This document shows, in pieces, positions 1 through 64,000 of a stretch of DNA of 64,000 bases. Location: NCBI GenBank assembly GCA_946623755.1, contig CAMORK010000001.1, positions 67,674 through 131,673 of the forward strand, read 5' to 3'. The notes beneath the pieces were generated by a model. The model saw nothing but the letters and a program-made list of their open reading frames with translations. It did no database searches and was not told where the DNA came from. Each line of letters starts with the position of its first letter. The stretch's first letter is position 1. Source of the stretch: an uncultured Butyrivibrio sp. Lineage in GTDB: Bacteria; Bacillota; Clostridia; Lachnospirales; Lachnospiraceae. The translations under genes and the position numbers were made by a program.

Positions 1-434
1 GTTGTAGCACCAATAAGCACAACGGTTCCGTCCTCAACAAAAGGAAGCAGATAATCCTGCTGCGACTTATTAAATCTATGGATCTCGTCTATGAAAAGAA
101 TAGTCTTCTTCCCATACATTCCCTGGTTGTCCTTGGCCCTGCTTATGACATCTTCCATGTCCTTCTTGCCTGCAACCGTGGCGTTAATCTGGGTAAACTC
201 TGCCTTGGTGGAGTTTGCGATAACCTTGGCCAGGGTAGTCTTACCCGTTCCGGGCGGTCCATAGAATATTATTGAACTGAGTTTGTCTGCGGAAATTGCA
301 CGATAAAGAAGCTTGTCTTTTGCAATGATGTGCTGCTGCCCTACAACCTCATCAAGGGTCCTGGGGCGCATCCTTGCGGCAAGCGGAGATTCTTTTTCCA
401 TATTGTTTTCGCGCATATATTGAAACAAGTCCAT
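1..434 (-). CDS. rarA: Replication-associated recombination protein A (AAA+ ATPase), 3' end runs off the window
   Basis: Translated by hand (not in the ORF track): MDLFQYMRENNMEKESPLAARMRPRTLDEVVGQQH...IIFYGPPGTGKTT (Walker A)...LFIDEIHRFNKSQQDYLLP, the RarA/MgsA signature. Confidence 0.93.
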   Translation of the reverse strand, partial: MDLFQYMRENNMEKESPLAARMRPRTLDEVVGQQHIIAKDKLLYRAISADKLSSIIFYGPPGTGKTTLAKVIANSTKAEFTQINATVAGKKDMEDVISRAKDNQGMYGKKTILFIDEIHRFNKSQQDYLLPFVEDGTVVLIGAT

Positions 435-521
435 AACACTACAATTCTACTATTTTTGCTCAGATTTTGCCATACCTATTTAACCAATCATCTCCCCCTT
501 TAAAGATCCTGCAGTATCCCG

Positions 522-1409
522 TTACTGGACGATTGAAATGACATCCGAAGACATGGTTATGGTGATGTTTCCTTCGCGGTTAAGATATGTGGAGACGCCG
601 GCAGCTTCGAGAATCTGCATGACCTCTTCATCCTCAGGTTCCTCAGTGCTTGAGGTGATGATGGCATAGTCCGGAGCTACCTTTTCGATAAGGGCCGCAG
701 TATTCTTCTCATAGCGGCCGTGATGGGGAACTTTCAGGATCTCTGCCTGAATGTCATCCATAGCAAGGAGCTCATTTATACGGAGTTTTTCCGCATCTCC
801 CGCAAAGAGCATGTTGTTATCGCCACAACTTACCATGATCACAAGGGAGGAGTTATTGCTGGGATCCTTTTCGTAAGCAGTGCTCTGGGGTGGATAGATA
901 TCATAAGTGACTCCGTCCATTTCAAAAGATGTCTCCTCTGTTACCACTGTCTCGGTAAGTCCCTTTGCATTTAATGCTGCCAGATAGTTGTCAATGTCAT
1001 CCGAGTCTTTTGACTTATAGGTGGTGTAGATAGTTCCAATATCGAAATTGTTTATCACATGGTCTGCTCCGCCTACATGGTCCTTGTCAAAATGTGTGAT
1101 TATGAGATTGTCTACCCTGGTAACCCCCTGTTCTTTAAGGAAATCCACCAGCTCCTGCCCATGCTCATCAAGGCCCGTATCTATGACAGTCACGTGGCTC
1201 TTTCCAATGAGAACAAATGCATCGGCAGAACCACCGGAAACGGCCGTTATTGTCAGTTCTGAATCCGCTGCGGCATCCGACACATTGTTTTCTGTGGTAT
1301 TCCCAGTTGCGACTTTGGTTTCTGCGGTCGTTATATTTTCTGCATTTCTGCCGCATCCCACCAGCAGTAAAAGAGCCATCATCAGCCCTGCTATTCTTCT
1401 AATACTCAT
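522..1409 (-). CDS. ComEC/Rec2-type metallo-beta-lactamase-fold lipoprotein
   Basis: Lipobox LLVGC; motifs IDTG, THFDKDHVGG, NNSSLV, FAGDA, KVPHHG. Confidence 0.88.
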   Translation of the reverse strand: MSIRRIAGLMMALLLLVGCGRNAENITTAETKVATGNTTENNVSDAAADSELTITAVSGGSADAFVLIGKSHVTVIDTGLDEHGQELVDFLKEQGVTRVDNLIITHFDKDHVGGADHVINNFDIGTIYTTYKSKDSDDIDNYLAALNAKGLTETVVTEETSFEMDGVTYDIYPPQSTAYEKDPSNNSSLVIMVSCGDNNMLFAGDAEKLRINELLAMDDIQAEILKVPHHGRYEKNTAALIEKVAPDYAIITSSTEEPEDEEVMQILEAAGVSTYLNREGNITITMSSDVISIVQ

Positions 1410-1522
1410 GGCGTATCTCCTTTGACATTATCTTTTACAGGCATTACTATATGAAATGATATGTCATCATTGTACAGGTATAACCTAAAACAAACATAAA
1501 GACATAATGAAAGGAAACTAAA

Positions 1523-1945
1523 ATGAAAGCAGTTAAAGCTTTTTTCATAACACTGGTAGTAGTTCTGCTTATCGGAGTAATATTCCTCATCGGCAAGGAC
1601 TCAATCATGAAGGATGTCAAGGCAACTCAGGAGCAGACACAGTCAAATACTGAGAAAAAGAGCGCCAATCCCATCAAAAAAGCCATTGTCAGCGAGGCAA
1701 TTGACTCTTACGCTGAAAAGTCTTCAGGTAAGACAAAAGAGATCTTCGACTCAATGTCAGAAGAAGACAAGGATACCGTTACTGAGATCATTGCCAATAA
1801 TGTTTCTCTCGACTCCATATCCGAGGTTCAATCCTATGTAAATAGCGAAGATGCCTCAGGTCTCATGGAGTACGCTGAGGAAAACCTCTCAGAGGAAGAG
1901 ATCAAAGAGCTCACGGATATCATGTCAAAATACGTAACTCCTTAA
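1523..1945 (+). CDS. Hypothetical protein with N-terminal membrane anchor
   Basis: RBS AAAGGA upstream; hydrophobic N-terminal helix then acidic helical region. Confidence 0.75.
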   Translation: MKAVKAFFITLVVVLLIGVIFLIGKDSIMKDVKATQEQTQSNTEKKSANPIKKAIVSEAIDSYAEKSSGKTKEIFDSMSEEDKDTVTEIIANNVSLDSISEVQSYVNSEDASGLMEYAEENLSEEEIKELTDIMSKYVTP

Positions 1946-3381
1946 TCGGCCTTTACTATATTTCTGACCCATATACCGCTCTTTACCAGGCAGAATCCTA
2001 TGATGCACTTGATGAACTCCAGGCTGTTTACGATAATGAAAATAGTAAGAGCCGGAAGTGCTGTATATCTGCTGAGGATAAAGGATGCCGGTACAGAAAC
2101 AATCCATGCAAAGCAGCTGTCAAATATAAAGGTTATAAGTGTCTTGCCGCCTGAACGCAGTGTAAAGTAAGACACATTTGCATACGAATGAATAGGCATA
2201 CAACATGCCAGAACAAGTATAAATCTGGTGGCCAGCGCTTTCGTCTCGGGTGTTGTATTATAGACCTGAGGAATAAAAGGCGCCGCCAGCGCAAGGAGCG
2301 ATCCCATTACAATAGTACTCATAAAGCTGAGTGCAGCCATTCTCCAGGCACTTCTTCTGGCCGAAACAAGTCTGTCGGCACCGAGCTCCTGTCCAACTAT
2401 GATTCCCGAAGAATTTCCAATCGACAAAAATACCTCATTGAAGATTTGAGAAATAGTACTGCTTATAGTCATTGCAGATACAACTTCAAGGCCTCTTACA
2501 GAGTATGCCTGCAAAAGTCTTGCCTGTGCAAAAGACCACAAAAACTCGTTCAAAAAAAGCGGAAGTGTTCTGGACATGATAGGCCAGATAAGACTTACAG
2601 GAATCCTGAAATTACTGTAAAGCCCCTTAAAGAATCCGTAAGCCGAGCCTCTTCTGTGGGCACCTATCACAACTATGGCAAATTCCACAAATCTCGAAAT
2701 AACTGTGGCTACAGCAGCACCTCTTACTTCCAGCCTCGGAAATCCGAGATAACCGAATATCAAAAGCACATTGAACACGAAGTTCACTACCATGGCTATC
2801 ATACTGGCGATCATAGGAAGTGTTGTCCTTCCGGACTCTCTCATGGCACTGGCATAAACCTGCGTAAGACTGAAAGGCACAAGGCCTATCAGCATGATGT
2901 GCAGGTACGAAAGAGCGTACCCCAAAGTCTCAGCCCTGGCTGCATCCGTAGTATCTTTTGCAATGTAATCAAGGATAAGTGTCGGCCCGTTAAAGTACAG
3001 GATTGCAATGGCAACTGTAAATATGGTTATGGCTGTCAAAAGCTTGAACCTTATGGCTATGCGCACTCCGTCCATATCTCCCTTGCCAAAAAACTGCGTG
3101 CTGAAAATACCTGCGCCGGCCAGTGACCCCCATATGCACAGGTAAAAGACAAAAAGGAGCTGGTTGACTACTGCCACAGACGGTATCTGCAGTGGTCCAA
3201 GGCGCCCTACCATGACATTGTCCAATAGTCCGACAATATTGCTGAGGGTATTCTGGATGATCATGGGGAGCACCACCATTGCTACTCTTCTGTAGAATGC
3301 GGCGTCGCCAAAAAGACACTCCCTTAATGTAAATCTGTATTTAATTGCTTCTTCTCTGTTTCCGGTTTCAAATGTTGTCAT
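1942..3381 (-). CDS. MATE family efflux transporter
   Basis: About 12 TM segments; LDNVMVGRLG, PRLEVRGAAVATVISR. Confidence 0.92.
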   Translation of the reverse strand: MTTFETGNREEAIKYRFTLRECLFGDAAFYRRVAMVVLPMIIQNTLSNIVGLLDNVMVGRLGPLQIPSVAVVNQLLFVFYLCIWGSLAGAGIFSTQFFGKGDMDGVRIAIRFKLLTAITIFTVAIAILYFNGPTLILDYIAKDTTDAARAETLGYALSYLHIMLIGLVPFSLTQVYASAMRESGRTTLPMIASMIAMVVNFVFNVLLIFGYLGFPRLEVRGAAVATVISRFVEFAIVVIGAHRRGSAYGFFKGLYSNFRIPVSLIWPIMSRTLPLFLNEFLWSFAQARLLQAYSVRGLEVVSAMTISSTISQIFNEVFLSIGNSSGIIVGQELGADRLVSARRSAWRMAALSFMSTIVMGSLLALAAPFIPQVYNTTPETKALATRFILVLACCMPIHSYANVSYFTLRSGGKTLITFIFDSCFAWIVSVPASFILSRYTALPALTIFIIVNSLEFIKCIIGFCLVKSGIWVRNIVKAD

Positions 3382-3441
3382 ATTTTCTTCTCAAATTGGT
3401 AGTTTACCAGGAAAATTCCCCAAAGAGTATATGCACCGGCC

Positions 3442-4596
3442 TTACTTTTTTCTTGTGTAGAGAAGGGCTGCGATTATAGATACGCAGGGAACAGCACAGA
3501 TGATTCCCACGCTTCCTGCAATTGCTCTGATGATCTCAATTGCCACAAAGTCAGTACATAAAAGCTGTCTTAATCCGACACCGTAGGAATAGATTAGAAC
3601 GCACATGTTTAGTGCACTTCCCACATATGCCAAAACCAGTGTATTAGCCATGGTTCCCATGGCATCACGGCCGATATTTAGTCCCGATGTAAACAGCTGC
3701 CTTGCATCCCTCTCAGGATTAATATTATGAACCTCCTCGAGAGCCGACGCAATAGACATCGCAATGTCCATTACCGCCCCCATGGCAGCGATCAGTATTC
3801 CGCTGGTAAAAAGACCTCTGAGCTTAATTGCAGTTGTGCTCTTTAAAAGAAGCAATGCTTCCGCTTCATCCATCTGAAATGTGGAAATTCCGCCAATGTT
3901 TGCAGCCACCTGAGCAAGGAGCGCTGCGATCAGAACTCCGCTAAAGCAGCCCAGTGCAGCAGATACTGTTTTCCTGCTAAAGCCTCCTATCAGGTAGAAG
4001 CACACAGAGCTTGTAAAAAAGATAATGCCACAGGTCAGCGGTATCGGCTGAACTCCCTTAAGTGTCAGGGGAAGAAGTATTCCGAAAATGCAGAGCACTG
4101 TATATGCAAGACCTGCAAAAGCCTTGATTCCCTGAAAACCTCCTATAACAGCAAGAACCAGAAAGAACAAAACCACAAGTCCTATCATCAGCGGCACTCT
4201 GTTGTAGTTATAGATGTTGCAGCTATATATCCCGTCTCCTGTGGTATCTATGCGGACGCACACAGTATCCCCGGGCTTTACATTTACATTATAAAGAGCG
4301 CTGAAATAGTTGGTAACAAAGCATATGTCTCCTTTGTACCTGCCGGTGAGTATCTCCACCTTCAGTTCAGCGCTCCCTCTGAGGACACCTTCGGTGTCCC
4401 GGTCGACTTCCGAGTTATCCTCGGTTATCGCCAGGACTTTCGCTGTTTCATACTCAACTCCGGTTTCCCTTGTTGTGGTATATTCCGGCCTGTCCTTGTT
4501 TGCAAGGACAAGGGCCAGAATAAGTACCAATGAAAAAGCTATGATCACGAAGATGTTTTTAACTATTCTTTTTTTATCCAGATTATTTAATGACAT
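3442..4596 (-). CDS. YibE/F family membrane protein
   Basis: Motifs GAVMDIAMSIAS, GRDAMGTMANTLVLAYVG; start moved to MSLNN (4596), overlapping the stop of the upstream gene by 14 nt. Confidence 0.9.
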   Translation of the reverse strand: MSLNNLDKKRIVKNIFVIIAFSLVLILALVLANKDRPEYTTTRETGVEYETAKVLAITEDNSEVDRDTEGVLRGSAELKVEILTGRYKGDICFVTNYFSALYNVNVKPGDTVCVRIDTTGDGIYSCNIYNYNRVPLMIGLVVLFFLVLAVIGGFQGIKAFAGLAYTVLCIFGILLPLTLKGVQPIPLTCGIIFFTSSVCFYLIGGFSRKTVSAALGCFSGVLIAALLAQVAANIGGISTFQMDEAEALLLLKSTTAIKLRGLFTSGILIAAMGAVMDIAMSIASALEEVHNINPERDARQLFTSGLNIGRDAMGTMANTLVLAYVGSALNMCVLIYSYGVGLRQLLCTDFVAIEIIRAIAGSVGIICAVPCVSIIAALLYTRKK

Positions 4597-7500
4597 GTAA
4601 CAGTAACAACAGCTTTCTGATTCCGATTGCTGCGAGGCCAAGTCCCGAAGTAACCACTACTGTAGTTGCTGCTGCCTTGGCTGCTTTTCTTGCCTTTGAT
4701 TCAGGCTTATCCGATGTAGCTGTCGCCTCCTCAACAATTGTATCAGTTTTATTGTCGCCTGTCTGCTCTGTAATAGCAGGCTGGTCACCACTTTGCTGCT
4801 CAGGTGTCTCTGTAAGTGCAGTCTGATCATCAGGAATATCTGTTACGCTTCCGACAACTTCGCCCTCAGAAGAACCTGTAGCATTCTCTTTTGCCGGTTC
4901 TGTAGCCTTGTTGTTCTTGTTGCTTCTTCCAAAGATCTTGCCTGCCAGATTTTTAACTCCATCTGTAACAGTATTTACTACAGATCCAACAGTCTGCTTA
5001 ACAGCTCCAAGCACTCTCTGTACAGGTGACTGAGGTGCAGAGTCTCCTGATGAGCTTCCACTATCTGATGATCCCGATCCACTGTTTCCGCCTTCATCAG
5101 ACGAACCTGAATCATCTCCGGATCCTGTGCCGGGCTCAATCTGTGTACCTGAATCATTTCCTGTTCCTGAATCGGGTTCAATTTGTGTGCCGGGCTCACT
5201 TCCTGTGCCGGGCTCTATTCCTGTTCCGGGCTCTGTTCCTGTTCCAGGCTCTGTTCCTGTTCCAGGCTCTGTCTCTGTTCCGGGCTCTGTCTCTGTTCCG
5301 GGCTCTGTTCCTGTTCCGGGCTCTGTTCCTGTTCCAGGTTCTGTCTCTGTTCCGGGTTCAGTCTCTGTTCCGGGTTCAGTCTCTGTTCCGGGTTCAGTCT
5401 CTGTTCCGGGTTCAGTCTCTGTTCCGGGCTCACTTCCTGTGCCTGATTCACTGCCTGTGCCGGGTTCCGGCTTAGGAGCTTCTTTAATAAGCTCAATATC
5501 ATCGCAGTTACGTACTCTGAATACAGGCACGGAAACATCGCTGTCTCCTTCGGGGTGCATATAGAGGACACCGATTGCTGAAACTTCAGCGCCCACCTTA
5601 ACAAATTCATTAAGTGCGGCCTTGCCTTCATCTCCTGTTGTACCGGACTTGATATAACCATCGATGAATATCGCTGCCTCTGCTCCTGTGCCATCTGCAA
5701 GCCAGAACTCTTCAATATTTCCGTCAGCTCCCTCAGCGACTCTTGTTACCTTACCTGATGTCTTAAGAAGTGATCCTCCGAGTGCAGCATAATCCATAGC
5801 TGTTCTGGTATCTACTTCTCGGGGTTCCCATACATAAGGCTCATCATCAAGAATCCTTGCTGAAAGAACCTTAAGTTCCATATCTCCCTGATACTGTGCA
5901 ACAAAACCTGTGATGCGTACTTTGGTACCAATCTCAAGGCCTGCTGTAGCATATGGGAAGATATCAATACCTGCTGTCTCATCCTGGATGTAGATTGTAT
6001 CGAAGAAGGTTGTATCAGGGTTTGATGTTCCGCTGGTCACATAACCTTCAACTGCAAATACCTGATTCATCTCACCTGCACGGGCCTGTGCGATTGTTGA
6101 TACAGGAAGTTCTACAGTATAACCGCCAAGGATGTTGTTTATTATTGTGTAGTTAGTGAAAGGAAGAGAATCTGCGTTATCGATCTCTGCCTTTACTTCA
6201 AAGTCTGAAATAAATACTCCACCGGCAACGTAGATATCTCCGCCAGCCTTGGTGTGCTGGGTTGCAAGGAAGGTTACATTTCCTTCGTTGTCGTTCTTGG
6301 CACCCTTGACGCCGTTAGTTAAAGATCCTTCCCGTGCATTACCGGATGCATCCTTACAGTCAACGGAATATGTTGTATCATAGCCCTTTACAAGCCACTT
6401 TGCAGCATCAACAAAATCTGTTGCGGTAGCATTTGAAATATTTACAGAACATCCTGAGTACTGGCTGTACTTCTGCCCGTCACGAAGACCTGCAAACAGA
6501 CCCGCTGCCTCATCTACGTTGTAGGTCGTAGGATACATTCTGTATACCTGGCCGCCATTGTTTGTATCATCACATACTTCATCGGAACCCATACTGATTG
6601 TTGATCCGATGGCTTCAAGAAGCTTATTCTGCTCTGTTGCAGTCTGTCCGTCTGCAGTGTCCGAATAATCAGCCAGTCCGCATACTATAACAGATCCGCC
6701 GTTTGCCACATAATCCCTGACCATGGCAATAAACTCATCACTATAGTGTGATACGCTATAGTTTCCGGCATTTGCTGTTCCACTCTTCTTGGCAGGTGCT
6801 GAGAGAACAAGAAGTGCACAGTTTTCAAGTGTTTCAGGTGTTATCTCTGTAGTTGCAACCTGGGCTCTTATGTTCTTTGAAGCACAGATTGAGATAAATG
6901 CTGACATGTTTCCGCCATAGTAGCCGGTTACATAGTCATTGTAATGAGTACCGTCGATAATAACATTTGCAACCATCTCAGGTACTGTGTAATCTACTGT
7001 AAGCTTATCTGTGTATGTTTTCTCTACACCCCCCAGTACTGCATTTACTGTAACTTCATAGGTTACCTTGCCGGCCTGATCATATACAAAGTCTGTCTTG
7101 TATGTTGCTGTGCCTTTAGGAGCTACTGATGTGATCTCAGCTTCCTCACCGGTAACTTTTGCTACAGGAGTCTTCTTGCCGTCAACATCGCTGAGCTGAA
7201 TCTCAATATCGCTGATCACAAGGTCTTTGGATTCATTGTTGTAAAGATCAACATTAACATCAATCGGCTCACCCGCTACAGGAAGTACTGTATTTGTGTA
7301 TGTGCTGTTGATACCGCAAGCCTCAACACTACCTACCCATACAGGAGCTGTTACAGCGATGTTGCCATCCTTCTGTGTGATCTTGAGGTAGTAGTATGAA
7401 TAATGTGAAGGAACAGTAAACTCAACAGTTGCCTCACTCTCATCTACGGTCTTTTCATCGATGGATTTTCCACCGTTTACAATTACCTGCACCTTACCGA

Positions 7501-10500
7501 TAGAACCGTCTGTAGGATCCTTGATATCAGCCTTGATTGCAAGGTGATCACCTACTGCATCCTTTTCAAGGATGGATCCCATGATATTGCCTTCAAGTGT
7601 GTAATAGATATAAAGGTCATTATCCTCTGTAGCATAGATGCGGTAGTTTCTCATTGCATCGTAGATAGCATCCTCGTCATTGGTATCTGCGAGCATTACT
7701 GTACGTGCTGTGTTGGCATCACCCCACTTACCCTTGTGGTTATCCTGGTTATTGGTAGGTGCTACATGCCATCCCTTATCAAGTGCACGAGTGTAGTACT
7801 CATATGACGGGAAGTAACCTGAAGAACCGATTGTGCCTTCTCCGTTGCCTACCTCGATCATAGTGATAAGATTATCGTTCTCTTCTGAGTAGTATGCAAA
7901 GTCACTGAAATCACCAAAGGTTGTTCCGGGGTGATTAAACTGGCTGATGGAATCAGGAACAGTTCTGAGTGCTGCATAGTAGTTCTGAAGAGCTGTTGCA
8001 TATGTGCTGTACTCTGTCTGTGTACGGCTCTGGAATCCAGGTGTGTTATAGGTGTTGATATGTCCGAGACCGTTACTCCAGGTCATCTCATAACCGTATG
8101 CGCATGTAAAGTCGTCTGTTGAATACTGCTTAACAAGGTTGTGAGCGTATGTCCACTCATCATTTGCAGACTTATCTACATTCTCGGTTATCTTTGACTC
8201 TTTTTCATTGTCGATTGAGTTACTGTGGTCTGTGATAACAATGTAGTCAAGGTTATCTACATTTGAAGCATGCTTAAGTGCATCCTCAAGTGATCCTGCA
8301 CCATCGGAGATATTTGTATGAGCATGGATCTGACCAAAGTATACATTGTACCTGTCATTAAGTCTCTTTGTGAACTTAAGTGTAGAAACAGGACTGTCCT
8401 TGTATCCTTCAAGAACTGCCTTAACCTGTATCTCACATGGAAGATTCTCAAGCTTGATTGAACCCGAACACAGTATCCAGTCATCATGCTGTTCTTCCTC
8501 TGCAGGCTCTGTCTCTGCACCTTCTGTAGCAGGTTCGTTAGTTGTAGTCTCAGTATCCTTTGCAATCTCTTCAGCAGTTCTGAATCTGTAAAGGATAATA
8601 GCTCCCTCTGTGGCAGTCTTAAATGAAACATACTGATCTGCAAATACAGCCCCACCGTTTGGATTGGCTTTTACTGCTGCAACCTGAGCCTGTGTGTACT
8701 GATAGTTAACTGTTATGCTCTTTTTAAGTCCTTCCTTGACTGCATATGTACTGATTGTTGCAGGAAGCTCTGTAAACTGTATCTTCGCGCCATCTTCATA
8801 CTTAACGAACTCCCCACCGTTAACTGAGTAGAAAATCTCTGCTCCGTCAGTAGCTGTTGAAAGAACTATCTCCTGCTTGAGTCCGATCTCTCCCGATGCA
8901 GGATCAGCCTTAACAAGCGCTGTTACTGAAGAGTCAACTACAGGATTACCTGTTACCTTGACGCTGTCCATGCGGATAACGCCGCCGCTTCCGGGTGCTT
9001 TATCACCCTTTGCTGAAAGACCTCCTGTAGGAACAAGTCTTATCTTGACATTCTCAGCATCGGCTGCTGCATTAGGAATCTCAAAAGTAAAGGTTACATA
9101 GTAGGTTGGAGCAAGTGATGTTCTTGCAATACCGTCTGTGATATCGCCGGATCCACTTACTTCAAAAGGCTCTGTGATTGCCTTGCCATTCTCATCCGTT
9201 TCACCGGTCTTTTTATATGCTGTGTACTTGTATGAGTATGTACCGTTCTTAAGGTTCTTGAAGTTTTCTCCGTCAGTTGAGTACTGAAGCTGGAATGCTC
9301 CGGCCGCAGTATTGGATGCCCTCATTCTTAATGCCAGAGACATGTTGCCATAGCCTGTTGAAGGGAATGAAAGCTCCATGTAGTCAGACTCTGATATTAC
9401 TCCTGTTGAACCCATGTAATAGCTTGTAGAACCGGTTGTTGTGCTCTTGGCATCAGTCCATGGTTTTGAAACATTACCGCCCACTACAGCTGTGAACTTA
9501 GCGTTCTTATCAAGCATATCGTCGGTTTTGAAAAGATCGCCATAGATATACTTATCTGAGTCTTCAACTTCATTGTAGTGTGCATTTCCTGCCCACTGTG
9601 CTACTGCAAGTGAAGTTTCATTGTCATACTCAAGCTTGGCTGTGCTCTCACCTTCTTTTACTGCATAGAAATTAAAGATGTAAGCAGGATCTTCTTTAAA
9701 TCCATAAGCCTTGAAATCACCATTGTAATATTCAAATGCCTGAACGCTTGAGCCAACCTTCACGGTTGTACTCTTTAAGTAGAAGTTTCCGGCATTGTTT
9801 TCATCTGCTGCAGCCTCTACCCACGTACTTCCTTCTACTGCTTCATCAGTAAGTACCAGATTGATATAGTCCTTGGTCTTTCCATCTGCCTGAGTCTTAG
9901 TCTCTTTGACAATTGAAAGGAATTTGCCATCTTCTGTCTTAAAGACATAATTTCCGTCATCATCAACAGAAACTGTCAAAACAACGGCATCTGTATCTTT
10001 TATGTCAAGAACTCCCTCTTCTGAAGGCTTAAGATCAATGCCCTTAAGTCCGCCGTTTTCGGCAGTTGATGACATCACCTTACCTGAAGTAGGATGATAA
10101 GCAACTACCATATCACCGGGGTTAAATGTTCTGGTGAGGAGCTTACCTACTGTATTTGCTTCATCGTCCTCAGAAGTTCCTGCATAATAGAACTTTGTAA
10201 GGAAGTTCACTCCTCCGTTACCAAGAGAATATACAGTAAACAGATTCTTGTAGATCTCAATATACTGAGCATTTGTGTTGCCATTCTTATCTGTATATAC
10301 TGCTGTGTTGTTCTTAACATAGAATCCGCCTGAAGTCTGCTCTTCAAGTGTCCACTTGGACAGATCTGTGAGCTCATCGGCAAACAGAAGTCCCTGTGCT
10401 CCACCTTCTGGAGCTGTCAGATATTTGTAAGTACCTGCCTCTTCATCTGCAAGGTACTTAAATGCCACATAGTCATCTGTCTTTTCTACAGTAAGGACTA

Positions 10501-12718
10501 CACTGCCTTCCTTACCTGTGACTTTACCGTCTTCTGCTGTTTCAATTCCGACGCCCTCAAGTTTGGTTCCGTTTACAGTGCCTGAAAGAGCTGCGCCATC
10601 TATTACCATGATGACTTTATCGCCATCTTTAAGCTCTTTAGCCTCTTTGCCTGCTTCTACAGTATCGTCATCCTCTGTCTCACCCTCAACAAATTCAGGA
10701 AGAGTGTATGCTGAGAGTATATAGTTATCTTTATTATCTGTTCCTGCAAGATAACTGTATGCAGTGAAAAGATTTTTGAAGAGCTCTAAATACTGAGACT
10801 TATCAATATTATTCCTGTTGTCGTGGTAAAGAGCATTTACATTCTTTACAAGGAATGAACCATCCTCTTCAGGCTCAAATGTCCATAGGCTGTAATCATT
10901 CTTGTCAGTCTCAAATGTGAGGCTGTTTCCTGTAGCACCTGTTGTAAGGTATTTGATCTGTGTCGCGGTTGTCAGATTGTCATTCTCTATAACAGGAAAC
11001 TCTGATGTAATGTAGTACTGACCCTCAGTCTCACCCTTTACAAGAGAAAGCTTTGCAAAAGGAGCTGCTTCATCGCTGTAAGTCAGATGACCGTCTTCAT
11101 TGACTGCAACTGCTGCCGGCTCAAGTTTAATATTTCCTTTATTATCAGGCTCAGAAGCAGTAACAGACATTGCCTTATCACTTCCAAAAGTCATCACAAA
11201 CTTCTGATCTTCTGAAAGCCTGGTAACGTCAGTGATCCTGGATCCTGCAAAAAGCTCATATTTAAACTCTGCAACATCGCTCTTTTCGCCATTAAGTTCA
11301 GCGTAAGCATAGAGAGTTCCATCCTTAGTGATCTCAACAGCCTTCTCGTAATCTTTGAAGTTCTCTCCATCGAAGCTGTACTTGATTGTTGCGCCTTCTG
11401 TTACGCAAGCAAGTTCAACCTTATCGCCGAACTCAACCTTGGAGTCGCTCTCTACTGATGCTGTAGGAGCTGCGATAGAAGAAGTTGCACTCGCAAAATA
11501 GAAATCTACATAACATAATTTCTTATTGCTGGCATTATTTGTAAGAACAGAAAACGAATTGTTCTTACATGAGAGGTATTGATACTTGTTATTATTCGAA
11601 AGAACTGTATTACTTCTTACATTGAAGTGACCTGAGTCGGCATTCTCTAATACCCACTTACCACAATCAGTATCATCTGAAGACACCTCATCTGCGAAAA
11701 CAAGCCCCTGTGAAGTTGCAGATGGAGTAGCAAGATATTTGCCTTCATCATTTTTGAATGCATAATAATCCCCTAAAGCCTCAACAGTAAATACTGCTGC
11801 TCCGTCATATGAAGTCACAACTCCGTCAGATACAGTTATCTCAACTGAATCCAGTTTTGTATTTGAAGCGGTATTCTTGGTGAGTGCTCTGTTACCAACT
11901 GTAATGATAACCGTATCACCGTTGCTTAAACTGTCTGCTTTTTTGCCGTTGTCATCTGCTCCCTTAGAAGCTCTCATCAAAGAAAACTCTTCAACTGCCT
12001 CTTTTGCCGGAAACTCAAACTTAATCCTGTCACCGTCAACAGCATCCATAGTATCCGAGTCATAGCTTGCATAAGCCCAGATCACAGTGTCCTGTGTTGT
12101 ATCGATGCTGATCCTGTCGTCATATATTGTATATCCGGCATCACCGGCTTCATTGATTGAATAGTAGATGGTTGAACCCTCAACATCACAGGTAAGGGTA
12201 ACATAGCCATCCTCCAGGGTGGCATTAACAACGAGGTTTACTGTTTCATCTGATGCAGTCTCTGCAGCACCGGCGTCAGCAGTATCCTCAGATACTGTCT
12301 GTGTGCCTGCTGTGCCGGCTACATCAGCTGTGTCTGCTGTATTAGCTGTATTAGCTGAATTGGCTGTATCAGCTGTACCGGCCGCATCATCAGATGTATT
12401 CTGAGCGTCATTCTCCCCATTATTTTCATTCGCATCCTCGGAAGTATCATCTTCGTTTGCTGCATCTGTCGCAACAGTTGATGATCCTCCTGAAGCATTG
12501 TCTGTAGCAGCATCTGCAGTGCTCATCTCTGTTGATGCAGTGCTCATCTCTGTTGATGCAGTGCTCATTTCTGTTGATGCACTGTTCGCAGCTTCTACAG
12601 TCTGTTCGATAGCTGTGGGCTCACTTGCCTCTGCAACTAAAAAAGCATTTCCGAATGTAGAGGACACAATCAGAAATGCTGTTACAAAGGACAATAATCC
12701 CCTGGTCGCGCGTTTCAT
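4583..12718 (-). CDS. 2711-aa cell-surface protein: Fn3-associated/CHB-HEX-C modules, four beta-rich repeats, PHP (CehA/McbA-like) metallo-phosphoesterase, OB folds, PEPGTE linker, C-terminal membrane anchor
   Basis: Signal peptide; TEGATIKYS-type motifs; PHP motifs HAHTNISDG, ITDHSN, GHINTY, FNHPG, QDNH; OB-like VEGYVTSG..YIQDETAGI; hydrophobic C-terminus. Confidence 0.82.
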   Translation of the reverse strand: MKRATRGLLSFVTAFLIVSSTFGNAFLVAEASEPTAIEQTVEAANSASTEMSTASTEMSTASTEMSTADAATDNASGGSSTVATDAANEDDTSEDANENNGENDAQNTSDDAAGTADTANSANTANTADTADVAGTAGTQTVSEDTADAGAAETASDETVNLVVNATLEDGYVTLTCDVEGSTIYYSINEAGDAGYTIYDDRISIDTTQDTVIWAYASYDSDTMDAVDGDRIKFEFPAKEAVEEFSLMRASKGADDNGKKADSLSNGDTVIITVGNRALTKNTASNTKLDSVEITVSDGVVTSYDGAAVFTVEALGDYYAFKNDEGKYLATPSATSQGLVFADEVSSDDTDCGKWVLENADSGHFNVRSNTVLSNNNKYQYLSCKNNSFSVLTNNASNKKLCYVDFYFASATSSIAAPTASVESDSKVEFGDKVELACVTEGATIKYSFDGENFKDYEKAVEITKDGTLYAYAELNGEKSDVAEFKYELFAGSRITDVTRLSEDQKFVMTFGSDKAMSVTASEPDNKGNIKLEPAAVAVNEDGHLTYSDEAAPFAKLSLVKGETEGQYYITSEFPVIENDNLTTATQIKYLTTGATGNSLTFETDKNDYSLWTFEPEEDGSFLVKNVNALYHDNRNNIDKSQYLELFKNLFTAYSYLAGTDNKDNYILSAYTLPEFVEGETEDDDTVEAGKEAKELKDGDKVIMVIDGAALSGTVNGTKLEGVGIETAEDGKVTGKEGSVVLTVEKTDDYVAFKYLADEEAGTYKYLTAPEGGAQGLLFADELTDLSKWTLEEQTSGGFYVKNNTAVYTDKNGNTNAQYIEIYKNLFTVYSLGNGGVNFLTKFYYAGTSEDDEANTVGKLLTRTFNPGDMVVAYHPTSGKVMSSTAENGGLKGIDLKPSEEGVLDIKDTDAVVLTVSVDDDGNYVFKTEDGKFLSIVKETKTQADGKTKDYINLVLTDEAVEGSTWVEAAADENNAGNFYLKSTTVKVGSSVQAFEYYNGDFKAYGFKEDPAYIFNFYAVKEGESTAKLEYDNETSLAVAQWAGNAHYNEVEDSDKYIYGDLFKTDDMLDKNAKFTAVVGGNVSKPWTDAKSTTTGSTSYYMGSTGVISESDYMELSFPSTGYGNMSLALRMRASNTAAGAFQLQYSTDGENFKNLKNGTYSYKYTAYKKTGETDENGKAITEPFEVSGSGDITDGIARTSLAPTYYVTFTFEIPNAAADAENVKIRLVPTGGLSAKGDKAPGSGGVIRMDSVKVTGNPVVDSSVTALVKADPASGEIGLKQEIVLSTATDGAEIFYSVNGGEFVKYEDGAKIQFTELPATISTYAVKEGLKKSITVNYQYTQAQVAAVKANPNGGAVFADQYVSFKTATEGAIILYRFRTAEEIAKDTETTTNEPATEGAETEPAEEEQHDDWILCSGSIKLENLPCEIQVKAVLEGYKDSPVSTLKFTKRLNDRYNVYFGQIHAHTNISDGAGSLEDALKHASNVDNLDYIVITDHSNSIDNEKESKITENVDKSANDEWTYAHNLVKQYSTDDFTCAYGYEMTWSNGLGHINTYNTPGFQSRTQTEYSTYATALQNYYAALRTVPDSISQFNHPGTTFGDFSDFAYYSEENDNLITMIEVGNGEGTIGSSGYFPSYEYYTRALDKGWHVAPTNNQDNHKGKWGDANTARTVMLADTNDEDAIYDAMRNYRIYATEDNDLYIYYTLEGNIMGSILEKDAVGDHLAIKADIKDPTDGSIGKVQVIVNGGKSIDEKTVDESEATVEFTVPSHYSYYYLKITQKDGNIAVTAPVWVGSVEACGINSTYTNTVLPVAGEPIDVNVDLYNNESKDLVISDIEIQLSDVDGKKTPVAKVTGEEAEITSVAPKGTATYKTDFVYDQAGKVTYEVTVNAVLGGVEKTYTDKLTVDYTVPEMVANVIIDGTHYNDYVTGYYGGNMSAFISICASKNIRAQVATTEITPETLENCALLVLSAPAKKSGTANAGNYSVSHYSDEFIAMVRDYVANGGSVIVCGLADYSDTADGQTATEQNKLLEAIGSTISMGSDEVCDDTNNGGQVYRMYPTTYNVDEAAGLFAGLRDGQKYSQYSGCSVNISNATATDFVDAAKWLVKGYDTTYSVDCKDASGNAREGSLTNGVKGAKNDNEGNVTFLATQHTKAGGDIYVAGGVFISDFEVKAEIDNADSLPFTNYTIINNILGGYTVELPVSTIAQARAGEMNQVFAVEGYVTSGTSNPDTTFFDTIYIQDETAGIDIFPYATAGLEIGTKVRITGFVAQYQGDMELKVLSARILDDEPYVWEPREVDTRTAMDYAALGGSLLKTSGKVTRVAEGADGNIEEFWLADGTGAEAAIFIDGYIKSGTTGDEGKAALNEFVKVGAEVSAIGVLYMHPEGDSDVSVPVFRVRNCDDIELIKEAPKPEPGTGSESGTGSEPGTETEPGTETEPGTETEPGTETEPGTETEPGTGTEPGTGTEPGTETEPGTETEPGTGTEPGTGTEPGTGIEPGTGSEPGTQIEPDSGTGNDSGTQIEPGTGSGDDSGSSDEGGNSGSGSSDSGSSSGDSAPQSPVQRVLGAVKQTVGSVVNTVTDGVKNLAGKIFGRSNKNNKATEPAKENATGSSEGEVVGSVTDIPDDQTALTETPEQQSGDQPAITEQTGDNKTDTIVEEATATSDKPESKARKAAKAAATTVVVTSGLGLAAIGIRKLLLLLHVIK
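5127..5470. repeat. Intragenic 18-bp tandem repeat encoding (EPGTET/EPGTGT)n
   Basis: More than 14 near-identical GTTCCGGG(T/C)TC(A/T)GT(C/T)(T/C)CT units. Confidence 0.95.
12515..12580. repeat. Intragenic 21-bp tandem repeat x3 (ASTEMST)
   Basis: GCAGTGCTCAT(C/T)TCTGTTGAT three times. Confidence 0.9.
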
Positions 12719-12947
12719 AATAAATCTCTCCCTTCAACAAAATTTCATTTTTATCCGGTCCCCACCAAATAAAATTTCGAGTAGAAGAATCGTACCAATA
12801 TAGCACGTGTTATGTCAACTAAAAACCGTGTATCAAAAACAAGCTTCAGCCCCAGTATTCATGCGGCATTTACGAATACTCGTTTCTCAAACCCGCCAAC
12901 CACGCGACCAAAATTTTTTATATTTTTTTTATATTTTTTTCATAAAA

Positions 12948-13838
12948 TCACTGCAATACTTTTTCAATAAAATTTTTCACATAATTCCTGTAAGCATCAG
13001 TACCTGCGAGTACGGACTCTGCATGCCCCGCTCCGGGAATTGTATAGAACTCAGCATATCCGGCTGTAGCATTTTTCATATCTTCGGAATTCTTGGGAAG
13101 AATAAAATCATCATTTGCACCGTGAATAAAGAGGATCGGTACAGTATTGTCAGATAATGAATCAATAGGCCTCATATCTTTTAACGCATAATGGAACCTT
13201 ATACGCGCACCAAAATCAGCTATATTAAACAGCCATGACGGAAGATGCCTGCTTACGTATGCACCTCTGATAACATTCTCGATATCAGAAAACCCGCAAT
13301 CAGCCACGGCAAAATCCACCTTTGGCTTGTACTTCATGACAGTTGCAGTTGTCGCAGCTCCAAGAGACTCTCCGTGAAGTCCCAGCACAGTCATATCTGT
13401 GTATCTCTTTCTGCTATCCTCTATCATCTTTAACAGGTCTTTTGCCTCAAGAATTCCGTATGAAGTAAAGGCAGGAGCATTCATTCCGTGTCCGCGAAGA
13501 TCATACAGGATACAGTTAAATCCATAGTCCAGATACATCTTCACATACTTAAGATCTCCATTCCTGTTGTCTGTATAGCCATGTGAGATAAGCATATATT
13601 TTGTTGTTTCTACAGGATTTTTCAGAAAATGTACATGCAGAATATATCCGCCATCACCCTCAACAGTATAATCCGTCTTCTCAAGCGGATCATAAAACGA
13701 AGTGTCATAGTGATCCTTCTGCCAGGCAAATGCCTCATCCAGGGTCTGCCTCTTTCCGGTCATTACATAGCCTGCCATCCACCAGGATAATGCAAGAAAT
13801 AAAACCGCTAAGATCAGAACAATACTTATAATGATCAT
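12948..13838 (-). CDS. Alpha/beta hydrolase (YqkD-like) with N-terminal anchor
   Basis: SHGY, YDLRGHG, nucleophile elbow GESLG, FIHGANDD, GAGH. Confidence 0.9.
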   Translation of the reverse strand: MIIISIVLILAVLFLALSWWMAGYVMTGKRQTLDEAFAWQKDHYDTSFYDPLEKTDYTVEGDGGYILHVHFLKNPVETTKYMLISHGYTDNRNGDLKYVKMYLDYGFNCILYDLRGHGMNAPAFTSYGILEAKDLLKMIEDSRKRYTDMTVLGLHGESLGAATTATVMKYKPKVDFAVADCGFSDIENVIRGAYVSRHLPSWLFNIADFGARIRFHYALKDMRPIDSLSDNTVPILFIHGANDDFILPKNSEDMKNATAGYAEFYTIPGAGHAESVLAGTDAYRNYVKNFIEKVLQ

Positions 13839-13865
13839 GGAAATTCCCCCTCTCCCAATACTTAT

Positions 13866-14810
13866 TTATGTCAAAAGATCTTTTGTCTTGGCCGTCAGCA
13901 TGTTCAAAACCCGCTTTTTATCAAGACTCCAGAGTGGTTCCACCAGAAGCTTTCTGGGACCGTCACCTGTCATTCTGTGTACCACGGTCTCCTTCGGCAA
14001 AAGAGCTATTGCCCTTGCCACAACATCAGTATACTCCTCCATGGACATAATATGGAAGTCTCCGGCACCGCTATTTACGTCGTCCATATATTCCTTATAC
14101 ATGTCTGCGCCTTTTAATATCTGCAGATTCTGGATCTTAATTCCATCCAATGCAGGCTCAAGCCCCGACAGGAACCTGACTGTATCAAGCATATCTTCTG
14201 TACTCTCTCCCGGAAGTCCGAAGATCACATGAACAATAACCGTGATCCCTGCCTGTTTAAGGCGCCTGTACGCATCTTCAAACACAGAAAGCTCATATCC
14301 GCGGCGGATCCTTTTTGCCGTCCTTTCATGGATGGTCTGAAGCCCCAGCTCTATCCAGACCGTTTTAACAGCCGAGAGCTCTTTTAACATATCCATAACT
14401 TCCGGCCCCAGACAATCCGGACGCGTTCCGAGAGAAAGCGCCACTATGTCTCTGCGACTTATGGCCTTTTTGTAAAGCTCTTTTAACCTGCTCACATCTC
14501 CATAGGTATTGGTGTAGGACTGAAAATAAGCGATGAACCTACCGGCATCAGTCTTGTTTCTGATCAGCGCCTTTGCCCTTTCTATCTGAGCATCAACGTC
14601 AAAAAACTCCGGTGCCATGCCTTTGTCCTGATCTCTTATAAAGTCAGGGCCCTGCGCAAATTCACCGGAGCCGCCCTCAGAGCAGAAACTACAGCCCCTG
14701 TATCCAAGCGTGCCATCCCTGTTTGGACAGGTGCAGCCCGAGGACAAAGAGAGCCTGTAGATCTTCTCGCCATATGTATTTTTTAAATAAGTTGATAATT
14801 TAACCGGCAT
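13866..14810 (-). CDS. TIGR01212 (YhcC/YtqA) family radical SAM protein
   Basis: CTCPNRDGTLGYRGCSFC, AYFQSYTNTY, GTRPDC, ELGLQTIHE. Confidence 0.92.
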   Translation of the reverse strand: MPVKLSTYLKNTYGEKIYRLSLSSGCTCPNRDGTLGYRGCSFCSEGGSGEFAQGPDFIRDQDKGMAPEFFDVDAQIERAKALIRNKTDAGRFIAYFQSYTNTYGDVSRLKELYKKAISRRDIVALSLGTRPDCLGPEVMDMLKELSAVKTVWIELGLQTIHERTAKRIRRGYELSVFEDAYRRLKQAGITVIVHVIFGLPGESTEDMLDTVRFLSGLEPALDGIKIQNLQILKGADMYKEYMDDVNSGAGDFHIMSMEEYTDVVARAIALLPKETVVHRMTGDGPRKLLVEPLWSLDKKRVLNMLTAKTKDLLT

Positions 14811-14817
14811 CGCGCAT

Positions 14818-16137
14818 TTAATTCGTGAGGTATTCTTCGAATCTCGATATGTCTTTTTCTGTTAAAAGAGCCTTTACAAGCACTCCATCTTCCTGATATT
14901 CGGTCATCTTCACAAGGCCGCGACTGTTCAGCTCTCCAATGATTGCACCTTCCTTGTATGGAAGAAGGAGCGTAGCCTCTGTCTCCTCTTCTGCAAACTT
15001 TTTGTCGATTACCTCTATCAGGGCATCGAGGCTGTGTTTGTCCTTGGCTGAAATGTAGACACGGTCAGCCCCGGTCCTCGGAAACTCGATAGGCAGACTA
15101 CCGCTTTCAATCTGCTCATCCTGTAAGATGTCTGACTTATTGAATACGTAGATTACCGGAATCTCTCCGGCTCCAATCTCCTTAAGCGTCTGCTGGGTGA
15201 CCTCCATATGATGCCTGTATTCCGGATCAGAGAAGTCAATTACCTCCAGCAAAAGATCTGCGAACTTCGCCTCCTCAATTGTTGAGCGAAAAGCCTTTAC
15301 AAGGTCATGAGGAAGATCGCTGATAAAGCCTACAGTATCTGTCAGAAGAAATGGTCTGTGATCCTTTGGTTCTATCTTTCTGACAGAGGTATCCAGCGTC
15401 GCAAAGAGCATGTCCTTTTCGAATACCTGCTTATCCTCGCTTCCCGAAACGCCGTACAGATCGATAAGTCCGTTTAATATAGTAGATTTGCCGGCATTGG
15501 TATATCCCACAAGAGCCACCTCAGGAAGTCCTGAGCGCATGCGTCTTCCTCTCTGGGTATCGCGTTCCTTGCGGATGCCTTCAAGATCCCTTCTAAGCTC
15601 AGCCATGCGGTGCTCAATGCGCCTTCTGTCCAGCTCAAGCTGTTTCTCACCCGAACCCTTGTTGGACAGTCTTCCGCTTCCGCCTCCCTGGCGGGAAAGA
15701 GATGTCCTCATATGCGCAAGTCTCGGAAGCATGTACTGAAGCTGCGCATATTCAACCTGAAGACAGGCCTCACGGGTCTTGGCTCTTCTGGCAAATATCT
15801 GAAGGATCAGTCCTGTCCTGTCGATGACCTCTGTATCCAGAGCCTTCTCGAGGTTTCTTGCCTGCATGGGCGAAAGAGCTCCATCCACAACCACAAGGTC
15901 AATGTCAAACATATCAAGGGATGCCGCAATCTCTTCCACTTTGCCGCTTCCGATATAAGTGCTGCGGTCGGGAGATGGCAGAGACTGAGTAACTGTCAGC
16001 GCAGCCTCAATGTCTATTGCCTTTACCAGCTCTTTTAACTCATCCATGGACCTTTCAAAGTCGGATGAACTTATTCCTGTATTAAGTCCCACCAGAACTG
16101 CTCTGGTGGGACGTGTCTGTGTTATGTTTTCTATCAT
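14818..16137 (-). CDS. hflX: GTPase HflX (extended-loop variant)
   Basis: DRTGLILQIFARRA, GYTNAGKST, LFATLD, DTVGFI, NKSD. Confidence 0.95.
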   Translation of the reverse strand: MIENITQTRPTRAVLVGLNTGISSSDFERSMDELKELVKAIDIEAALTVTQSLPSPDRSTYIGSGKVEEIAASLDMFDIDLVVVDGALSPMQARNLEKALDTEVIDRTGLILQIFARRAKTREACLQVEYAQLQYMLPRLAHMRTSLSRQGGGSGRLSNKGSGEKQLELDRRRIEHRMAELRRDLEGIRKERDTQRGRRMRSGLPEVALVGYTNAGKSTILNGLIDLYGVSGSEDKQVFEKDMLFATLDTSVRKIEPKDHRPFLLTDTVGFISDLPHDLVKAFRSTIEEAKFADLLLEVIDFSDPEYRHHMEVTQQTLKEIGAGEIPVIYVFNKSDILQDEQIESGSLPIEFPRTGADRVYISAKDKHSLDALIEVIDKKFAEEETEATLLLPYKEGAIIGELNSRGLVKMTEYQEDGVLVKALLTEKDISRFEEYLTN

Positions 16138-16175
16138 ATATTCACTCGTATTTCTATTTTTTATCTGAGTTAAAG

Positions 16176-17030
16176 TCAGATCATAGCAAAGTCCGGTGCC
16201 AGGCCCTTCTCATCTACCTTGCAGGTAAAGAGGCAACCGTCGTAATCCCCTGAGAGCTCATTGCCACTGGTCGTGATAAAGAGCTCATCAAAATTCTCAC
16301 CAAAGAAGCAGCAGGAAGATACGTGCTCTGCAGGAACTTCTACCATGGCAAGAAGTTCGCCGTTTTCTGAACTTCTCTTTTCTATTCGCCTTCCGCCCCA
16401 GACTGCGATCCAAAGATTGTCTTCGCTGTCTATGCACATTCCGTCCGGAACTCCGTCTTCTATATGGATCAGCTCCGTACGATTTGCTATATTTCCGGTC
16501 TTGAAATCGTAGTCATAGACAAAGACAGCATGATACTCGGAATCGGCAAAATAGAATTTCGTCCTGTCTGCACTCCACGCCATTCCGTTGGCAATTATGG
16601 TATCCGGCTGCATAAGTGCTACTCTTCCGTGTTCATTTCTGTAAAGATCACCCGAGGGCTCTATTCCCTCGCCTTCTGCCATGGATCCAAACCACAGCCT
16701 TCCTGCAGGGTCAGCCTTGGCATCATTGGAGCGATGGTATGTCTCATAGATGTCTTTCAGACTGCGATTTAAAGAGATCTCTTTTCCGTCATAGACATAG
16801 AGACCATCGGCTGCTGCAACCAGATATGAACCGGCTTTCTCGGCAGGAACGGCTGCTCCGATCTTCTGATCAAAGTCCACATGCTTCATCAGCCCGCCTG
16901 CTTCCATAATGTAGAGCTTACCTGCGATAATATCCACAAAGGAGCGGCACTTGGTTCTTGGATCATAGAACGGTGACTCGCCCAAAAGATATTTCGCATT
17001 TCCGAAAGGTTCTGCTTTATAGGTCTTCAT
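16176..17030 (-). CDS. SMP-30/gluconolactonase/LRE family protein
   Basis: LGESPFYD, SNDAKADPAGRLWFGSM, ANGMAWS, PDGMCID. Confidence 0.92.
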   Translation of the reverse strand: MKTYKAEPFGNAKYLLGESPFYDPRTKCRSFVDIIAGKLYIMEAGGLMKHVDFDQKIGAAVPAEKAGSYLVAAADGLYVYDGKEISLNRSLKDIYETYHRSNDAKADPAGRLWFGSMAEGEGIEPSGDLYRNEHGRVALMQPDTIIANGMAWSADRTKFYFADSEYHAVFVYDYDFKTGNIANRTELIHIEDGVPDGMCIDSEDNLWIAVWGGRRIEKRSSENGELLAMVEVPAEHVSSCCFFGENFDELFITTSGNELSGDYDGCLFTCKVDEKGLAPDFAMI

Positions 17031-17052
17031 AGGGATTGGCCCTCCTGCGTCA

Positions 17053-18090
17053 TCAGTTCACCCGGCGATTACCCGCCAGAACTTCACGATAATCCTCAAG
17101 ATTCTTGCGAAGGAGTGTCGGTATTTCAAGCTCGTACGGGCACTTGGAAAGACATGCTCCGCATCCTATGCACTCCTCAATCTTGTTCATCTCTGCCTGC
17201 CAGTGATCGGAAAGCCAGCTCTCGCTTGGTGCACGTCTCAGCATCAGCGACATACGGTTGCACTGGTTTATCTGAATGCCCACGGTACATGGCATACAGT
17301 ATCCGCAGCCTCTGCAGAAGTCGCCCATGAGTTCTTTTCTCTCGGATTCGATGAAAGTTTTCAGCTCATCATCAAGCTCAGGAGTTTCATTCATAAAGGA
17401 AAGCCACTCATCAAGCTCTTTTTCCTTCTGGATGCCCCAGATTGGAACCGCTCCGTCAAACTGACTGATATATGCCATTGCAGCCCTGGAGTTTGTGATA
17501 AGTCCGCCTGCGAGGCCCTTCATGCAGATAAAGCCCACGTTATTCTCATTGCACATCTTGATGAGGTCAGCCTCCTGGTCAGTAGCAAGATAGCTGAAAG
17601 GATATTGGACGGTCTCGTACAGCCCTGACTCTACCAGCTCTTTTGCAATGCCGATCTTGTGGGCTGTTCCGCCGATGTGTCTGATCTTGCCCTCCTCCTT
17701 GGCTCTTAACATGCACTCGTACATGCCTGTGCCGTCACCGGGCTTCCAGCACTGTCCCATGAGGTGGAATTGATAGATGTCAATGTAGTCGGTCTTGAGG
17801 TTATTAAGCGACATATCCAGCTGCTCCCAGAATTCTTCCGGTGTCTTGGCCGTGGTCTTGGTGGCGATTATTATCTCGTCTCTCTTTACATATCCGTCAC
17901 CAAAAGCAGCGCCTACCTTCTCCTCGCTGTCAGTATAAGCTCTTGCGGTATCAAAGAATCTCATTCCGCCGTCATAGGCTTTTCTGAGGATCCTGACTGC
18001 ATCCGCCAACGGGATCCTCTGGATCGGAAGTGCTCCAAATCCGTTCTGTGGTACGGTTATGCCTGTTCGTCCCAGTGTAATGTTCTTCAT
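17053..18090 (-). CDS. Aldo/keto reductase with C-terminal 4Fe-4S dicluster domain
   Basis: FFDTARAY, IATK, DYIDIYQFH; CRGCGYCMPC and CIGCGACLSKCP; start set at MKNIT behind RBS AGGGAG. Confidence 0.92.
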   Translation of the reverse strand: MKNITLGRTGITVPQNGFGALPIQRIPLADAVRILRKAYDGGMRFFDTARAYTDSEEKVGAAFGDGYVKRDEIIIATKTTAKTPEEFWEQLDMSLNNLKTDYIDIYQFHLMGQCWKPGDGTGMYECMLRAKEEGKIRHIGGTAHKIGIAKELVESGLYETVQYPFSYLATDQEADLIKMCNENNVGFICMKGLAGGLITNSRAAMAYISQFDGAVPIWGIQKEKELDEWLSFMNETPELDDELKTFIESERKELMGDFCRGCGYCMPCTVGIQINQCNRMSLMLRRAPSESWLSDHWQAEMNKIEECIGCGACLSKCPYELEIPTLLRKNLEDYREVLAGNRRVN

Positions 18091-18110
18091 AAAAAATCTC
18101 CTTCCGGATA

Positions 18111-18761
18111 TCAAACTATGTTTAAGGTGTCCGGTGTAACTTTGCATTTAAGATGCAGAACCTGAACTCCTGTGTTTACTGCCTCATTAAAGGCCCCCGC
18201 AAATTCAGGATCTGTCTCGACGTTTGGTTCAACGTGATCGATCCCTTCGCCCTGTATAACAAAGGCGATGATAGCCTTATAGCCTGCTTTCTGTGCCTGT
18301 GTCAGCTCTCGAAGGTGCCTTGCACCGCGCTCTGTAGGAGCATCGGGGAAAAGACCTGTTCCGTTTCTAAAGAGCGTACAGCCCTTTACTTCCATAAGAT
18401 ATTTATCGGAACCCTTCTCCATGTAAAAGTCTATTCTGGAGTCACCGTACTTGTGCTCGGGCTTTATCAGGTCGTATTCGCCAAGGCGCTCCAGATACTC
18501 TTTTACCACCTTGTTGGGTGCCTGGGAGTCGATGTTTATGATCTTGCCATCATGTTCAACTGCCACCAGGTCGTAAGGTGTCTTGCGCTCGGGATTCTGC
18601 GCTTTTTCAAGATATACTGCAGCTCCGGGAAGCAAAAGTTCCCTGCATCTGCCGGTGTTCTTGACGTGCACGGTGAGCTTTTTGCCTTCCAGCTCTACGT
18701 AAGCAATGAAGCGATTCGGGCGGGATATGAAATTGGCCTTAACTATGTTGTCATAGATCAT
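18111..18761 (-). CDS. sfsA: SfsA family DNA/RNA nuclease
   Basis: RPNRFIA, HVKNTGRCRELL, SRIDF, EVKGCTL, FPDAPTERGARHL. Confidence 0.93.
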   Translation of the reverse strand: MIYDNIVKANFISRPNRFIAYVELEGKKLTVHVKNTGRCRELLLPGAAVYLEKAQNPERKTPYDLVAVEHDGKIINIDSQAPNKVVKEYLERLGEYDLIKPEHKYGDSRIDFYMEKGSDKYLMEVKGCTLFRNGTGLFPDAPTERGARHLRELTQAQKAGYKAIIAFVIQGEGIDHVEPNVETDPEFAGAFNEAVNTGVQVLHLKCKVTPDTLNIV

Positions 18762-18823
18762 GGCGGGTCTCCGAAACTATGTGACACGTTCAATGGGAGT
18801 GCTGTTTTACCTGCCCTGCCGGC

Positions 18824-19657
18824 TCAGCCGCCAAAGAATTCGCTTAAGTCAAACTCTTTTCCCGTGTGGTTGTAATAGATCTCATCATAGCTGCATCCCT
18901 GGTCTTGTGGATTAAAATCCACGTCACGAACGCTCGACATCATAGGATCGTCGTCGGAAATCATGGCATATGCCAGATTGTGGACTTCCCACTCGTAAAC
19001 CATGTCGTCTGCCGTGCGGTAGCTGACCATGTCTTTTCCATGTATCTGATGCTCATCAATCAGGGCCTGACATATGATATACATGTCTGCCTCAACATTA
19101 ATGTCGTAAGAATTCTTGATCTTCCAGTGGTCTGTTGTATAGATTGCCGTGTACTCTTTGCCATCGTAAGTAAATGTATAGTTCTTGCCCTGATCGTCCT
19201 GCGATGTAAGGGCAATGTCTGCTGTGGATGTCAGAAGTCCTGCCTGCGCTGATGAAAAAGCTTTAGATATATCTTCCTGCCCTGAGGCATAATCACCGGC
19301 CTCTTCGATGGCCTGTTTTGCTGCATCCTTGAAGCTCTGCGTTGCCTGCTGTGCCAGATCCTGGGCGCTTTCTGCCGCCTGCTTTGTTGCATCTTTTGCA
19401 ACTTCTTTGGTGGCTTCTTCTATCTTGTCTTTTGACTCATCGATGACCTGACTTGCCAGGCTCTGAGCTGCATCAGTGGCCTGCTGCTTTAGATCGTCTG
19501 CCAGCTGTGATGCCTCGTCTGAACCTGCTTCTATCGCCTGGTCTGCGAGGTCCCCCAGATCGTCCGGGAGCATACTGCAACCAGAGAGTAGAGCTGCTAC
19601 CAGCAATGATGTGATGGCTGTTGTAACAGCCGACTTTTTATATAACTTGTTTTTCAT
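18824..19657 (-). CDS. Lipoprotein with helical repeat stalk and a C-terminal domain of unknown function
   Basis: Lipobox LLSGC; Ala/Gln/Asp-rich helical repeats; C-terminal EWEVHNLAY motif. Confidence 0.78.
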   Translation of the reverse strand: MKNKLYKKSAVTTAITSLLVAALLSGCSMLPDDLGDLADQAIEAGSDEASQLADDLKQQATDAAQSLASQVIDESKDKIEEATKEVAKDATKQAAESAQDLAQQATQSFKDAAKQAIEEAGDYASGQEDISKAFSSAQAGLLTSTADIALTSQDDQGKNYTFTYDGKEYTAIYTTDHWKIKNSYDINVEADMYIICQALIDEHQIHGKDMVSYRTADDMVYEWEVHNLAYAMISDDDPMMSSVRDVDFNPQDQGCSYDEIYYNHTGKEFDLSEFFGG

Positions 19658-19662
19658 TGTTT

Positions 19663-20085
19663 TTAAAGATTATCCTTTATCTTCTGAATCAGTTCCTCAT
19701 ACTCAGCATCTGTCAGGAACTTCTGCTGCGGATTCATCTCAAATACACCGCCCCACTCAAATCCGTCTTTGTACTTGGGAACAAGGTGCATGTGAAGGTG
19801 GCATCCTGTATCGCCGTAGGCGCCGTAGTTGACCTTGTCAGGATTAAATGCCTTGTGGATTGCCTTGGCTGCTCTGTTAACATCTGCAAAGAAAGCATTT
19901 CTCTCTTCATCTGTGATGTCAACGATCTCGCTTACATGATCCTTGTATGCTACGATGCATCTTCCAAGGTGGCTCTGCTCCTTGAACAGGATGAGCTGGC
20001 TCACCTCAAGGTCACATATCTTGATTCCAAACTTTGCAAGAGGTTCTCCTCCTACGCAGTATCCGCAATTGTTGTCTATAGCCAT
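19663..20085 (-). CDS. HIT family hydrolase
   Basis: HLHMHLVP histidine triad; RBS GGAGG. Confidence 0.92.
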   Translation of the reverse strand: MAIDNNCGYCVGGEPLAKFGIKICDLEVSQLILFKEQSHLGRCIVAYKDHVSEIVDITDEERNAFFADVNRAAKAIHKAFNPDKVNYGAYGDTGCHLHMHLVPKYKDGFEWGGVFEMNPQQKFLTDAEYEELIQKIKDNL

Positions 20086-20330
20086 TTTAATATCCTCCGT
20101 TATGTGTTGTGTTTAATGTGTTTTGCTATTCTATTTTACTCTGTTATAGCTGTTGTAAAAAGAGTTTTATATGTGGATTTTGTTTTGGTATTTGTTCTGT
20201 CACGTGTTTCGGTAATGGTCTTGGCGTGGTCTTTACATGGTTTTTCGCCGGGTTCTACTGTCCCTTGATCAAATCAATCACAAAACAGTAGCATCCCTCA
20301 AATGAGTCATGCAAATGCTCTGCCTAATGC

Positions 20331-21077
20331 TTATGTGTTTTTCTTAACCACATAGCTGTTATCCGAATCAAGCACAAGCTCTAAGTCGGCGCTCTTGGAG
20401 TGTTCCAGACAAAGCCTGACGTTTCGCATGTCGCTGAAATCCACGAACTGCTCAGCTTTTTCATGGCTGTTGTCGCTCTTTTCCTTGCGATCGATGAGGC
20501 GTGCTCTTAACATGTCAGAGTCAGCGCTAATCTTGATAGTATAGTCTGCAATGCTTGACAGCTTGTCCCATCCAGGTGCATCAAGGAGAAGGTAGTTGCC
20601 TTCAAGAAGCAGAATATCTGCATCGAGCTTGATAACATCCTCAACCGGATTGTGAAGATGTCTGTCGTATGCAGGCCAGGTTTTCTTTGTGCCTTCCAGA
20701 GCTCCTTCTATACTTACTCTGAGCTTATCAAGATCAAAAGTTTCAGGGCAGCCCTTAACGTCAACCATTCTGACCTCAGCTCCGTCAACTGTCATGGTGT
20801 GCTCTGTCAGATACTCCTGCCTGCGATGAAATCCGTCCATCCCGATGGCCTGTACCTTGTATTCCGGGATGAGATTTTTCGCCAAGCATTCAAGGAAGCT
20901 TACCAGCGTGCTCTTCCCGGCGCCGGGAGGAGCAGCAAGCATAACAAGAATCCTTGCATTTTTGGCCTTTCGCATATCTGAAAGCCTGTGAAGCAGCGGC
21001 TTGAAGATGGTATCGATGCTTTCAGCGCTGTAGCTTGCGTGTACGTCTATCCCGTTGATGTTAACATTGTAATCCAT
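20331..21077 (-). CDS. Nucleoside/pantothenate-kinase-like P-loop kinase (YggC/FrcK-like)
   Basis: APPGAGKST, MDGFH, KGCPETFD, LEGNYLLL. Confidence 0.85.
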   Translation of the reverse strand: MDYNVNINGIDVHASYSAESIDTIFKPLLHRLSDMRKAKNARILVMLAAPPGAGKSTLVSFLECLAKNLIPEYKVQAIGMDGFHRRQEYLTEHTMTVDGAEVRMVDVKGCPETFDLDKLRVSIEGALEGTKKTWPAYDRHLHNPVEDVIKLDADILLLEGNYLLLDAPGWDKLSSIADYTIKISADSDMLRARLIDRKEKSDNSHEKAEQFVDFSDMRNVRLCLEHSKSADLELVLDSDNSYVVKKNT

Positions 21078-21095
21078 GTCATCTCCTGTAATTCA

Positions 21096-21121
21096 AATAA
21101 AGGGCCGACGTTTGTCAGCCC
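21096..21121 (-). terminator. Probable intrinsic terminator after ybaK
   Basis: GGGCCGAC/GTCAGCCC stem next to an A-rich run. Confidence 0.5.
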
Positions 21122-21159
21122 ATAATACAGTTCATTCTTAATTGTATCTGTTTAGCAGA

Positions 21160-21648
21160 CTACTCTGCGTCTGCTTTCACAACATCCGCATACTTAAAGC
21201 CAACCACTGACTGAAGATCTGCAGGTGTAAGTTCAACCTGAAAGCCCACCTTGCCTGCACTCACAAAGATGTGATCATGCTCCTGAGCCGATTCGTGCAC
21301 AAATGTCGGAAACTGCTTCTTCATGCCTACAGGCGAACATCCGCCGTGAACATATCCGGTAAGAGGCAAAAGATCTTTCTGCTTGATCATGGCTATCGCC
21401 TTCTCGCCTGCTGCCTGAGCAGCCTTCTTAAGATCCAGCTCCGCCTTAACCGGAACAACGAACACATAGTACGCTCCGCTCTTAGCCTGCGTAACAAGCG
21501 TCTTAAAAACCTTGTCCGCATCCTCTCCCAGTATCGCTGCAATCTCCTCGCCGGTCATTGTGGCATCCGGCTCGTATGAGTGGCTCTTGTATTCTATTTT
21601 CTTTGAGTCAAGGACTCGCATTACGTTGGTTTTGTCGTCTTTTTTCAT
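21160..21648 (-). CDS. ybaK: Cys-tRNA(Pro) deacylase YbaK/EbsC
   Basis: KTNVMRVLD, VFKTLV, TGYVHGGCSPVGMKK, SAGKVG. Confidence 0.93.
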   Translation of the reverse strand: MKKDDKTNVMRVLDSKKIEYKSHSYEPDATMTGEEIAAILGEDADKVFKTLVTQAKSGAYYVFVVPVKAELDLKKAAQAAGEKAIAMIKQKDLLPLTGYVHGGCSPVGMKKQFPTFVHESAQEHDHIFVSAGKVGFQVELTPADLQSVVGFKYADVVKADAE

Positions 21649-21663
21649 GGTTACTCCGCTACA

Positions 21664-21819
21664 TCATGCGCTTAGTTTTGATTTCATATGCTCATACGCA
21701 GCATGCATCTTCTTGAAAGTATCTGAGTCTCCGCTCTGTCCGTCAGGATGGAAGGTCTTGCAGAGATTCCTGTATCTTGCATTAAGTGTATCAAGATTAT
21801 CGCATCCTGCAAAGACCAT
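21664..21819 (-). pseudogene. C-terminal J-domain fragment (51 aa), probably the tail of a truncated gene
   Basis: Hand translation MVFAGCDNLDTLNARYRNLCKTFHPDGQSGDSDTFKKMHAAYEHMKSKLSA with HPD motif; upstream sequence is an unrelated Rpn fragment. Confidence 0.7.
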
Positions 21820-21827
21820 CTCTTCTA

Positions 21828-21919
21828 CAACAAACGAAGACAAACTCTATGGAATTGACACCTGGGCATGGCTCTTCAAAGCTAAAACATGGGAGGAAAT
21901 TCAGATGATAACATGGTAA
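21828..21919 (+). pseudogene. Short Rpn / PD-(D/E)XK nuclease-family (PDDEXK_2) fragment A
   Basis: TNEDKLYGIDTWAWLFKAKTWEEIQMIT, near-identical to 22875-22942 plus 23033-23050. Confidence 0.75.
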
Positions 21920-21977
21920 AAGAGCTGATGTTTTCCCACTAACTCTAAGAAAGACTGAAGCAAACATCACCTTTCTT

Positions 21978-22029
21978 AGATTGTTACGTTTTCTACTAAG
22001 TGTCAATTATTATTAACGTCATCTTAACA
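21978..22029. repeat. 52-bp direct repeat, copy R1
   Basis: 47/52 identical to 23361-23412; first 29 bp (AGATTGTTACGTTTTCTACTAAGTGTCAA) identical. Confidence 0.92.
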
Positions 22030-22059
22030 AAACACGTTACTCGGCTTATTACTTTACAA

Positions 22060-22365
22060 TTAACTAATAGCATCTGTATACTGTTGCCAATATCTCAGTA
22101 TATACTCATCTGCAACTTCTCCCCGTTGCCATCTCTTGATTTCATTTTCCTCGTCAATAAGCTCCTTTTTCCTTTTGGAATTCTTTGGATCTTCACAGGT
22201 TAATAGAATGAGTTCATGAATTTTATTCATGTATGAATCTGTATAATCTTCTTTAGATACGCCTTTATTATAATTATTACGGGCTCTCACAAGTCTTTTG
22301 ACTTCTCCCTGAACATTTGAGAGTTGCTCTTTAATATCAAGACCATTCCAAATCTCACTCGTCAT
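22060..22365 (-). CDS. Hypothetical helical protein, partner of the DUF5674-like gene
   Basis: RBS AAGGA; 9 nt after the upstream gene; motif EQLSNVQGEVKR...LTCEDPKN. Confidence 0.75.
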   Translation of the reverse strand: MTSEIWNGLDIKEQLSNVQGEVKRLVRARNNYNKGVSKEDYTDSYMNKIHELILLTCEDPKNSKRKKELIDEENEIKRWQRGEVADEYILRYWQQYTDAIS

Positions 22366-22374
22366 TCCTTCACC

Positions 22375-22710
22375 TCATTTTATCCACGTTTTCAAAACAT
22401 CAAACAATTCATCAATAGTTGCCTGATCAGTAAGTTCTCTTCCTCTGCCGATTCCAAGTTCCTTATTTCTACTTATATTTGGATGTGACTCCCACACAAC
22501 CTCAATCGGTTCCTTCATTATGTTGCCTCCAAAAATATCCTTATCATCAGATCCGTCATCGTACAGCTCGTACTCCAGGTCGATGTGCATATCTGCATCA
22601 ATTGCAACTACCTTTCTCTTCCTGTCGAGGCAAAACTTTACCATGTCGTCATAATAATGATTATGCTCTTTCCAAATCTCGTCCAAATCAGTAGGTTTAC
22701 GTATTATCAT
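22375..22710 (-). CDS. DUF5674-like protein
   Basis: MVKFCLD..VVAIDADMHIDLE..GSDDKDIFGGNI..ESHPNI resembles DUF5674 (recalled, not searched); RBS GGAG. Confidence 0.65.
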   Translation of the reverse strand: MIIRKPTDLDEIWKEHNHYYDDMVKFCLDRKRKVVAIDADMHIDLEYELYDDGSDDKDIFGGNIMKEPIEVVWESHPNISRNKELGIGRGRELTDQATIDELFDVLKTWIK

Positions 22711-23008
22711 ATATTTGCTCCAATTTTCTATAAGTAAATACTAAGTACCAGGCACATTTACGAAAGATCACCCGGAGTTCTTCGCCAAATATCAGGTTAG
22801 AAACGCCAAGGACAACTACCTCTATACTAACAAATTCAACCTGTTCGTGGTACAATTAAATAGTACCGACATAGCAACAGATGAAGACAAACTCTATGGA
22901 ATTGACGCCTGGGCCAGGCTCTTCAAAGCAAAAACATGGGAGCTGGTCACCGTTAGCGACCGTATTTTGGTCGGTTACGGTGTCCGTATCCGACCGAGGT
23001 CAAGTAAG

Positions 23009-23032
23009 TATAATCATACAATCAAGGAGGTG
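23009..23032 (+). promoter_or_regulatory. TATAAT -10 element and AAGGAGGTG ribosome-binding site inside the insertion
   Basis: TATAAT at 23009-23014, AAGGAGGTG at 23024-23032, ATG at 23042. Confidence 0.65.
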
Positions 23033-23041
23033 GAAATCAAG

Positions 23042-23308
23042 ATGATCACAAAAGAAAATCCATCACTGACTTCCACTGCTGAAGCCATCTACATGTCAAC
23101 TGCCGATCAGAACATCCTTGAGCAATGCCGTATCCGTGAGGATAACATAGCTCATGAAAAGTATCAGAATGAACTGATATCGTCTCTCTCAAAAGAAAAA
23201 AAAGCTCTTACCAAAGAGAAAAGGGCTCTCACCAAAGAGAACAAATCGCTTTCCAGCGAGAATGCACGCCTCAGAAAGCTTCTCGAGGAAAACGGCATTA
23301 AAGCATAA
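23042..23308 (+). CDS. 88-aa RpnS-like C-terminal product
   Basis: Strong RBS, MITKENPSLT...LLEENGIKA, followed by a terminator-like hairpin. Confidence 0.55.
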   Translation: MITKENPSLTSTAEAIYMSTADQNILEQCRIREDNIAHEKYQNELISSLSKEKKALTKEKRALTKENKSLSSENARLRKLLEENGIKA

Positions 23309-23321
23309 TCACATCCACTCC

Positions 23322-23355
23322 ACCACCCGTCACCTTAGGCAGGTGGTTTTCTTTT
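23322..23355 (+). terminator. Terminator-like hairpin after Rpn fragment B
   Basis: ACCACC...GGTGGT followed by TTTCTTTT. Confidence 0.55.
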
Positions 23356-23360
23356 ACATA

Positions 23361-23412
23361 AGATTGTTACGTTTTCTACTAAGTGTCAACTATGATTAAC
23401 GTCTCGTTAACA
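23361..23412. repeat. 52-bp direct repeat, copy R2
   Basis: 47/52 identical to 21978-22029; contains palindrome TTAACG-TCT-CGTTAA. Confidence 0.92.
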
Positions 23413-23569
23413 GTAAACGGTACCTGTATTTTACTATCTGTTTTAATGCCATATCAGCCTTGAACTGTCCTGGGCAGTGCTGACACTGCACAAGGATTCT
23501 CTTGTGTTCAACATTATTACTTGCTCCGCCAATAACGCTCTGGAGCTCGATTTCATTCATTTTTTTCAT
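23396..23569 (-). CDS. 57-aa peptide with double-glycine (bacteriocin-type) leader and one CxxC; C-terminus runs into repeat R2
   Basis: Hand translation MKKMNEIELQSVIGG|ASNNVEHKRILVQCQHCPGQFKADMALKQIVKYRYRLLLTRR; RBS AAAGGA. Confidence 0.7.
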   Translation of the reverse strand: MKKMNEIELQSVIGGASNNVEHKRILVQCQHCPGQFKADMALKQIVKYRYRLLLTRR

Positions 23570-23650
23570 TTAGTTCTTTCCTTTCATATCAGCGGTCTTT
23601 TTTGTTTTTATTGTCGAATGGTTCTTTCAAATACAACTTCTGTAGCTGTT

Positions 23651-25174
23651 CTATTTGTATAATGTATGGTTCACAGCATCAAACGCTTCATTCCATCTTT
23701 CAAATGATTGCTTATAGATATCTGCATTTATAGGATTGGGTTCATACACTTTTCTAATCCTAACGCATTTTTCTGCGGCTTCAAAGCAATTTGAGTAAAA
23801 TCCTAGTCCAACAGCCGCATACATTGCAGCGCCAAGAGCACCGGCCTCCAGACAATCACAAATTTCAATTTTTCTATTCATTATATCAGCAAACATTTGG
23901 CACCACATAGGACTATTGGTCACGCCTCCTGAAAGCCGAACTGTTTTCACTGGTTGTCCAAATGATTCCTGCATAAGCAAAATATCATACATTTCATAGC
24001 ATATTCCTTCAAGAATTGCATGTGCCAGATCTGATTTCTCAGTGCTTAAGTTGATTCCAAAAAATGTACCTCGCATCGCTTCATTTATTTTTCTTCCATG
24101 TGACCCCTGAAGACAAGTAAGAGCTGTCACACCATTTGAACCAGGAACTGAACGCTCTGCAATTTCTGTCATAAGGCTGTATGGATCAACTCCCATTAGT
24201 TTTGAAGTTGCCACCTCCAAAGGGCATAACTTGTCCCTAAACCATCTGAATGCAGATGCTGCAGTATGCGAAAAAGCTTCAAGTTGCCAATTTCCCATCC
24301 CATGATTACCTTTGACTAGTAAAGTTCTATTAGGATCTCTTGTAGGCTTTTCGACCACAACGTAGCTTCCACCAAATGTACCTACAACCATAGCTGCAAT
24401 CTCTGGTGAAGTTCCGCCCACTCCAAAAGACGAGCAATTCACATCTTGGGCTCCTAAACATATCTTACATCCTGATGGGAGTCCTGTCTTTTCAGATGCC
24501 TCAGGCGTGACATACCCAACTACTTTTCCCGGCTCTATAATTACATCTGGCATAGATAGACCATTACATCCATATGCATTAATCAGCGTTTCACTCCAAA
24601 CATTTCTGTTAACATCGAGCATGGAAATTCTATGCGCTGATGCTATGTCGCATGGATACCCCTCAGCACCTAATAAATGTAAAAAATAGTCTTGGTTTGT
24701 TGCAATACGTTTGACTTTTTTCCATGTTTCTGGTTCGTTTTCTTGAAGCCACACCAAAACACCTGTATTAAAACCACCAATACAGGATCCCTCAAGCTCA
24801 TAATGCTCCTCATCAGATATTCTTGTTTTTATTATTTCATTAACTTCAATATTTCGTAGATCCTGCCATCCAATCATCCTATTGCGCACAACTTGCCCCA
24901 ATTCGTCAAGAAGTATCATTGCAGCTCCCTGAGACGATAGACTTACAGCGCATATATCCTCCAATGGAACCGATGATTTTTTTATAGCATCTTTGCAAAC
25001 CTCAAAAAGCACTTCAGTAATCTGAGATACATCTTGCTCAACATACCCTGGTGCAGGATAATAGGAAGGGTATTCACCATACGCTGATGAAATCAGCGTT
25101 CCACAAGAATCAAAGACACAGACTTTAGTTCCTGTTGTGCCTTCATCAATTCCAACTAGATATTTTTTATTCAT
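23651..25174 (-). CDS. FGGY-family carbohydrate kinase (xylulokinase-like)
   Basis: GIDEGTTGTK, WQDLR, GAQD, ILEGI, SGGVTNSPMWCQMFAD; start MNKK overlaps upstream stop. Confidence 0.9.
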   Translation of the reverse strand: MNKKYLVGIDEGTTGTKVCVFDSCGTLISSAYGEYPSYYPAPGYVEQDVSQITEVLFEVCKDAIKKSSVPLEDICAVSLSSQGAAMILLDELGQVVRNRMIGWQDLRNIEVNEIIKTRISDEEHYELEGSCIGGFNTGVLVWLQENEPETWKKVKRIATNQDYFLHLLGAEGYPCDIASAHRISMLDVNRNVWSETLINAYGCNGLSMPDVIIEPGKVVGYVTPEASEKTGLPSGCKICLGAQDVNCSSFGVGGTSPEIAAMVVGTFGGSYVVVEKPTRDPNRTLLVKGNHGMGNWQLEAFSHTAASAFRWFRDKLCPLEVATSKLMGVDPYSLMTEIAERSVPGSNGVTALTCLQGSHGRKINEAMRGTFFGINLSTEKSDLAHAILEGICYEMYDILLMQESFGQPVKTVRLSGGVTNSPMWCQMFADIMNRKIEICDCLEAGALGAAMYAAVGLGFYSNCFEAAEKCVRIRKVYEPNPINADIYKQSFERWNEAFDAVNHTLYK

Positions 25175-25910
25175 AGAAAGGGACTCCTTTCTTTTCATCT
25201 AAATTTAAAATTGCCTCCATCAGCAATAAATCTTCAGGATTAGTTATTTTTAGGTTTAATTCTGAATCTTCAGTGAAATAGATACGCTTTCCATAATCGC
25301 AATACAACGTATTCGTAAATACGTTTCCAGTTATTCCCTTATTTTCTGCAAAAGCCCTATTATATAGCTGAAAACACTCACCAAATTTGAATGCGTATGG
25401 AACAGTGCAAAGCATCAATTTGTCTCTATCGATTTGTTTAACAGATGTTTTTCTGTCTTCTGTAATGTATGAAGAGTACACGATTGGTCTTGCTGTGCAT
25501 CCATTCCCATTCTTTTGAGCAGAATCGATACATTTATTCATAATCTTCACATTAGCAAGTGGGTAAGACGACATATGTATCAGGATAATATCTTCATCAG
25601 TTATTTTGTTTTTTAGAAACTGTAACCCCTTCCATGTGGACTCCTGACAAGATGATCCACCTTCAACAACCCATTTGGCCTTATCAAAACCATATTTATT
25701 TACTATTTCTTTTACTTCATCGATGTACTCGGTTTTACAAACAATAATTATGCTGTCTATTATCGGATTTTGTGTCATAGCTACTAAGGGGTAATAAATA
25801 ATGGGTTTTCCACACACTTGTAGAAATTGTTTAGGTATACTCCCCCCCATTCTTACGCCACTACCAGCAGCAAGAAGAATACCATATACCTTGTTTTTTC
25901 TATTATTCAT
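25167..25910 (-). CDS. IspD/TarI-family polyol-phosphate cytidylyltransferase
   Basis: LAAGSGVRMGGSIPKQF, NLKITNPED. Confidence 0.88.
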   Translation of the reverse strand: MNNRKNKVYGILLAAGSGVRMGGSIPKQFLQVCGKPIIYYPLVAMTQNPIIDSIIIVCKTEYIDEVKEIVNKYGFDKAKWVVEGGSSCQESTWKGLQFLKNKITDEDIILIHMSSYPLANVKIMNKCIDSAQKNGNGCTARPIVYSSYITEDRKTSVKQIDRDKLMLCTVPYAFKFGECFQLYNRAFAENKGITGNVFTNTLYCDYGKRIYFTEDSELNLKITNPEDLLLMEAILNLDEKKGVPFYE

Positions 25911-25976
25911 AATTATCTTTCATTTATCTCCTTTATCGCAGACAGAATTATTATGCCGAAACATTGAATCAGTATT

Positions 25977-27053
25977 CTAGTATTTTCCTGTAGACCTATT
26001 AAAAAATATCCTTCCGCTAGTATCAACTTCTCCATAATCTTCAAATGGAAAAAGAAATTCCTTTAGCTCATCACTAATTATTTTTATATCATTTTTATAT
26101 TGAGGGTATTTTTTTATGAGCTGTGTATTTGCAATTGATTTTTGCGGATTAAAAAACTCATATTTTCTAACATTTCGTTCCAACCCGCAAAACTCTTCAA
26201 CTATACTCACAGTTTTATCATATTCATAGATAAAACTCTCCATGTTCAGCATAAGAATATTACTATTATCTTTCCAATACACTTTTTCTCTAAGTTTTCG
26301 ATAAAAAGAGATAAACTTGTCCACATCATCAGCTGGTATTTGGTATCCGTTATTATATAGCAATCTAGCTGCCTTAAAAGCTATATAAACATCCCTTGGA
26401 TCTCTGTCTATGATTATGGCTTTAGCATCATCTCCGAAATACTTCATGCTAGCCAACGGATTTGTTGCTGAAAAAGGTTGGTCAAGTAACACTTTACCTT
26501 CAACATCCATGCCAAATGCCTTTATTATCTCATTGATATAAGCATTTGCCTTGGACGAAAAATCCAGATCATCCATTGCAAACTTATACTCGTGTAACCC
26601 CCAAGTGTGTTCAGTATTCTTATAAAGCAAACCTCTCTTTTTTAGTTTTCCTCCAATGGTCCACATTGGACGATTTAGATTTTTTGATCTAAATTGCTTT
26701 CCTTTCCCAAATAACTGATAGTCTAATGCGCTTCCGCCTTGGTATGTAATCTGAGCTATATCATCAATAAAACAGTTTGTAGCTTTTGAAATCTTTTCCC
26801 AAACATTCTTATCAAAAGATGAATCGTACAGCGCATTGTAATATGCCTTTTTAAATCGCTCTATAGCAACAACAGAAGACATATGTTTAATTCTGTGTGT
26901 ATTGATTTGGTATTCAAGATCCTCAAGTCCATCTGGATAATACGAAATCATAAACTCAAAGAAATCTAATGGTTGTATTTCTTCATATTCTTTCAACAAA
27001 TCTGTAACAAGGCTACTACCAGTTCCAATATATCCACATGCGCCAATTATCAT
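25977..27053 (-). CDS. P-loop sulfotransferase-fold protein
   Basis: N-terminal GYIGTGSS loop, LLDQ, RDPRDVY (3'-PB-like motif). Confidence 0.7.
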   Translation of the reverse strand: MIIGACGYIGTGSSLVTDLLKEYEEIQPLDFFEFMISYYPDGLEDLEYQINTHRIKHMSSVVAIERFKKAYYNALYDSSFDKNVWEKISKATNCFIDDIAQITYQGGSALDYQLFGKGKQFRSKNLNRPMWTIGGKLKKRGLLYKNTEHTWGLHEYKFAMDDLDFSSKANAYINEIIKAFGMDVEGKVLLDQPFSATNPLASMKYFGDDAKAIIIDRDPRDVYIAFKAARLLYNNGYQIPADDVDKFISFYRKLREKVYWKDNSNILMLNMESFIYEYDKTVSIVEEFCGLERNVRKYEFFNPQKSIANTQLIKKYPQYKNDIKIISDELKEFLFPFEDYGEVDTSGRIFFNRSTGKY

Positions 27054-27120
27054 TACTTACTCGTCTCCTTCTATTCACCTGTTACTGTTTCACCTATACA
27101 TATATTCCGATACTATAATG

Positions 27121-28425
27121 TCATGTGCTCTTTTTAAATAATCTCTTCAAAAAAACAAAGTCTTCCTTTTGCACCAAAAACATTTTATCAATTTTTATGC
27201 CATTACTTTTTGCAAACCAAACAACAAACACAACTCCCGTAATAAAATATCCAACTCCAGATGCAAATGCAGCTCCTTGTAGCTCATACTTCGGTATAAG
27301 TAGTATGTTTAACACCAAGTTAACCAGCACAGATATAGACAACAGCAGTAGGTTCCTAAATTGCATATGGTTGATTATATTGAATTGTGCTATTAACTTG
27401 AAATATCCTACAAACACTGAGCCAAACATACATATTATTAAGACATCATATGCCCCCTGATATTCAGCACCGTATAATATATCTATTATTTTTCTTCCAA
27501 ATAGTAGCAAAGAAATCCCAATGATCGCGCTCACTAAAAACGAAATCCTACATACCTTCGCAACCTCATTCTCATCCGCGCCTTTTGATAGTCTTGATAT
27601 GAGAACCCCCTTTAATGTATCCGGAATAATCGCAATTTTATCCGCAAAATTCATCCCAATAGAATAAACACCAATTTGTGCGGAAGTAATAAATGGAAAT
27701 GCACGCAACATTAGTACATCTATTTTGTAATTGAGAGTAGTCATAAGTAATGACAACATTGGGAAAAATCCGAATATTGCAGCCTCACGCAAGAATCTAA
27801 GATTTACATTTTGTACTTTAGGCACAACGCGTAATCTAATTGAAAAAACAACACATTTAAGAACCTCTTCAAAAGTCAGAATGAAAACAACCATGTTAAA
27901 GTTTCGTGAAACATATCTTGTGAGCAGCATCACAAGAAAAAGATCTATCAGCGCTATTATAATTGTCCAAGAATTATTCTTATTTGGGTTTTCGATAAGG
28001 CTTACATACTGTACTACCTTGGAATATCCAAAGAGGGGTATCAGTATAATAGAGACTTTGAGTTCTGCAGAACATGGAGATATTGTTGCAATGCACACTG
28101 AAATTAAAAGAAATGCTAAAAACAAAAAAAAGATGGAACTAATGTACTCTTCATAGATAGCATTCTTACCCTTTTCTTTTCTAAGGTAAGGGTATGCCTG
28201 ATGAATACCGCATGATATAACGATTGCTCCAACAGAAACAACCGACGAAATATACGCGTTAATACCCTGCAATCCTGCTCCCAAATAACGTGCAACAAGA
28301 ATCGATCTCCCTAAGACAATCAGCACGATAAGAATTTTGGTACAAACAGAAAACAAGTATTCATTTCCAATAAAAACTATTATTGGGTTCTTATTCTTTT
28401 TGTGATTAACGTTTTTAGTATTCAT
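27121..28425 (-). CDS. wzx: Polysaccharide flippase
   Basis: Multi-TM; ARYLG, KIDVLML, GVYS, LIPKYELQGAAFAS. Confidence 0.88.
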   Translation of the reverse strand: MNTKNVNHKKNKNPIIVFIGNEYLFSVCTKILIVLIVLGRSILVARYLGAGLQGINAYISSVVSVGAIVISCGIHQAYPYLRKEKGKNAIYEEYISSIFFLFLAFLLISVCIATISPCSAELKVSIILIPLFGYSKVVQYVSLIENPNKNNSWTIIIALIDLFLVMLLTRYVSRNFNMVVFILTFEEVLKCVVFSIRLRVVPKVQNVNLRFLREAAIFGFFPMLSLLMTTLNYKIDVLMLRAFPFITSAQIGVYSIGMNFADKIAIIPDTLKGVLISRLSKGADENEVAKVCRISFLVSAIIGISLLLFGRKIIDILYGAEYQGAYDVLIICMFGSVFVGYFKLIAQFNIINHMQFRNLLLLSISVLVNLVLNILLIPKYELQGAAFASGVGYFITGVVFVVWFAKSNGIKIDKMFLVQKEDFVFLKRLFKKST

Positions 28426-28578
28426 TCAACTGTAATTGCCTATCTTCATACATATCAGTGTTTTGTAAAACCAGAAACAATTCTACCTTGAGCATTTCTG
28501 GCAATCTCCCGAAACTCGAATCTTGTACACTCCACACACATTTCTTTCATTTGGCTTTCTTTAAACAGGATGCATATA

Positions 28579-29808
28579 TCAATTCCTTGTTTCGATCATT
28601 CGTCCCCAAACAAATCGAACTCGTCTATTATTCTGATATAAATAATGAGTCATAGTTTTAGCATATATAGGGTAAGACATAGAAAGCAAAAATACATTGT
28701 GCGACATCATATAAAAACCGGTTGTCATAATACCATATACTGAATATGCAAAAAGAATTACAACCATAGCGTAATTATCATTTTTGGCAAAGTAGATAAT
28801 AGCCATTATCCAAAGTATGCTAAAGATTAGATAAGCAATCAATCCAAAGCGCAATAGAATACTCAAATATGCATTATCTAAATACCACTGTCGATAAACG
28901 CCAACAAACTTTCTGTCCTGGACTAAAGTATTAACCTTTTGCCCCCATATACTTATTCCGTAATAATCATACATTCTGTGCCCATATAAGAACCGTCTTG
29001 AAAGGAATCTATCAATTCTGTTAAAAGTATCATTCTTTTGCGGATCAAAAAATGAAGCAATAACTGTAATTGCATTAATGAAAACGGATGTTATCACCAT
29101 AGCGTTTATTAGTATCTTTTTATTTAGACTGTATTTATCATAAATTCCGCCCACAAAGATCATTATCATCAAAATCGCCAAGCCCACAAAAGCTGTTTGG
29201 GAATTTGGAACAATGTACACAAATAACGCTGCCATTAGTAATATAAGGAATCGAAATAATCTATATCTGCTGTTTCTATATTTGTAACTAAAACACAGCA
29301 TTAACTGGAAAATTCTCATTCCCAATCTATTAGGATGTTCAAAGCCCAACGCATGACGAATGGTCCCGCCTCTATACATAGTATAGTCTGGCAAAATGCC
29401 TATAATACACATGAAAATTATTAGTGGAATTATTATCAGCAGTAGAAAAAAATACATTTCAACAATCTGATCAATGTCAGCGTATTTTGCCGCAACAACG
29501 AACAGAAGCAATGAAATCAGATAATTGTTATCAGCCTTGAGTGTCGCTATAACAAATGGTATTGTGATTATTACAAGTATAATTAATTCATGAAATGAGT
29601 ATCTTTGCAAGAAAACTATTATAGCCAAAAGCACTACCAAAACAAACAAATCAATAATCCTATCTACATCAATATAATCAACCTTAAAAACAAATGCTGC
29701 AAAAGCATTTATATTTGTTTCAAATGCAGTTCGCATAATAATATCAAAAGCACACCACACTCCAAATACAATATTAAATATCTTTCTTGCTAGTTCTTCT
29801 CTTTCCAA
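28579..29808 (-). CDS. wzy: Polysaccharide polymerase
   Basis: Multi-TM; RHALGFEHPN, SQT, LDNAY..LLRFG; start (TTG) uncertain. Confidence 0.8.
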   Translation of the reverse strand: MEREELARKIFNIVFGVWCAFDIIMRTAFETNINAFAAFVFKVDYIDVDRIIDLFVLVVLLAIIVFLQRYSFHELIILVIITIPFVIATLKADNNYLISLLLFVVAAKYADIDQIVEMYFFLLLIIIPLIIFMCIIGILPDYTMYRGGTIRHALGFEHPNRLGMRIFQLMLCFSYKYRNSRYRLFRFLILLMAALFVYIVPNSQTAFVGLAILMIMIFVGGIYDKYSLNKKILINAMVITSVFINAITVIASFFDPQKNDTFNRIDRFLSRRFLYGHRMYDYYGISIWGQKVNTLVQDRKFVGVYRQWYLDNAYLSILLRFGLIAYLIFSILWIMAIIYFAKNDNYAMVVILFAYSVYGIMTTGFYMMSHNVFLLSMSYPIYAKTMTHYLYQNNRRVRFVWGRMIETRN

Positions 29809-29858
29809 GACACGTCTCCAACGATAAAATATTCTTTCTCTTAATATAAACGAATGTA

Positions 29859-30890
29859 CTATACACGTTTATTTCCATCTATCTTATACTCAGTCTTAAT
29901 GCGTAAATATGTTTTAAAGAATAGAACTGGTGACATATACTCCTTAGCGATAATCCTAACTCTTTTCTTCTTCAATTCCACAGCCGCAACCAGTATCTTT
30001 TTCACACTCATTCCCTTTTGATATGCATCATATAACAGCTTTCCTCCGCTCATTCTTATGTGCTCAAAATCTTTTTTCTCATAATGATTTTCCAAGAATT
30101 TGTAGCTCTTAATGAACTCTCCCATTCTGTCGGCAAATGCTTGATCAGATTGGATTGTAGTTAATGAGCCATCTGTTTTGGTAACACAATAAATCACCTC
30201 ATCTGTAAACCTTTTGTTTTTACAAAAGAAAAACAGTTGTTTTGACATGAGCATATCATTAGCATACATTGTTTCAGAACATCTACATTTGTTTTTTTCG
30301 ATGACATCTCGTCTAAATAACTTTCCCCAAATACAATGAATCCTCGCACATTTCATATAATTCTCTTGAGAAGGATTTTCTAAGTACTCAGTAATACTTC
30401 TTTGTTGTCCAAGATGTCTAATTCCAACCGTCTTTAAATCTTCAGAAACAGATGTCGGAGAAAAATAGATTGCATCATACTCAGAATTAAAATAACCGCT
30501 TGCAATTCCATACCAATTCACAGTAAAAAAATCATCCGCATCCGCAAAAAGTATCCACTTACCTTTCGCTTTTTCCAGCCCTATATTCCTACATGCACCT
30601 GCGGATTGAGTACCCGTGTTATTTTTATAAAACTCAACAGAATCATAATATTTCTCTTCAATTTTTTTGAGAGAATCCAGGCTTTTAGTACTATTATCAT
30701 CAATCACAATGGTTTGAACATCATCATGTATTCCTATGGATTTCAAAAGTCTGTCAAGAGTTTCCACAGAATTATAATGAGGTATTACCACAGAAACCGT
30801 AATATTAGTCGTTTTCACGTTTTGTTCATTACTTATTTTTTCACTTATTGATTGCATATTATCTATTCTCACCAGGCTTTTATATTCCAT
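29859..30890 (-). CDS. Glycosyltransferase family 2
   Basis: VSVVIPHYN, IDDNS, ACRNIGL, FADADD; start may be at the second Met. Confidence 0.9.
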   Translation of the reverse strand: MEYKSLVRIDNMQSISEKISNEQNVKTTNITVSVVIPHYNSVETLDRLLKSIGIHDDVQTIVIDDNSTKSLDSLKKIEEKYYDSVEFYKNNTGTQSAGACRNIGLEKAKGKWILFADADDFFTVNWYGIASGYFNSEYDAIYFSPTSVSEDLKTVGIRHLGQQRSITEYLENPSQENYMKCARIHCIWGKLFRRDVIEKNKCRCSETMYANDMLMSKQLFFFCKNKRFTDEVIYCVTKTDGSLTTIQSDQAFADRMGEFIKSYKFLENHYEKKDFEHIRMSGGKLLYDAYQKGMSVKKILVAAVELKKKRVRIIAKEYMSPVLFFKTYLRIKTEYKIDGNKRV

Positions 30891-30942
30891 CTGATAATAA
30901 TGTTGTTTCGGTTCTTATCCAAATAATTCTATGAAGTGTTAT

Positions 30943-31872
30943 CTAATGAATTTCCGGTTTTTGAAAATCCATTATTTCACCTTTTACTCTCTCCACCACC
31001 GGCCTGAATCTAAATCCATCATGATATCCCTTTATAAGAATGCATATTTTCTTCTTTTTATTATGTTTTTCTTTTAATACAACCATTAGAAAAGTATAAA
31101 GAAATTTGATTGAAAGATATGCATACCCCTTCAAACCAAATTGTCCATAACAATGAACATCATTGCGATACAGATGCTCATATCTGTATAATCTATCGGG
31201 TGTATCTTTGACCAAATTAGCTTTCATATTAGCTTTCATAGCATGAGTAACTTTACTTGCAGGAACCACATATACCGGGTACTTCCTACCTATACGGCTG
31301 CTGAATTCATAATCGTCAGTATAGAAAAAATACTCTGCTATTGGCAATCCAACATCTCTCACCGCTTTAGCCTTTATAAACATTGAAGCAGCAGAAACCA
31401 TGCACGCTTTAACAAAACGCTTGTTATAATCTTCTTTATTCATGAATCGAAAAAGTGATTTCTTCTGCCTGTTTGACTCACAAATACTACCATCTGTCCA
31501 GTACGCAACACTTGATAAAATTCCCCAATTTCCGCCCAATTCGTCATCAGCTTTAAGAAGCTCTTCCAATGAATTATCATAAGGTATGACATCATCATCC
31601 ATTAACCATATGTACTTATATCCACATTTTACAGCCTCTTTGATTCCCCAAGCTTGTGATCCGGCACTTCCCAAATTTTCCCCTAAATTGTAATATTTTA
31701 TCTCATCTTGTTTGAACACAGTTGAAAAAAGCTGCTCTGTTCCGTCTTCACTTCCATTATCTACGACGATTGTGTCACAACATGCATTTTTTTGATTTAG
31801 AATAGCCCAGATACACTTTTCAAGTAATTCTCTACGATTATATGTTGCTACAACAGCGCAGACCTCTTTCAT
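30943..31872 (-). CDS. Glycosyltransferase family 2 (galactofuranosyltransferase-like)
   Basis: VVATYNRRELL, VDNGSEDGT, WLMDDD, VGLP..FFYTDDYEF. Confidence 0.88.
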   Translation of the reverse strand: MKEVCAVVATYNRRELLEKCIWAILNQKNACCDTIVVDNGSEDGTEQLFSTVFKQDEIKYYNLGENLGSAGSQAWGIKEAVKCGYKYIWLMDDDVIPYDNSLEELLKADDELGGNWGILSSVAYWTDGSICESNRQKKSLFRFMNKEDYNKRFVKACMVSAASMFIKAKAVRDVGLPIAEYFFYTDDYEFSSRIGRKYPVYVVPASKVTHAMKANMKANLVKDTPDRLYRYEHLYRNDVHCYGQFGLKGYAYLSIKFLYTFLMVVLKEKHNKKKKICILIKGYHDGFRFRPVVERVKGEIMDFQKPEIH

Positions 31873-31978
31873 TCGTTTTACCCCAACAAAATAAAAAGTT
31901 CTTATACTTTTACGGATAGACGCACTAATCCAATTCTTTCAATCGCTTAAACATTAAAGACTTCATACATCTTAATTA

Positions 31979-33025
31979 CTACTCTCTTGTCAATAGATTT
32001 CCTTTTACTTCTTGAAATTCATAATCCAATTCTGATAAGTACTTTTCATTCAGGTTAATTCTTTGTATTGCATTCACATTTTCAACTGCGCTTGAACATA
32101 GTGCGACCGCAAATGAGAATTGTTTTCCTATTATATTCAAAAGCTCACTCGGAAAATCACTTTTAATGACTCTAGCGTTACAAAAAGAGTATTGTGTTGT
32201 ATCCCTAGGATGCTTCTTTACAACCAAACTTCCATATTTTGAATAGTAGTCAACAATATCTGTATATATTCTCTTCTTCTGGTCTTCACTAACATATCCA
32301 TCTTCTGATATTGGTTGAGTAAAGATTATTCCCTTAATGTTTTCAAGTTGCTTTTTTAACTCAATCATTTGCGTTCCCATTCCAAACACATCAACAACAG
32401 CACTAATCTGTTGATTCGTTAATCCGCTTATTATTTCACCAAACGAAAATGTCTGCATGGATACTGGAATCTTGTAATACTTTTGAGGAAACTGAACAAA
32501 AACCTGATCAATTCTATTATCATCCCAAAAATCCAGCTGATTCCCATAAAGCTTTTTAAGTGATAAAACCAATGAGCTTTGGCTTGGAGTCACAAATTGT
32601 GTCGCCCCTTCTTCAATAAACAGCGCTCTATAACAATACTTAAAATATATACTTGCTGGGTATAGTACTATTCTAGGATTCCACGCAAAATTTATTAAAT
32701 AATAATCATTACCCAAAAGATTCATTTCTCTAAAAATCTTTTTTTTGATTCTAATGTTATCAATATCACTCAATCCCAATGCGCGATATATCTTTGATCG
32801 CTTATTGATTACAGCATTTTTAATCCCCAGTTTTCTCATTTTTTTTGATATTTCATAAAATGTACTTAATACCCGTTTTTCAGGCGAAAACATAATAATA
32901 TAAGATAAATCTGAATTCCCGTATAAAACAATAAAAAGAAATGCCAAAAGTGCATTATACTGAGAACTACATGTATAAATTTGTGGTATTGAGCACTGTT
33001 TTATATAGTCTTTAATTTCGCGCAT
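31979..33025 (-). CDS. Sialyl/ulosonyl-transferase (GT52-like)
   Basis: IEEG and KHPRD motifs, FTQP; lies downstream of neuA/neuB-like genes. Confidence 0.75.
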   Translation of the reverse strand: MREIKDYIKQCSIPQIYTCSSQYNALLAFLFIVLYGNSDLSYIIMFSPEKRVLSTFYEISKKMRKLGIKNAVINKRSKIYRALGLSDIDNIRIKKKIFREMNLLGNDYYLINFAWNPRIVLYPASIYFKYCYRALFIEEGATQFVTPSQSSLVLSLKKLYGNQLDFWDDNRIDQVFVQFPQKYYKIPVSMQTFSFGEIISGLTNQQISAVVDVFGMGTQMIELKKQLENIKGIIFTQPISEDGYVSEDQKKRIYTDIVDYYSKYGSLVVKKHPRDTTQYSFCNARVIKSDFPSELLNIIGKQFSFAVALCSSAVENVNAIQRINLNEKYLSELDYEFQEVKGNLLTRE

Positions 33026-33126
33026 GTAACGACCATCCTTAACAATCCCTATCCTCGTTTGAATAACAAAGCATAACATTCCCCATTTAAAATAGCATTA
33101 ATGCATTCACATAATTAGAAGACTTA

Positions 33127-34026
33127 TCACTCTTGCGTCAATATCCATTCTGTTATTTTTCTTTCTGTAACTCCCCAATCTATTCCACTACGATAATGCT
33201 TATTATCGCAATATCTACAAGCAGGAACAGCTGATGCCAAATGTTTCATTATAGCCTTTGAGTCATCGCAAGCATAAATATCAATTCCATCTTCATCACA
33301 TACTTTAATATCTGTTCCGAAATAATTATTAAATGTAAAAAAATTTGGGATCGCTTCACAAGTGTAAAGTTTACCGTCCTTCAAAGTAATACACTTATTT
33401 CCTTTACCACATAATTTATAACTAATTTTAGGATTTTGGCTTCCTTTAAGATCAATTGGAGTCATATACATTGTCTTTAAAACATCTCCTGATTCAAAGG
33501 CATATCTGAATTTAACCTCGTTCTTCTCTGCCAAAGCTTTTGCTTTATCATAATCAAAATCTATTGGGTACTTAGTTACATATAGCAAAACATCATCTGT
33601 TTTTAGACTTTTCCAAAAAGAGTCATTTTTATCCAAAAGAAGAGTGCCATTTGTTATAATACGAATTAGCGCATCAGGGAACAATTCTCTGGCGATATGA
33701 CAATAACTAGTTATTTTCTTGTTAAGTAATGGTTCGCCCCCTATTAAAGTAATCCACTCCACATCATTATTGAACACTTCTCTTAAACGAACCAAATCTC
33801 TTTTATATTCATCAATGTCTAAAAAAGACGGTTTTGCTATGCAAGAAAAATTGTCGCAACCACGACAATTTAGATTACAGTGATCAACCACATGTATCTC
33901 AACCCTTAGTTTTGTTTTAGGTTTTTTGGGGTTAAAAACAATTCTCATAATTTGCCAAATTCGATCTGGAATATAGCATTTTATCTTATTTTTAATTTGT
34001 TCAGCTTTATTTCTCATATCACACAA
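33127..34026 (-). CDS. Radical SAM protein with C-terminal Cys cluster
   Basis: CNLNCRGC, GGEPLL, TNG, LYTC, CRYC. Confidence 0.85.
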   Translation of the reverse strand: MCDMRNKAEQIKNKIKCYIPDRIWQIMRIVFNPKKPKTKLRVEIHVVDHCNLNCRGCDNFSCIAKPSFLDIDEYKRDLVRLREVFNNDVEWITLIGGEPLLNKKITSYCHIARELFPDALIRIITNGTLLLDKNDSFWKSLKTDDVLLYVTKYPIDFDYDKAKALAEKNEVKFRYAFESGDVLKTMYMTPIDLKGSQNPKISYKLCGKGNKCITLKDGKLYTCEAIPNFFTFNNYFGTDIKVCDEDGIDIYACDDSKAIMKHLASAVPACRYCDNKHYRSGIDWGVTERKITEWILTQE

Positions 34027-34126
34027 AAACCTTTACACACACAAGTTTCGGCTTAGTTCAATCCACTTTAGCAGTATCTCAATTATTAGATAATATGTTT
34101 TATCTCCGGTATTGTTCATACCCCTA

Positions 34127-35314
34127 TTACACTCTCCATAGAATATTCAACACTTCCCTTACAACTCCTTCTCCACCTTTACAGCTAGCAATATAATCTG
34201 CCGTTTCTCGTATTTCGCTCAGAGCATCCGCCGGGCATGCCGAGTATCCCACAGCACTCATAGCACCAATATCATTGATATCATCACCGATATATAGCAC
34301 TTCTTCCATTGCCACATCATATCTGTCAATCAAAGTCTTTAACGCCTCTAGCTTATCTTTTACCCCTTGCTCTATAAAACTAAGTCCAAGTTTGTCTGCT
34401 CTCCTTTGGTTGAGTTTCATGTTTTCACCAGTTATTATTCCGACGATTATTCCTTGATCTCGGAGCCTCGCAAGTGCCATACCATCTTTGGTGTTGAACT
34501 TCTTTAATTCATCTCCATTTTCCGAATAATACATTCCTCCATCAGTAAGGCAGCCATCGCAATCCGTTACAACCATTCTGATTGGTTTTCTATTTTGATT
34601 TCTCTGTGCTTTAAGCCTTCTTTGAAGTAACTTTTCAACGATAATAAAGTCGTCTGGTTCATCAATTTCTATGGCAGTATTCTCATCCATTACATACGAT
34701 TTGATATGACCAGAGATACGGCATTTAGTCGTTAGCAGACCTGATTTTGTGGTTATGTAAAACGCACCGTTTTCCATGAAATATCCTTCAAACTCCTGTC
34801 TTCTGGGGCGATTTAAATAATCATAGTTTGACGGCACAGCATTTTCACCATCCAGTTCCCACAAAAAGCGCTTTTGCACAACTAATGAAATAACGCTATC
34901 CGTATCCGGGGTATTAAATACTTCAAGACCGCCATCTATGTCTTTTCCCTGCAGCAATGGAGATGTCGCTTGAACAAGCACAATACTCTCAAAATCATAT
35001 TTTGCAGCGAACTCAAGCATCACAGACTCAGTCGACGCTGTATCACTTGCATTTTTTTCATTCCTGTCTATGACAACAAGTTTAGAGAACAGCTCTTTTT
35101 CCTTATCAGCAAAACTCGTAACACACTTCTTGATCTCATCACTGTCAGTAGCCACATATACTTTATCCACAAGCGCTGCTTCGCATGCAGCTTTTGCCGT
35201 CCAATATACTAGTGGCTTGCCGCATAGTTCTTTAATATTCTTAAGTGGTATTGATTTGCTTCCGCCTCTTACCGGAATAAGTGCAACTGTCTTATCCATA
35301 GCGCCGATCCTCAT
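34127..35314 (-). CDS. neuA: CMP-nonulosonate synthetase fused to a KdsC-type HAD phosphatase
   Basis: PVRGGSKSIPLKN, QATSP, EIDEPDD; then DCDGCLTDG, FNTKDG, GDDIND. Confidence 0.88.
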   Translation of the reverse strand: MRIGAMDKTVALIPVRGGSKSIPLKNIKELCGKPLVYWTAKAACEAALVDKVYVATDSDEIKKCVTSFADKEKELFSKLVVIDRNEKNASDTASTESVMLEFAAKYDFESIVLVQATSPLLQGKDIDGGLEVFNTPDTDSVISLVVQKRFLWELDGENAVPSNYDYLNRPRRQEFEGYFMENGAFYITTKSGLLTTKCRISGHIKSYVMDENTAIEIDEPDDFIIVEKLLQRRLKAQRNQNRKPIRMVVTDCDGCLTDGGMYYSENGDELKKFNTKDGMALARLRDQGIIVGIITGENMKLNQRRADKLGLSFIEQGVKDKLEALKTLIDRYDVAMEEVLYIGDDINDIGAMSAVGYSACPADALSEIRETADYIASCKGGEGVVREVLNILWRV

Positions 35315-35329
35315 TGAAATAATCTCGTG

Positions 35330-36208
35330 TTACTCAACTCTCAGCTTTTTTCTTACCTTCATTTCATCTTCATCAAGTCTCTTTTTTCCATCACCAAGCA
35401 TTGTCTGGATATCAATGCATCTGTGATACAACATAAACATCGCATTGATTTCAAGACTTGCCTTCTGGTCTGTCCCCCACATAGCATGCGACAACGTGAC
35501 ATGTCTTTCTACTATCGAAGCTCCCAGGGTTACCGCTGCAACCGTCGGTTCAAGGTTTTGCTCGTGGCCACTATAGCCCACAACACATCCGTATCTTTCT
35601 TTTAGTGTCTTTATGTAGTTGAGATTTAAACTCTCTACAGGTGCTGGATAAACAGAATTAGTGTGAAGAAGAGCATAATTACCATTACTAAAATCTTCTA
35701 AGGCCGAAACTGCCTTATCTAGCTCTTCCTGTGTAGACATGCCTGTAGACATTATGATAGGTTTTCCGCTTTCGCAAGCTCTTTTTATCAGATCAATATT
35801 GCCATTGGTTGCTGATGCAAGCTTAATAAAGGGAATATCATACTGAATCAGGAATTCCAGACTTGGTAAATCCCAAGGTGATGCAGTCCATGAAATCGGT
35901 TTTTCAGCACAGTACTTATCTATGTAGTCGTACTCGTTTTTGCCAAACTCGATTCTTTTCTTGTAGTCGAGATAAGTCATCTCTCCCCAGGGTGTTTGCC
36001 TTAAAACACCTTTTTGACTCTCAGGAACTGCCAGATCCGGGGTCCTTTTTTGAAATTTCACACAATCCCATCCAATCGCAAACGAAGCATCTATCAGTTT
36101 TTTTGCGATTTCGAGATCCCCATTATGATTGATTCCTATTTCTGCTATAAAATATGGCTCATGTCCTTCTCCAACAGTTTTGCCACCCAGAGTCATTACA
36201 TTTCCCAT
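35330..36208 (-). CDS. neuB: NeuB-family nonulosonate(-9-P) synthase without C-terminal SAF domain
   Basis: AEIGINHNGD, KFQKR, STGM, YPAP, GYSGHE, ERHVTL; 292 aa. Confidence 0.92.
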   Translation of the reverse strand: MGNVMTLGGKTVGEGHEPYFIAEIGINHNGDLEIAKKLIDASFAIGWDCVKFQKRTPDLAVPESQKGVLRQTPWGEMTYLDYKKRIEFGKNEYDYIDKYCAEKPISWTASPWDLPSLEFLIQYDIPFIKLASATNGNIDLIKRACESGKPIIMSTGMSTQEELDKAVSALEDFSNGNYALLHTNSVYPAPVESLNLNYIKTLKERYGCVVGYSGHEQNLEPTVAAVTLGASIVERHVTLSHAMWGTDQKASLEINAMFMLYHRCIDIQTMLGDGKKRLDEDEMKVRKKLRVE

Positions 36209-36268
36209 ATATTTCCCCCTATCTGTATTATGGACAATACTTATCCGAAATTATAGAAATACAATTAT

Positions 36269-36333
36269 ATTATAATCTATATCTAGTACTTTGTCATAGA
36301 AAAAAGCGTAGATTTTGGGCAATCTACGCTTTT
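36269..36333 (-). promoter_or_regulatory. Terminator plus sigma-70 promoter module, copy 1 (drives the neuB operon)
   Basis: Hairpin AAAAGCGTAGATT..AATCTACGCTTTT, then ATGACA(36297-36292)-17 nt-TATAAT(36274-36269). Confidence 0.8.
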
Positions 36334-36421
36334 AAAACATTCTGTTATTGATATTAATCTCTCATTGATGCCCGAACTCTGATGCATCATTTCTGTATAA
36401 TTTTCTACAATCGTTTTCTTT

Positions 36422-37594
36422 GACCGAAAGGTAATTGATGATGACGGACATAAAATAACCTTCAAACACAAATCCCGCATCTTCCCAAAGGAGCTGCATG
36501 TAAATGTAACAAAGCCAGATCAGAAAGAGCCCGTAAAAAAGAAAGTTGTTGTGGACCAGAAGCAGCTTGTCTACTACTCAGAGAAATATGCAAAAAAGCA
36601 GAAAGCTGACCGTGAAGCCATGATCAAACGTGCCAAAGACCTGATAAAAAATCCAAAGAAGTATACACGGGTAACTGCAAGAGGCAGCGCGTCATACGTG
36701 GTAAATATAGCGTTTGACAAGAAAACTGGGGAAATAGTCGAAGGCAGAAATCTTGAACTTGATATCGATAAGATCAGGGAAGAAGAAAAATATGATGGTT
36801 ACTACGCTATTGTAACCAGCGAATTAAACATGAGTGACGAAGAGATGCGCAATGTCTACAGGGGGCTTGCAAGGATTGAAGACTCATTCAAAGTAACAAA
36901 GACTTTCTTTGAATCACGCCCTGTATATCTTAGAACCAATAAGCACATCGACGCTCACTTTACCACCTGCTTCCTTGCACTGGTACTTGTGAGACTGTTA
37001 GAGAAAAAACTTGACGGAAAATATCAGGCAGGAAGAATCATAGATTCGCTGAAGAAATACAACTGTACAAAGCTTCACACAAATCTGTGGAGATTCACCT
37101 ACTATGACGAAGTCATTGATGAATGCAGCAAAGCCTTTGGGTTGACACTTAATCTTCAGAATCGAAAACAGCAGGACATTCAGCGCCTGTTACGTTACTG
37201 AAAAGGAAGAAATCCCAATCATGGGATTTCTCTGAAACAAGTGCATCAAAGATGCACAAAAATCCTTATTCGGGCTTGTCTAACCGTACTAACATATCTA
37301 TAGGTTAGTCAAGGCCAAAGCCGCGAAGCGGTGCCCTGCGGGCAGCCTTGACAAACCTATAGATATGTTGGAGAAAGTAACCAAGCCCGAATTAAGGATA
37401 AGAGCGCTCCGCGCTCTATATTCAATGGCAACTGCCTTGGCAGTTGGCTTCCTTTCTTGCTTTCTACATGGGTTGCAAAACACCGTCAAATTTTTCTTGA
37501 TTGCTATGAAATAAATGCTGTTGCGCCATACAGAAGAAAAGGCTCAATCCCAGATGTGCTCTAGGATTGAGCCTGTTTTGCTTCTGAACTTGAG
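36422..37594 (+). mobile_element. 5'-truncated IS1634-family (IS4-like) insertion sequence
   Basis: Frame 36422-37201 has YDGYYAIVTS, YRGLARIEDSFKVTK, RPVY, HIDAHF; no N-terminus; probable right end ...TGAACTTGAG at 37594. Confidence 0.8.
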
Positions 37595-37651
37595 ATATCT
37601 AGTACTTTGTCATAGAAAAAAGCGTAGATTTTGTATCAAATCTACGCTTTT
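37595..37651 (-). promoter_or_regulatory. Terminator plus promoter module, copy 2; promoter cut by the IS end
   Basis: 39 bp identical to 36279-36317; -35 ATGACA kept, -10 replaced by IS sequence. Confidence 0.75.
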
Positions 37652-37681
37652 TACCCCTCTTTTTTATCGACTCTTTTAACA

Positions 37682-37900
37682 TTATTTTTTCACAAGCATC
37701 TCTTCCTGAACTTTCAAAACCTGCTCCATTGGATATTTGCAAAACTCAACAATTGCTTCAGGGGTTTTGCCATCCTTTAGCATCTCCATAATTTTCTGAC
37801 AATCTCTTTTCTCTATGCCCTTTTCAATGCCCTTTTCAATGCCTTTGCTTTCCGCTTCTTTCAAATCATCTGCCATAAGTTCTCTCAATGCTTCACACAT
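37682..37900 (-). CDS. Putative internally initiated RpnS-like 72-aa product
   Basis: In-frame ATG at 37900 with AGGAG 8 nt upstream. Confidence 0.55.
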   Translation of the reverse strand: MCEALRELMADDLKEAESKGIEKGIEKGIEKRDCQKIMEMLKDGKTPEAIVEFCKYPMEQVLKVQEEMLVKK

Positions 37901-38584
37901 AGTATCATCTCCTCTCAATCTGCTATATAACTCTCCGTGCAGATTCGCACTTATCTGGAGAACAGCATCAGCATTTCTTCTATCTCCAGGTTCTTTTAAC
38001 TTACTTGCCTCTTGCACAAATTGCCTGATTTCCTGTTCTGTAGCATTTTGCGACATTACGGAAAAAGCCATCAGTTCTCGATCTTTTAATTCATCAGTGA
38101 TAACTATTCTTACAGGTAACTCTATCAACCCTTTTATAGCATATACCCCAGGATACTCTGACACTATGCTCTTGCCATCATTAACCAGATCTTTGAATAG
38201 TTTTACCGGTTTTTTGGCCCTAAATATGGAAACTGTGACATCTGCTATTCTTATTTCATTAACAGTCTCTCCAAAGCTCTTGTACAAAGTTGCATAACCA
38301 AGAACTTTCCAGAGAACATCGATGTTTAATTCGTCATCAGGATTTTTATATTCTATAATGTTGTGCCCACGGAATCCTCTTCCTATGGCATTGTCAATAA
38401 TTGCATCCGGAGTTTTCTTAATAACAAGAAAATCAATTCTTAATGGCTCACTTGATAAATAGTGCTCTCTTTCAATGTTAATAAAATAAGCATAGTTTCT
38501 TAAACTAAGCCGCAAGCCGCCCTCGAATCCGGTATGCCAATCCAATCTCGAATTAGCATCGAGACCATTTGTTTCTTCATTCAT
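37682..38584 (-). CDS. PD-(D/E)XK nuclease-like protein with Rpn-type C-terminal tail
   Basis: LRIDFLVIKK..HNIIEYKNP; tail MCEALRELM..KGIEKGIEKGIEK; RBS AGGAGG. Confidence 0.8.
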   Translation of the reverse strand: MNEETNGLDANSRLDWHTGFEGGLRLSLRNYAYFINIEREHYLSSEPLRIDFLVIKKTPDAIIDNAIGRGFRGHNIIEYKNPDDELNIDVLWKVLGYATLYKSFGETVNEIRIADVTVSIFRAKKPVKLFKDLVNDGKSIVSEYPGVYAIKGLIELPVRIVITDELKDRELMAFSVMSQNATEQEIRQFVQEASKLKEPGDRRNADAVLQISANLHGELYSRLRGDDTMCEALRELMADDLKEAESKGIEKGIEKGIEKRDCQKIMEMLKDGKTPEAIVEFCKYPMEQVLKVQEEMLVKK

Positions 38585-38748
38585 CTAAAGTATAACACCT
38601 CCTATTTTCTCCAACAATAAATGATAGTTAACTGCAGATTAACATGTGGAATCACCAATACTTCTGACTGTAACCAAATGCAATGAATGCATCCTAAATA
38701 TTGGTTTTGCCAATATGGCTGAATGTGGTATTGAAAACCAACAAACCA

Positions 38749-38809
38749 AAGATATCACAAGCTCTTTTCCCTGTAAACCACTTTGGAGCAATCTTAAGAA
38801 AGCCTTAAG
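38749..38809 (-). promoter_or_regulatory. Promoter with CTTAAG-N5-CTTAAG box
   Basis: CTTAAG at 38793 and 38804; TTTACA-17-TATCTT with TG extension. Confidence 0.5.
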
Positions 38810-38876
38810 AACTTTATGTAATTATGCAAAAGAAAAGACTGTGCAGCGTTTGCCACACAGTCCATATAATCTTTTA

Positions 38877-39578
38877 TTAGTATGCTCCGTCCTTCCCAAA
38901 CACCGCCGGGAAAGTTCTGAAGATCAGCTCGATGTCTTTAGCAATACTCATGTCTTCGATGTACTGTAGATCTAACTCTACCCATTTATCCCATTTGATC
39001 TTGGCTCTGCCACATACCTGCCAATAGCAGGTAAGACCTGGCTTTACGATGAGACGCTGCTTTTCAAAGCCATTGCACTCTTCCATCTGGTGGTAGAGGA
39101 TTGGTCTTGGTCCGACGATGCTCATGTCGCCTTTGATAATGTTAAAGAGCTGCGGGAGTTCGTCTATTGAATATCTTCTGATGAATTTTCCAACATGGGT
39201 GATTCGAGGATCATTTTTAATCTTGAAGGCATGGCCTGTCTGCTCATTCTGCGCCTGCATGCGTTCAAACTGAGATTCAGCGTTTCGGTACATGCTTCTA
39301 AATTTATATATCTTGAAGCTCTTCATATCTTTTCCGGCTCTTTGCTGGGTAAAGAAAACAGGGCCTCCGTCTTCCATGATGATCGCCAGGGCTGTGATTA
39401 AAAATATTGGAGAAAGTAAGATGAGCGCGATTGACGCAGCAACTACGTCGAAAGCTCTTTTGATCCATTTATAGATGTTGGGCTTATGGTCATAGATTTC
39501 CTGATAGTTCAGCTCAATGATCTTCCGTCCGGTGATGTTCTGCAGAGCTTCTTGGCGAAGCGCAGCTGTTTTTGCCAT
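38877..39578 (-). CDS. Priming glycosyltransferase (bacterial sugar transferase)
   Basis: KRAFD, YKFRSM, DPRIT, IDELPQL, GDMSIVGPRP, KPGLT; start MAKT behind AAGGGGG. Confidence 0.92.
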   Translation of the reverse strand: MAKTAALRQEALQNITGRKIIELNYQEIYDHKPNIYKWIKRAFDVVAASIALILLSPIFLITALAIIMEDGGPVFFTQQRAGKDMKSFKIYKFRSMYRNAESQFERMQAQNEQTGHAFKIKNDPRITHVGKFIRRYSIDELPQLFNIIKGDMSIVGPRPILYHQMEECNGFEKQRLIVKPGLTCYWQVCGRAKIKWDKWVELDLQYIEDMSIAKDIELIFRTFPAVFGKDGAY

Positions 39579-39716
39579 ATAATACCCCCTTATAGGTTTT
39601 GATCTCATCCTGAGGAAATCCATAACGGCATCCGTGCCCACTAGTTATATCGGCATTTAGACCTAATAACATTAGGGTTATTGAGCTTTTTTTCGCAAAC
39701 AACATTACACTATTTT

Positions 39717-39785
39717 AATTATACCCCATATATTGTGATTTGTCACAAAAAAAGCATAGATTTTGTGTTATACAAAATCTATGCT
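39717..39785 (-). promoter_or_regulatory. Terminator plus promoter module, copy 3
   Basis: AGCATAGATTTTG..CAAAATCTATGCT hairpin, U-tract, GTGACA-17-TATAAT. Confidence 0.78.
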
Positions 39786-39793
39786 AAGATCTG

Positions 39794-41374
39794 CTAATTC
39801 GGAGAAACCTTCTCCAAAACCGCTTCAATGCCGTCCTTTCTGGTGTATGAAGTGCCTCCGTCCATCAGGTCTTCATTTTTGACTGTCGAAGCGATAAAAG
39901 TGTTCTGCTCGGCTATCCTGTAGACTTCAGACTCGGTTTCCAGACCCTTTACGAGCGGTGTTTCCTCCACAGAGTCAAAATTGTCAAAAAGCACAGAACC
40001 TGCCGGAACTGTATTAGGATCCAGTTCATCAAGCTGCTGCATATAATTAAGATAGCCGACGCAGAATTTAAGTGATTCCGGATCTCCCTCGCATTCCGTT
40101 CTGTCTCCGTTATAATTTCCTTTGATGAAACGTTTTGTAAAATCCTCTGTATCGCTGTACATTCCATCAGAGATATCGGCGATGACTTCATCAAAAGTAT
40201 AACCCTCATGCATTTGGGAAAGGATAATACTGAGTCCCTCACGCAGTTTTTTGCCGGATATAGATTCTATCCGGCCGTTATCATCCATAACCACCGCGGG
40301 ACTACCTTCGGATTTCTGGTAAGCCAGATCAGCCAGATAGAGACAGGCCATATATCCGGACACATATGTAGCTGCGTTCACATGCCCGTCGGAATTATCC
40401 TCTTTTGATGCCTCCAGATCATATCGTTCATCCCCTGTTCCTTCCATGTAGCCCTGGTTGGCATATATGAACTTAAGCTGATCGTTTGTGCAGGTGTCGA
40501 TATAGTCCTGTTTTTCGCAATCGTATCGATATTCATTGAAATAATCAATATCAGCCTGGTAGATATTTCCGACGCATCCGGCGATTCCTTCAATGAACCA
40601 GTAAGGAAAAGATGTCGCGCCTATCAGCTCTTCATAGTCTTCATCGGAAAGCTGTTCCTCCATGGCCGCATAATAGGTGGCAAAATCAGTAAATCCCGTC
40701 ATTCCGGTTCGATTGTAGTCATCCATGAAAACATGGAAAAGCTCATGGCAGAAAATAGTGTCCAGCTTTGCCAGCGTATCATCATCAACCTCAAAGAACG
40801 GATTGCCATTGTCGTCAAATTCACAGAGTTCCTTGGCATCAATGCAGATCATATACTCATAGTTCTCGCTGCCGTCCTCTTCTTCTTCACAAAATCCCCC
40901 ATTGACATAGGCTAAGGCACCGGGCGCAACATACTCATGCTCGTCTATTCCGTCATTGTCACCGTTTTCATAATAGATGTATAGGCTTATTTCCTTGCCC
41001 AGTCCGTCTTGTCCGGCAGCTTCAGAAAAACATGGGAAACTATCTGCCAGGATATTCACTGCCTGTGGCTCAACAGAGGTCGTGACAAGCTCAACAAGTT
41101 CCACCAGTTCATCATATCCAAGGGCGTCAATTGCCGTCTGAGAGCAGTGTGCATCCACGAGATAATAAGGTTTTTCTGTCTCTGTGTCTTCCGTCACTTC
41201 TTCATTAGGCTCTTCTGCCTCTACAACTTCCGTCACTTCTTCATTAGGATCAGGCGAAGGAGCTTGATTGTCATAATCCGGCTTTGAGCCACAACCTGAA
41301 AGCATGCTAAAACAGAGTGACAAAGCTGCAATCATCGCTATAATACGTTTATTATTCTTATTAGACATAGGCAT
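39794..41374 (-). CDS. Acidic lipoprotein with gluzincin (flagellinolysin-like) metallopeptidase motif
   Basis: Lipobox LSGC; HELFH, PYWFIEG, YVSGYMACLYLA. Confidence 0.7.
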   Translation of the reverse strand: MPMSNKNNKRIIAMIAALSLCFSMLSGCGSKPDYDNQAPSPDPNEEVTEVVEAEEPNEEVTEDTETEKPYYLVDAHCSQTAIDALGYDELVELVELVTTSVEPQAVNILADSFPCFSEAAGQDGLGKEISLYIYYENGDNDGIDEHEYVAPGALAYVNGGFCEEEEDGSENYEYMICIDAKELCEFDDNGNPFFEVDDDTLAKLDTIFCHELFHVFMDDYNRTGMTGFTDFATYYAAMEEQLSDEDYEELIGATSFPYWFIEGIAGCVGNIYQADIDYFNEYRYDCEKQDYIDTCTNDQLKFIYANQGYMEGTGDERYDLEASKEDNSDGHVNAATYVSGYMACLYLADLAYQKSEGSPAVVMDDNGRIESISGKKLREGLSIILSQMHEGYTFDEVIADISDGMYSDTEDFTKRFIKGNYNGDRTECEGDPESLKFCVGYLNYMQQLDELDPNTVPAGSVLFDNFDSVEETPLVKGLETESEVYRIAEQNTFIASTVKNEDLMDGGTSYTRKDGIEAVLEKVSPN

Positions 41375-41389
41375 TTCCCCTTTTCTTTT

Positions 41390-42073
41390 TTATATCCTGG
41401 CACACTCATACGTTTCCAGCGGCAGAGCAAGAAGTTCAACAATCTTAAGCTCGTCGCAGGCGTCATTTACTGCATTGTGAGTCTCTTGATAGCCGCCATT
41501 TCCCGTCAGCATATGCATAATGGGTTCAACGCCATAGTTACTCTTGAGGCGTCCGGTTTTACAACATGGAGCTGTCTCAGGGATGTACTTGTTGTACTGG
41601 CGATATGCAGCTATCCTCATGATATCGAACCACTCAAAGCCGCATAATTCCGGAAGATGTCCCAGATCAAACTTGGCATTATAGGCAAATATTCTGCTTA
41701 TGCCCTGATCCATCAAAAACTGCCCGATATCTGCCATTGCCTCATTCCTTGTACAGGTGATGGCTTTTGCATCCGTCTTGTACATAACTCCTGAATACAT
41801 TCCGCCTACGCGACACTCAGGATTAAAGATGTAATATCTTTTACCAAGTAATGCAAACGTCTCGGCATCTGCAAGTGCTACGCCCAGGGACATGACTTCG
41901 TCACACCAGTTGGTCTCTGTGTCGATGACCGCGATCATGTCTTTTGACGAATTGGGAACGAAAGGTGCTGATACAGGTTTTGGCGCCGGCGATGGTTGAG
42001 CAGCCTTGGTCCTCGGACTAGTCGAGGGTGTCTTTATCATATTAAGGAAATCGAGTGAAGAATTTACGTTCAT
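41390..42073 (-). CDS. DEDDh 3'-5' exonuclease-like protein
   Basis: IDTET, AYNAKFD, WFDIM, HNAVNDACD; TGnTATAAT 6 nt before the ATG (leaderless). Confidence 0.8.
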   Translation of the reverse strand: MNVNSSLDFLNMIKTPSTSPRTKAAQPSPAPKPVSAPFVPNSSKDMIAVIDTETNWCDEVMSLGVALADAETFALLGKRYYIFNPECRVGGMYSGVMYKTDAKAITCTRNEAMADIGQFLMDQGISRIFAYNAKFDLGHLPELCGFEWFDIMRIAAYRQYNKYIPETAPCCKTGRLKSNYGVEPIMHMLTGNGGYQETHNAVNDACDELKIVELLALPLETYECARI

Positions 42074-42105
42074 GGTGGTATTATACCATCTCTATCTTAA
42101 GGTGT

Positions 42106-42918
42106 TTACCTAAACCTTTTGCCAAACATCTCCATAACATTTTCCCTAATATCTTTGATATTAAGAGGGCAATACTCTGTTTCAAACGTCATGAGCAAGT
42201 TCTTGCCAAAATAGATTCCGTTCTTGCTGTAATCATTTAGTTTGATCAAATTTTTGGCTCGATATTCATCATCTTCAAGAATTCCCATATGCTCGTGGTA
42301 AATCACTCTCCGCCTCTTTACATCAAGCAAAGTAAAATCAGGATACTTGGCTCTGCCATCCTTTAAAACAAGCTTACACTCATATCTGTATGGAATTCCC
42401 AGGTCGTAATACATATCCGCCAACAGTTCTTCTGATTTTGAGCGAACCATCTCACCCTGATTTGTTGGATAAATCTTTTCCTCGGGTTTATAGGTGCTGG
42501 CTATGAATGATTCGCTTTGCCATGATTCGACGTAGGCTTTCTCATCAAGTATATAAGGTGAAATATACTTTCTTTTGCTTTTGTGCAATTCTTCCGCGGA
42601 CTTTTCAGCTGACCATTTATTTTGAAAATCAAGCAGATCGTCAATAATATCTATTTCTTTCCCGGCTCTTTGCAAAAAGACTCCATCGTATTCCTTCTGA
42701 ATCAGAGCTGTTACAAGAGGCTTGCTCTTCGCATTCATGTATTTCCCGCTAAAGCCGGTCTTGCTCGTAACATGGTAGAACTGCTGAAATCCATTGCCGT
42801 TTTGGGATGCTCTGATCCTGCCCTCAGGCGCATGCTTTAAATCTGCTTCTGCACATTTGATGGCATTCGAAAGCTCTTGTTTTCTATTTTGCAAAGCTTG
42901 CAAATAATCGTAATTCAT
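42106..42918 (-). CDS. PD-(D/E)XK endonuclease-like protein (T7 endonuclease I / Vsr-like C-terminal domain)
   Basis: VRSKSEELLAD..GIPYRYE..YPDFTL..IYHEHMG; N-terminal helix plus APEGRIR..FYH; RBS AAGGAG. Confidence 0.75.
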   Translation of the reverse strand: MNYDYLQALQNRKQELSNAIKCAEADLKHAPEGRIRASQNGNGFQQFYHVTSKTGFSGKYMNAKSKPLVTALIQKEYDGVFLQRAGKEIDIIDDLLDFQNKWSAEKSAEELHKSKRKYISPYILDEKAYVESWQSESFIASTYKPEEKIYPTNQGEMVRSKSEELLADMYYDLGIPYRYECKLVLKDGRAKYPDFTLLDVKRRRVIYHEHMGILEDDEYRAKNLIKLNDYSKNGIYFGKNLLMTFETEYCPLNIKDIRENVMEMFGKRFR

Positions 42919-42987
42919 TTATTCTTGCTCCTTTGGTATTTGGGATTTGATGGTTTTTTTGGGAATTTATATCGTAATTGGTGGATT

Positions 42988-43303
42988 TGTAGGACTAAGA
43001 AGGGATTGGATTGAAATCAGTCCGCAGTAATCAGGTATAATACTTGATCGATTCATTGCTTTGTCGGCCTATATAACTAATGAGTTTGCCTTAGTCCGAT
43101 ATGACACGCGAACTATATCGGCCTGATTTTCTGCTTATTATGAAGCAGTCCGACTTTATATTTGCAAAAGACATTTTCCACTTGATTCTGTCGTCTTGAT
43201 TTAAATGGAGTGAACTTCTAGTCCGACACACTCTCTAAAAAGCGACTCTTATCAGTGTCAGATGTCGGCCCAAAATGCGCCTGCATACAACTCCAGTCCG
43301 CAA
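42988..43303. repeat. Array of five palindromic units TGTCGGcCT-N22-AGTCCGaca with unique loops and linkers
   Basis: Units start at 42988, 43062, 43116, 43189, 43263; loops 22,22,22,22,23 nt; linkers 34,14,33,34 nt. Confidence 0.85.
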
Positions 43304-43396
43304 AACAGCAGGAAAAGCCTAGAAAGTCTCCAACATTCTATCCGCAAAACAGAGGAAAAGCCTAGAAAGTCTCCAACATCCTATCCGCAAAACAGA
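43297..43396. repeat. 43-44 bp tandem repeat, about 2.3 copies
   Basis: TCCGCAAAACAG(C)AGGAAAAGCCTAGAAAGTCTCCAACAT(T/C)CTA at 43297 and 43341, partial at 43384. Confidence 0.9.
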
Positions 43397-43783
43397 AGAA
43401 GAAAGCCCCAAAAAAGAAATTCCAACAAACATGCAGGAACCGGAAGACACTCATCCCGGGACTCGGCACAGAACCGCGTCCCACAAAGCCATGGCGTCAC
43501 ATCCCCCGGCACATGACATGACACAAAAATCAGTCACAGCCGATTTGCCAAAAGCCCACAAAAAAGGCAAGTAAAAGAACGCTGCAGAAAAGCGCAGCAA
43601 ACACACCCAGAGACAGTCCCTACATGTTTATTGTCTGAAGATATCACCCGGCAAAGAGACAGCGAATTCGACACGCTGCATGCCACGGATCCTGCCAGAA
43701 AACCCTAGCCGCAAAATCCTGAAGTGATTGCTCCGAACGGAGCAGAAATATTTTTATTCTTTCGTATATCAATCACCTAGGTC

Positions 43784-43866
43784 ACATTATCATCTAAAAA
43801 GAACCTTGTAAATAGGTTTGCTTCAATCTTAAGAATATCTATCGCAAATCTTAAGAAAGTCATAAG
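43784..43866 (-). promoter_or_regulatory. Promoter with phased CTTAAG boxes
   Basis: CTTAAG at 43828 and 43850, CATAAG at 43861; TTTACA-17-TAATGT with TG extension. Confidence 0.5.
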
Positions 43867-43937
43867 AATTACACGTTTTATCGATTACAGGCAATCAGCA
43901 TATCGTCCGCCCACTACAGAACAAGAAAAAAGGCAAG

Positions 43938-43971
43938 AAAAAAGACTGTGAAGCAAATCGCTTCACAGTCT
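43938..43971 (-). terminator. Intrinsic terminator
   Basis: 12-bp stem AGACTGTGAAGC/GCTTCACAGTCT with U-tract on the minus strand. Confidence 0.8.
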
Positions 43972-44018
43972 CATATTCTCTCTGTAAATCCAAATCAGGA
44001 TTCAGGCAGTTTCTAAAA

Positions 44019-44609
44019 TCACTTACCAAACTTAAGGAATCCGATCGATCCGACAATAGGTGCGTCCTTGGCCTTGCCCTGTAATACATAAATAATAGAG
44101 ATTACCTTGCAAACCAGAACGATAAGCATCAGAACTGCTCCAACGATCCATCCGATGATCGGAATAGCAAAGAACAGCAGGATTATCATAGAGATAATAT
44201 CGTACTGAATATTAACCTTAGTATGGAACTTAATAAACTCTGAATCCTTCACATACATTCCTGCAAGGATACCTGCAAGACATGAGAAGAAGTAAGGAAG
44301 CGCTGCAAAAAGCTTATTGTCAGCGATATCCCTGACATCAAAGTCTGCTGTGTGATCATTTGGATCAAATTTCTGGTACTGCTGGTATCCGGGCTGTGGC
44401 TGGAATCCCGGCTGAGGCTGGAATCCCTGCTGAGGCTGGAATCCGGGCTGTGGCTGAACACCGGGTGCCGGTGCAGGTGTAGGAGCCTGCTGGCCTGCCT
44501 CTGCGCCTGCTGCAGAAGCAGGAGTGCTCTCTGTAAGTGCACTGCCACAATTATTGCAAAATACTGCATCATCAGGAACCTGAGTTCCGCAATTAGCACA
44601 AATCTTCAT
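44019..44609 (-). CDS. Zinc-ribbon membrane protein (DUF4870-like C-terminus) with QPQ(P/Q)GF repeats
   Basis: CANCG..FCNNCG, 18-bp repeats, three TM segments. Confidence 0.82.
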   Translation of the reverse strand: MKICANCGTQVPDDAVFCNNCGSALTESTPASAAGAEAGQQAPTPAPAPGVQPQPGFQPQQGFQPQPGFQPQPGYQQYQKFDPNDHTADFDVRDIADNKLFAALPYFFSCLAGILAGMYVKDSEFIKFHTKVNIQYDIISMIILLFFAIPIIGWIVGAVLMLIVLVCKVISIIYVLQGKAKDAPIVGSIGFLKFGK

Positions 44610-44681
44610 CTTCTATACCTCCAAAACTTAAATTCTCATACTTTCCTATTTTACATTGATAGGTCAGTAAATTCAAGTTTA

Positions 44682-46295
44682 TCAGCAGTATTTCTGAAGA
44701 GTCTTCCTTACAGCTCCTGTGCCTGAAATAAGCTCCATAAAGTAATCGATGATCACATCAGAAAGTCCAACCTTCTCAAGGTCAACTCCAAAGATGGTAA
44801 CGTCATTAAGAAGCGGAAGAACTGCTGCCTTCACCTTATTTCTGTCGCTCTCTCCAAGCTTGATATCCTTGACAAAAGCCTGAGCTTTCTCAAGCATCGG
44901 ATCAGGGCTTGGTTCAAAGGAAACGCCCTCATCATTTACGCCCATGAGATAGCGGAGCCATCCGGCATGAACAAGAGGTATAAACTTAAGATTCTTGACA
45001 TCAAGTGTATCTGAAACTACATAAGCCTTGATTGTCTCGCCGAATCTGATAGGAAGCTTCTGTGAAGTATCACAGGCAATACGCTGTGGTGTGTCAGGCA
45101 TGAACACGTTTGGTATTCTTACGTTAACAACTGTGTCGATAAACTCCTTGGGACTGATAACCCCCGGATCTGTTACAACAGGAAGTCCCTCAACATATCC
45201 GATCTCCTTGACCAGCTTAACGAGATTCTCATCCTTCATCTCATCGGAGATCTTGGTAAATCCAAGTACGCATCCGTAAATAGCAAGAGCTGTGTGAAGA
45301 GGATTAAGGCATGTGCAAACCTTCATTCTTTCAACCTTGTCAACAGTCTCCTTCTCGGTAAAGATAACGCCAACCTTCTCAAGGGCAGGTCTTCCGTTAG
45401 GGAACTTGTCCTCGATTACAAGATACTCGCTCTCCTCAGCATTAACGAATGGAGCAACCCATGTCTTCATGGAAGTCACAACAGGCTCAAGGTCTTCTAC
45501 TCCGTCTTTCTTAAGAATCTCGTTAACTGAATCGTCGGGTCTTGGTGTGATCTTATCGATCATTGACCACGGGAAGCTCACCTTGTCCTCATCGTCGATA
45601 TATGACTCAAATCCGGGATCTGCCTTGCCTGCACGTACCCATTCCTTGGCAAAAGAGCTAACGGCTGCATAGAGTTTGTCCCCGTTATGTGAGCAGTTAT
45701 CTGTGCTCACCATGGCGATCTTCTTCTCGCCTGCTTTGTATCTTGCATATAAAAGAGCTGCAACCTTACCGATATAGCTCTTTGGAGCCTCAGGTCCGTT
45801 CTCAAAATCTTCCTTAACAGCAGGAAGTGTCTCACCTGCAGCATTTACGAGGCTATAGCCCTTCTCTGTAATAGTAAATGTAGCCATCTGAAGTGAATCA
45901 GCTGTAAAGATCTCTTTGAGTCTGTTAAATTCATCTGCTCTTGCAGAATCAAGAATGCATGACTCAGCAATACTTGCAATAACAGACTTCTCAACATTAC
46001 CGTCAGCCTTAAGAGTAACCAGGATTGAAAGATTGTCATGAGGTCTGTACATCTTCTCGATGATCTCATAATCAAATCCCTCAACAACAGTAAGTCCTGT
46101 ATCATCAAAGCCCTGCTCAAGCATCCTCTGAGAGAGATTAGCCTGAAAAGCCCTGAAAATATTGCCCGCGCCAAAGTGTACCCACTTAGGCTCAGCAACA
46201 GTCTTCGCTATCATCTTCTCTCTTTCGTATGAAGGAACAAAATATCCCTTCTCTTTCCACTCACTATTCTTAATAGAATCCTTATTTAATACCAT
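44682..46295 (-). CDS. uxuB: Mannitol dehydrogenase family (fructuronate reductase-like)
   Basis: HFGAGNIFRA, TITEKGY, DNCSHNG, MIDKITP; follows uxuA. Confidence 0.85.
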   Translation of the reverse strand: MVLNKDSIKNSEWKEKGYFVPSYEREKMIAKTVAEPKWVHFGAGNIFRAFQANLSQRMLEQGFDDTGLTVVEGFDYEIIEKMYRPHDNLSILVTLKADGNVEKSVIASIAESCILDSARADEFNRLKEIFTADSLQMATFTITEKGYSLVNAAGETLPAVKEDFENGPEAPKSYIGKVAALLYARYKAGEKKIAMVSTDNCSHNGDKLYAAVSSFAKEWVRAGKADPGFESYIDDEDKVSFPWSMIDKITPRPDDSVNEILKKDGVEDLEPVVTSMKTWVAPFVNAEESEYLVIEDKFPNGRPALEKVGVIFTEKETVDKVERMKVCTCLNPLHTALAIYGCVLGFTKISDEMKDENLVKLVKEIGYVEGLPVVTDPGVISPKEFIDTVVNVRIPNVFMPDTPQRIACDTSQKLPIRFGETIKAYVVSDTLDVKNLKFIPLVHAGWLRYLMGVNDEGVSFEPSPDPMLEKAQAFVKDIKLGESDRNKVKAAVLPLLNDVTIFGVDLEKVGLSDVIIDYFMELISGTGAVRKTLQKYC

Positions 46296-46317
46296 CTCTC
46301 TATTCCTCTCCTATAAC

Positions 46318-47388
46318 TTATCTTGTGTGCTGCTTCTCGATTGCTTCCCAGAGTCCGTTGATGTATGTTGCACCGAGGGCTCTGTCGTAGAGGCCGTAAC
46401 CGGGCATTGCTACTTCGCCCCAGATCATTCTTCCGTGGTCAGGACGGATAGGTCCGTCAAAGCCTATCTCGTAGAGAGCCTTAACGATCTCGTACATGTC
46501 AAAGGTTCCGTCTGATGAAAGGTGAGCTGCCTCCTCAAAGTTTGTAGGTGAAATGAACTTGAGGTTTCTTACATGTGCGAAGTGGATCCTGCCCTCAAGT
46601 GCTCTGATCATGTGAGGAAGGTCGTTCTCAAGGCTGGTTCCGTATGAACCTGAGCAGAAGGTTACACCGTTGTGTACATCATCTACAGCCTTCATGAGTT
46701 TTAAGATGTTCTTCTCATTGTTGATGATCCTTGGAAGTCCGAATACTGACCATGCAGGATCGTCGGGATGGATAGCCATCTTGATATCATATTTGTTGCA
46801 GACAGGCATGATTGCCTTAAGGAAATAAACAATATTTTCAAAGAGCTTGTCCTCATCGATTCCGCTGTAAAGCTCAAAAAGCTCTTTTACATGAGCCATT
46901 CTCTCAGGCTCCCAGCCGGGCATTACAGTTCCGTTGGTCTCGCTTGAAATTGACTCAAACATCTTGTCCGGATCAATGGCATCAACAGCTTCCTGGGTGT
47001 AAGCAAGTACAGTTGAGCCGTCAGCTCTTTTCCTTGCAAGTTCGGTTCTGGTCCAGTCGAAGACAGGCATGAAGTTGTAGCATACCATGTGGATGTCTTC
47101 CTTACCGAGGTTTTCAAGAGTCTTGATGTAATTGTCGATGTGTTCGTCCCTGTCCCCCGTTGCAGCCTTGATGGCATCTGAAACGTTGACGGACTCAATG
47201 CCAGCAATCTTCATATCCTCAGCAGCAACATCTGCCTTAAGGGCCTTTATCTCATCCTGTGTCCAGAGCTCTCCTGCTTGTTTGTTGTAGAGTGTTGTGA
47301 TAACGCTCTTTACTCCGGGGATCTGTCTGATCTGCCAAAGCTTAACAGTGTCGAATTCCTTGCCGTACCAGCGAAGTGTCATTTCCAT
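46318..47388 (-). CDS. uxuA: Mannonate dehydratase
   Basis: MEMTLRWYG, CYNFMPVFDWTRT, IHPDDP, RPDHG, PGYGLYDRALG. Confidence 0.97.
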   Translation of the reverse strand: MEMTLRWYGKEFDTVKLWQIRQIPGVKSVITTLYNKQAGELWTQDEIKALKADVAAEDMKIAGIESVNVSDAIKAATGDRDEHIDNYIKTLENLGKEDIHMVCYNFMPVFDWTRTELARKRADGSTVLAYTQEAVDAIDPDKMFESISSETNGTVMPGWEPERMAHVKELFELYSGIDEDKLFENIVYFLKAIMPVCNKYDIKMAIHPDDPAWSVFGLPRIINNEKNILKLMKAVDDVHNGVTFCSGSYGTSLENDLPHMIRALEGRIHFAHVRNLKFISPTNFEEAAHLSSDGTFDMYEIVKALYEIGFDGPIRPDHGRMIWGEVAMPGYGLYDRALGATYINGLWEAIEKQHTR

Positions 47389-47525
47389 AATCTGTAATCT
47401 CCTTTTCTATGAATCAACTTGAATCTTTGTGTTTGTTTCTATGGTCCTAGCATAAACTTCCTTGCAAAAACTTAGAATAGAATTACTTGTTGCCAACTTT
47501 GCAAAAGTTGTTGTACAATCATGGC

Positions 47526-48419
47526 ATGAAAAACAAACTGCGATCATCCTTTAATTCAAGACAGTACATGGTATCCTCCGACTTCGAGGTCTTTTACTAC
47601 TCCGACAGGGACTTTAAGACCCTGAGTCCCCATGCCCATGACTACTACGAGTGCTACCTCTTTATCGAGGGCGATATTACTATGGAGATCTTCTCGGGAA
47701 AAGACAAGACAGAGCGCCACAAGATGTCCCCGGGAGACCTCATGATCGTCCCTCCCGGAATAATGCATCATGCCCTCATGAACGATCCTTCCCAGAACTA
47801 CAGAAGGTTTGTTTTCTGGATCAGCAAGCAGTGCTGTCAGAGCCTTATGGATGAGTCCGTCGACTACATGTATCTGATCCAGAAGGCTGAGGCCTTTCAC
47901 AAATACATCTACCACCTTCCACCTGCGGAGTTTCACCAGGTGGAATCCAGGTTTCTGCGCCTTCTTGAAGAGATATCAAGTGAACGTTACGGGTCCAACG
48001 CTGCGCGACACCTGTGCCTGTGCGACCTGATTCTTACCATCAACAGAGTCATCTACGACGAAGATCATAAGGAAAGTGGATCAGAGGAGCTATCTCTTTT
48101 CCAGAACATCCTCTCCTACGTTGAGAGTAACCTTGAGGACACCCTGTCTCTCGATGACATCGCAGGCCAGTTCTACGTCAGCAAGTACTACATCTCCCAT
48201 CTGTTCAAGGACACCCTGGGAGTTTCGCTCCATCAGTACATAATAAAAAAGCGCCTTTCGGAGTGTCGCAATGCAATCACCGGTGGCGAGAGCATCACAG
48301 CAGCCTACGAGCGCTTTGGCTTCAGAGATTATTCAAGTTTTTTCAAAGCCTTCCGTAAGGAGTACGGCATGTCTCCAAAGGAGTACCAAAACCTTTACTC
48401 AAATCGGCTTTTGAAATGA
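47526..48419 (+). CDS. AraC family regulator, divergent from uxuAB
   Basis: Cupin HAHDYYE, C-terminal GFRDYSSFFKAFRKEYGMSP; TTGCCA-18-TACAAT 6 nt before ATG. Confidence 0.92.
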   Translation: MKNKLRSSFNSRQYMVSSDFEVFYYSDRDFKTLSPHAHDYYECYLFIEGDITMEIFSGKDKTERHKMSPGDLMIVPPGIMHHALMNDPSQNYRRFVFWISKQCCQSLMDESVDYMYLIQKAEAFHKYIYHLPPAEFHQVESRFLRLLEEISSERYGSNAARHLCLCDLILTINRVIYDEDHKESGSEELSLFQNILSYVESNLEDTLSLDDIAGQFYVSKYYISHLFKDTLGVSLHQYIIKKRLSECRNAITGGESITAAYERFGFRDYSSFFKAFRKEYGMSPKEYQNLYSNRLLK

Positions 48420-49767
48420 TCCTTTTCCAGTTCGGGGAAAAGATATAATAACCGATCATGCAGATCATTCCAAAGGCAAAGGATATCGGGAAGCACAACA
48501 TGACATAGGTCCCGTCAAAGAACCTGCTTATGATATACGCACACGGAATCCTGACTGCCCAGAGCATCATCAGGTTTATCAGTGTTGTGTATTTGACATA
48601 TCCCACTCCGTTGACAATATTGGAAATGCAGTTAAAAACAGCATAGCACCACTGAGACAAAAGCACTGCCACCACGTACCTTCCGGCGTACATAAGCACT
48701 GTCTCATCCTGTGTAAAGAACTTAAGTATCGGCATTCTGAAGGAAATGAACGCGAGGCCCAGCGCAAGAGTCGCAATTCCGTTGATTGCCGGTATTTTTA
48801 TGTATCCGTCCCTTAATCTGTCATAGTTTTCGGCGCCGAAGTTCTGCCCGGAGAACGTGGAAGCTGCTGCCGATACAGCAGTAATGGCTACATTTGTTAT
48901 ACCTGTGATTCGCCCAGCCACCGACGCTCCGGCCATGAACTTATAGCCCTGCGCATTCACAAGGGTCTGCATCGCCATGTGTCCAAAGGAAAACAGCGAA
49001 TTGTTGAGGCCGATGGGAACACCTATTGCAAGTATCTGCTTCATTTCCTGAAGGTTCAGAGCCCTTGGGAGGAAACTAAATGAAAGCTCAGGAAATTTCT
49101 TTTTTATGTAAAAGACACTTACAATCCAGGAAACAAACATAGATATACTTGTGGCCATAGCCGCTCCCTGTACATCCATTGAAAACCTTGCCACAAACAA
49201 CAGATCAAGAATTATATTTGTCACGCAGGAAACTACCAGAAACCAGAGTGAAGCCACGCTGTCTCCAAGACCTCTTAGTATTCCTGCATTCATGTTATAT
49301 CCGATATTTCCAAGTGCTCCGAGGAACACAACCCTGGTATACATCAGGGCTGCATCTGAAACATCTTCCGGAACTCCCATGAACTTAAGTATAAAAGGCG
49401 CCAGAACAAATCCAAGTATCGCAATAGGAATCCCGCTCAGATATACAAATGATGCGGAGGCTGCCGCAATGTCTTTTACCCGCTTTCCGTCACCTGCGCC
49501 AATCCTCTGAGAGACCAGGATCGAAGCGCCTGTGCCGATTCCAAGAAATACGCACAGCAAAACCTCCACCGGCTGAGCACTTGTTCCCACTGCCGCCAGA
49601 GCCTTGTCTCCGCAGTATCGTCCCACTATAAGAGTATCAACTGTTGTATACAGCTGCTGCAGAATGTTTCCCAGTACGATAGGTATCGCAAAGAGAATCA
49701 CATTTTGCATGATACTTCCTTTTGTCATATCAATCTTTTTCGTTTTCATGTCTCTATTTTCATTCAT
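48343..49767 (-). CDS. MATE family transporter
   Basis: DMTKGSI, QQLYTTVDTLIVG, ILRGLGDS, LDLLFV. Confidence 0.92.
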   Translation of the reverse strand: MNENRDMKTKKIDMTKGSIMQNVILFAIPIVLGNILQQLYTTVDTLIVGRYCGDKALAAVGTSAQPVEVLLCVFLGIGTGASILVSQRIGAGDGKRVKDIAAASASFVYLSGIPIAILGFVLAPFILKFMGVPEDVSDAALMYTRVVFLGALGNIGYNMNAGILRGLGDSVASLWFLVVSCVTNIILDLLFVARFSMDVQGAAMATSISMFVSWIVSVFYIKKKFPELSFSFLPRALNLQEMKQILAIGVPIGLNNSLFSFGHMAMQTLVNAQGYKFMAGASVAGRITGITNVAITAVSAAASTFSGQNFGAENYDRLRDGYIKIPAINGIATLALGLAFISFRMPILKFFTQDETVLMYAGRYVVAVLLSQWCYAVFNCISNIVNGVGYVKYTTLINLMMLWAVRIPCAYIISRFFDGTYVMLCFPISFAFGMICMIGYYIFSPNWKRIISKADLSKGFGTPLETCRTPYGRL

Positions 49768-49886
49768 GATTCAATAATTTTCTTATGTTCTTATTCCCTC
49801 ATATAACCAAAAATAATGAAATCATGTCATTTTGATGCTATGATTAATCAGACACAAGAGTAAAGAAAGCCTACGGAGGTACAAAA

Positions 49887-50750
49887 ATGGCTCTTCCTCT
49901 GCCCCAGGGCAAACAGTTCACAATCATCTACAGAATGCTGGAATCAAGCTTTGAAATGACATCCATGGAAGTGGCTTCAGATCACTATTCCCTTGGTTTT
50001 ATCATCCATGGCGACAGGAAGGTAATAACTCCCACCAAGACCTTCATGCTTCACGCGGGATTCATCAACGGAATTCCGCCCTATGCCTATCATCGCACAA
50101 TTCCCGGTTCATTGGATTATTACGAGAACTATCTCATCAAGTTTTCTCCTGATTATGTAAAAGAGCTCACAGAAGAGCTTGGAGCTCAATTTCTTGATAA
50201 CCTCTATGCGCAGTTCCCGAAGGAGTTTGACGACGAGGACAGGAAAGAGCTCTTTTCTCTGGCAAAGACTCTGCTTGATGCCTATGACAGTCTTAATGAG
50301 TGCGAAAAGCCTGAAGATATCAGGGTCTCAGAGCTCAAGGTCAAGCACCTCTTCTATGCTCTTCTCCTTCTCATAAACGACAAGGGGCGCAGCGCCTGGG
50401 AAAAGACTGTGCTCCACAATAAAGCTCTCTCTGAGCCCATCATGGAAGCTGTCTACTTTGTGGAAAAGAACTATAAAAAGCCCATTAAGATTGAGGACGC
50501 TGCTGCCATCTCCGGATATTCCGTCACTTACTTTTCAAAGCTCTTTTCCGCACAGCTTGGAAAGCCCTTCTCGGAATATCTGTGCATAACAAGGCTTAAG
50601 CATGTACAGAATCTCCTGCTGTCCACCGATATGTCCGTCATGGACATCTCCCTGGAGTGCGGATTTTCCTACCCTGGCAACATGACAGCCAGCTTTAAAA
50701 AGGAGTTCGGCATGACTCCTCTTCAGTTCAGGAAACAGAACAGAACCTAA
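49887..50750 (+). CDS. AraC family regulator
   Basis: C-terminal double HTH, CGFSYPGNMTASFKKEFGMTP; RBS GGAGG. Confidence 0.9.
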   Translation: MALPLPQGKQFTIIYRMLESSFEMTSMEVASDHYSLGFIIHGDRKVITPTKTFMLHAGFINGIPPYAYHRTIPGSLDYYENYLIKFSPDYVKELTEELGAQFLDNLYAQFPKEFDDEDRKELFSLAKTLLDAYDSLNECEKPEDIRVSELKVKHLFYALLLLINDKGRSAWEKTVLHNKALSEPIMEAVYFVEKNYKKPIKIEDAAAISGYSVTYFSKLFSAQLGKPFSEYLCITRLKHVQNLLLSTDMSVMDISLECGFSYPGNMTASFKKEFGMTPLQFRKQNRT

Positions 50751-50847
50751 AAATTTAACAATTTATCTCGTGCAACTTAAACGTTTTCGTGATATGATTG
50801 ATAAAGATTAATCATGATTTTTAGGTAATGATCAAGAGGAAAAACAT

Positions 50848-51885
50848 ATGAGAAAATTCGAAGGATACCAGAAGGGAATAAACCTGGGAGGATGGCTCTC
50901 TCAGGCCGATGAAAAGACAAAGCAGCACTACGATACTTTCATCCTCAGAGAGGACATTGAAAAAATAGCAAGCTGGGGCTGTGACCACGTTCGTCTCCCA
51001 ATTGACTACATCGTCATTGAGGGTGAAGACGGATCAATGCTTGAGGACGGCTACACTTACGTTGACAACTGCATCAAGTGGTGCAGAGAGTTTGGTCTCA
51101 ACATCCTCATCGATATGCACAACACCTACGGATACACTTTCGATCCGCTTGAGGTAAACGGAGACAAAGAGATCTTCTTCCACGATGCTTCTCTTCAGGA
51201 GAGATTCTATCAGATGTGGGATCGCATCTCCAAGAGATATGCAAATCAGAAGGATATTGCATTTGAGCTTTTGAATGAGGTTATCTCTCCTGATATCAAG
51301 GACGAGTGGAACGCCATCGCAGACAAGGCCATCGATACCATCAGAAAGAACGCGCCCGATACTTACGTAGTAGTAGGCGGTGTTTGCTACAACAACGTAA
51401 GAAGCGTGCCTTTCCTCAATCCTCCCAAGGATGACCACGTAGTTTACAACTTCCACTGCTACGAGCCCATGATCTTCACTCATCAGAGAGCATGGTGGAT
51501 GGACAATATGCCAAAGGATATCACTGTTGAATATCCTGCAACCACAGCCGAGTACTCAGAAAAGAGCAAGGGTCTTGACCCTGACTGGGCCGGCGCGATC
51601 CTTAAGATGAAGGTCAAGGAGATGGGTGCAGACTACTTTGCAGAGCTCTTTGAGCCCGCTGTAGAAGCCGCAACCAGGAACAACGCTCCTCTATACTGCG
51701 GAGAGTACGGTGTTATCGATCAGGCACCTGCAAATCCTTCTACAATCAACTGGATCAAGGACATCCATAATGCCTTTGAAAAATACGGTATCGGAAGAGC
51801 CCTCTGGGTTTACAAGGAGAAGGACTTCGGTATCGTAGGACCACACTATGACAGTGTAAGAGATGAAATGATCAAGAACCTCTGA
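50848..51885 (+). CDS. Glycoside hydrolase family 5 (CelC-like cellodextrinase/endoglucanase), no signal peptide
   Basis: GINLGGWLSQ, DHVRLP, FELLNE, FHCYEP, LYCGEYG. Confidence 0.92.
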   Translation: MRKFEGYQKGINLGGWLSQADEKTKQHYDTFILREDIEKIASWGCDHVRLPIDYIVIEGEDGSMLEDGYTYVDNCIKWCREFGLNILIDMHNTYGYTFDPLEVNGDKEIFFHDASLQERFYQMWDRISKRYANQKDIAFELLNEVISPDIKDEWNAIADKAIDTIRKNAPDTYVVVGGVCYNNVRSVPFLNPPKDDHVVYNFHCYEPMIFTHQRAWWMDNMPKDITVEYPATTAEYSEKSKGLDPDWAGAILKMKVKEMGADYFAELFEPAVEAATRNNAPLYCGEYGVIDQAPANPSTINWIKDIHNAFEKYGIGRALWVYKEKDFGIVGPHYDSVRDEMIKNL

Positions 51886-51901
51886 TTGATCTGATAAATA
51901 T

Positions 51902-51931
51902 AGCCCACATGCCAGAGCATGTGGGCTTTTT
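51902..51931 (+). terminator. Intrinsic terminator between convergent genes
   Basis: AGCCCACATGC/GCATGTGGGCT followed by TTTT. Confidence 0.85.
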
Positions 51932-51939
51932 CGTTGTCT

Positions 51940-52497
51940 TTATCCGGTTGTTATTTCATTTCCATGGTCTTTAAGCCATTTACGTCTCTCTTTATAATCC
52001 GGAATGACTTTTTCAACCTCCGCCCAGAATCTGGGTGAATGGTTCATCTCTTTTAAATGGCAGAGTTCGTGTACTACCACATAGTCGATGATCTCATCCG
52101 GGGTGCGCATCAGAAGGCAGTTAAAGTTAAGATTTCCCTGTGCAGAGCAGCTTCCCCAGCGGCTCTTTTGCATTCTGATGGTGATCCTTCCATACTCCAC
52201 TCCCATAAGATTTGCGTAATATCTCACTCTCTGAGGGATAATGCGCTTTGCCTTTGTTGTAAGGAGCTTTATTTCCTGTTTGGTCAGCTCAGCCTGAGGA
52301 GATTGCGCTCTCTCTTTTTGCTTCTCCTGCATTTTGCGCAAATGCTTATCAATCCAGTCGGCCTTCTCTCCGATGAGGCGATTGATCTCACTGACTGATG
52401 CGTACTTCGGAGCGCGGACTATAACTCTTGCGTCAGGCGTAATCTCTATGCAAATGGTCTTTCGTTTACTTCTTATTAGTTCTATTTCTTTCGTCAT
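51940..52497 (-). CDS. YgjP/DUF45 (M48-like) zinc metallo-hydrolase
   Basis: QKSRWGSCS, YVVVHELCH, NHSPRFW. Confidence 0.9.
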   Translation of the reverse strand: MTKEIELIRSKRKTICIEITPDARVIVRAPKYASVSEINRLIGEKADWIDKHLRKMQEKQKERAQSPQAELTKQEIKLLTTKAKRIIPQRVRYYANLMGVEYGRITIRMQKSRWGSCSAQGNLNFNCLLMRTPDEIIDYVVVHELCHLKEMNHSPRFWAEVEKVIPDYKERRKWLKDHGNEITTG

Positions 52498-52511
52498 ATT
52501 CACGTATTATA

Positions 52512-54548
52512 TCACTTATCAAAAACCTGTGCTCCCTTTCTTACAAAGAACACCGGGATATCCCTGATCGTGCAGGATACCTCTACAGTATCACCGCCTT
52601 TATATTCTGAAAGCACTACGCCCTTATCCGAGATGTCTTTTACCAGGCACCACTCACCTCCCGGCAGTGTCACTGTGACTGATGAAGCTCCCTCATCAAA
52701 AACAGGGCATGCAAGTACGTCTCTTCCAAAGAAAAAGACATCGCTCTCAGGATCATAATCGGGATCATTTAAAAAGACCGGGTATATGATTGGAGTGCAC
52801 TCACAAACTGATCTCTCCATCTGCCTGTACAGATATGGTATGAGAGCCTCCCTCAGGTCAAAGAGGCGCTTTACGGTCTCTACCTCATCTTCATACAGCC
52901 AGGGCATGTTTGAAGTTCCATCTGTATTCCAGGAGTGCAGCACAAACCTGGGCGTAAAGATTCCGTACTGGATCCATCTGAGGAACAGCTCCTTGGAGGG
53001 CTTTGGGCCGGCAAATCCGCCTATGTCCTGACCAAAGTTATAGATGCCGGAAAGGCTCATGGTCATTGCCATCTTATGGTTAAATCTGAAATCCTCGAAG
53101 CTGGTTCTGTTATCTCCTGTCCAGGTGGATGCAATCCTTGAAGTTCCAACAATTCCGCACCTTGATACGGCAGTCTTATTTGATATATCTGGTGCAGCTT
53201 CAAGGCTTGCTCTTGTCATCAGGTATGAAAACAATGGCTTTATCAGCTTGGCTCTGATGGGTCTGCCAAAGCCATCGGCATATACGTCCTCATCAGGAAC
53301 GTCATACTCGTTATTGTCATTCCAGGTGCTGTAATAGCCCTTATCTACCAGTTCTTTTTTAACACACTCTGTCCAGAACTTCGCTGCATTTTCATTGGTA
53401 AAGTCCAGATAACTTCCCATTCCGCCCCAGAAAGGGAACTTTGCAGGAGTGCCATCTCCGTTTTTCAAAAACCATCCGTTCCCAGCGATCATCTCGTACA
53501 TCGGGTGATCATCCAAAAAGCACGGCTTTATGTTTGGCAGAAACTCCACTCCCTTTTCCCTGAAGGTCCTGCTAAGACCCTCGGGCGAAGGAATCTTATC
53601 CGTGTTCCAGTGAAAGACATATCGCTTGTCGCCAATCTGAGTATAGCCACTGGACAGATAGAAGCCTCCGGGGGAAATGCCGTATTTTTCGCAGAGTGCA
53701 AGAAAGCCCTCAAGCTGCTCTCCGGCATTATCGGCATCTGTATACGCCATTGTACTTCCGCAATATTTAAGCGTCCACTTCGGCGGAAGGAATGTACCTC
53801 CGGACAAGCGGACAAAACTCTTTAGAATCTCAGGAACGCTTCCGTAAAAGACATAGTAGACAAGATACTCTTCCTCGCATCTAAAGGACTTGAAAAGCGA
53901 GTAATAATTGTCATGCTCTCTTCCAAAGTTAAACTCACCGTCAGAATAAGTGTCATAGTAGATTCCGTATGAGCCTGCAGAATTCCTGCAGATGTAGAAC
54001 GGAACATGCTTATACAAAGGGTCTGATGACCTTGCATCAAATCCCATGGAATCTGTGGTTCCAAGCTTAAAGCATCTTCCGTTTTTATTGACATCCCCCG
54101 ACTTATCTCCAAGCCCAAAGATGTACTCATCCTCCTGTCTTGAAAGATAATGACAGGCTCCTCTTCCCAGCTCGCCTTCAAGGTTATAAGCCATGTATTC
54201 CCTGTCCTTGAACAGAACTTCCCCGCCTTCGTAATGTGTGATCAGGAAATTCTTTTTTTGGACAGAAAGACTGTGGCTGCCAAATGTGAATGTCCAGCCA
54301 CCATCGTCTTCAGTCATCTGTGTCTTTTCGCCCATAAGGCCTTTGCAGGATAACTTGTCCCTTCCCTCATAGGGCATCTCCCCATCCGGGCATACTGAGA
54401 AGGTGTTAAAAAAATTGCTTCCGTCTTTATAGATTGCCACCCGGACCATGTCCTTGAAGAAATCAAGCCTTGCATTTATATCTGATTCCTTGAAAAGAAA
54501 TGTGGATTCCTCCCGGGTTTTAAGAGTAAATCTGTGGTCATATTTCAT
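52512..54548 (-). CDS. Glycoside hydrolase family 31
   Basis: FGLGDK, DPLYKHVPF, WNDNNE, WTGDN, DIGGFAG; ATGA overlap with the upstream gene. Confidence 0.92.
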   Translation of the reverse strand: MKYDHRFTLKTREESTFLFKESDINARLDFFKDMVRVAIYKDGSNFFNTFSVCPDGEMPYEGRDKLSCKGLMGEKTQMTEDDGGWTFTFGSHSLSVQKKNFLITHYEGGEVLFKDREYMAYNLEGELGRGACHYLSRQEDEYIFGLGDKSGDVNKNGRCFKLGTTDSMGFDARSSDPLYKHVPFYICRNSAGSYGIYYDTYSDGEFNFGREHDNYYSLFKSFRCEEEYLVYYVFYGSVPEILKSFVRLSGGTFLPPKWTLKYCGSTMAYTDADNAGEQLEGFLALCEKYGISPGGFYLSSGYTQIGDKRYVFHWNTDKIPSPEGLSRTFREKGVEFLPNIKPCFLDDHPMYEMIAGNGWFLKNGDGTPAKFPFWGGMGSYLDFTNENAAKFWTECVKKELVDKGYYSTWNDNNEYDVPDEDVYADGFGRPIRAKLIKPLFSYLMTRASLEAAPDISNKTAVSRCGIVGTSRIASTWTGDNRTSFEDFRFNHKMAMTMSLSGIYNFGQDIGGFAGPKPSKELFLRWIQYGIFTPRFVLHSWNTDGTSNMPWLYEDEVETVKRLFDLREALIPYLYRQMERSVCECTPIIYPVFLNDPDYDPESDVFFFGRDVLACPVFDEGASSVTVTLPGGEWCLVKDISDKGVVLSEYKGGDTVEVSCTIRDIPVFFVRKGAQVFDK

Positions 54549-55870
54549 TTTGGGTCTCCTCTGAAGGTATTTACTATCAGCTTTACAGGGTCCGGACGTT
54601 TCATCTTTATTCCTTTTTTTGAGATAACAAGACAACTCTTTCCCCTCTTCCATACAGGACGCCCTGAAGCATTTGGATTTCCGGTTTTCACAAAATCTGC
54701 AATGTAATCCATCATAAGAGCTGATATTTCCATATCCTTGTCATCATATGGTCTAAAGCTCTTTTCAAGAGTTCCGAACAGGTATCTTAAATCTGATGAA
54801 TGAAATGCTCCATTGTCATCGCCGGGGGCATCGATGTCAAAATAGTAGCGATATCCGCCGGCCTTTCCCATAAACTTACGTGCCATGTTATACAAAACAA
54901 CATTGTACATATCATTACTTGTAGTTCCCGCCATGTAATCAATCTTAAGTGGCTTCTCTATCAGTTTTTCCACGCTTTCCGTCAGAAGATATCCGTCAAT
55001 AACAGGCTGTGTGTTGACGGTATTATCTTTTCGGACTTTCTTAATCTCTTCAATTGCACCAAGAACCGCCTTATCATCAAGCTCTTTAAACTCATCAAAG
55101 TTTGTCGCCCCGGAGAGTTTTATCACTTCTTCCCAGTAGCCGCGGGTGTCTGCAGATGCCTTCGGTCGTCCCATCTTTGGGAAAAGACCTGCTCCTGAGA
55201 TCATAATTGCCCGTTCAAAAAGATCTTTAGCCTTCTCTGACAGACAAAGATACTGCAACGAAATCGCACCTGCGCTTTGTCCCATGGCAGTTATGCAACC
55301 AGGGTCTCCGCCAAAAGAGCCTATATGACTCTTTACCCATTTAAGTGAAACCAATATATCATCAAGTCCAAAATTCCCATCTCTTCCAAACTCATCCTGA
55401 ATCTGCCTGTGTGTCATATATCCGAAAACACCCACGCGGTAGTTAACGCACACAAGGATCAGCCCTCTCTTTGCATAGGCTTCGCCATCCAGATATCCCT
55501 CGCTGTTGGCCATGGAATTAAATCCGCCTCCGTGTATAAAGACGAGCACCGGTGCATTATGTGCATTCTTGGGTGTATAGATATTGAGATTTAAGCAGTC
55601 CTCGCTGTAGGTAAAATCGAGTCCTTCACGGAATTCCCTGTGATAGAATCTCCGCTCAGGAACATCCAGATGTGGAAAGTAGGTCCTGTACTGGGAGCAT
55701 GCATCTCCAAAAGCTGTGGCATCGTATGTGCCATCCCAACCCTCTACCTGCTTTGCGTACTCAAATCTCTTGGCCTTAGCATATTTTATTCCCAAAAACT
55801 CAAGACACTCTTCTCTTTCATTTCCCCGGATCCTACCGAGATCTGTGTCTATTTCGATGTATTTACTCAT
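54545..55870 (-). CDS. Type-B carboxylesterase
   Basis: SEDCLNLNIYTP, HGGG, GQSAG, AFHSSD. Confidence 0.92.
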   Translation of the reverse strand: MSKYIEIDTDLGRIRGNEREECLEFLGIKYAKAKRFEYAKQVEGWDGTYDATAFGDACSQYRTYFPHLDVPERRFYHREFREGLDFTYSEDCLNLNIYTPKNAHNAPVLVFIHGGGFNSMANSEGYLDGEAYAKRGLILVCVNYRVGVFGYMTHRQIQDEFGRDGNFGLDDILVSLKWVKSHIGSFGGDPGCITAMGQSAGAISLQYLCLSEKAKDLFERAIMISGAGLFPKMGRPKASADTRGYWEEVIKLSGATNFDEFKELDDKAVLGAIEEIKKVRKDNTVNTQPVIDGYLLTESVEKLIEKPLKIDYMAGTTSNDMYNVVLYNMARKFMGKAGGYRYYFDIDAPGDDNGAFHSSDLRYLFGTLEKSFRPYDDKDMEISALMMDYIADFVKTGNPNASGRPVWKRGKSCLVISKKGIKMKRPDPVKLIVNTFRGDPK

Positions 55871-57318
55871 CTGACCTGTCCCTTTAAATAGTCTTCCTTC
55901 CGGTTCTGAAGCTCACCAACCTTCTCCTTGGAGAGTGGATACCAGAAAAGCAAAGCAATTGCCATCAGCGCAAACATTACCGCCGGAATAAGAGTTGCAA
56001 GAACATACATCAGATCAAGCTGTCCTTCGGAAAAGACAAATTCCAGAGTGCTTGCAGTGTCATAATATCCCATTGCAAGTAAGGCTGCATTCACAGCTAT
56101 CGCCGAAATAACCTGACCTAGTTTTCTAAAAAAATTTAAGAAGGCATATGCAGTACCGTTGTCCTTACTTCCGGTGCTGACTTCAATCTCATCTATGGCA
56201 TCCCCCGCCATTGCCCAGAGCTGAAGCACAAAGATATTAAGACCAAATCCGGAGATAAGACACAAAACCATAAAAGGCATGAGGGCCGCTCCCGGATCCA
56301 GGAATTTCAAGAAAAACATCAGGAAATTTGCTGCAGCAGCTATGATCATACCAACGGAGGTAATCTCTTTTTTACCAAACTTCCTTGCAAGCTTTGGGGT
56401 AAAAAGCATAAGTATTGCCATTGGGATATAGGTCAAAATGGTTGGCAGGGATACAAAGATTCCGCCCTTTCCGAAGTAGTATCTGATCAGATAAATATAA
56501 TAGCTCTGAGTGAACATCTGTCCTGCAAGGAGCAACATTGCAACAACGGAAATAGAAAGCATGGCCTTGTTCCTGAATATAAGCTTAAGGGCCTTTGACG
56601 CAGCACCTTTTTCATGCTTTTGTGGCTCTGTTTTTACTCTTTCTTTTGTACCTGCAAATGCCAGAAGAAGAAAGATCACAGACAGCACAGACATAACAAT
56701 GACGCCTGTCAGAAGAACATCATACTTTACAATAGCCTTTCCCGTAGCCTTATCTGTGGAAAAGCAGAGCATTGAAAGCACCATGACAGGCATGCTGCCC
56801 AGTGCTGAACCTACTGCTCTGAAGACAGAGAGCTTGGATCTTTCTTTTACATCAAGGGTAATAACTGTGGCAAGAGAGCCATAGGGAATCTGAAGCATAG
56901 TATAGATCATACCCCACGCCACATATGTGATGGTTGCATAAATATATGCAGGAAGATTATCTCCCGGTGTTCCGAAACCGTCGAATTTAAGAAAAAGAAG
57001 GATTGAAGCGATGGCCAGAGGAAATGCCACCCTCAGAAACCACACCCTGTATCTTCCATGCTTTGAAACAGGTGCTGTATCACAAATTCTGCCCATAATA
57101 GGGTCATTTACAGCGTCCCATACCCTGGTAAGTACAAACATCACCATGATAAAGAACGGACTTAAAATCAGGACATCCGTGTAATACGTCTGAAGAATTG
57201 ACGTAACAAGTCCAAATACCAGACATCCGCCTGCATCTCCCAATGCGTAGCAGATATACTCCGGCGTCTTAAGGCCGCTGGCTCTGGCAATCATACTTTT
57301 TTCATCAGTTTGTCCCAT
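55867..57318 (-). CDS. GPH/MFS_2 glycoside:cation symporter
   Basis: YALGDAG, WDAVNDPIMG, QIPYGSL, about 12 TM segments. Confidence 0.92.
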   Translation of the reverse strand: MGQTDEKSMIARASGLKTPEYICYALGDAGGCLVFGLVTSILQTYYTDVLILSPFFIMVMFVLTRVWDAVNDPIMGRICDTAPVSKHGRYRVWFLRVAFPLAIASILLFLKFDGFGTPGDNLPAYIYATITYVAWGMIYTMLQIPYGSLATVITLDVKERSKLSVFRAVGSALGSMPVMVLSMLCFSTDKATGKAIVKYDVLLTGVIVMSVLSVIFLLLAFAGTKERVKTEPQKHEKGAASKALKLIFRNKAMLSISVVAMLLLAGQMFTQSYYIYLIRYYFGKGGIFVSLPTILTYIPMAILMLFTPKLARKFGKKEITSVGMIIAAAANFLMFFLKFLDPGAALMPFMVLCLISGFGLNIFVLQLWAMAGDAIDEIEVSTGSKDNGTAYAFLNFFRKLGQVISAIAVNAALLAMGYYDTASTLEFVFSEGQLDLMYVLATLIPAVMFALMAIALLFWYPLSKEKVGELQNRKEDYLKGQVR

Positions 57319-57381
57319 AATATGTAACCCTCCCCATAAATAGATAAAAAAATGATATCACAAATCTTTCGGGAGCGCACT

Positions 57382-57417
57382 TGGGGAGTCACCGGGGACG
57401 TTTCAGTTTATTCCCCA
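57382..57417 (+). repeat. REP-like hairpin, copy 1
   Basis: TGGGGAGT..ATTCCCCA stem around GGGGACGTTTCAGTTT. Confidence 0.6.
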
Positions 57418-57544
57418 GGTTTCTACGCCCATGCGGTACTTATGACCATATATAGAGAAAATATCCGGACCAGCTCCACCGACTATCAGCTGTTCAAAGA
57501 TCCGGAGCCCGAAGTAACAAACCAACCACCCTGCCATAGCAGAA

Positions 57545-58702
57545 TTACAATCTTCTAGTCACAGGTCTTACATAGTGTCTATATGTTCCTGCCATAAACA
57601 ACATGATCAACAATGTATATCCTATCCATGCTACCTGATACGATGTTAAGAACACATTCCCAACACTAACCAATCTCGGATCTGTCATAGATGCATTATT
57701 CAGAACCTGAATAGGAGTAAGATAGCGAATCTGAGATAACACCCTGTATTTACCGGGAACGCTCAAAAACAAATCTAAAACCACAGCAAAACAAACCACA
57801 CCGGCAGAAGCAATAATGTTCTTAGTTACGCATGAAAACAACATGGCAGCTGCCCCTACAAGCATAGCTCCCAGAATATATACTCCGGTCAGAATCAGCA
57901 GTAAAGTTCCTGCCGAAAACTCATGGGAAGTATTTGGAATTATTATCTGACAGGATGCTTTAAGTCCATCAAAGCCATTAAATATAACATGCGGCAATTG
58001 CACAGAAATAAGTATCAGCAAAGAAACAATAACTGAGAATAACTCTCCGGCCAGAATCTTAGCAAGAGCAATCTCACGCTTTCCGGCTTTAGTACTGATT
58101 ATCAAATCTTCTGTTCTGTAATATCTCTCAGCTGCAAATGTTCCGGCAAGTCCACCGGCAAGAATAATTGCTACAAGTGCCATAATGGCCATATAGTTAG
58201 CTCTCATGGAAGAAACTCCGAAGTTTGTTTCCCATACAAAAGGCTTATTTACTCCGGACTCTTTTTCTTCCCAATATTTCTTTTCCTCTTCCGACAAACC
58301 AAATGAATCATACATGGATTCGAGGAAGTCAGCTCTTGCTTTGTAAAAAGACTCTTCGGACAGTTCCCCAAGATCATCATTACTAAAGCTGTTTCCCACA
58401 GCTTTATTCAAATATCGTGCAACATAATAATACTGACTATCTGGAGTAATGGATGAAAGACCGCCTGCGTCTTTTGCACTTTTAACAATTTCCCCTATCA
58501 GCTCATCATCCAGTACCCTTCCGTTTATCTCTATCTCTTTTGCCGAAGCAAATCTGTCTTCAGGGCTTAGTACAAGATACCTAAGCATAGTGAAGCCAAA
58601 TAAGAATCCCATGATTAAAACAAACATAGTAGCGGTAATCTTGTTAAGAAGCATCTTTTTAATTTCAAAACCCACAAGTGAGTCAAACTGAAACGTCCCC
58701 AT
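57545..58702 (-). CDS. ABC transporter permease
   Basis: FEIKKML, extracellular loop, FAAER..TKAGK..AKI; paralog of the upstream permease. Confidence 0.85.
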   Translation of the reverse strand: MGTFQFDSLVGFEIKKMLLNKITATMFVLIMGFLFGFTMLRYLVLSPEDRFASAKEIEINGRVLDDELIGEIVKSAKDAGGLSSITPDSQYYYVARYLNKAVGNSFSNDDLGELSEESFYKARADFLESMYDSFGLSEEEKKYWEEKESGVNKPFVWETNFGVSSMRANYMAIMALVAIILAGGLAGTFAAERYYRTEDLIISTKAGKREIALAKILAGELFSVIVSLLILISVQLPHVIFNGFDGLKASCQIIIPNTSHEFSAGTLLLILTGVYILGAMLVGAAAMLFSCVTKNIIASAGVVCFAVVLDLFLSVPGKYRVLSQIRYLTPIQVLNNASMTDPRLVSVGNVFLTSYQVAWIGYTLLIMLFMAGTYRHYVRPVTRRL

Positions 58703-58710
58703 TGACTCAC
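58678..58710 (-). repeat. REP-like hairpin, copy 2, spanning a stop/start junction
   Basis: GTGAGTCAA/TTGACTCAC stem around the same GGGGACGTTTCAGT core, in inverted orientation. Confidence 0.6.
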
Positions 58711-59861
58711 ACCTTATTTCTTCTCAAGTAAATGAAATATCCACCAACTACCGCTGCGGCAGAAATAACCACATACAGTACCGGTGCGAACTGTAGGGCC
58801 GTGAGGTAGTGGCCTCCAAAGCCCACAAGCCTGAATTCGTACAGCACGTTCGGAGATGCCATGTCGATTGGTGACAGCAGATACAGAAACTGTGACAAAG
58901 GCCGGATGACCATCGGTATCTCCCTAGCACCTGCCAGGATCACAAGAAATCCGCCAAATACTGCGCCCATGACCACTACCGGGTTATTAAAGCATTCCGA
59001 CAAAAAGCAGGTAGCGACTGTCAAAAACAGACAAGCTGCAAAAGCCACCAGGATCTGCCTTCCGAAGAACGCTCCCATGGTCAGCGGAACTGAAGTTAAA
59101 GGCATAAGGTTCTGTACCATGGCATCCCAGCCATTGTTGCCCCACAAAGCCAGACTTGTAAGAATTGAAATTCCGCCAAACAAAACCGTAAGCAAAAAGA
59201 TACTTACGACCGCTGCCGATATCTTGGCAACATAGGTCACGCCCCATCCGCCGCGGGTGCAGCGCAGCAGGGGATCCGTTTTGTCTTTTACCTCTCCTGC
59301 AAATATCTGGCTGAGGAGCAATGTAACTACAAAGAGCATGACGAGCGGAGTCGCCTGAACAATATCAAACAGCCCGTACATCTCCTCAAAAGAATGCCAC
59401 ACCAAAGGCTTTGTAACAGAAGCCTCCTTTTCCTCCCAGTACTGCTCTTCGCCCTCAGTCAAAGCGCACAGATCCATCCCTTCCCTGATGGTGTCCTCCC
59501 TGATCTGATAGATTGCATCGGCATCATAGTCAGCAATAGGTCTTCCGTAATCAACTATCTTCCTCACCCAGTCACAAAGCGCCTCATAAGTGCAGTTGGT
59601 CTCATTCCAAAAGACTCCGTATTCATCGGCCGCCTCATAGAGCTCTGCAAGAAGCGTATCATCAATTTCCCGGCCGTCGATAGCCATCTTCAGCTCCCTG
59701 GTTCTGTCTTCGTAATCACCCATCTGCTCAGACTGAAATACACCCTGCATGAACGAATAGACAGTGATGACGATCAGCAGGATCACAGTAAATCTGTTCT
59801 TTAATATCTTTTTTATCTCGTAAAAGAAAAGTGTGCCAAATAAGCTCTTTTTCCCCATCAT
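58707..59861 (-). CDS. ABC transporter permease
   Basis: YEIKKIL, FAGE..TRGG..AKI, multi-TM. Confidence 0.85.
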   Translation of the reverse strand: MMGKKSLFGTLFFYEIKKILKNRFTVILLIVITVYSFMQGVFQSEQMGDYEDRTRELKMAIDGREIDDTLLAELYEAADEYGVFWNETNCTYEALCDWVRKIVDYGRPIADYDADAIYQIREDTIREGMDLCALTEGEEQYWEEKEASVTKPLVWHSFEEMYGLFDIVQATPLVMLFVVTLLLSQIFAGEVKDKTDPLLRCTRGGWGVTYVAKISAAVVSIFLLTVLFGGISILTSLALWGNNGWDAMVQNLMPLTSVPLTMGAFFGRQILVAFAACLFLTVATCFLSECFNNPVVVMGAVFGGFLVILAGAREIPMVIRPLSQFLYLLSPIDMASPNVLYEFRLVGFGGHYLTALQFAPVLYVVISAAAVVGGYFIYLRRNKV

Positions 59862-60560
59862 TTAATTCTCCTCTCCAAATTCCTTCAGATAGAAGTCCTC
59901 AAGACTTCCGTCTTCCTCTCCCCACGGGCCCTGCCAGATGATCTCACCGGACCTCATCATGATAACTTTGTCAGCTATATGCTCAATATCAGATACTATG
60001 TGCGTGGACAAAAGAACTATACTATTCTTTCCAATTTCCTCAATAAGGTTACGAAATCTAACTCTCTCCTTGGGGTCAAGTCCGGCAGTCGGCTCGTCCA
60101 GGATCAGAACTTCCGGCCTGTTTATAAGAGCCTGCGCTATTCCAAGACGCTGCTTCATTCCGCCTGAGTAGGTCTTTATCTTTTTTGACGCAACATCAGA
60201 AAGTCCCACTACTCCAAGGAGTTCCTCAGTCCTTGCCCTGGCAGCCTTTTTATCAAGTCCTTTAAGCGCAGAGAAATACATAAGAAAATCTCTTCCGCTA
60301 AACTCCGGATAATACCCAAAATCCTGAGGCAGATACCCCAGCACGTCGCGGTAACGCTCCTCTGAAACACTCGCCCCATCATAGGTGATATCTCCGCTTG
60401 TCGGCACCAGAATCCCGCAGATCATCCTCATAAGCGTGGTCTTTCCTGCGCCGTTAGCTCCTAAAAGCCCCGTCACGCCTTTCCCCAGGGTAAAAGAGAG
60501 CCTGTCTACCGCGATCTTATTCTTATATTGCTTAGTTATGCGATCAATTTTCAGTTCCAT
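59862..60560 (-). CDS. ABC transporter ATP-binding protein
   Basis: GANGAGKTT, YSGGMKQR, ILDEPT, STH. Confidence 0.95.
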   Translation of the reverse strand: MELKIDRITKQYKNKIAVDRLSFTLGKGVTGLLGANGAGKTTLMRMICGILVPTSGDITYDGASVSEERYRDVLGYLPQDFGYYPEFSGRDFLMYFSALKGLDKKAARARTEELLGVVGLSDVASKKIKTYSGGMKQRLGIAQALINRPEVLILDEPTAGLDPKERVRFRNLIEEIGKNSIVLLSTHIVSDIEHIADKVIMMRSGEIIWQGPWGEEDGSLEDFYLKEFGEEN

Positions 60561-61264
60561 TGATACTCCTCCAAACGAAATGTCTTTTTAATCTGGATAC
60601 ACTCAAGTGCCACAAAAACAGCAAGCATCACAAACCATATCCATCTGTATTTTGCTGCGAAAAGAGCTTTTTCATCCTTGATAGCCAGTATCATAACCGA
60701 CGTCATGACAGAGACCAGAATGCAGCCAAATGCATTTTTCCTTCCAATCTCTGTTCTCTCAATGATCATGCTGGCTATCGAAGATATGAGATACGGCAGC
60801 GTAATGATGGCTCCGGTCATTGCATACCCATATCCGCTGCTGCTTCCCACTACCATTGACAGCACCAGCAAAAGAGCTATATGCACGGCTCCAATGCAGA
60901 TGAATCTTGCCAGAAGTATTCCTCTTCCGGAAATCCTTGTTACTCCCTCCAGTTCATCCATTCCATACATTCCGGAACGCATAGAGTCAAAAACCGCAAC
61001 AGCCGACACAAAGGGCATTATTGCGGCCACCACAAAGACCGTTTCCCTGTTCAGGTTGATTCCAAAAATTGCAACGATAAGTGCTGCGATTGAAATAAGC
61101 CATACCGGCAGTTTTATATATGTGAACTGACTTTTTATTATGTCAAAGACACTAAGTTCAGTCTGTTCACTCTTTTCCCTATACATTCTTATGAAGGCAT
61201 CCTTCTTGGTGCTATCCGGCTTTGGCGCCGCATCAGCCATCATCTTTCTTATGTCTTTACTCAT
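60551..61264 (-). CDS. Membrane protein, probable anti-sigma factor
   Basis: Overlaps the ECF stop codon; short cytoplasmic N-terminus then about 6 TM segments. Confidence 0.7.
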   Translation of the reverse strand: MSKDIRKMMADAAPKPDSTKKDAFIRMYREKSEQTELSVFDIIKSQFTYIKLPVWLISIAALIVAIFGINLNRETVFVVAAIMPFVSAVAVFDSMRSGMYGMDELEGVTRISGRGILLARFICIGAVHIALLLVLSMVVGSSSGYGYAMTGAIITLPYLISSIASMIIERTEIGRKNAFGCILVSVMTSVMILAIKDEKALFAAKYRWIWFVMLAVFVALECIQIKKTFRLEEYQWN

Positions 61265-61712
61265 GGAAATTACCTCCTTCCATCAGCTTTATAAAATCTC
61301 TTTTTACAGAATTAAGTCTACGGTACAGAGCGAATCTTGAAATCCCCATGATCTTGCCGATATCTGCAAGCGGCACATCGTTCATGTAACGAAGGATCAA
61401 AAGTTCTCTGTCCTCTTCCGGCATTTTATCAAGGGCCGAATTTACATCAATCTTTCTTATAAGGTCCTCAGCTTCATCCCCATCGTCGGAATAATCCTCG
61501 GTAAGCTCCTCCATTTTGGCTTTCCTGTTCTCATCAATACAGAGGTTTCTGGCTATTGTGTAAAGGAAACGTAACTGCTCGCCGCGATCTTCATAGCTGC
61601 TGTTCATGAAACGAAGAAACGTCTCCTGAGTCAGATCCTGCGCAGTATCTGTATTGTGAACTCTGTAATAGCAGAAGCGAAAAATTTTGTCGTACTGTTC
61701 TTCAATATCCAT
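61257..61712 (-). CDS. ECF RNA polymerase sigma factor
   Basis: AQDLTQETFLR, LYTIARNLCID, region 4 HTH. Confidence 0.92.
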   Translation of the reverse strand: MDIEEQYDKIFRFCYYRVHNTDTAQDLTQETFLRFMNSSYEDRGEQLRFLYTIARNLCIDENRKAKMEELTEDYSDDGDEAEDLIRKIDVNSALDKMPEEDRELLILRYMNDVPLADIGKIMGISRFALYRRLNSVKRDFIKLMEGGNFHE

Positions 61713-61743
61713 GGACTTCGTCTTTTCCTCCCCTCTGTAATGT

Positions 61744-61771
61744 ATAACGAATTAATCATAATAAATGTGCG
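61744..61771 (-). promoter_or_regulatory. Candidate ECF autoregulatory promoter
   Basis: CGCACA-16-CGTTAT just upstream of the RBS GGGGAGG. Confidence 0.4.
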
Positions 61772-61809
61772 GCAAGAAAAAAATATTTTTTGGGAAATCA
61801 GTGACCGAC

Positions 61810-61841
61810 AAAAAAAGACTGCTCACATCAAGCAGTCTTTT
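61810..61841 (-). terminator. Intrinsic terminator overlapping the GH2 stop
   Basis: AAAAGACTGCT/AGCAGTCTTTT with A-tract. Confidence 0.7.
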
Positions 61842-64000
61842 AAAGCCTCAAAGCTTATCTCCTGCACCGGCGCAAAATCCTCCGACGCAAGATATCTGTA
61901 TACTGATGTCAAAAGAGCTCTGCACTCCGGGTAATCCTGAAGATCATGCAGCCCCATGGACGAGACAAATACCTTTCCTTTAAGACACTTAAACTCCAGT
62001 AGCATTCCCATATTCCGAAGATACGCATAGCAGTCCATCACAGTAACTATGCTCCGCACTCCCTCAGGCAGCAAAAGAGCTCTCTGCGAACTTTGCACAA
62101 ACCACTGATAGCCCGGGTAAAACCGCGTCGGGAAGTTTCTGAACAAAGGATGCTTCTCATCTATGAGAAGCCCCATGCTTCCTTCCTGAGAGCTGAAAGT
62201 TCCGACTGACCAGAAGTCCGTGGAAAAAGTGGATTTTATCGATGCAGGAAGTGCCTGCCTTGTGGAATCCGGTGCAAGGAAAACAATTCCGCCTTCCTTA
62301 AGGACCTCCTTTGCCTTATCATCCAATGCCCTGCATTCATAGACAGAATCAGGTTTCTCAGGGCTTTGGCTCTCCCTCGTATAGACGTATATATCGTATG
62401 AATTATCGTATCCTGCAAAAGATACATTAAGAGTAAGTTCACTGTTTCTCTTAGGTTCAGGGAGTTCTAACTCAATCTCTATTTTTCCGAGCTCACTAAG
62501 CTCTCCCTGCCTGCAGGTTACTTCATCATACTCTTTTGTCAAAAGAGCTTTCTCCGCATCTGACACCTTTACGAGAAGCCTTCCTGTAATATCTCCCTTA
62601 GAATAGTTGGCAAGCTTAACTACCGCTTTCAACATTTCGCCATCAACATAAGTGTACTTATCCAGAAACGCCAGCGGAAGCGCATCTTTAAAGAACCTCC
62701 TAAACCTCTCCGGTGCAGCAAAATTATAAGGTTTTGCCTTAAGATGAGAGTTCAGCATTCCGACAAGAGCTGTGCCCTGCCCGGGAAAATCCTGAAGCCC
62801 CAACAGAGAAATTCCGCTGTACTCTTCAGTCCTGAGAGCTGCTTCGACTTCCTCACGATAGCAAAGAAGCGCCAGTTCTCCGGTCGCCTCAACGCGCCTT
62901 GTCCACTCATGGGAGAGTCCCTTTTCTGTGACATTTTTCTTTATAAGTTCAAGGTTGTCGGCTCTTGTAACGCCACGGAAATCCTCTATTTCTCCAAAAT
63001 CAGGCAGAACCTCATACTGGCCCACCTCAAAGCTGAATATCGGCTTTTTGAAACTCTTCCTGATCTCTTTTACCGTATCTGCGTAGTCGTGCTTTGCGTC
63101 AGGATAGTCATTGTTCAGATACCCCTTCATTCCGGCAAAAGTCGCTCTCATAGGCAGGTCCTTAAAGCCAGCAGCAGTGTAGAAATCACTCTCAGCATCT
63201 GCCCCCTGCTCTCCGTAAAAAGCATTTGAAGAAAACGCAAAAAGCCTGGTTTTATCTGTATCATGGCACAACTCAAGTAGCCTTTGCGCGGTCTTTTTTC
63301 CATCCTCTTTTGCCTGCAATTCGTTGCCAAAGGTAAGCATCACAAAGGACGGATGGTCTGCATAAACATTAAGGATTTCCCTCAGTTCTTTTTCATAATA
63401 TGCTGCTGACTTCTCGTCAGAAAAAGCATCCCTCGGGTTCCAGTGTGAGAGCTCAGGCTGCATCAGAATTCCAAGCTCATCAGCTGCGCAGAAAGCAGCT
63501 TCCGGAGGACAGTGGGAATGAAATCTTAAACAGTTAACTCCATAGCCCATGTAGGTCCTTATTATCTTTTTCCAGGAAGAGACGTCCATTGGCGGATGAC
63601 CGGTCTCTGGAAATACCGCGCAGTTTGCTTCACTCCTCAAGAAAATCCTTCGGCCGTTAAGACACAGATGACCGGCAATATCTTCAAATGACCTTATGCC
63701 AAAAGCAGTCTCAAACTCATCCTCCAAAAGCCTTGCTCTCACATGGATCAGTTTTCCGCACTCCTCATCCCAGAGCAGTTCCTTTGCCACTTCAGCGGCT
63801 ACCTCGATTTCAAAAAAGCTCTTCCCGGATCCGCCTGTAACATCCAGCTCCCTGGTCATGCACAGCTCTTTAAACTCAAGAACAAGCTTCCCCTCAAAGC
63901 CATCCTCAGAATCTACGACAGCTCTCACATCCAGAGTCCACTTATCAACGCCTTCATCCTTCCTCGGATACACTCTTATACTTTCAATAAATGTCTTCTC
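61823..64000 (-). CDS. Glycoside hydrolase family 2, 5' end outside the window
   Basis: FGIRSF, LNGRRIFLR, RFHSHCPP, HPSFVMLTFGNE, DFPGQG. Confidence 0.88.
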   Translation of the reverse strand, partial: EKTFIESIRVYPRKDEGVDKWTLDVRAVVDSEDGFEGKLVLEFKELCMTRELDVTGGSGKSFFEIEVAAEVAKELLWDEECGKLIHVRARLLEDEFETAFGIRSFEDIAGHLCLNGRRIFLRSEANCAVFPETGHPPMDVSSWKKIIRTYMGYGVNCLRFHSHCPPEAAFCAADELGILMQPELSHWNPRDAFSDEKSAAYYEKELREILNVYADHPSFVMLTFGNELQAKEDGKKTAQRLLELCHDTDKTRLFAFSSNAFYGEQGADAESDFYTAAGFKDLPMRATFAGMKGYLNNDYPDAKHDYADTVKEIRKSFKKPIFSFEVGQYEVLPDFGEIEDFRGVTRADNLELIKKNVTEKGLSHEWTRRVEATGELALLCYREEVEAALRTEEYSGISLLGLQDFPGQGTALVGMLNSHLKAKPYNFAAPERFRRFFKDALPLAFLDKYTYVDGEMLKAVVKLANYSKGDITGRLLVKVSDAEKALLTKEYDEVTCRQGELSELGKIEIELELPEPKRNSELTLNVSFAGYDNSYDIYVYTRESQSPEKPDSVYECRALDDKAKEVLKEGGIVFLAPDSTRQALPASIKSTFSTDFWSVGTFSSQEGSMGLLIDEKHPLFRNFPTRFYPGYQWFVQSSQRALLLPEGVRSIVTVMDCYAYLRNMGMLLEFKCLKGKVFVSSMGLHDLQDYPECRALLTSVYRYLASEDFAPVQEISFEALKDCLM

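Follow-up and report, generated by a model that had tools for sequence, protein, structure and literature searches.

Helically phased arrays of gapped palindromes beside the genes of a PD-(D/E)xK-fold protein family in gut and rumen Clostridia

In the genome of an uncultured rumen Butyrivibrio sp., the gene for a 270-residue protein, here called p270, is preceded by an array of five gapped palindromes, and arrays of this kind accompany the genes of the p270 family in general, with arms that change from one protein clade to another and with units spaced by whole turns of the DNA helix. The pairing of p270 with its array points to an undescribed protein-DNA system. The explanation that we favour, and regard as probable if far from secure, is that a dimeric site-specific protein with a nuclease fold has co-evolved with helically phased arrays of its own binding sites, and that these arrays have spread by copying. 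No prior description of the family or of the arrays was found in the full-text literature, most subscription journals lying outside its coverage. Coordinates below refer to the window, that is, the whole stretch of 64,000 nucleotides that was analysed.

The array occupies positions 42988-43303, and its five units, none of them assigned to a strand, approximate to TRTCGGMCT-N22/23-AGTCCGAYA. Unit 1 (42988-43027; TGTAGGACT-N22-AGTCCGCAG) sits 70 bp in front of the p270 start codon; it is followed by unit 2 (43062-43101; TGTCGGCCT-N22-AGTCCGATA), unit 3 (43116-43155; TATCGGCCT-N22-AGTCCGACT), which starts 54 bp, or five helical turns, from unit 2, unit 4 (43189-43228; TGTCGTCTT-N22-AGTCCGACA), and unit 5 (43263-43303; TGTCGGCCC-N23-AGTCCGCAA). 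All five units, unit 1 included, are conserved in the genomes G230 and G004. Direct location of the units confirmed what the sequence-only reading had described, namely start-to-start periods of 74/54/73/74 bp, interiors of 22/22/22/22/23 nt and linkers of 34/14/33/34 nt. It also confirmed that every unit contains AGTCCG, which stands on the plus strand at 43019, 43093, 43147, 43220, and 43295; its complement, CGGACT, does not occur in the intergenic region of the array. At the genome-wide density of AGTCCG (0.232/kb), about 0.07 copies would be expected in 316 bp and five are observed (Poisson probability of at least five, ~2e-8). The arms had been taken for approximate reverse complements, and they form Watson-Crick pairs at 29 of 45 positions, a rough complementarity; the interiors and linkers, compared among the five units, have no similarity to one another, again as had been read. 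The conserved element is a half-site with the consensus RTCGGACTRA, not a stem. A 43-bp tandem repeat of 2.4 copies (43297-43400, with no strand assigned) begins within the right arm of unit 5; it has one copy fewer in G230 and G004, and may or may not be related to the array. Neither this repeat nor the other arrays of the genome, of which there are at least ten, had been noticed in the sequence-only reading.

The proposal that the gene and the array form a module of a nuclease and its cognate sites could be followed into the flanks of homologous genes, where it held well. At least three recurring gapped palindromes lie within 800 bp of the gene at 47 of 80 homologue loci, against none of 141 distal 800-bp windows from the same loci, and none of 35 shuffled flanks contained more than one palindrome. 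At least two palindromes lie beside the gene at 62 of the 80 loci; 18 loci have no array by the detector used, some of these being truncated or degenerate. The link between gene and array is thus general in the family, down to a member of 33% identity (L138), which has seven units of TGTAGGCT-N22-AGCCTACA. The contig of one more distant family member ends 59 bp upstream of the gene. Among the 47 array-bearing loci, the array is upstream in 34 and downstream in 15, two loci having both, and the upstream arrays reach to 27-100 bp from the start codon. Across the family, the arms are 8-10 bp long, the interiors are non-complementary and measure 17-26 nt, and an array has 3-10 units. The proteins of the array loci are 33-52% identical and their neighbouring genes differ. 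Many of the gene-array pairs occupy syntenic housekeeping positions across families, with which a host function is as compatible as a persistent selfish element.

The arm sequence varies with the protein clade, as the sequence-only reading had suggested should be looked for. Sister proteins have common arms (L078/L100, L097/L104, L105/L123, L081/L099, and L073/L074), and the arm TACGGATAA is common to a protein clade of six members, whereas the arms of different clades differ, at least 20 different arm sequences having been seen. The arms differ even among loci with the same synteny, whether this is lysS-array-gene or gene-array-speE/speB. The same holds within a single genome: a chromosome has 5-8 paralogues, that of the window has five, and three of these five have three different arms, TCGGACT, TCAGCTACA, and TCGCACAT, the TCGGACT array adjoining just one of them.

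The spacing of the units is quantised. The 160 spacings fall at 52-56 bp (65 cases), 62-64 bp (18), 73-75 bp (45), about 83-85 bp (24), and 94 bp (two), or at multiples, and none of them is at 57-61, 65-72, 76-82, or 86-93 bp. The classes are mixed within single arrays, including the 74/54/73/74 of the window, and the arrays that stand alone, away from any p270 gene, have the same pattern as those beside the gene. Because these spacings are steps of whole helical turns, the constraint acts on double-stranded DNA. Identity between units is 0.93 in the arms, 0.62 in the interiors, and 0.55 in the linkers, and variable sites between orthologues make up 6.7% of the arms against 14% elsewhere, figures that are partly circular, the arms having served to find the units. 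In some arrays the interiors are near-random at an exact period of 53 bp. The selection on arm sequence and spacing that had been suspected from the five units alone is borne out in both respects, since the arms follow the clade and the spacing changes by one helical turn at a time.

The arrays are also dispersed. The window-type unit occurs at no fewer than 11 loci of the window's genome, that is, at least ten beyond the gene-adjacent array, and the solitary ones are intergenic; among the 88 genomes of the genus, it is otherwise found only in the relatives G004, G230, and G231. Two further arm types are dispersed in the same way: ACGGATAA-N21-TTATCCGT has 5-33 sites in five genomes and ATGCCTAA-N20-TTAGGCAT has 41 and 35 sites, against 0-2 in the controls for each, and three genomes with a p270 of other arms have no sites of either type. 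Arms of the C89 and C23 types have no solitary copies beyond the gene-adjacent arrays in the window's genome, which is 60% complete. The sequence-only reading had held that a unit scattered over the genome independently of the gene would speak against a module; the scattering is there, but the independence is not, because the arm types occur only in genomes with the matching protein clade.

Something of how the arrays may have spread can be seen in their recent copies. Those on C8, C10, C41, and C4 are 95-98% identical within the genome, compared with 84-90% for the orthologous locus between species. Their boundaries are ragged and unequal and differ between C8, C10, and C41, and no target-site duplication was seen at the recent copies, both of which make classical transposition an unlikely route. 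Only the C10 copy is flanked on both sides by a 12-bp inverted repeat, TGTAGACAAAGT, whose other occurrences (C5 and C68) are one-sided or unrelated. In G004 and G231, solitary arrays have been retained at orthologous positions. G230 has no array at the groEL locus, and the intergenic DNA around it is too diverged for the ends of an array insertion to be defined. G231 (88% complete) has window-type arrays and no close p270 orthologue, its best match being 41% identical, so that arrays can outlive the gene or do without it.

The open reading frame of p270 itself (42106-42918, minus strand) is real, given thousands of homologues and an AlphaFold2 model with a pLDDT of 94. Two homologue searches returned 322 and 5798 sequences; the family comprises about 5,800 clusters at 50% identity, its members are about 265 residues long, and it is distributed among gut and rumen Clostridia. 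No family was matched in Pfam or NCBIfam, a Pfam scan at E values up to 10 gave two unrelated weak families alone, and phmmer and profile searches of PDB sequences returned no nuclease and no other solved structure. In the model, a helical hairpin and a small beta-sheet make up the N-terminal part (residues 1-123) and are followed by a C-terminal domain (residues ~125-265), which was folded alone, the whole model having retrieved only generic helical hairpins over residues 1-114. The domain model (pLDDT 95.6) has the alpha-beta-beta-beta-alpha-beta core of the PD-(D/E)xK superfamily, and nearly all of its top Foldseek and VIA matches are PD-(D/E)xK nucleases: VIA Z-scores are 8.4 for I-Bth0305I, 8.3 for TnsA, 7.9 for Bax1, 7.8 for NGO0050, and 7.2 for Vsr, with further matches to Can2, VRR-NUC, Hjc, and restriction enzymes. 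PADLOC relates p270 to the C-terminus of PDC-S68 (E 4.5e-25) and to HEAT_CxxC_PD-DEXK (E 1e-4). By predicted fold, p270 thus belongs to the PD-(D/E)xK superfamily. An identity as an Hjc-type resolvase was considered and set aside, matches being weak or absent.

Six residues, K161, S162, E163, D194, E209, and H210, are invariant in an alignment of 44 sequences, and three of these appear to supply the acidic residues of the canonical PD-(D/E)xK positions, E163 in the helix, D194 in PDF, and E209 in the next strand. The canonical lysine of (D/E)xK is replaced by M, L, or F ([IV]YHEH[LMF]G), which leaves catalysis by p270 not assured, though Vsr-like enzymes also lack this lysine. The protein is predicted to be a homodimer: ipSAE was 0.62 against 0.00 for the best control, and the runs had at least 96% of their contacts in common at a pLDDT of at least 86. 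Of 30 proteins solved as pairs, 20 reach that ipSAE mark, as does one of 23 solved as single chains.

Comparison with solved nucleases places p270 beside several of them and within the family of none. In structure, the C-terminal domain comes closest to I-Bth0305I (Z 8.4, rmsd 3.2 over 93 residues), an intron-encoded homing endonuclease of the EDxHD type whose catalytic domain is Vsr-like. This enzyme is a multidomain homodimer with a pseudopalindromic footprint of ~60 bp; its single cleavage site is centred on a 14-bp core and is not part of an array (PMC3239194). In contrast, p270 is free-standing, is accompanied by arrays of gapped sites, and has HEHxG..DD where the homing endonuclease has EDxHD, the equivalent motif reading YHEHMGILEDDEY; a profile search of p270 against 3r3p and 1cw0 gave no match, so the likeness is one of fold only. 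TnsA of Tn7 and Vsr belong by fold to the same PD-(D/E)xK branch (Z 8.3 and 7.2), and Vsr, like p270, has a conserved histidine beside an acidic residue and no canonical lysine. However, p270 matches neither the TnsA nor the Vsr family of Pfam, has no TnsB/C partner or mismatch-repair context, and differs from both in its N-terminal helical dimerisation hairpin. The sequence-only reading had seen in p270 a nuclease like T7 endonuclease I. Of this the superfamily stands, and p270 also shares with the T7 enzyme the order of motifs (glutamate in the helix, PD, glutamate in the next strand) and, by prediction, a dimeric state. A place in the T7 family does not stand, there being no sequence match to Phage_endo_I in Pfam or to a solved structure and the lysine of the T7 enzyme being M, L, or F in p270. 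None of four fold searches listed T7 endonuclease I within its best 50 matches, a ranking that does not exclude likeness. The T7 enzyme is structure-specific for junctions, whereas the units beside p270 genes are poor cruciform formers.

How these elements might work together can be sketched as follows. A protein of the p270 type would pair symmetrically through its antiparallel helical hairpin, each chain carrying a Vsr/TnsA-like PD-(D/E)xK domain, and the dimer would recognise a gapped palindrome in double-stranded DNA, its arms about three helical turns apart and its interior not read. Neighbouring sites 5, 6, 7, or 8 helical turns apart would place all dimers on one face of the helix, so that they could, as we propose, assemble cooperatively into a nucleoprotein complex of higher order. 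The gene and its array would be inherited as a pair whose specificity co-evolves, the pair in the window using RTCGGACT arms, and arrays of the same specificity would be copied to other intergenic sites, so that the system would behave as a gene with a cognate dispersed repeat, similar to RAYT/REP. We infer that p270 binds the arms and that the conserved acidic triad (E163, D194, and E209) with H210 probably still cuts or nicks DNA. The most speculative step is that break-induced copying caused by p270 activity may maintain or spread the arrays.

An alternative that we judge unlikely, although it is by no means negligible, is that the family serves the host as sequence-specific regulators or architectural proteins and uses the nuclease fold mainly for binding. 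The adjacent array would then act as a roadblock or as an operator for autoregulation, and the solitary ones would be insulators, anchors, fork barriers, or other sites of regulation or structure. The logic of the binding sites would be the same as in the explanation that we favour, and the upstream arrays do lie between the gene and any promoter upstream of it. The conserved housekeeping positions of the pairs, the persistence of solitary arrays at orthologous sites, and the missing catalytic lysine would also fit. On the contrary, 12 solitary arrays in G259 and G255 are placed as by chance, with three between divergent, three between convergent, and six between tandem genes, that is, with no preference for promoters, and two arrays of the window's genome likewise lie between convergent genes. 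One third of the array-bearing loci have the array on the downstream side of the gene; the family-invariant E163, D194, E209, and H210 are not required by a role in pure binding; and the recent, nearly identical copies at unrelated loci resemble spread rather than a regulon.

The view that the arrays act as RNA, being transcribed and processed into hairpins that serve as inhibitors or guides of the nuclease in the way of type III toxin-antitoxin or CRISPR systems, seems to us very improbable. It draws on a layout similar to toxI-toxN, with tandem repeats directly 5' of a nuclease gene, on the near-identical units of several loci, and on arrays that abut the ribosome-binding site and may be co-transcribed as a leader. 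However, a quantisation of ~10.5 bp has no meaning for RNA, and the mismatches in the arms (85 G-T, 83 A-C, and 309 others) contain no excess of G-U wobble pairs, which argues against an RNA hairpin, as do interiors of at least 20 nt that are unpaired and the 15 loci where the array lies downstream. Nothing on the arrays of seven loci matched Rfam at the gathering threshold, the sole match, to part of a group II intron, lying close to the C10 array, and nothing on the array was matched at E<=1 in a search of 42000-44200. A promoter and terminator scan of 42850-44100 detected no sigma-70-like site within the array or adjoining it, and the sole terminator in that interval (43942-43972) belongs to a 196-aa gene. 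Logan contigs from four metatranscriptome runs gave sparse cover (43509-43922 and the 196-aa gene) and none over 42954-43397, too little to bear on transcription of the array. The processed hairpins that the sequence-only reading had allowed for are disfavoured by the missing wobble excess, the missing Rfam match, and the phasing on duplex DNA. The alternation of conserved and variable segments beside a nuclease gene could also pass for repeats and spacers, and a record of captured sequences had been offered as a further possibility. This has to be given up, because the interiors are ~86% conserved in two other species, G230 and G004, and entire arrays recur within the genome as copies of 95-98% identity, with no turnover of interiors; moreover, the arms are inverted and degenerate, unlike CRISPR repeats, and no cas or Nop-domain genes were found at the loci examined, nor cas genes among the recurrent neighbours. 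As for ToxIN, the similarity of layout is confined to loci with an upstream array, and p270 does not have a ToxN-like fold.

Even less can be said for a plasmid or phage connection, in which the arrays would be the centromere-like or iteron-like sites of such elements after integration and p270 their partition or replication protein; this we consider most improbable. The sopC site of the F plasmid has 12 units of 43 bp, each with an inverted repeat, and phased inverted repeats beside the gene of a (here putative) binding protein do resemble the layouts of sopC/SopB or of iterons and Rep; a dimer bound to each inverted-repeat unit and a higher-order nucleoprotein assembly would be further likenesses, if p270 binds and assembles as we suppose. 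Nevertheless, a comparison with 72,556 plasmids and 50,697 phage records gave essentially no full-length family members; besides two weak fecal contigs, only the nuclease domain is matched there, at the C-terminus of AAA ATPases. The p270 loci are chromosomal, with housekeeping neighbours, 5-8 paralogues to a chromosome, a fold other than that of SopB, and no partition ATPase, Rep, or integrase that recurs. Finally, the array might be taken for a common repeat of the MITE, BOX, or REP kind that is dispersed between genes and has an unrelated gene as its chance neighbour. The ten or more intergenic arrays beside unrelated housekeeping genes (pyrI, groEL, clpX, and a chromate transporter gene among them) and the adjacency to only one of five paralogues could lead to this view, but it is scarcely credible and is largely refuted by the linkage at 47 of 80 loci against 0 of 141 controls, by arm types that track the protein tree and are missing from genomes without the matching clade, and by loci that, with their divergent proteins and differing neighbours, are not one recently transferred segment.

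To return to the co-evolving protein and its copied arrays, the analogy with RAYT/REP loci drawn in the sequence-only reading stands up well, because in both cases a gene is flanked by its cognate palindrome, which is also dispersed between genes. RAYTs are HUH/Y1 single-strand DNA transposases that are chromosomal and mostly vertically inherited (PMC3116915, PMC3337134, bioRxiv 10.1101/2021.07.10.451892). Common to both systems are a chromosomal gene of nuclease type, passed on for the most part vertically, beside its own palindromic repeat, several gene/repeat pairs of different specificity in one genome, and long persistence. The differences are considerable: RAYT is an IS200/IS605-like HUH/Y1 enzyme, whereas p270 has the PD-(D/E)xK fold, no Pfam match, and no detected homology to RAYT; REPs are tight imperfect hairpins that act as single-stranded DNA, whereas p270 units are gapped arms in duplex-phased arrays; REPs number hundreds and p270 repeats tens of copies; and the p270 array usually flanks the gene on one side, with both sides occupied in two of the 80 loci.

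If this reading holds, a family that has neither a name nor a Pfam model gains an activity that can be tested, namely the binding and probably the cutting of phased, gapped palindromes. Several carriers are cultured (Butyrivibrio sp. NC2007, B. proteoclasticus P18, and B. hungatei NK4A153 of the Hungate collection), so that experiments are feasible. The family would provide a natural series of matched proteins and DNA sites from which a recognition code could be read and, if the reading is true, a natural library of matched modules for the recognition of long DNA sites. It would also be a clean example of a helical-phase constraint in bacterial genomes and would explain a class of repeat arrays that are liable to be taken for orphan CRISPRs by repeat finders. 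In its widest form, which we put forward tentatively and as somewhat doubtful, the p270 family may be an unrecognised chromosomal class of protein-DNA system in Clostridia, with dozens of private pairs in each of which a dimeric Vsr-like nuclease, spaced by a coiled coil, assembles on its arrays and copies them. If so, it would constitute a second persistent intragenomic replicator, mechanistically independent of REPIN/RAYT, and would be relevant to the persistence of repetitive DNA in bacterial genomes, compact as these are.

The five units described in the sequence-only reading are present with the arm and interior lengths and the periods that it gave. They start at 42988, 43062, 43116, 43189, and 43263 (74, 54, 73, and 74 bp from start to start), and each consists of a 9-nt left arm, an unrelated 22 nt (23 nt in the last unit), and a 9-nt right arm containing AGTCCG. 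This hexamer occurs five times within 316 bp, on the plus strand only, and its complement is absent from the region; at its genome-wide frequency of 0.232 per kb, the Poisson probability of the cluster is approximately 2e-8. The arms are Watson-Crick complementary at merely 29 of 45 positions, and neither the interiors nor the linkers resemble one another. When all units of the source genome (G000) are pooled, the half-site consensus is RTCGGACTRA. A tandem repeat of a 43-bp unit (43297-43400; 2.4 copies, 95% matches) begins with the right arm of the fifth unit; Butyrivibrio sp. NC2007 (G004) and the MAG RGIG9253 (G230) each have one copy fewer. Both relatives share the p270 gene, with approximately 90% identity at the protein level, and all five units. 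Across the three species, 6 of 90 arm, 16 of 111 interior, and 16 of 115 linker positions vary; the window array is stable, with no turnover of the interiors and with the arms somewhat better kept.

The 270-residue protein p270 matches no Pfam or NCBIfam family and no PDB sequence. It has 322 close homologues; at E<=1e-3, the family numbers 5,798 cluster representatives, of which almost all have 260-280 residues. Its AlphaFold2 model (pLDDT 94) consists of a helical hairpin and a three-stranded sheet (residues 1-123), followed by an alpha/beta domain. Folded by itself (pLDDT 95.6), this C-terminal domain matches I-Bth0305I (Z 8.4), TnsA (8.3), Bax1 (7.9), NGO0050 (7.8), Vsr (7.2), and then other PD-(D/E)xK nucleases, the same class being returned by Foldseek. 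Residues K161, S162, E163, D194, E209, and H210 are invariant in the family, and the canonical lysine position is occupied by M, L, or F; this lysine is likewise replaced in Vsr-like enzymes. The invariant acidic triad argues that nuclease chemistry has been retained. The earlier assignment to the PD-(D/E)xK superfamily is therefore borne out by the fold matches, whereas assignment to the T7 endonuclease I family is not, given the lack of a Pfam match and the replaced lysine. A homodimer is predicted with an ipSAE of 0.62 (best control 0.00); among proteins of solved structure, 20 of 30 pairs and 1 of 23 single chains reach this mark. At least 96% of contacts are common to the runs, with pLDDT of at least 86. 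In the predicted interface, helices 1-23 and 69-123 would pack antiparallel, with residue 95 of one chain facing residue 95 of the other, and a portion of the C-terminal domain would also take part.

Residues 140-265 also match the C-terminus of the 1,200-residue defence candidate PDC-S68 (PADLOC, E 4.5e-25). In agreement with this match, the nuclease domain alone (approximately 141-261) is found repeatedly as the C-terminal part of large "AAA family ATPase" or helicase proteins in plasmid records (H1-H7) from Proteobacteria, Bacteroidota, and cyanobacteria; plasmid and phage collections hold essentially no full-length members. Directly downstream of p270, 32 bp beyond its stop codon, a gene at 41390-42073 (minus strand) codes for a protein of 227 aa that resembles DEDDh 3'-5' exonucleases (PADLOC DEDDh, E 1.8e-6; phrog_192, weak), a pairing seen only in the closest orthologues (approximately 6 of 80 loci). 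At 39794-41374 (minus strand) lies the gene for a 526-aa lipoprotein-like protein with an HExxH motif and no Pfam family; its similarity to flagellinolysin is weak (NCBIfam NF033876, E 4e-12, far under the cut-off).

The flanks of homologues do carry arrays, a point left for checking in the sequence-only reading. In 80 homologue loci (33-90% identity; Butyrivibrio, other Lachnospiraceae, Oscillospiraceae, and unclassified rumen Clostridiales), we scanned 800 bp on either side of the gene for 8-mer arms complementary at 7 or more of 8 positions, with a gap of 12-34, that recur with the same arm (at most one mismatch) and the same gap (+/-1). At least three recurring units were found in 47 loci (34 upstream, 15 downstream, 2 on both sides) and at least two in 62, both counts being lower bounds because the detector catches just two of the five units in the window itself. 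Control windows of 800 bp placed distally in these loci yielded three or more units in 0 of 141 cases and two units in 1 of 141, and shuffled flanks yielded at most one unit. Even a 33%-identical family member (L138) has seven units, TGTAGGCT-N22-AGCCTACA, downstream. The recurrent neighbors are housekeeping genes (greA-lysS upstream in 15 loci, speE-speB downstream in 7), with no common partner gene among them.

The arms also co-vary with protein clade. On a maximum-likelihood tree (quick search), sister proteins have arms in common and well-supported clades differ: TAGGATGCA is found in L078/L100, TACGACTAA in L097/L104, ATGCCTAA in L105/L123, ATGACTTTTT in L081/L099, CAGATAA in L073/L074, TACGGATAAG in six Butyrivibrio loci, and AGGATAAA in four loci. 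The side of the array is clade-specific as well (upstream in Lachnospiraceae clades, downstream in others). Two paralogues within G000 have four units each, TCAGCTACA-N19-TGTAGCTGA with a 54-bp period on contig C89 and approximately TCGCACAT-N19-ATGTGCGA on C23. Because the same synteny (lysS-array-gene or gene-array-speE) occurs with different arms, protein and array appear to have changed together in place.

The window-type unit is not limited to the p270 locus. The window is contig C1 of G000 (2.3 Mb, 60% complete), and other contigs carry four-unit arrays with an 84-bp period (C6, two; C8, C10, C41, and C44), three units (C12), paired units 157-158 bp apart (C13 and C48), and a copy clipped by the contig end (C4). 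The genes beside these solitary arrays are unrelated housekeeping genes: pyrB/pyrI and a sodium symporter; groEL and a GGDEF protein; clpX and engB; a chromate transporter; a CAP protein and hicB. The copies on C8, C10, C41, and C4 share 95-98% identity across 110-400 bp, which includes interiors and linkers, as against only 84-90% at the orthologous chromosomal locus between species, and are therefore recent; their ends are ragged, with no visible target duplication. Within 88 genomes of the genus, the unit occurs in G000, G004, G230, and a further relative, G231, only, the last having arrays and, in an assembly that is 88% complete, no close p270 orthologue; 150 further genera in the family, each sampled by one genome, gave matches at chance level only.

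Several sequence features accompany these copies. The C8 array (G000:C8:12976-13376) sits at a synteny break relative to G004, its left flank (pyrB/pyrI) being found on G004:C11, its right flank on G004:C9 and C3, which hints that arrays may mark rearrangement points. A 12-bp inverted repeat, TGTAGACAAAGT, encloses the C10 copy (G000:C10:52500-52975, L002), after which comes a hairpin terminator, CTCACGGA-N6-TCCGTGAG with a T run; this hairpin is also next to the C8 copy, on the opposite side. Approximately 180 bp farther along on C10 is a group II intron D1-D4 fragment (RF02001, 37.9 bits; L002:5574-5748). On C12, approximately three copies of a 34-35 bp, GTGCTAATGTGTGAAGTACCTTTTGAGCATGTTG-like tandem repeat (G000:C12:24480-24570, L025) directly precede the three-unit array, and a paralogue with 28% identity to p270 (26858-27619) lies 2 kb from it. 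A different tandem repeat of approximately 47 bp, each unit having a short hairpin AAAATTGC-GCA-GCAATTTT with ACAACGGACGACAG in front, lies downstream of groEL in both G000 (C41:690-830, L003) and G230 (C24:1440-1530, L037); in G000, the four-unit TCGGACT array comes after it.

By itself, the dispersal in G000 would have suggested an ordinary dispersed repeat. In searches of other genomes (at most one mismatch, reversed motif as control), the five genomes tested have 28, 22, 8, 33, and 5 sites of ACGGATAA-N19-23-TTATCCGT (control 0-2). For ATGCCTAA-N18-24-TTAGGCAT, two Lachnospiraceae MAGs have 41 and 35 sites, and three genomes in which p270 goes with other arms have none. The genomes searched have 7-8 p270 paralogues each; per arm type, only one array adjoins a gene, the others being solitary and intergenic. 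Array dispersal is general and tied to gene clade. A unit scattered genome-wide independently of the gene would have told against the sequence-only reading: scattered it is (at least 10 other loci in G000), but its dispersal follows the gene clade. The solitary arrays show no promoter-region bias (divergent 3, convergent 3, tandem 6), and a purely regulatory or architectural role for p270 and its arrays seems to us unlikely.

The spacing of the units points to double-stranded DNA. The 160 spacings between neighboring units (up to 130 bp) fall at 52-56 (65), 62-64 (18), 73-75 (45), 83-85 (24), and 94 (2) bp, and multiples, with none at 57-61, 65-72, 76-82, or 86-93. The class means (approximately 53, 63.5, 74.5, 84.5, and 94) advance by approximately 10.3 bp, one turn of B-DNA, the signature of proteins that have to share a face of double-stranded DNA. 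Because tandem duplication propagates one period, the units are not independent; against single-period copying, there are at least 20 distinct arm families, and classes are mixed within single arrays (74/85/73 in L048, 73/85/85/74/84 in L105, 63/75/62/63 in L113, 73/53/73/73 in L138, and 74/54/73/74 in the window). Solitary arrays have a like pattern (74-75 and 85-86). The outer span of a unit, 34-41 bp, would place the arms approximately three turns apart, and A+T content peaks at the unit center, near +/-9, and near +/-18, a weak hint of DNA bending. Mean identity between units of one array is 0.93 for arms, 0.62 for interiors, and 0.55 for linkers, a comparison that is partly circular since the arms were used to find the units. 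In L050, L051, L057, L094, and L097, interiors and linkers are near random (0.2-0.4) and the period is exactly 53 bp; the window array presents a like picture.

Among 1,690 pairs of arm positions, G-T and A-C mismatches are equally frequent (85 and 83), with 309 others, and the two together are no commoner than expected among all mismatches. The arrays have no Rfam match, and the lack of a metatranscriptome contig over the window array is uninformative on its transcription. Action as RNA, chance adjacency, and a plasmid remnant are, even taken jointly, improbable readings. Between the array and the terminator of a 196-aa gene lies approximately 540 bp of A/C-rich non-coding DNA (43400-43940), perhaps the remains of a gene or the template of an untranslated RNA; 43390-43689 is 87-97% conserved in G230 and G004, on a par with the flanking genes, and two short metatranscriptome contigs (43509-43745 and 43656-43922) cover the stretch.

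For the function of p270 and its arrays, we infer throughout a model of binding arrays. The protein would be a dimer with two DNA-reading parts held approximately three helical turns apart, such dimers would bind sites that lie in phase along a single face of the duplex, and their specificity would co-evolve with the array adjoining their own gene. This model, with a nuclease-linked role in maintenance or spread, is the one we favor with some confidence. The full-text literature yielded no published description of the family or its arrays, though subscription journals may hold some. The nearest analogue in logic is RAYT/REP (PMC3116915; 10.1101/2021.07.10.451892), whereas in structure p270 comes closest to I-Bth0305I, a Vsr-like homing endonuclease that forms a multidomain homodimer and has a footprint of approximately 60 bp (PMC3239194); membership of p270 in either family is not demonstrated. 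Recent whole-array copies and presence or absence between species argue that the arrays spread, and the ragged copy ends suggest recombination or break-induced copying rather than transposition. As for what p270 and its arrays are to their hosts, the conserved synteny and the old solitary arrays fit both a selfish element, like REPIN/RAYT, and a host regulatory or architectural one.
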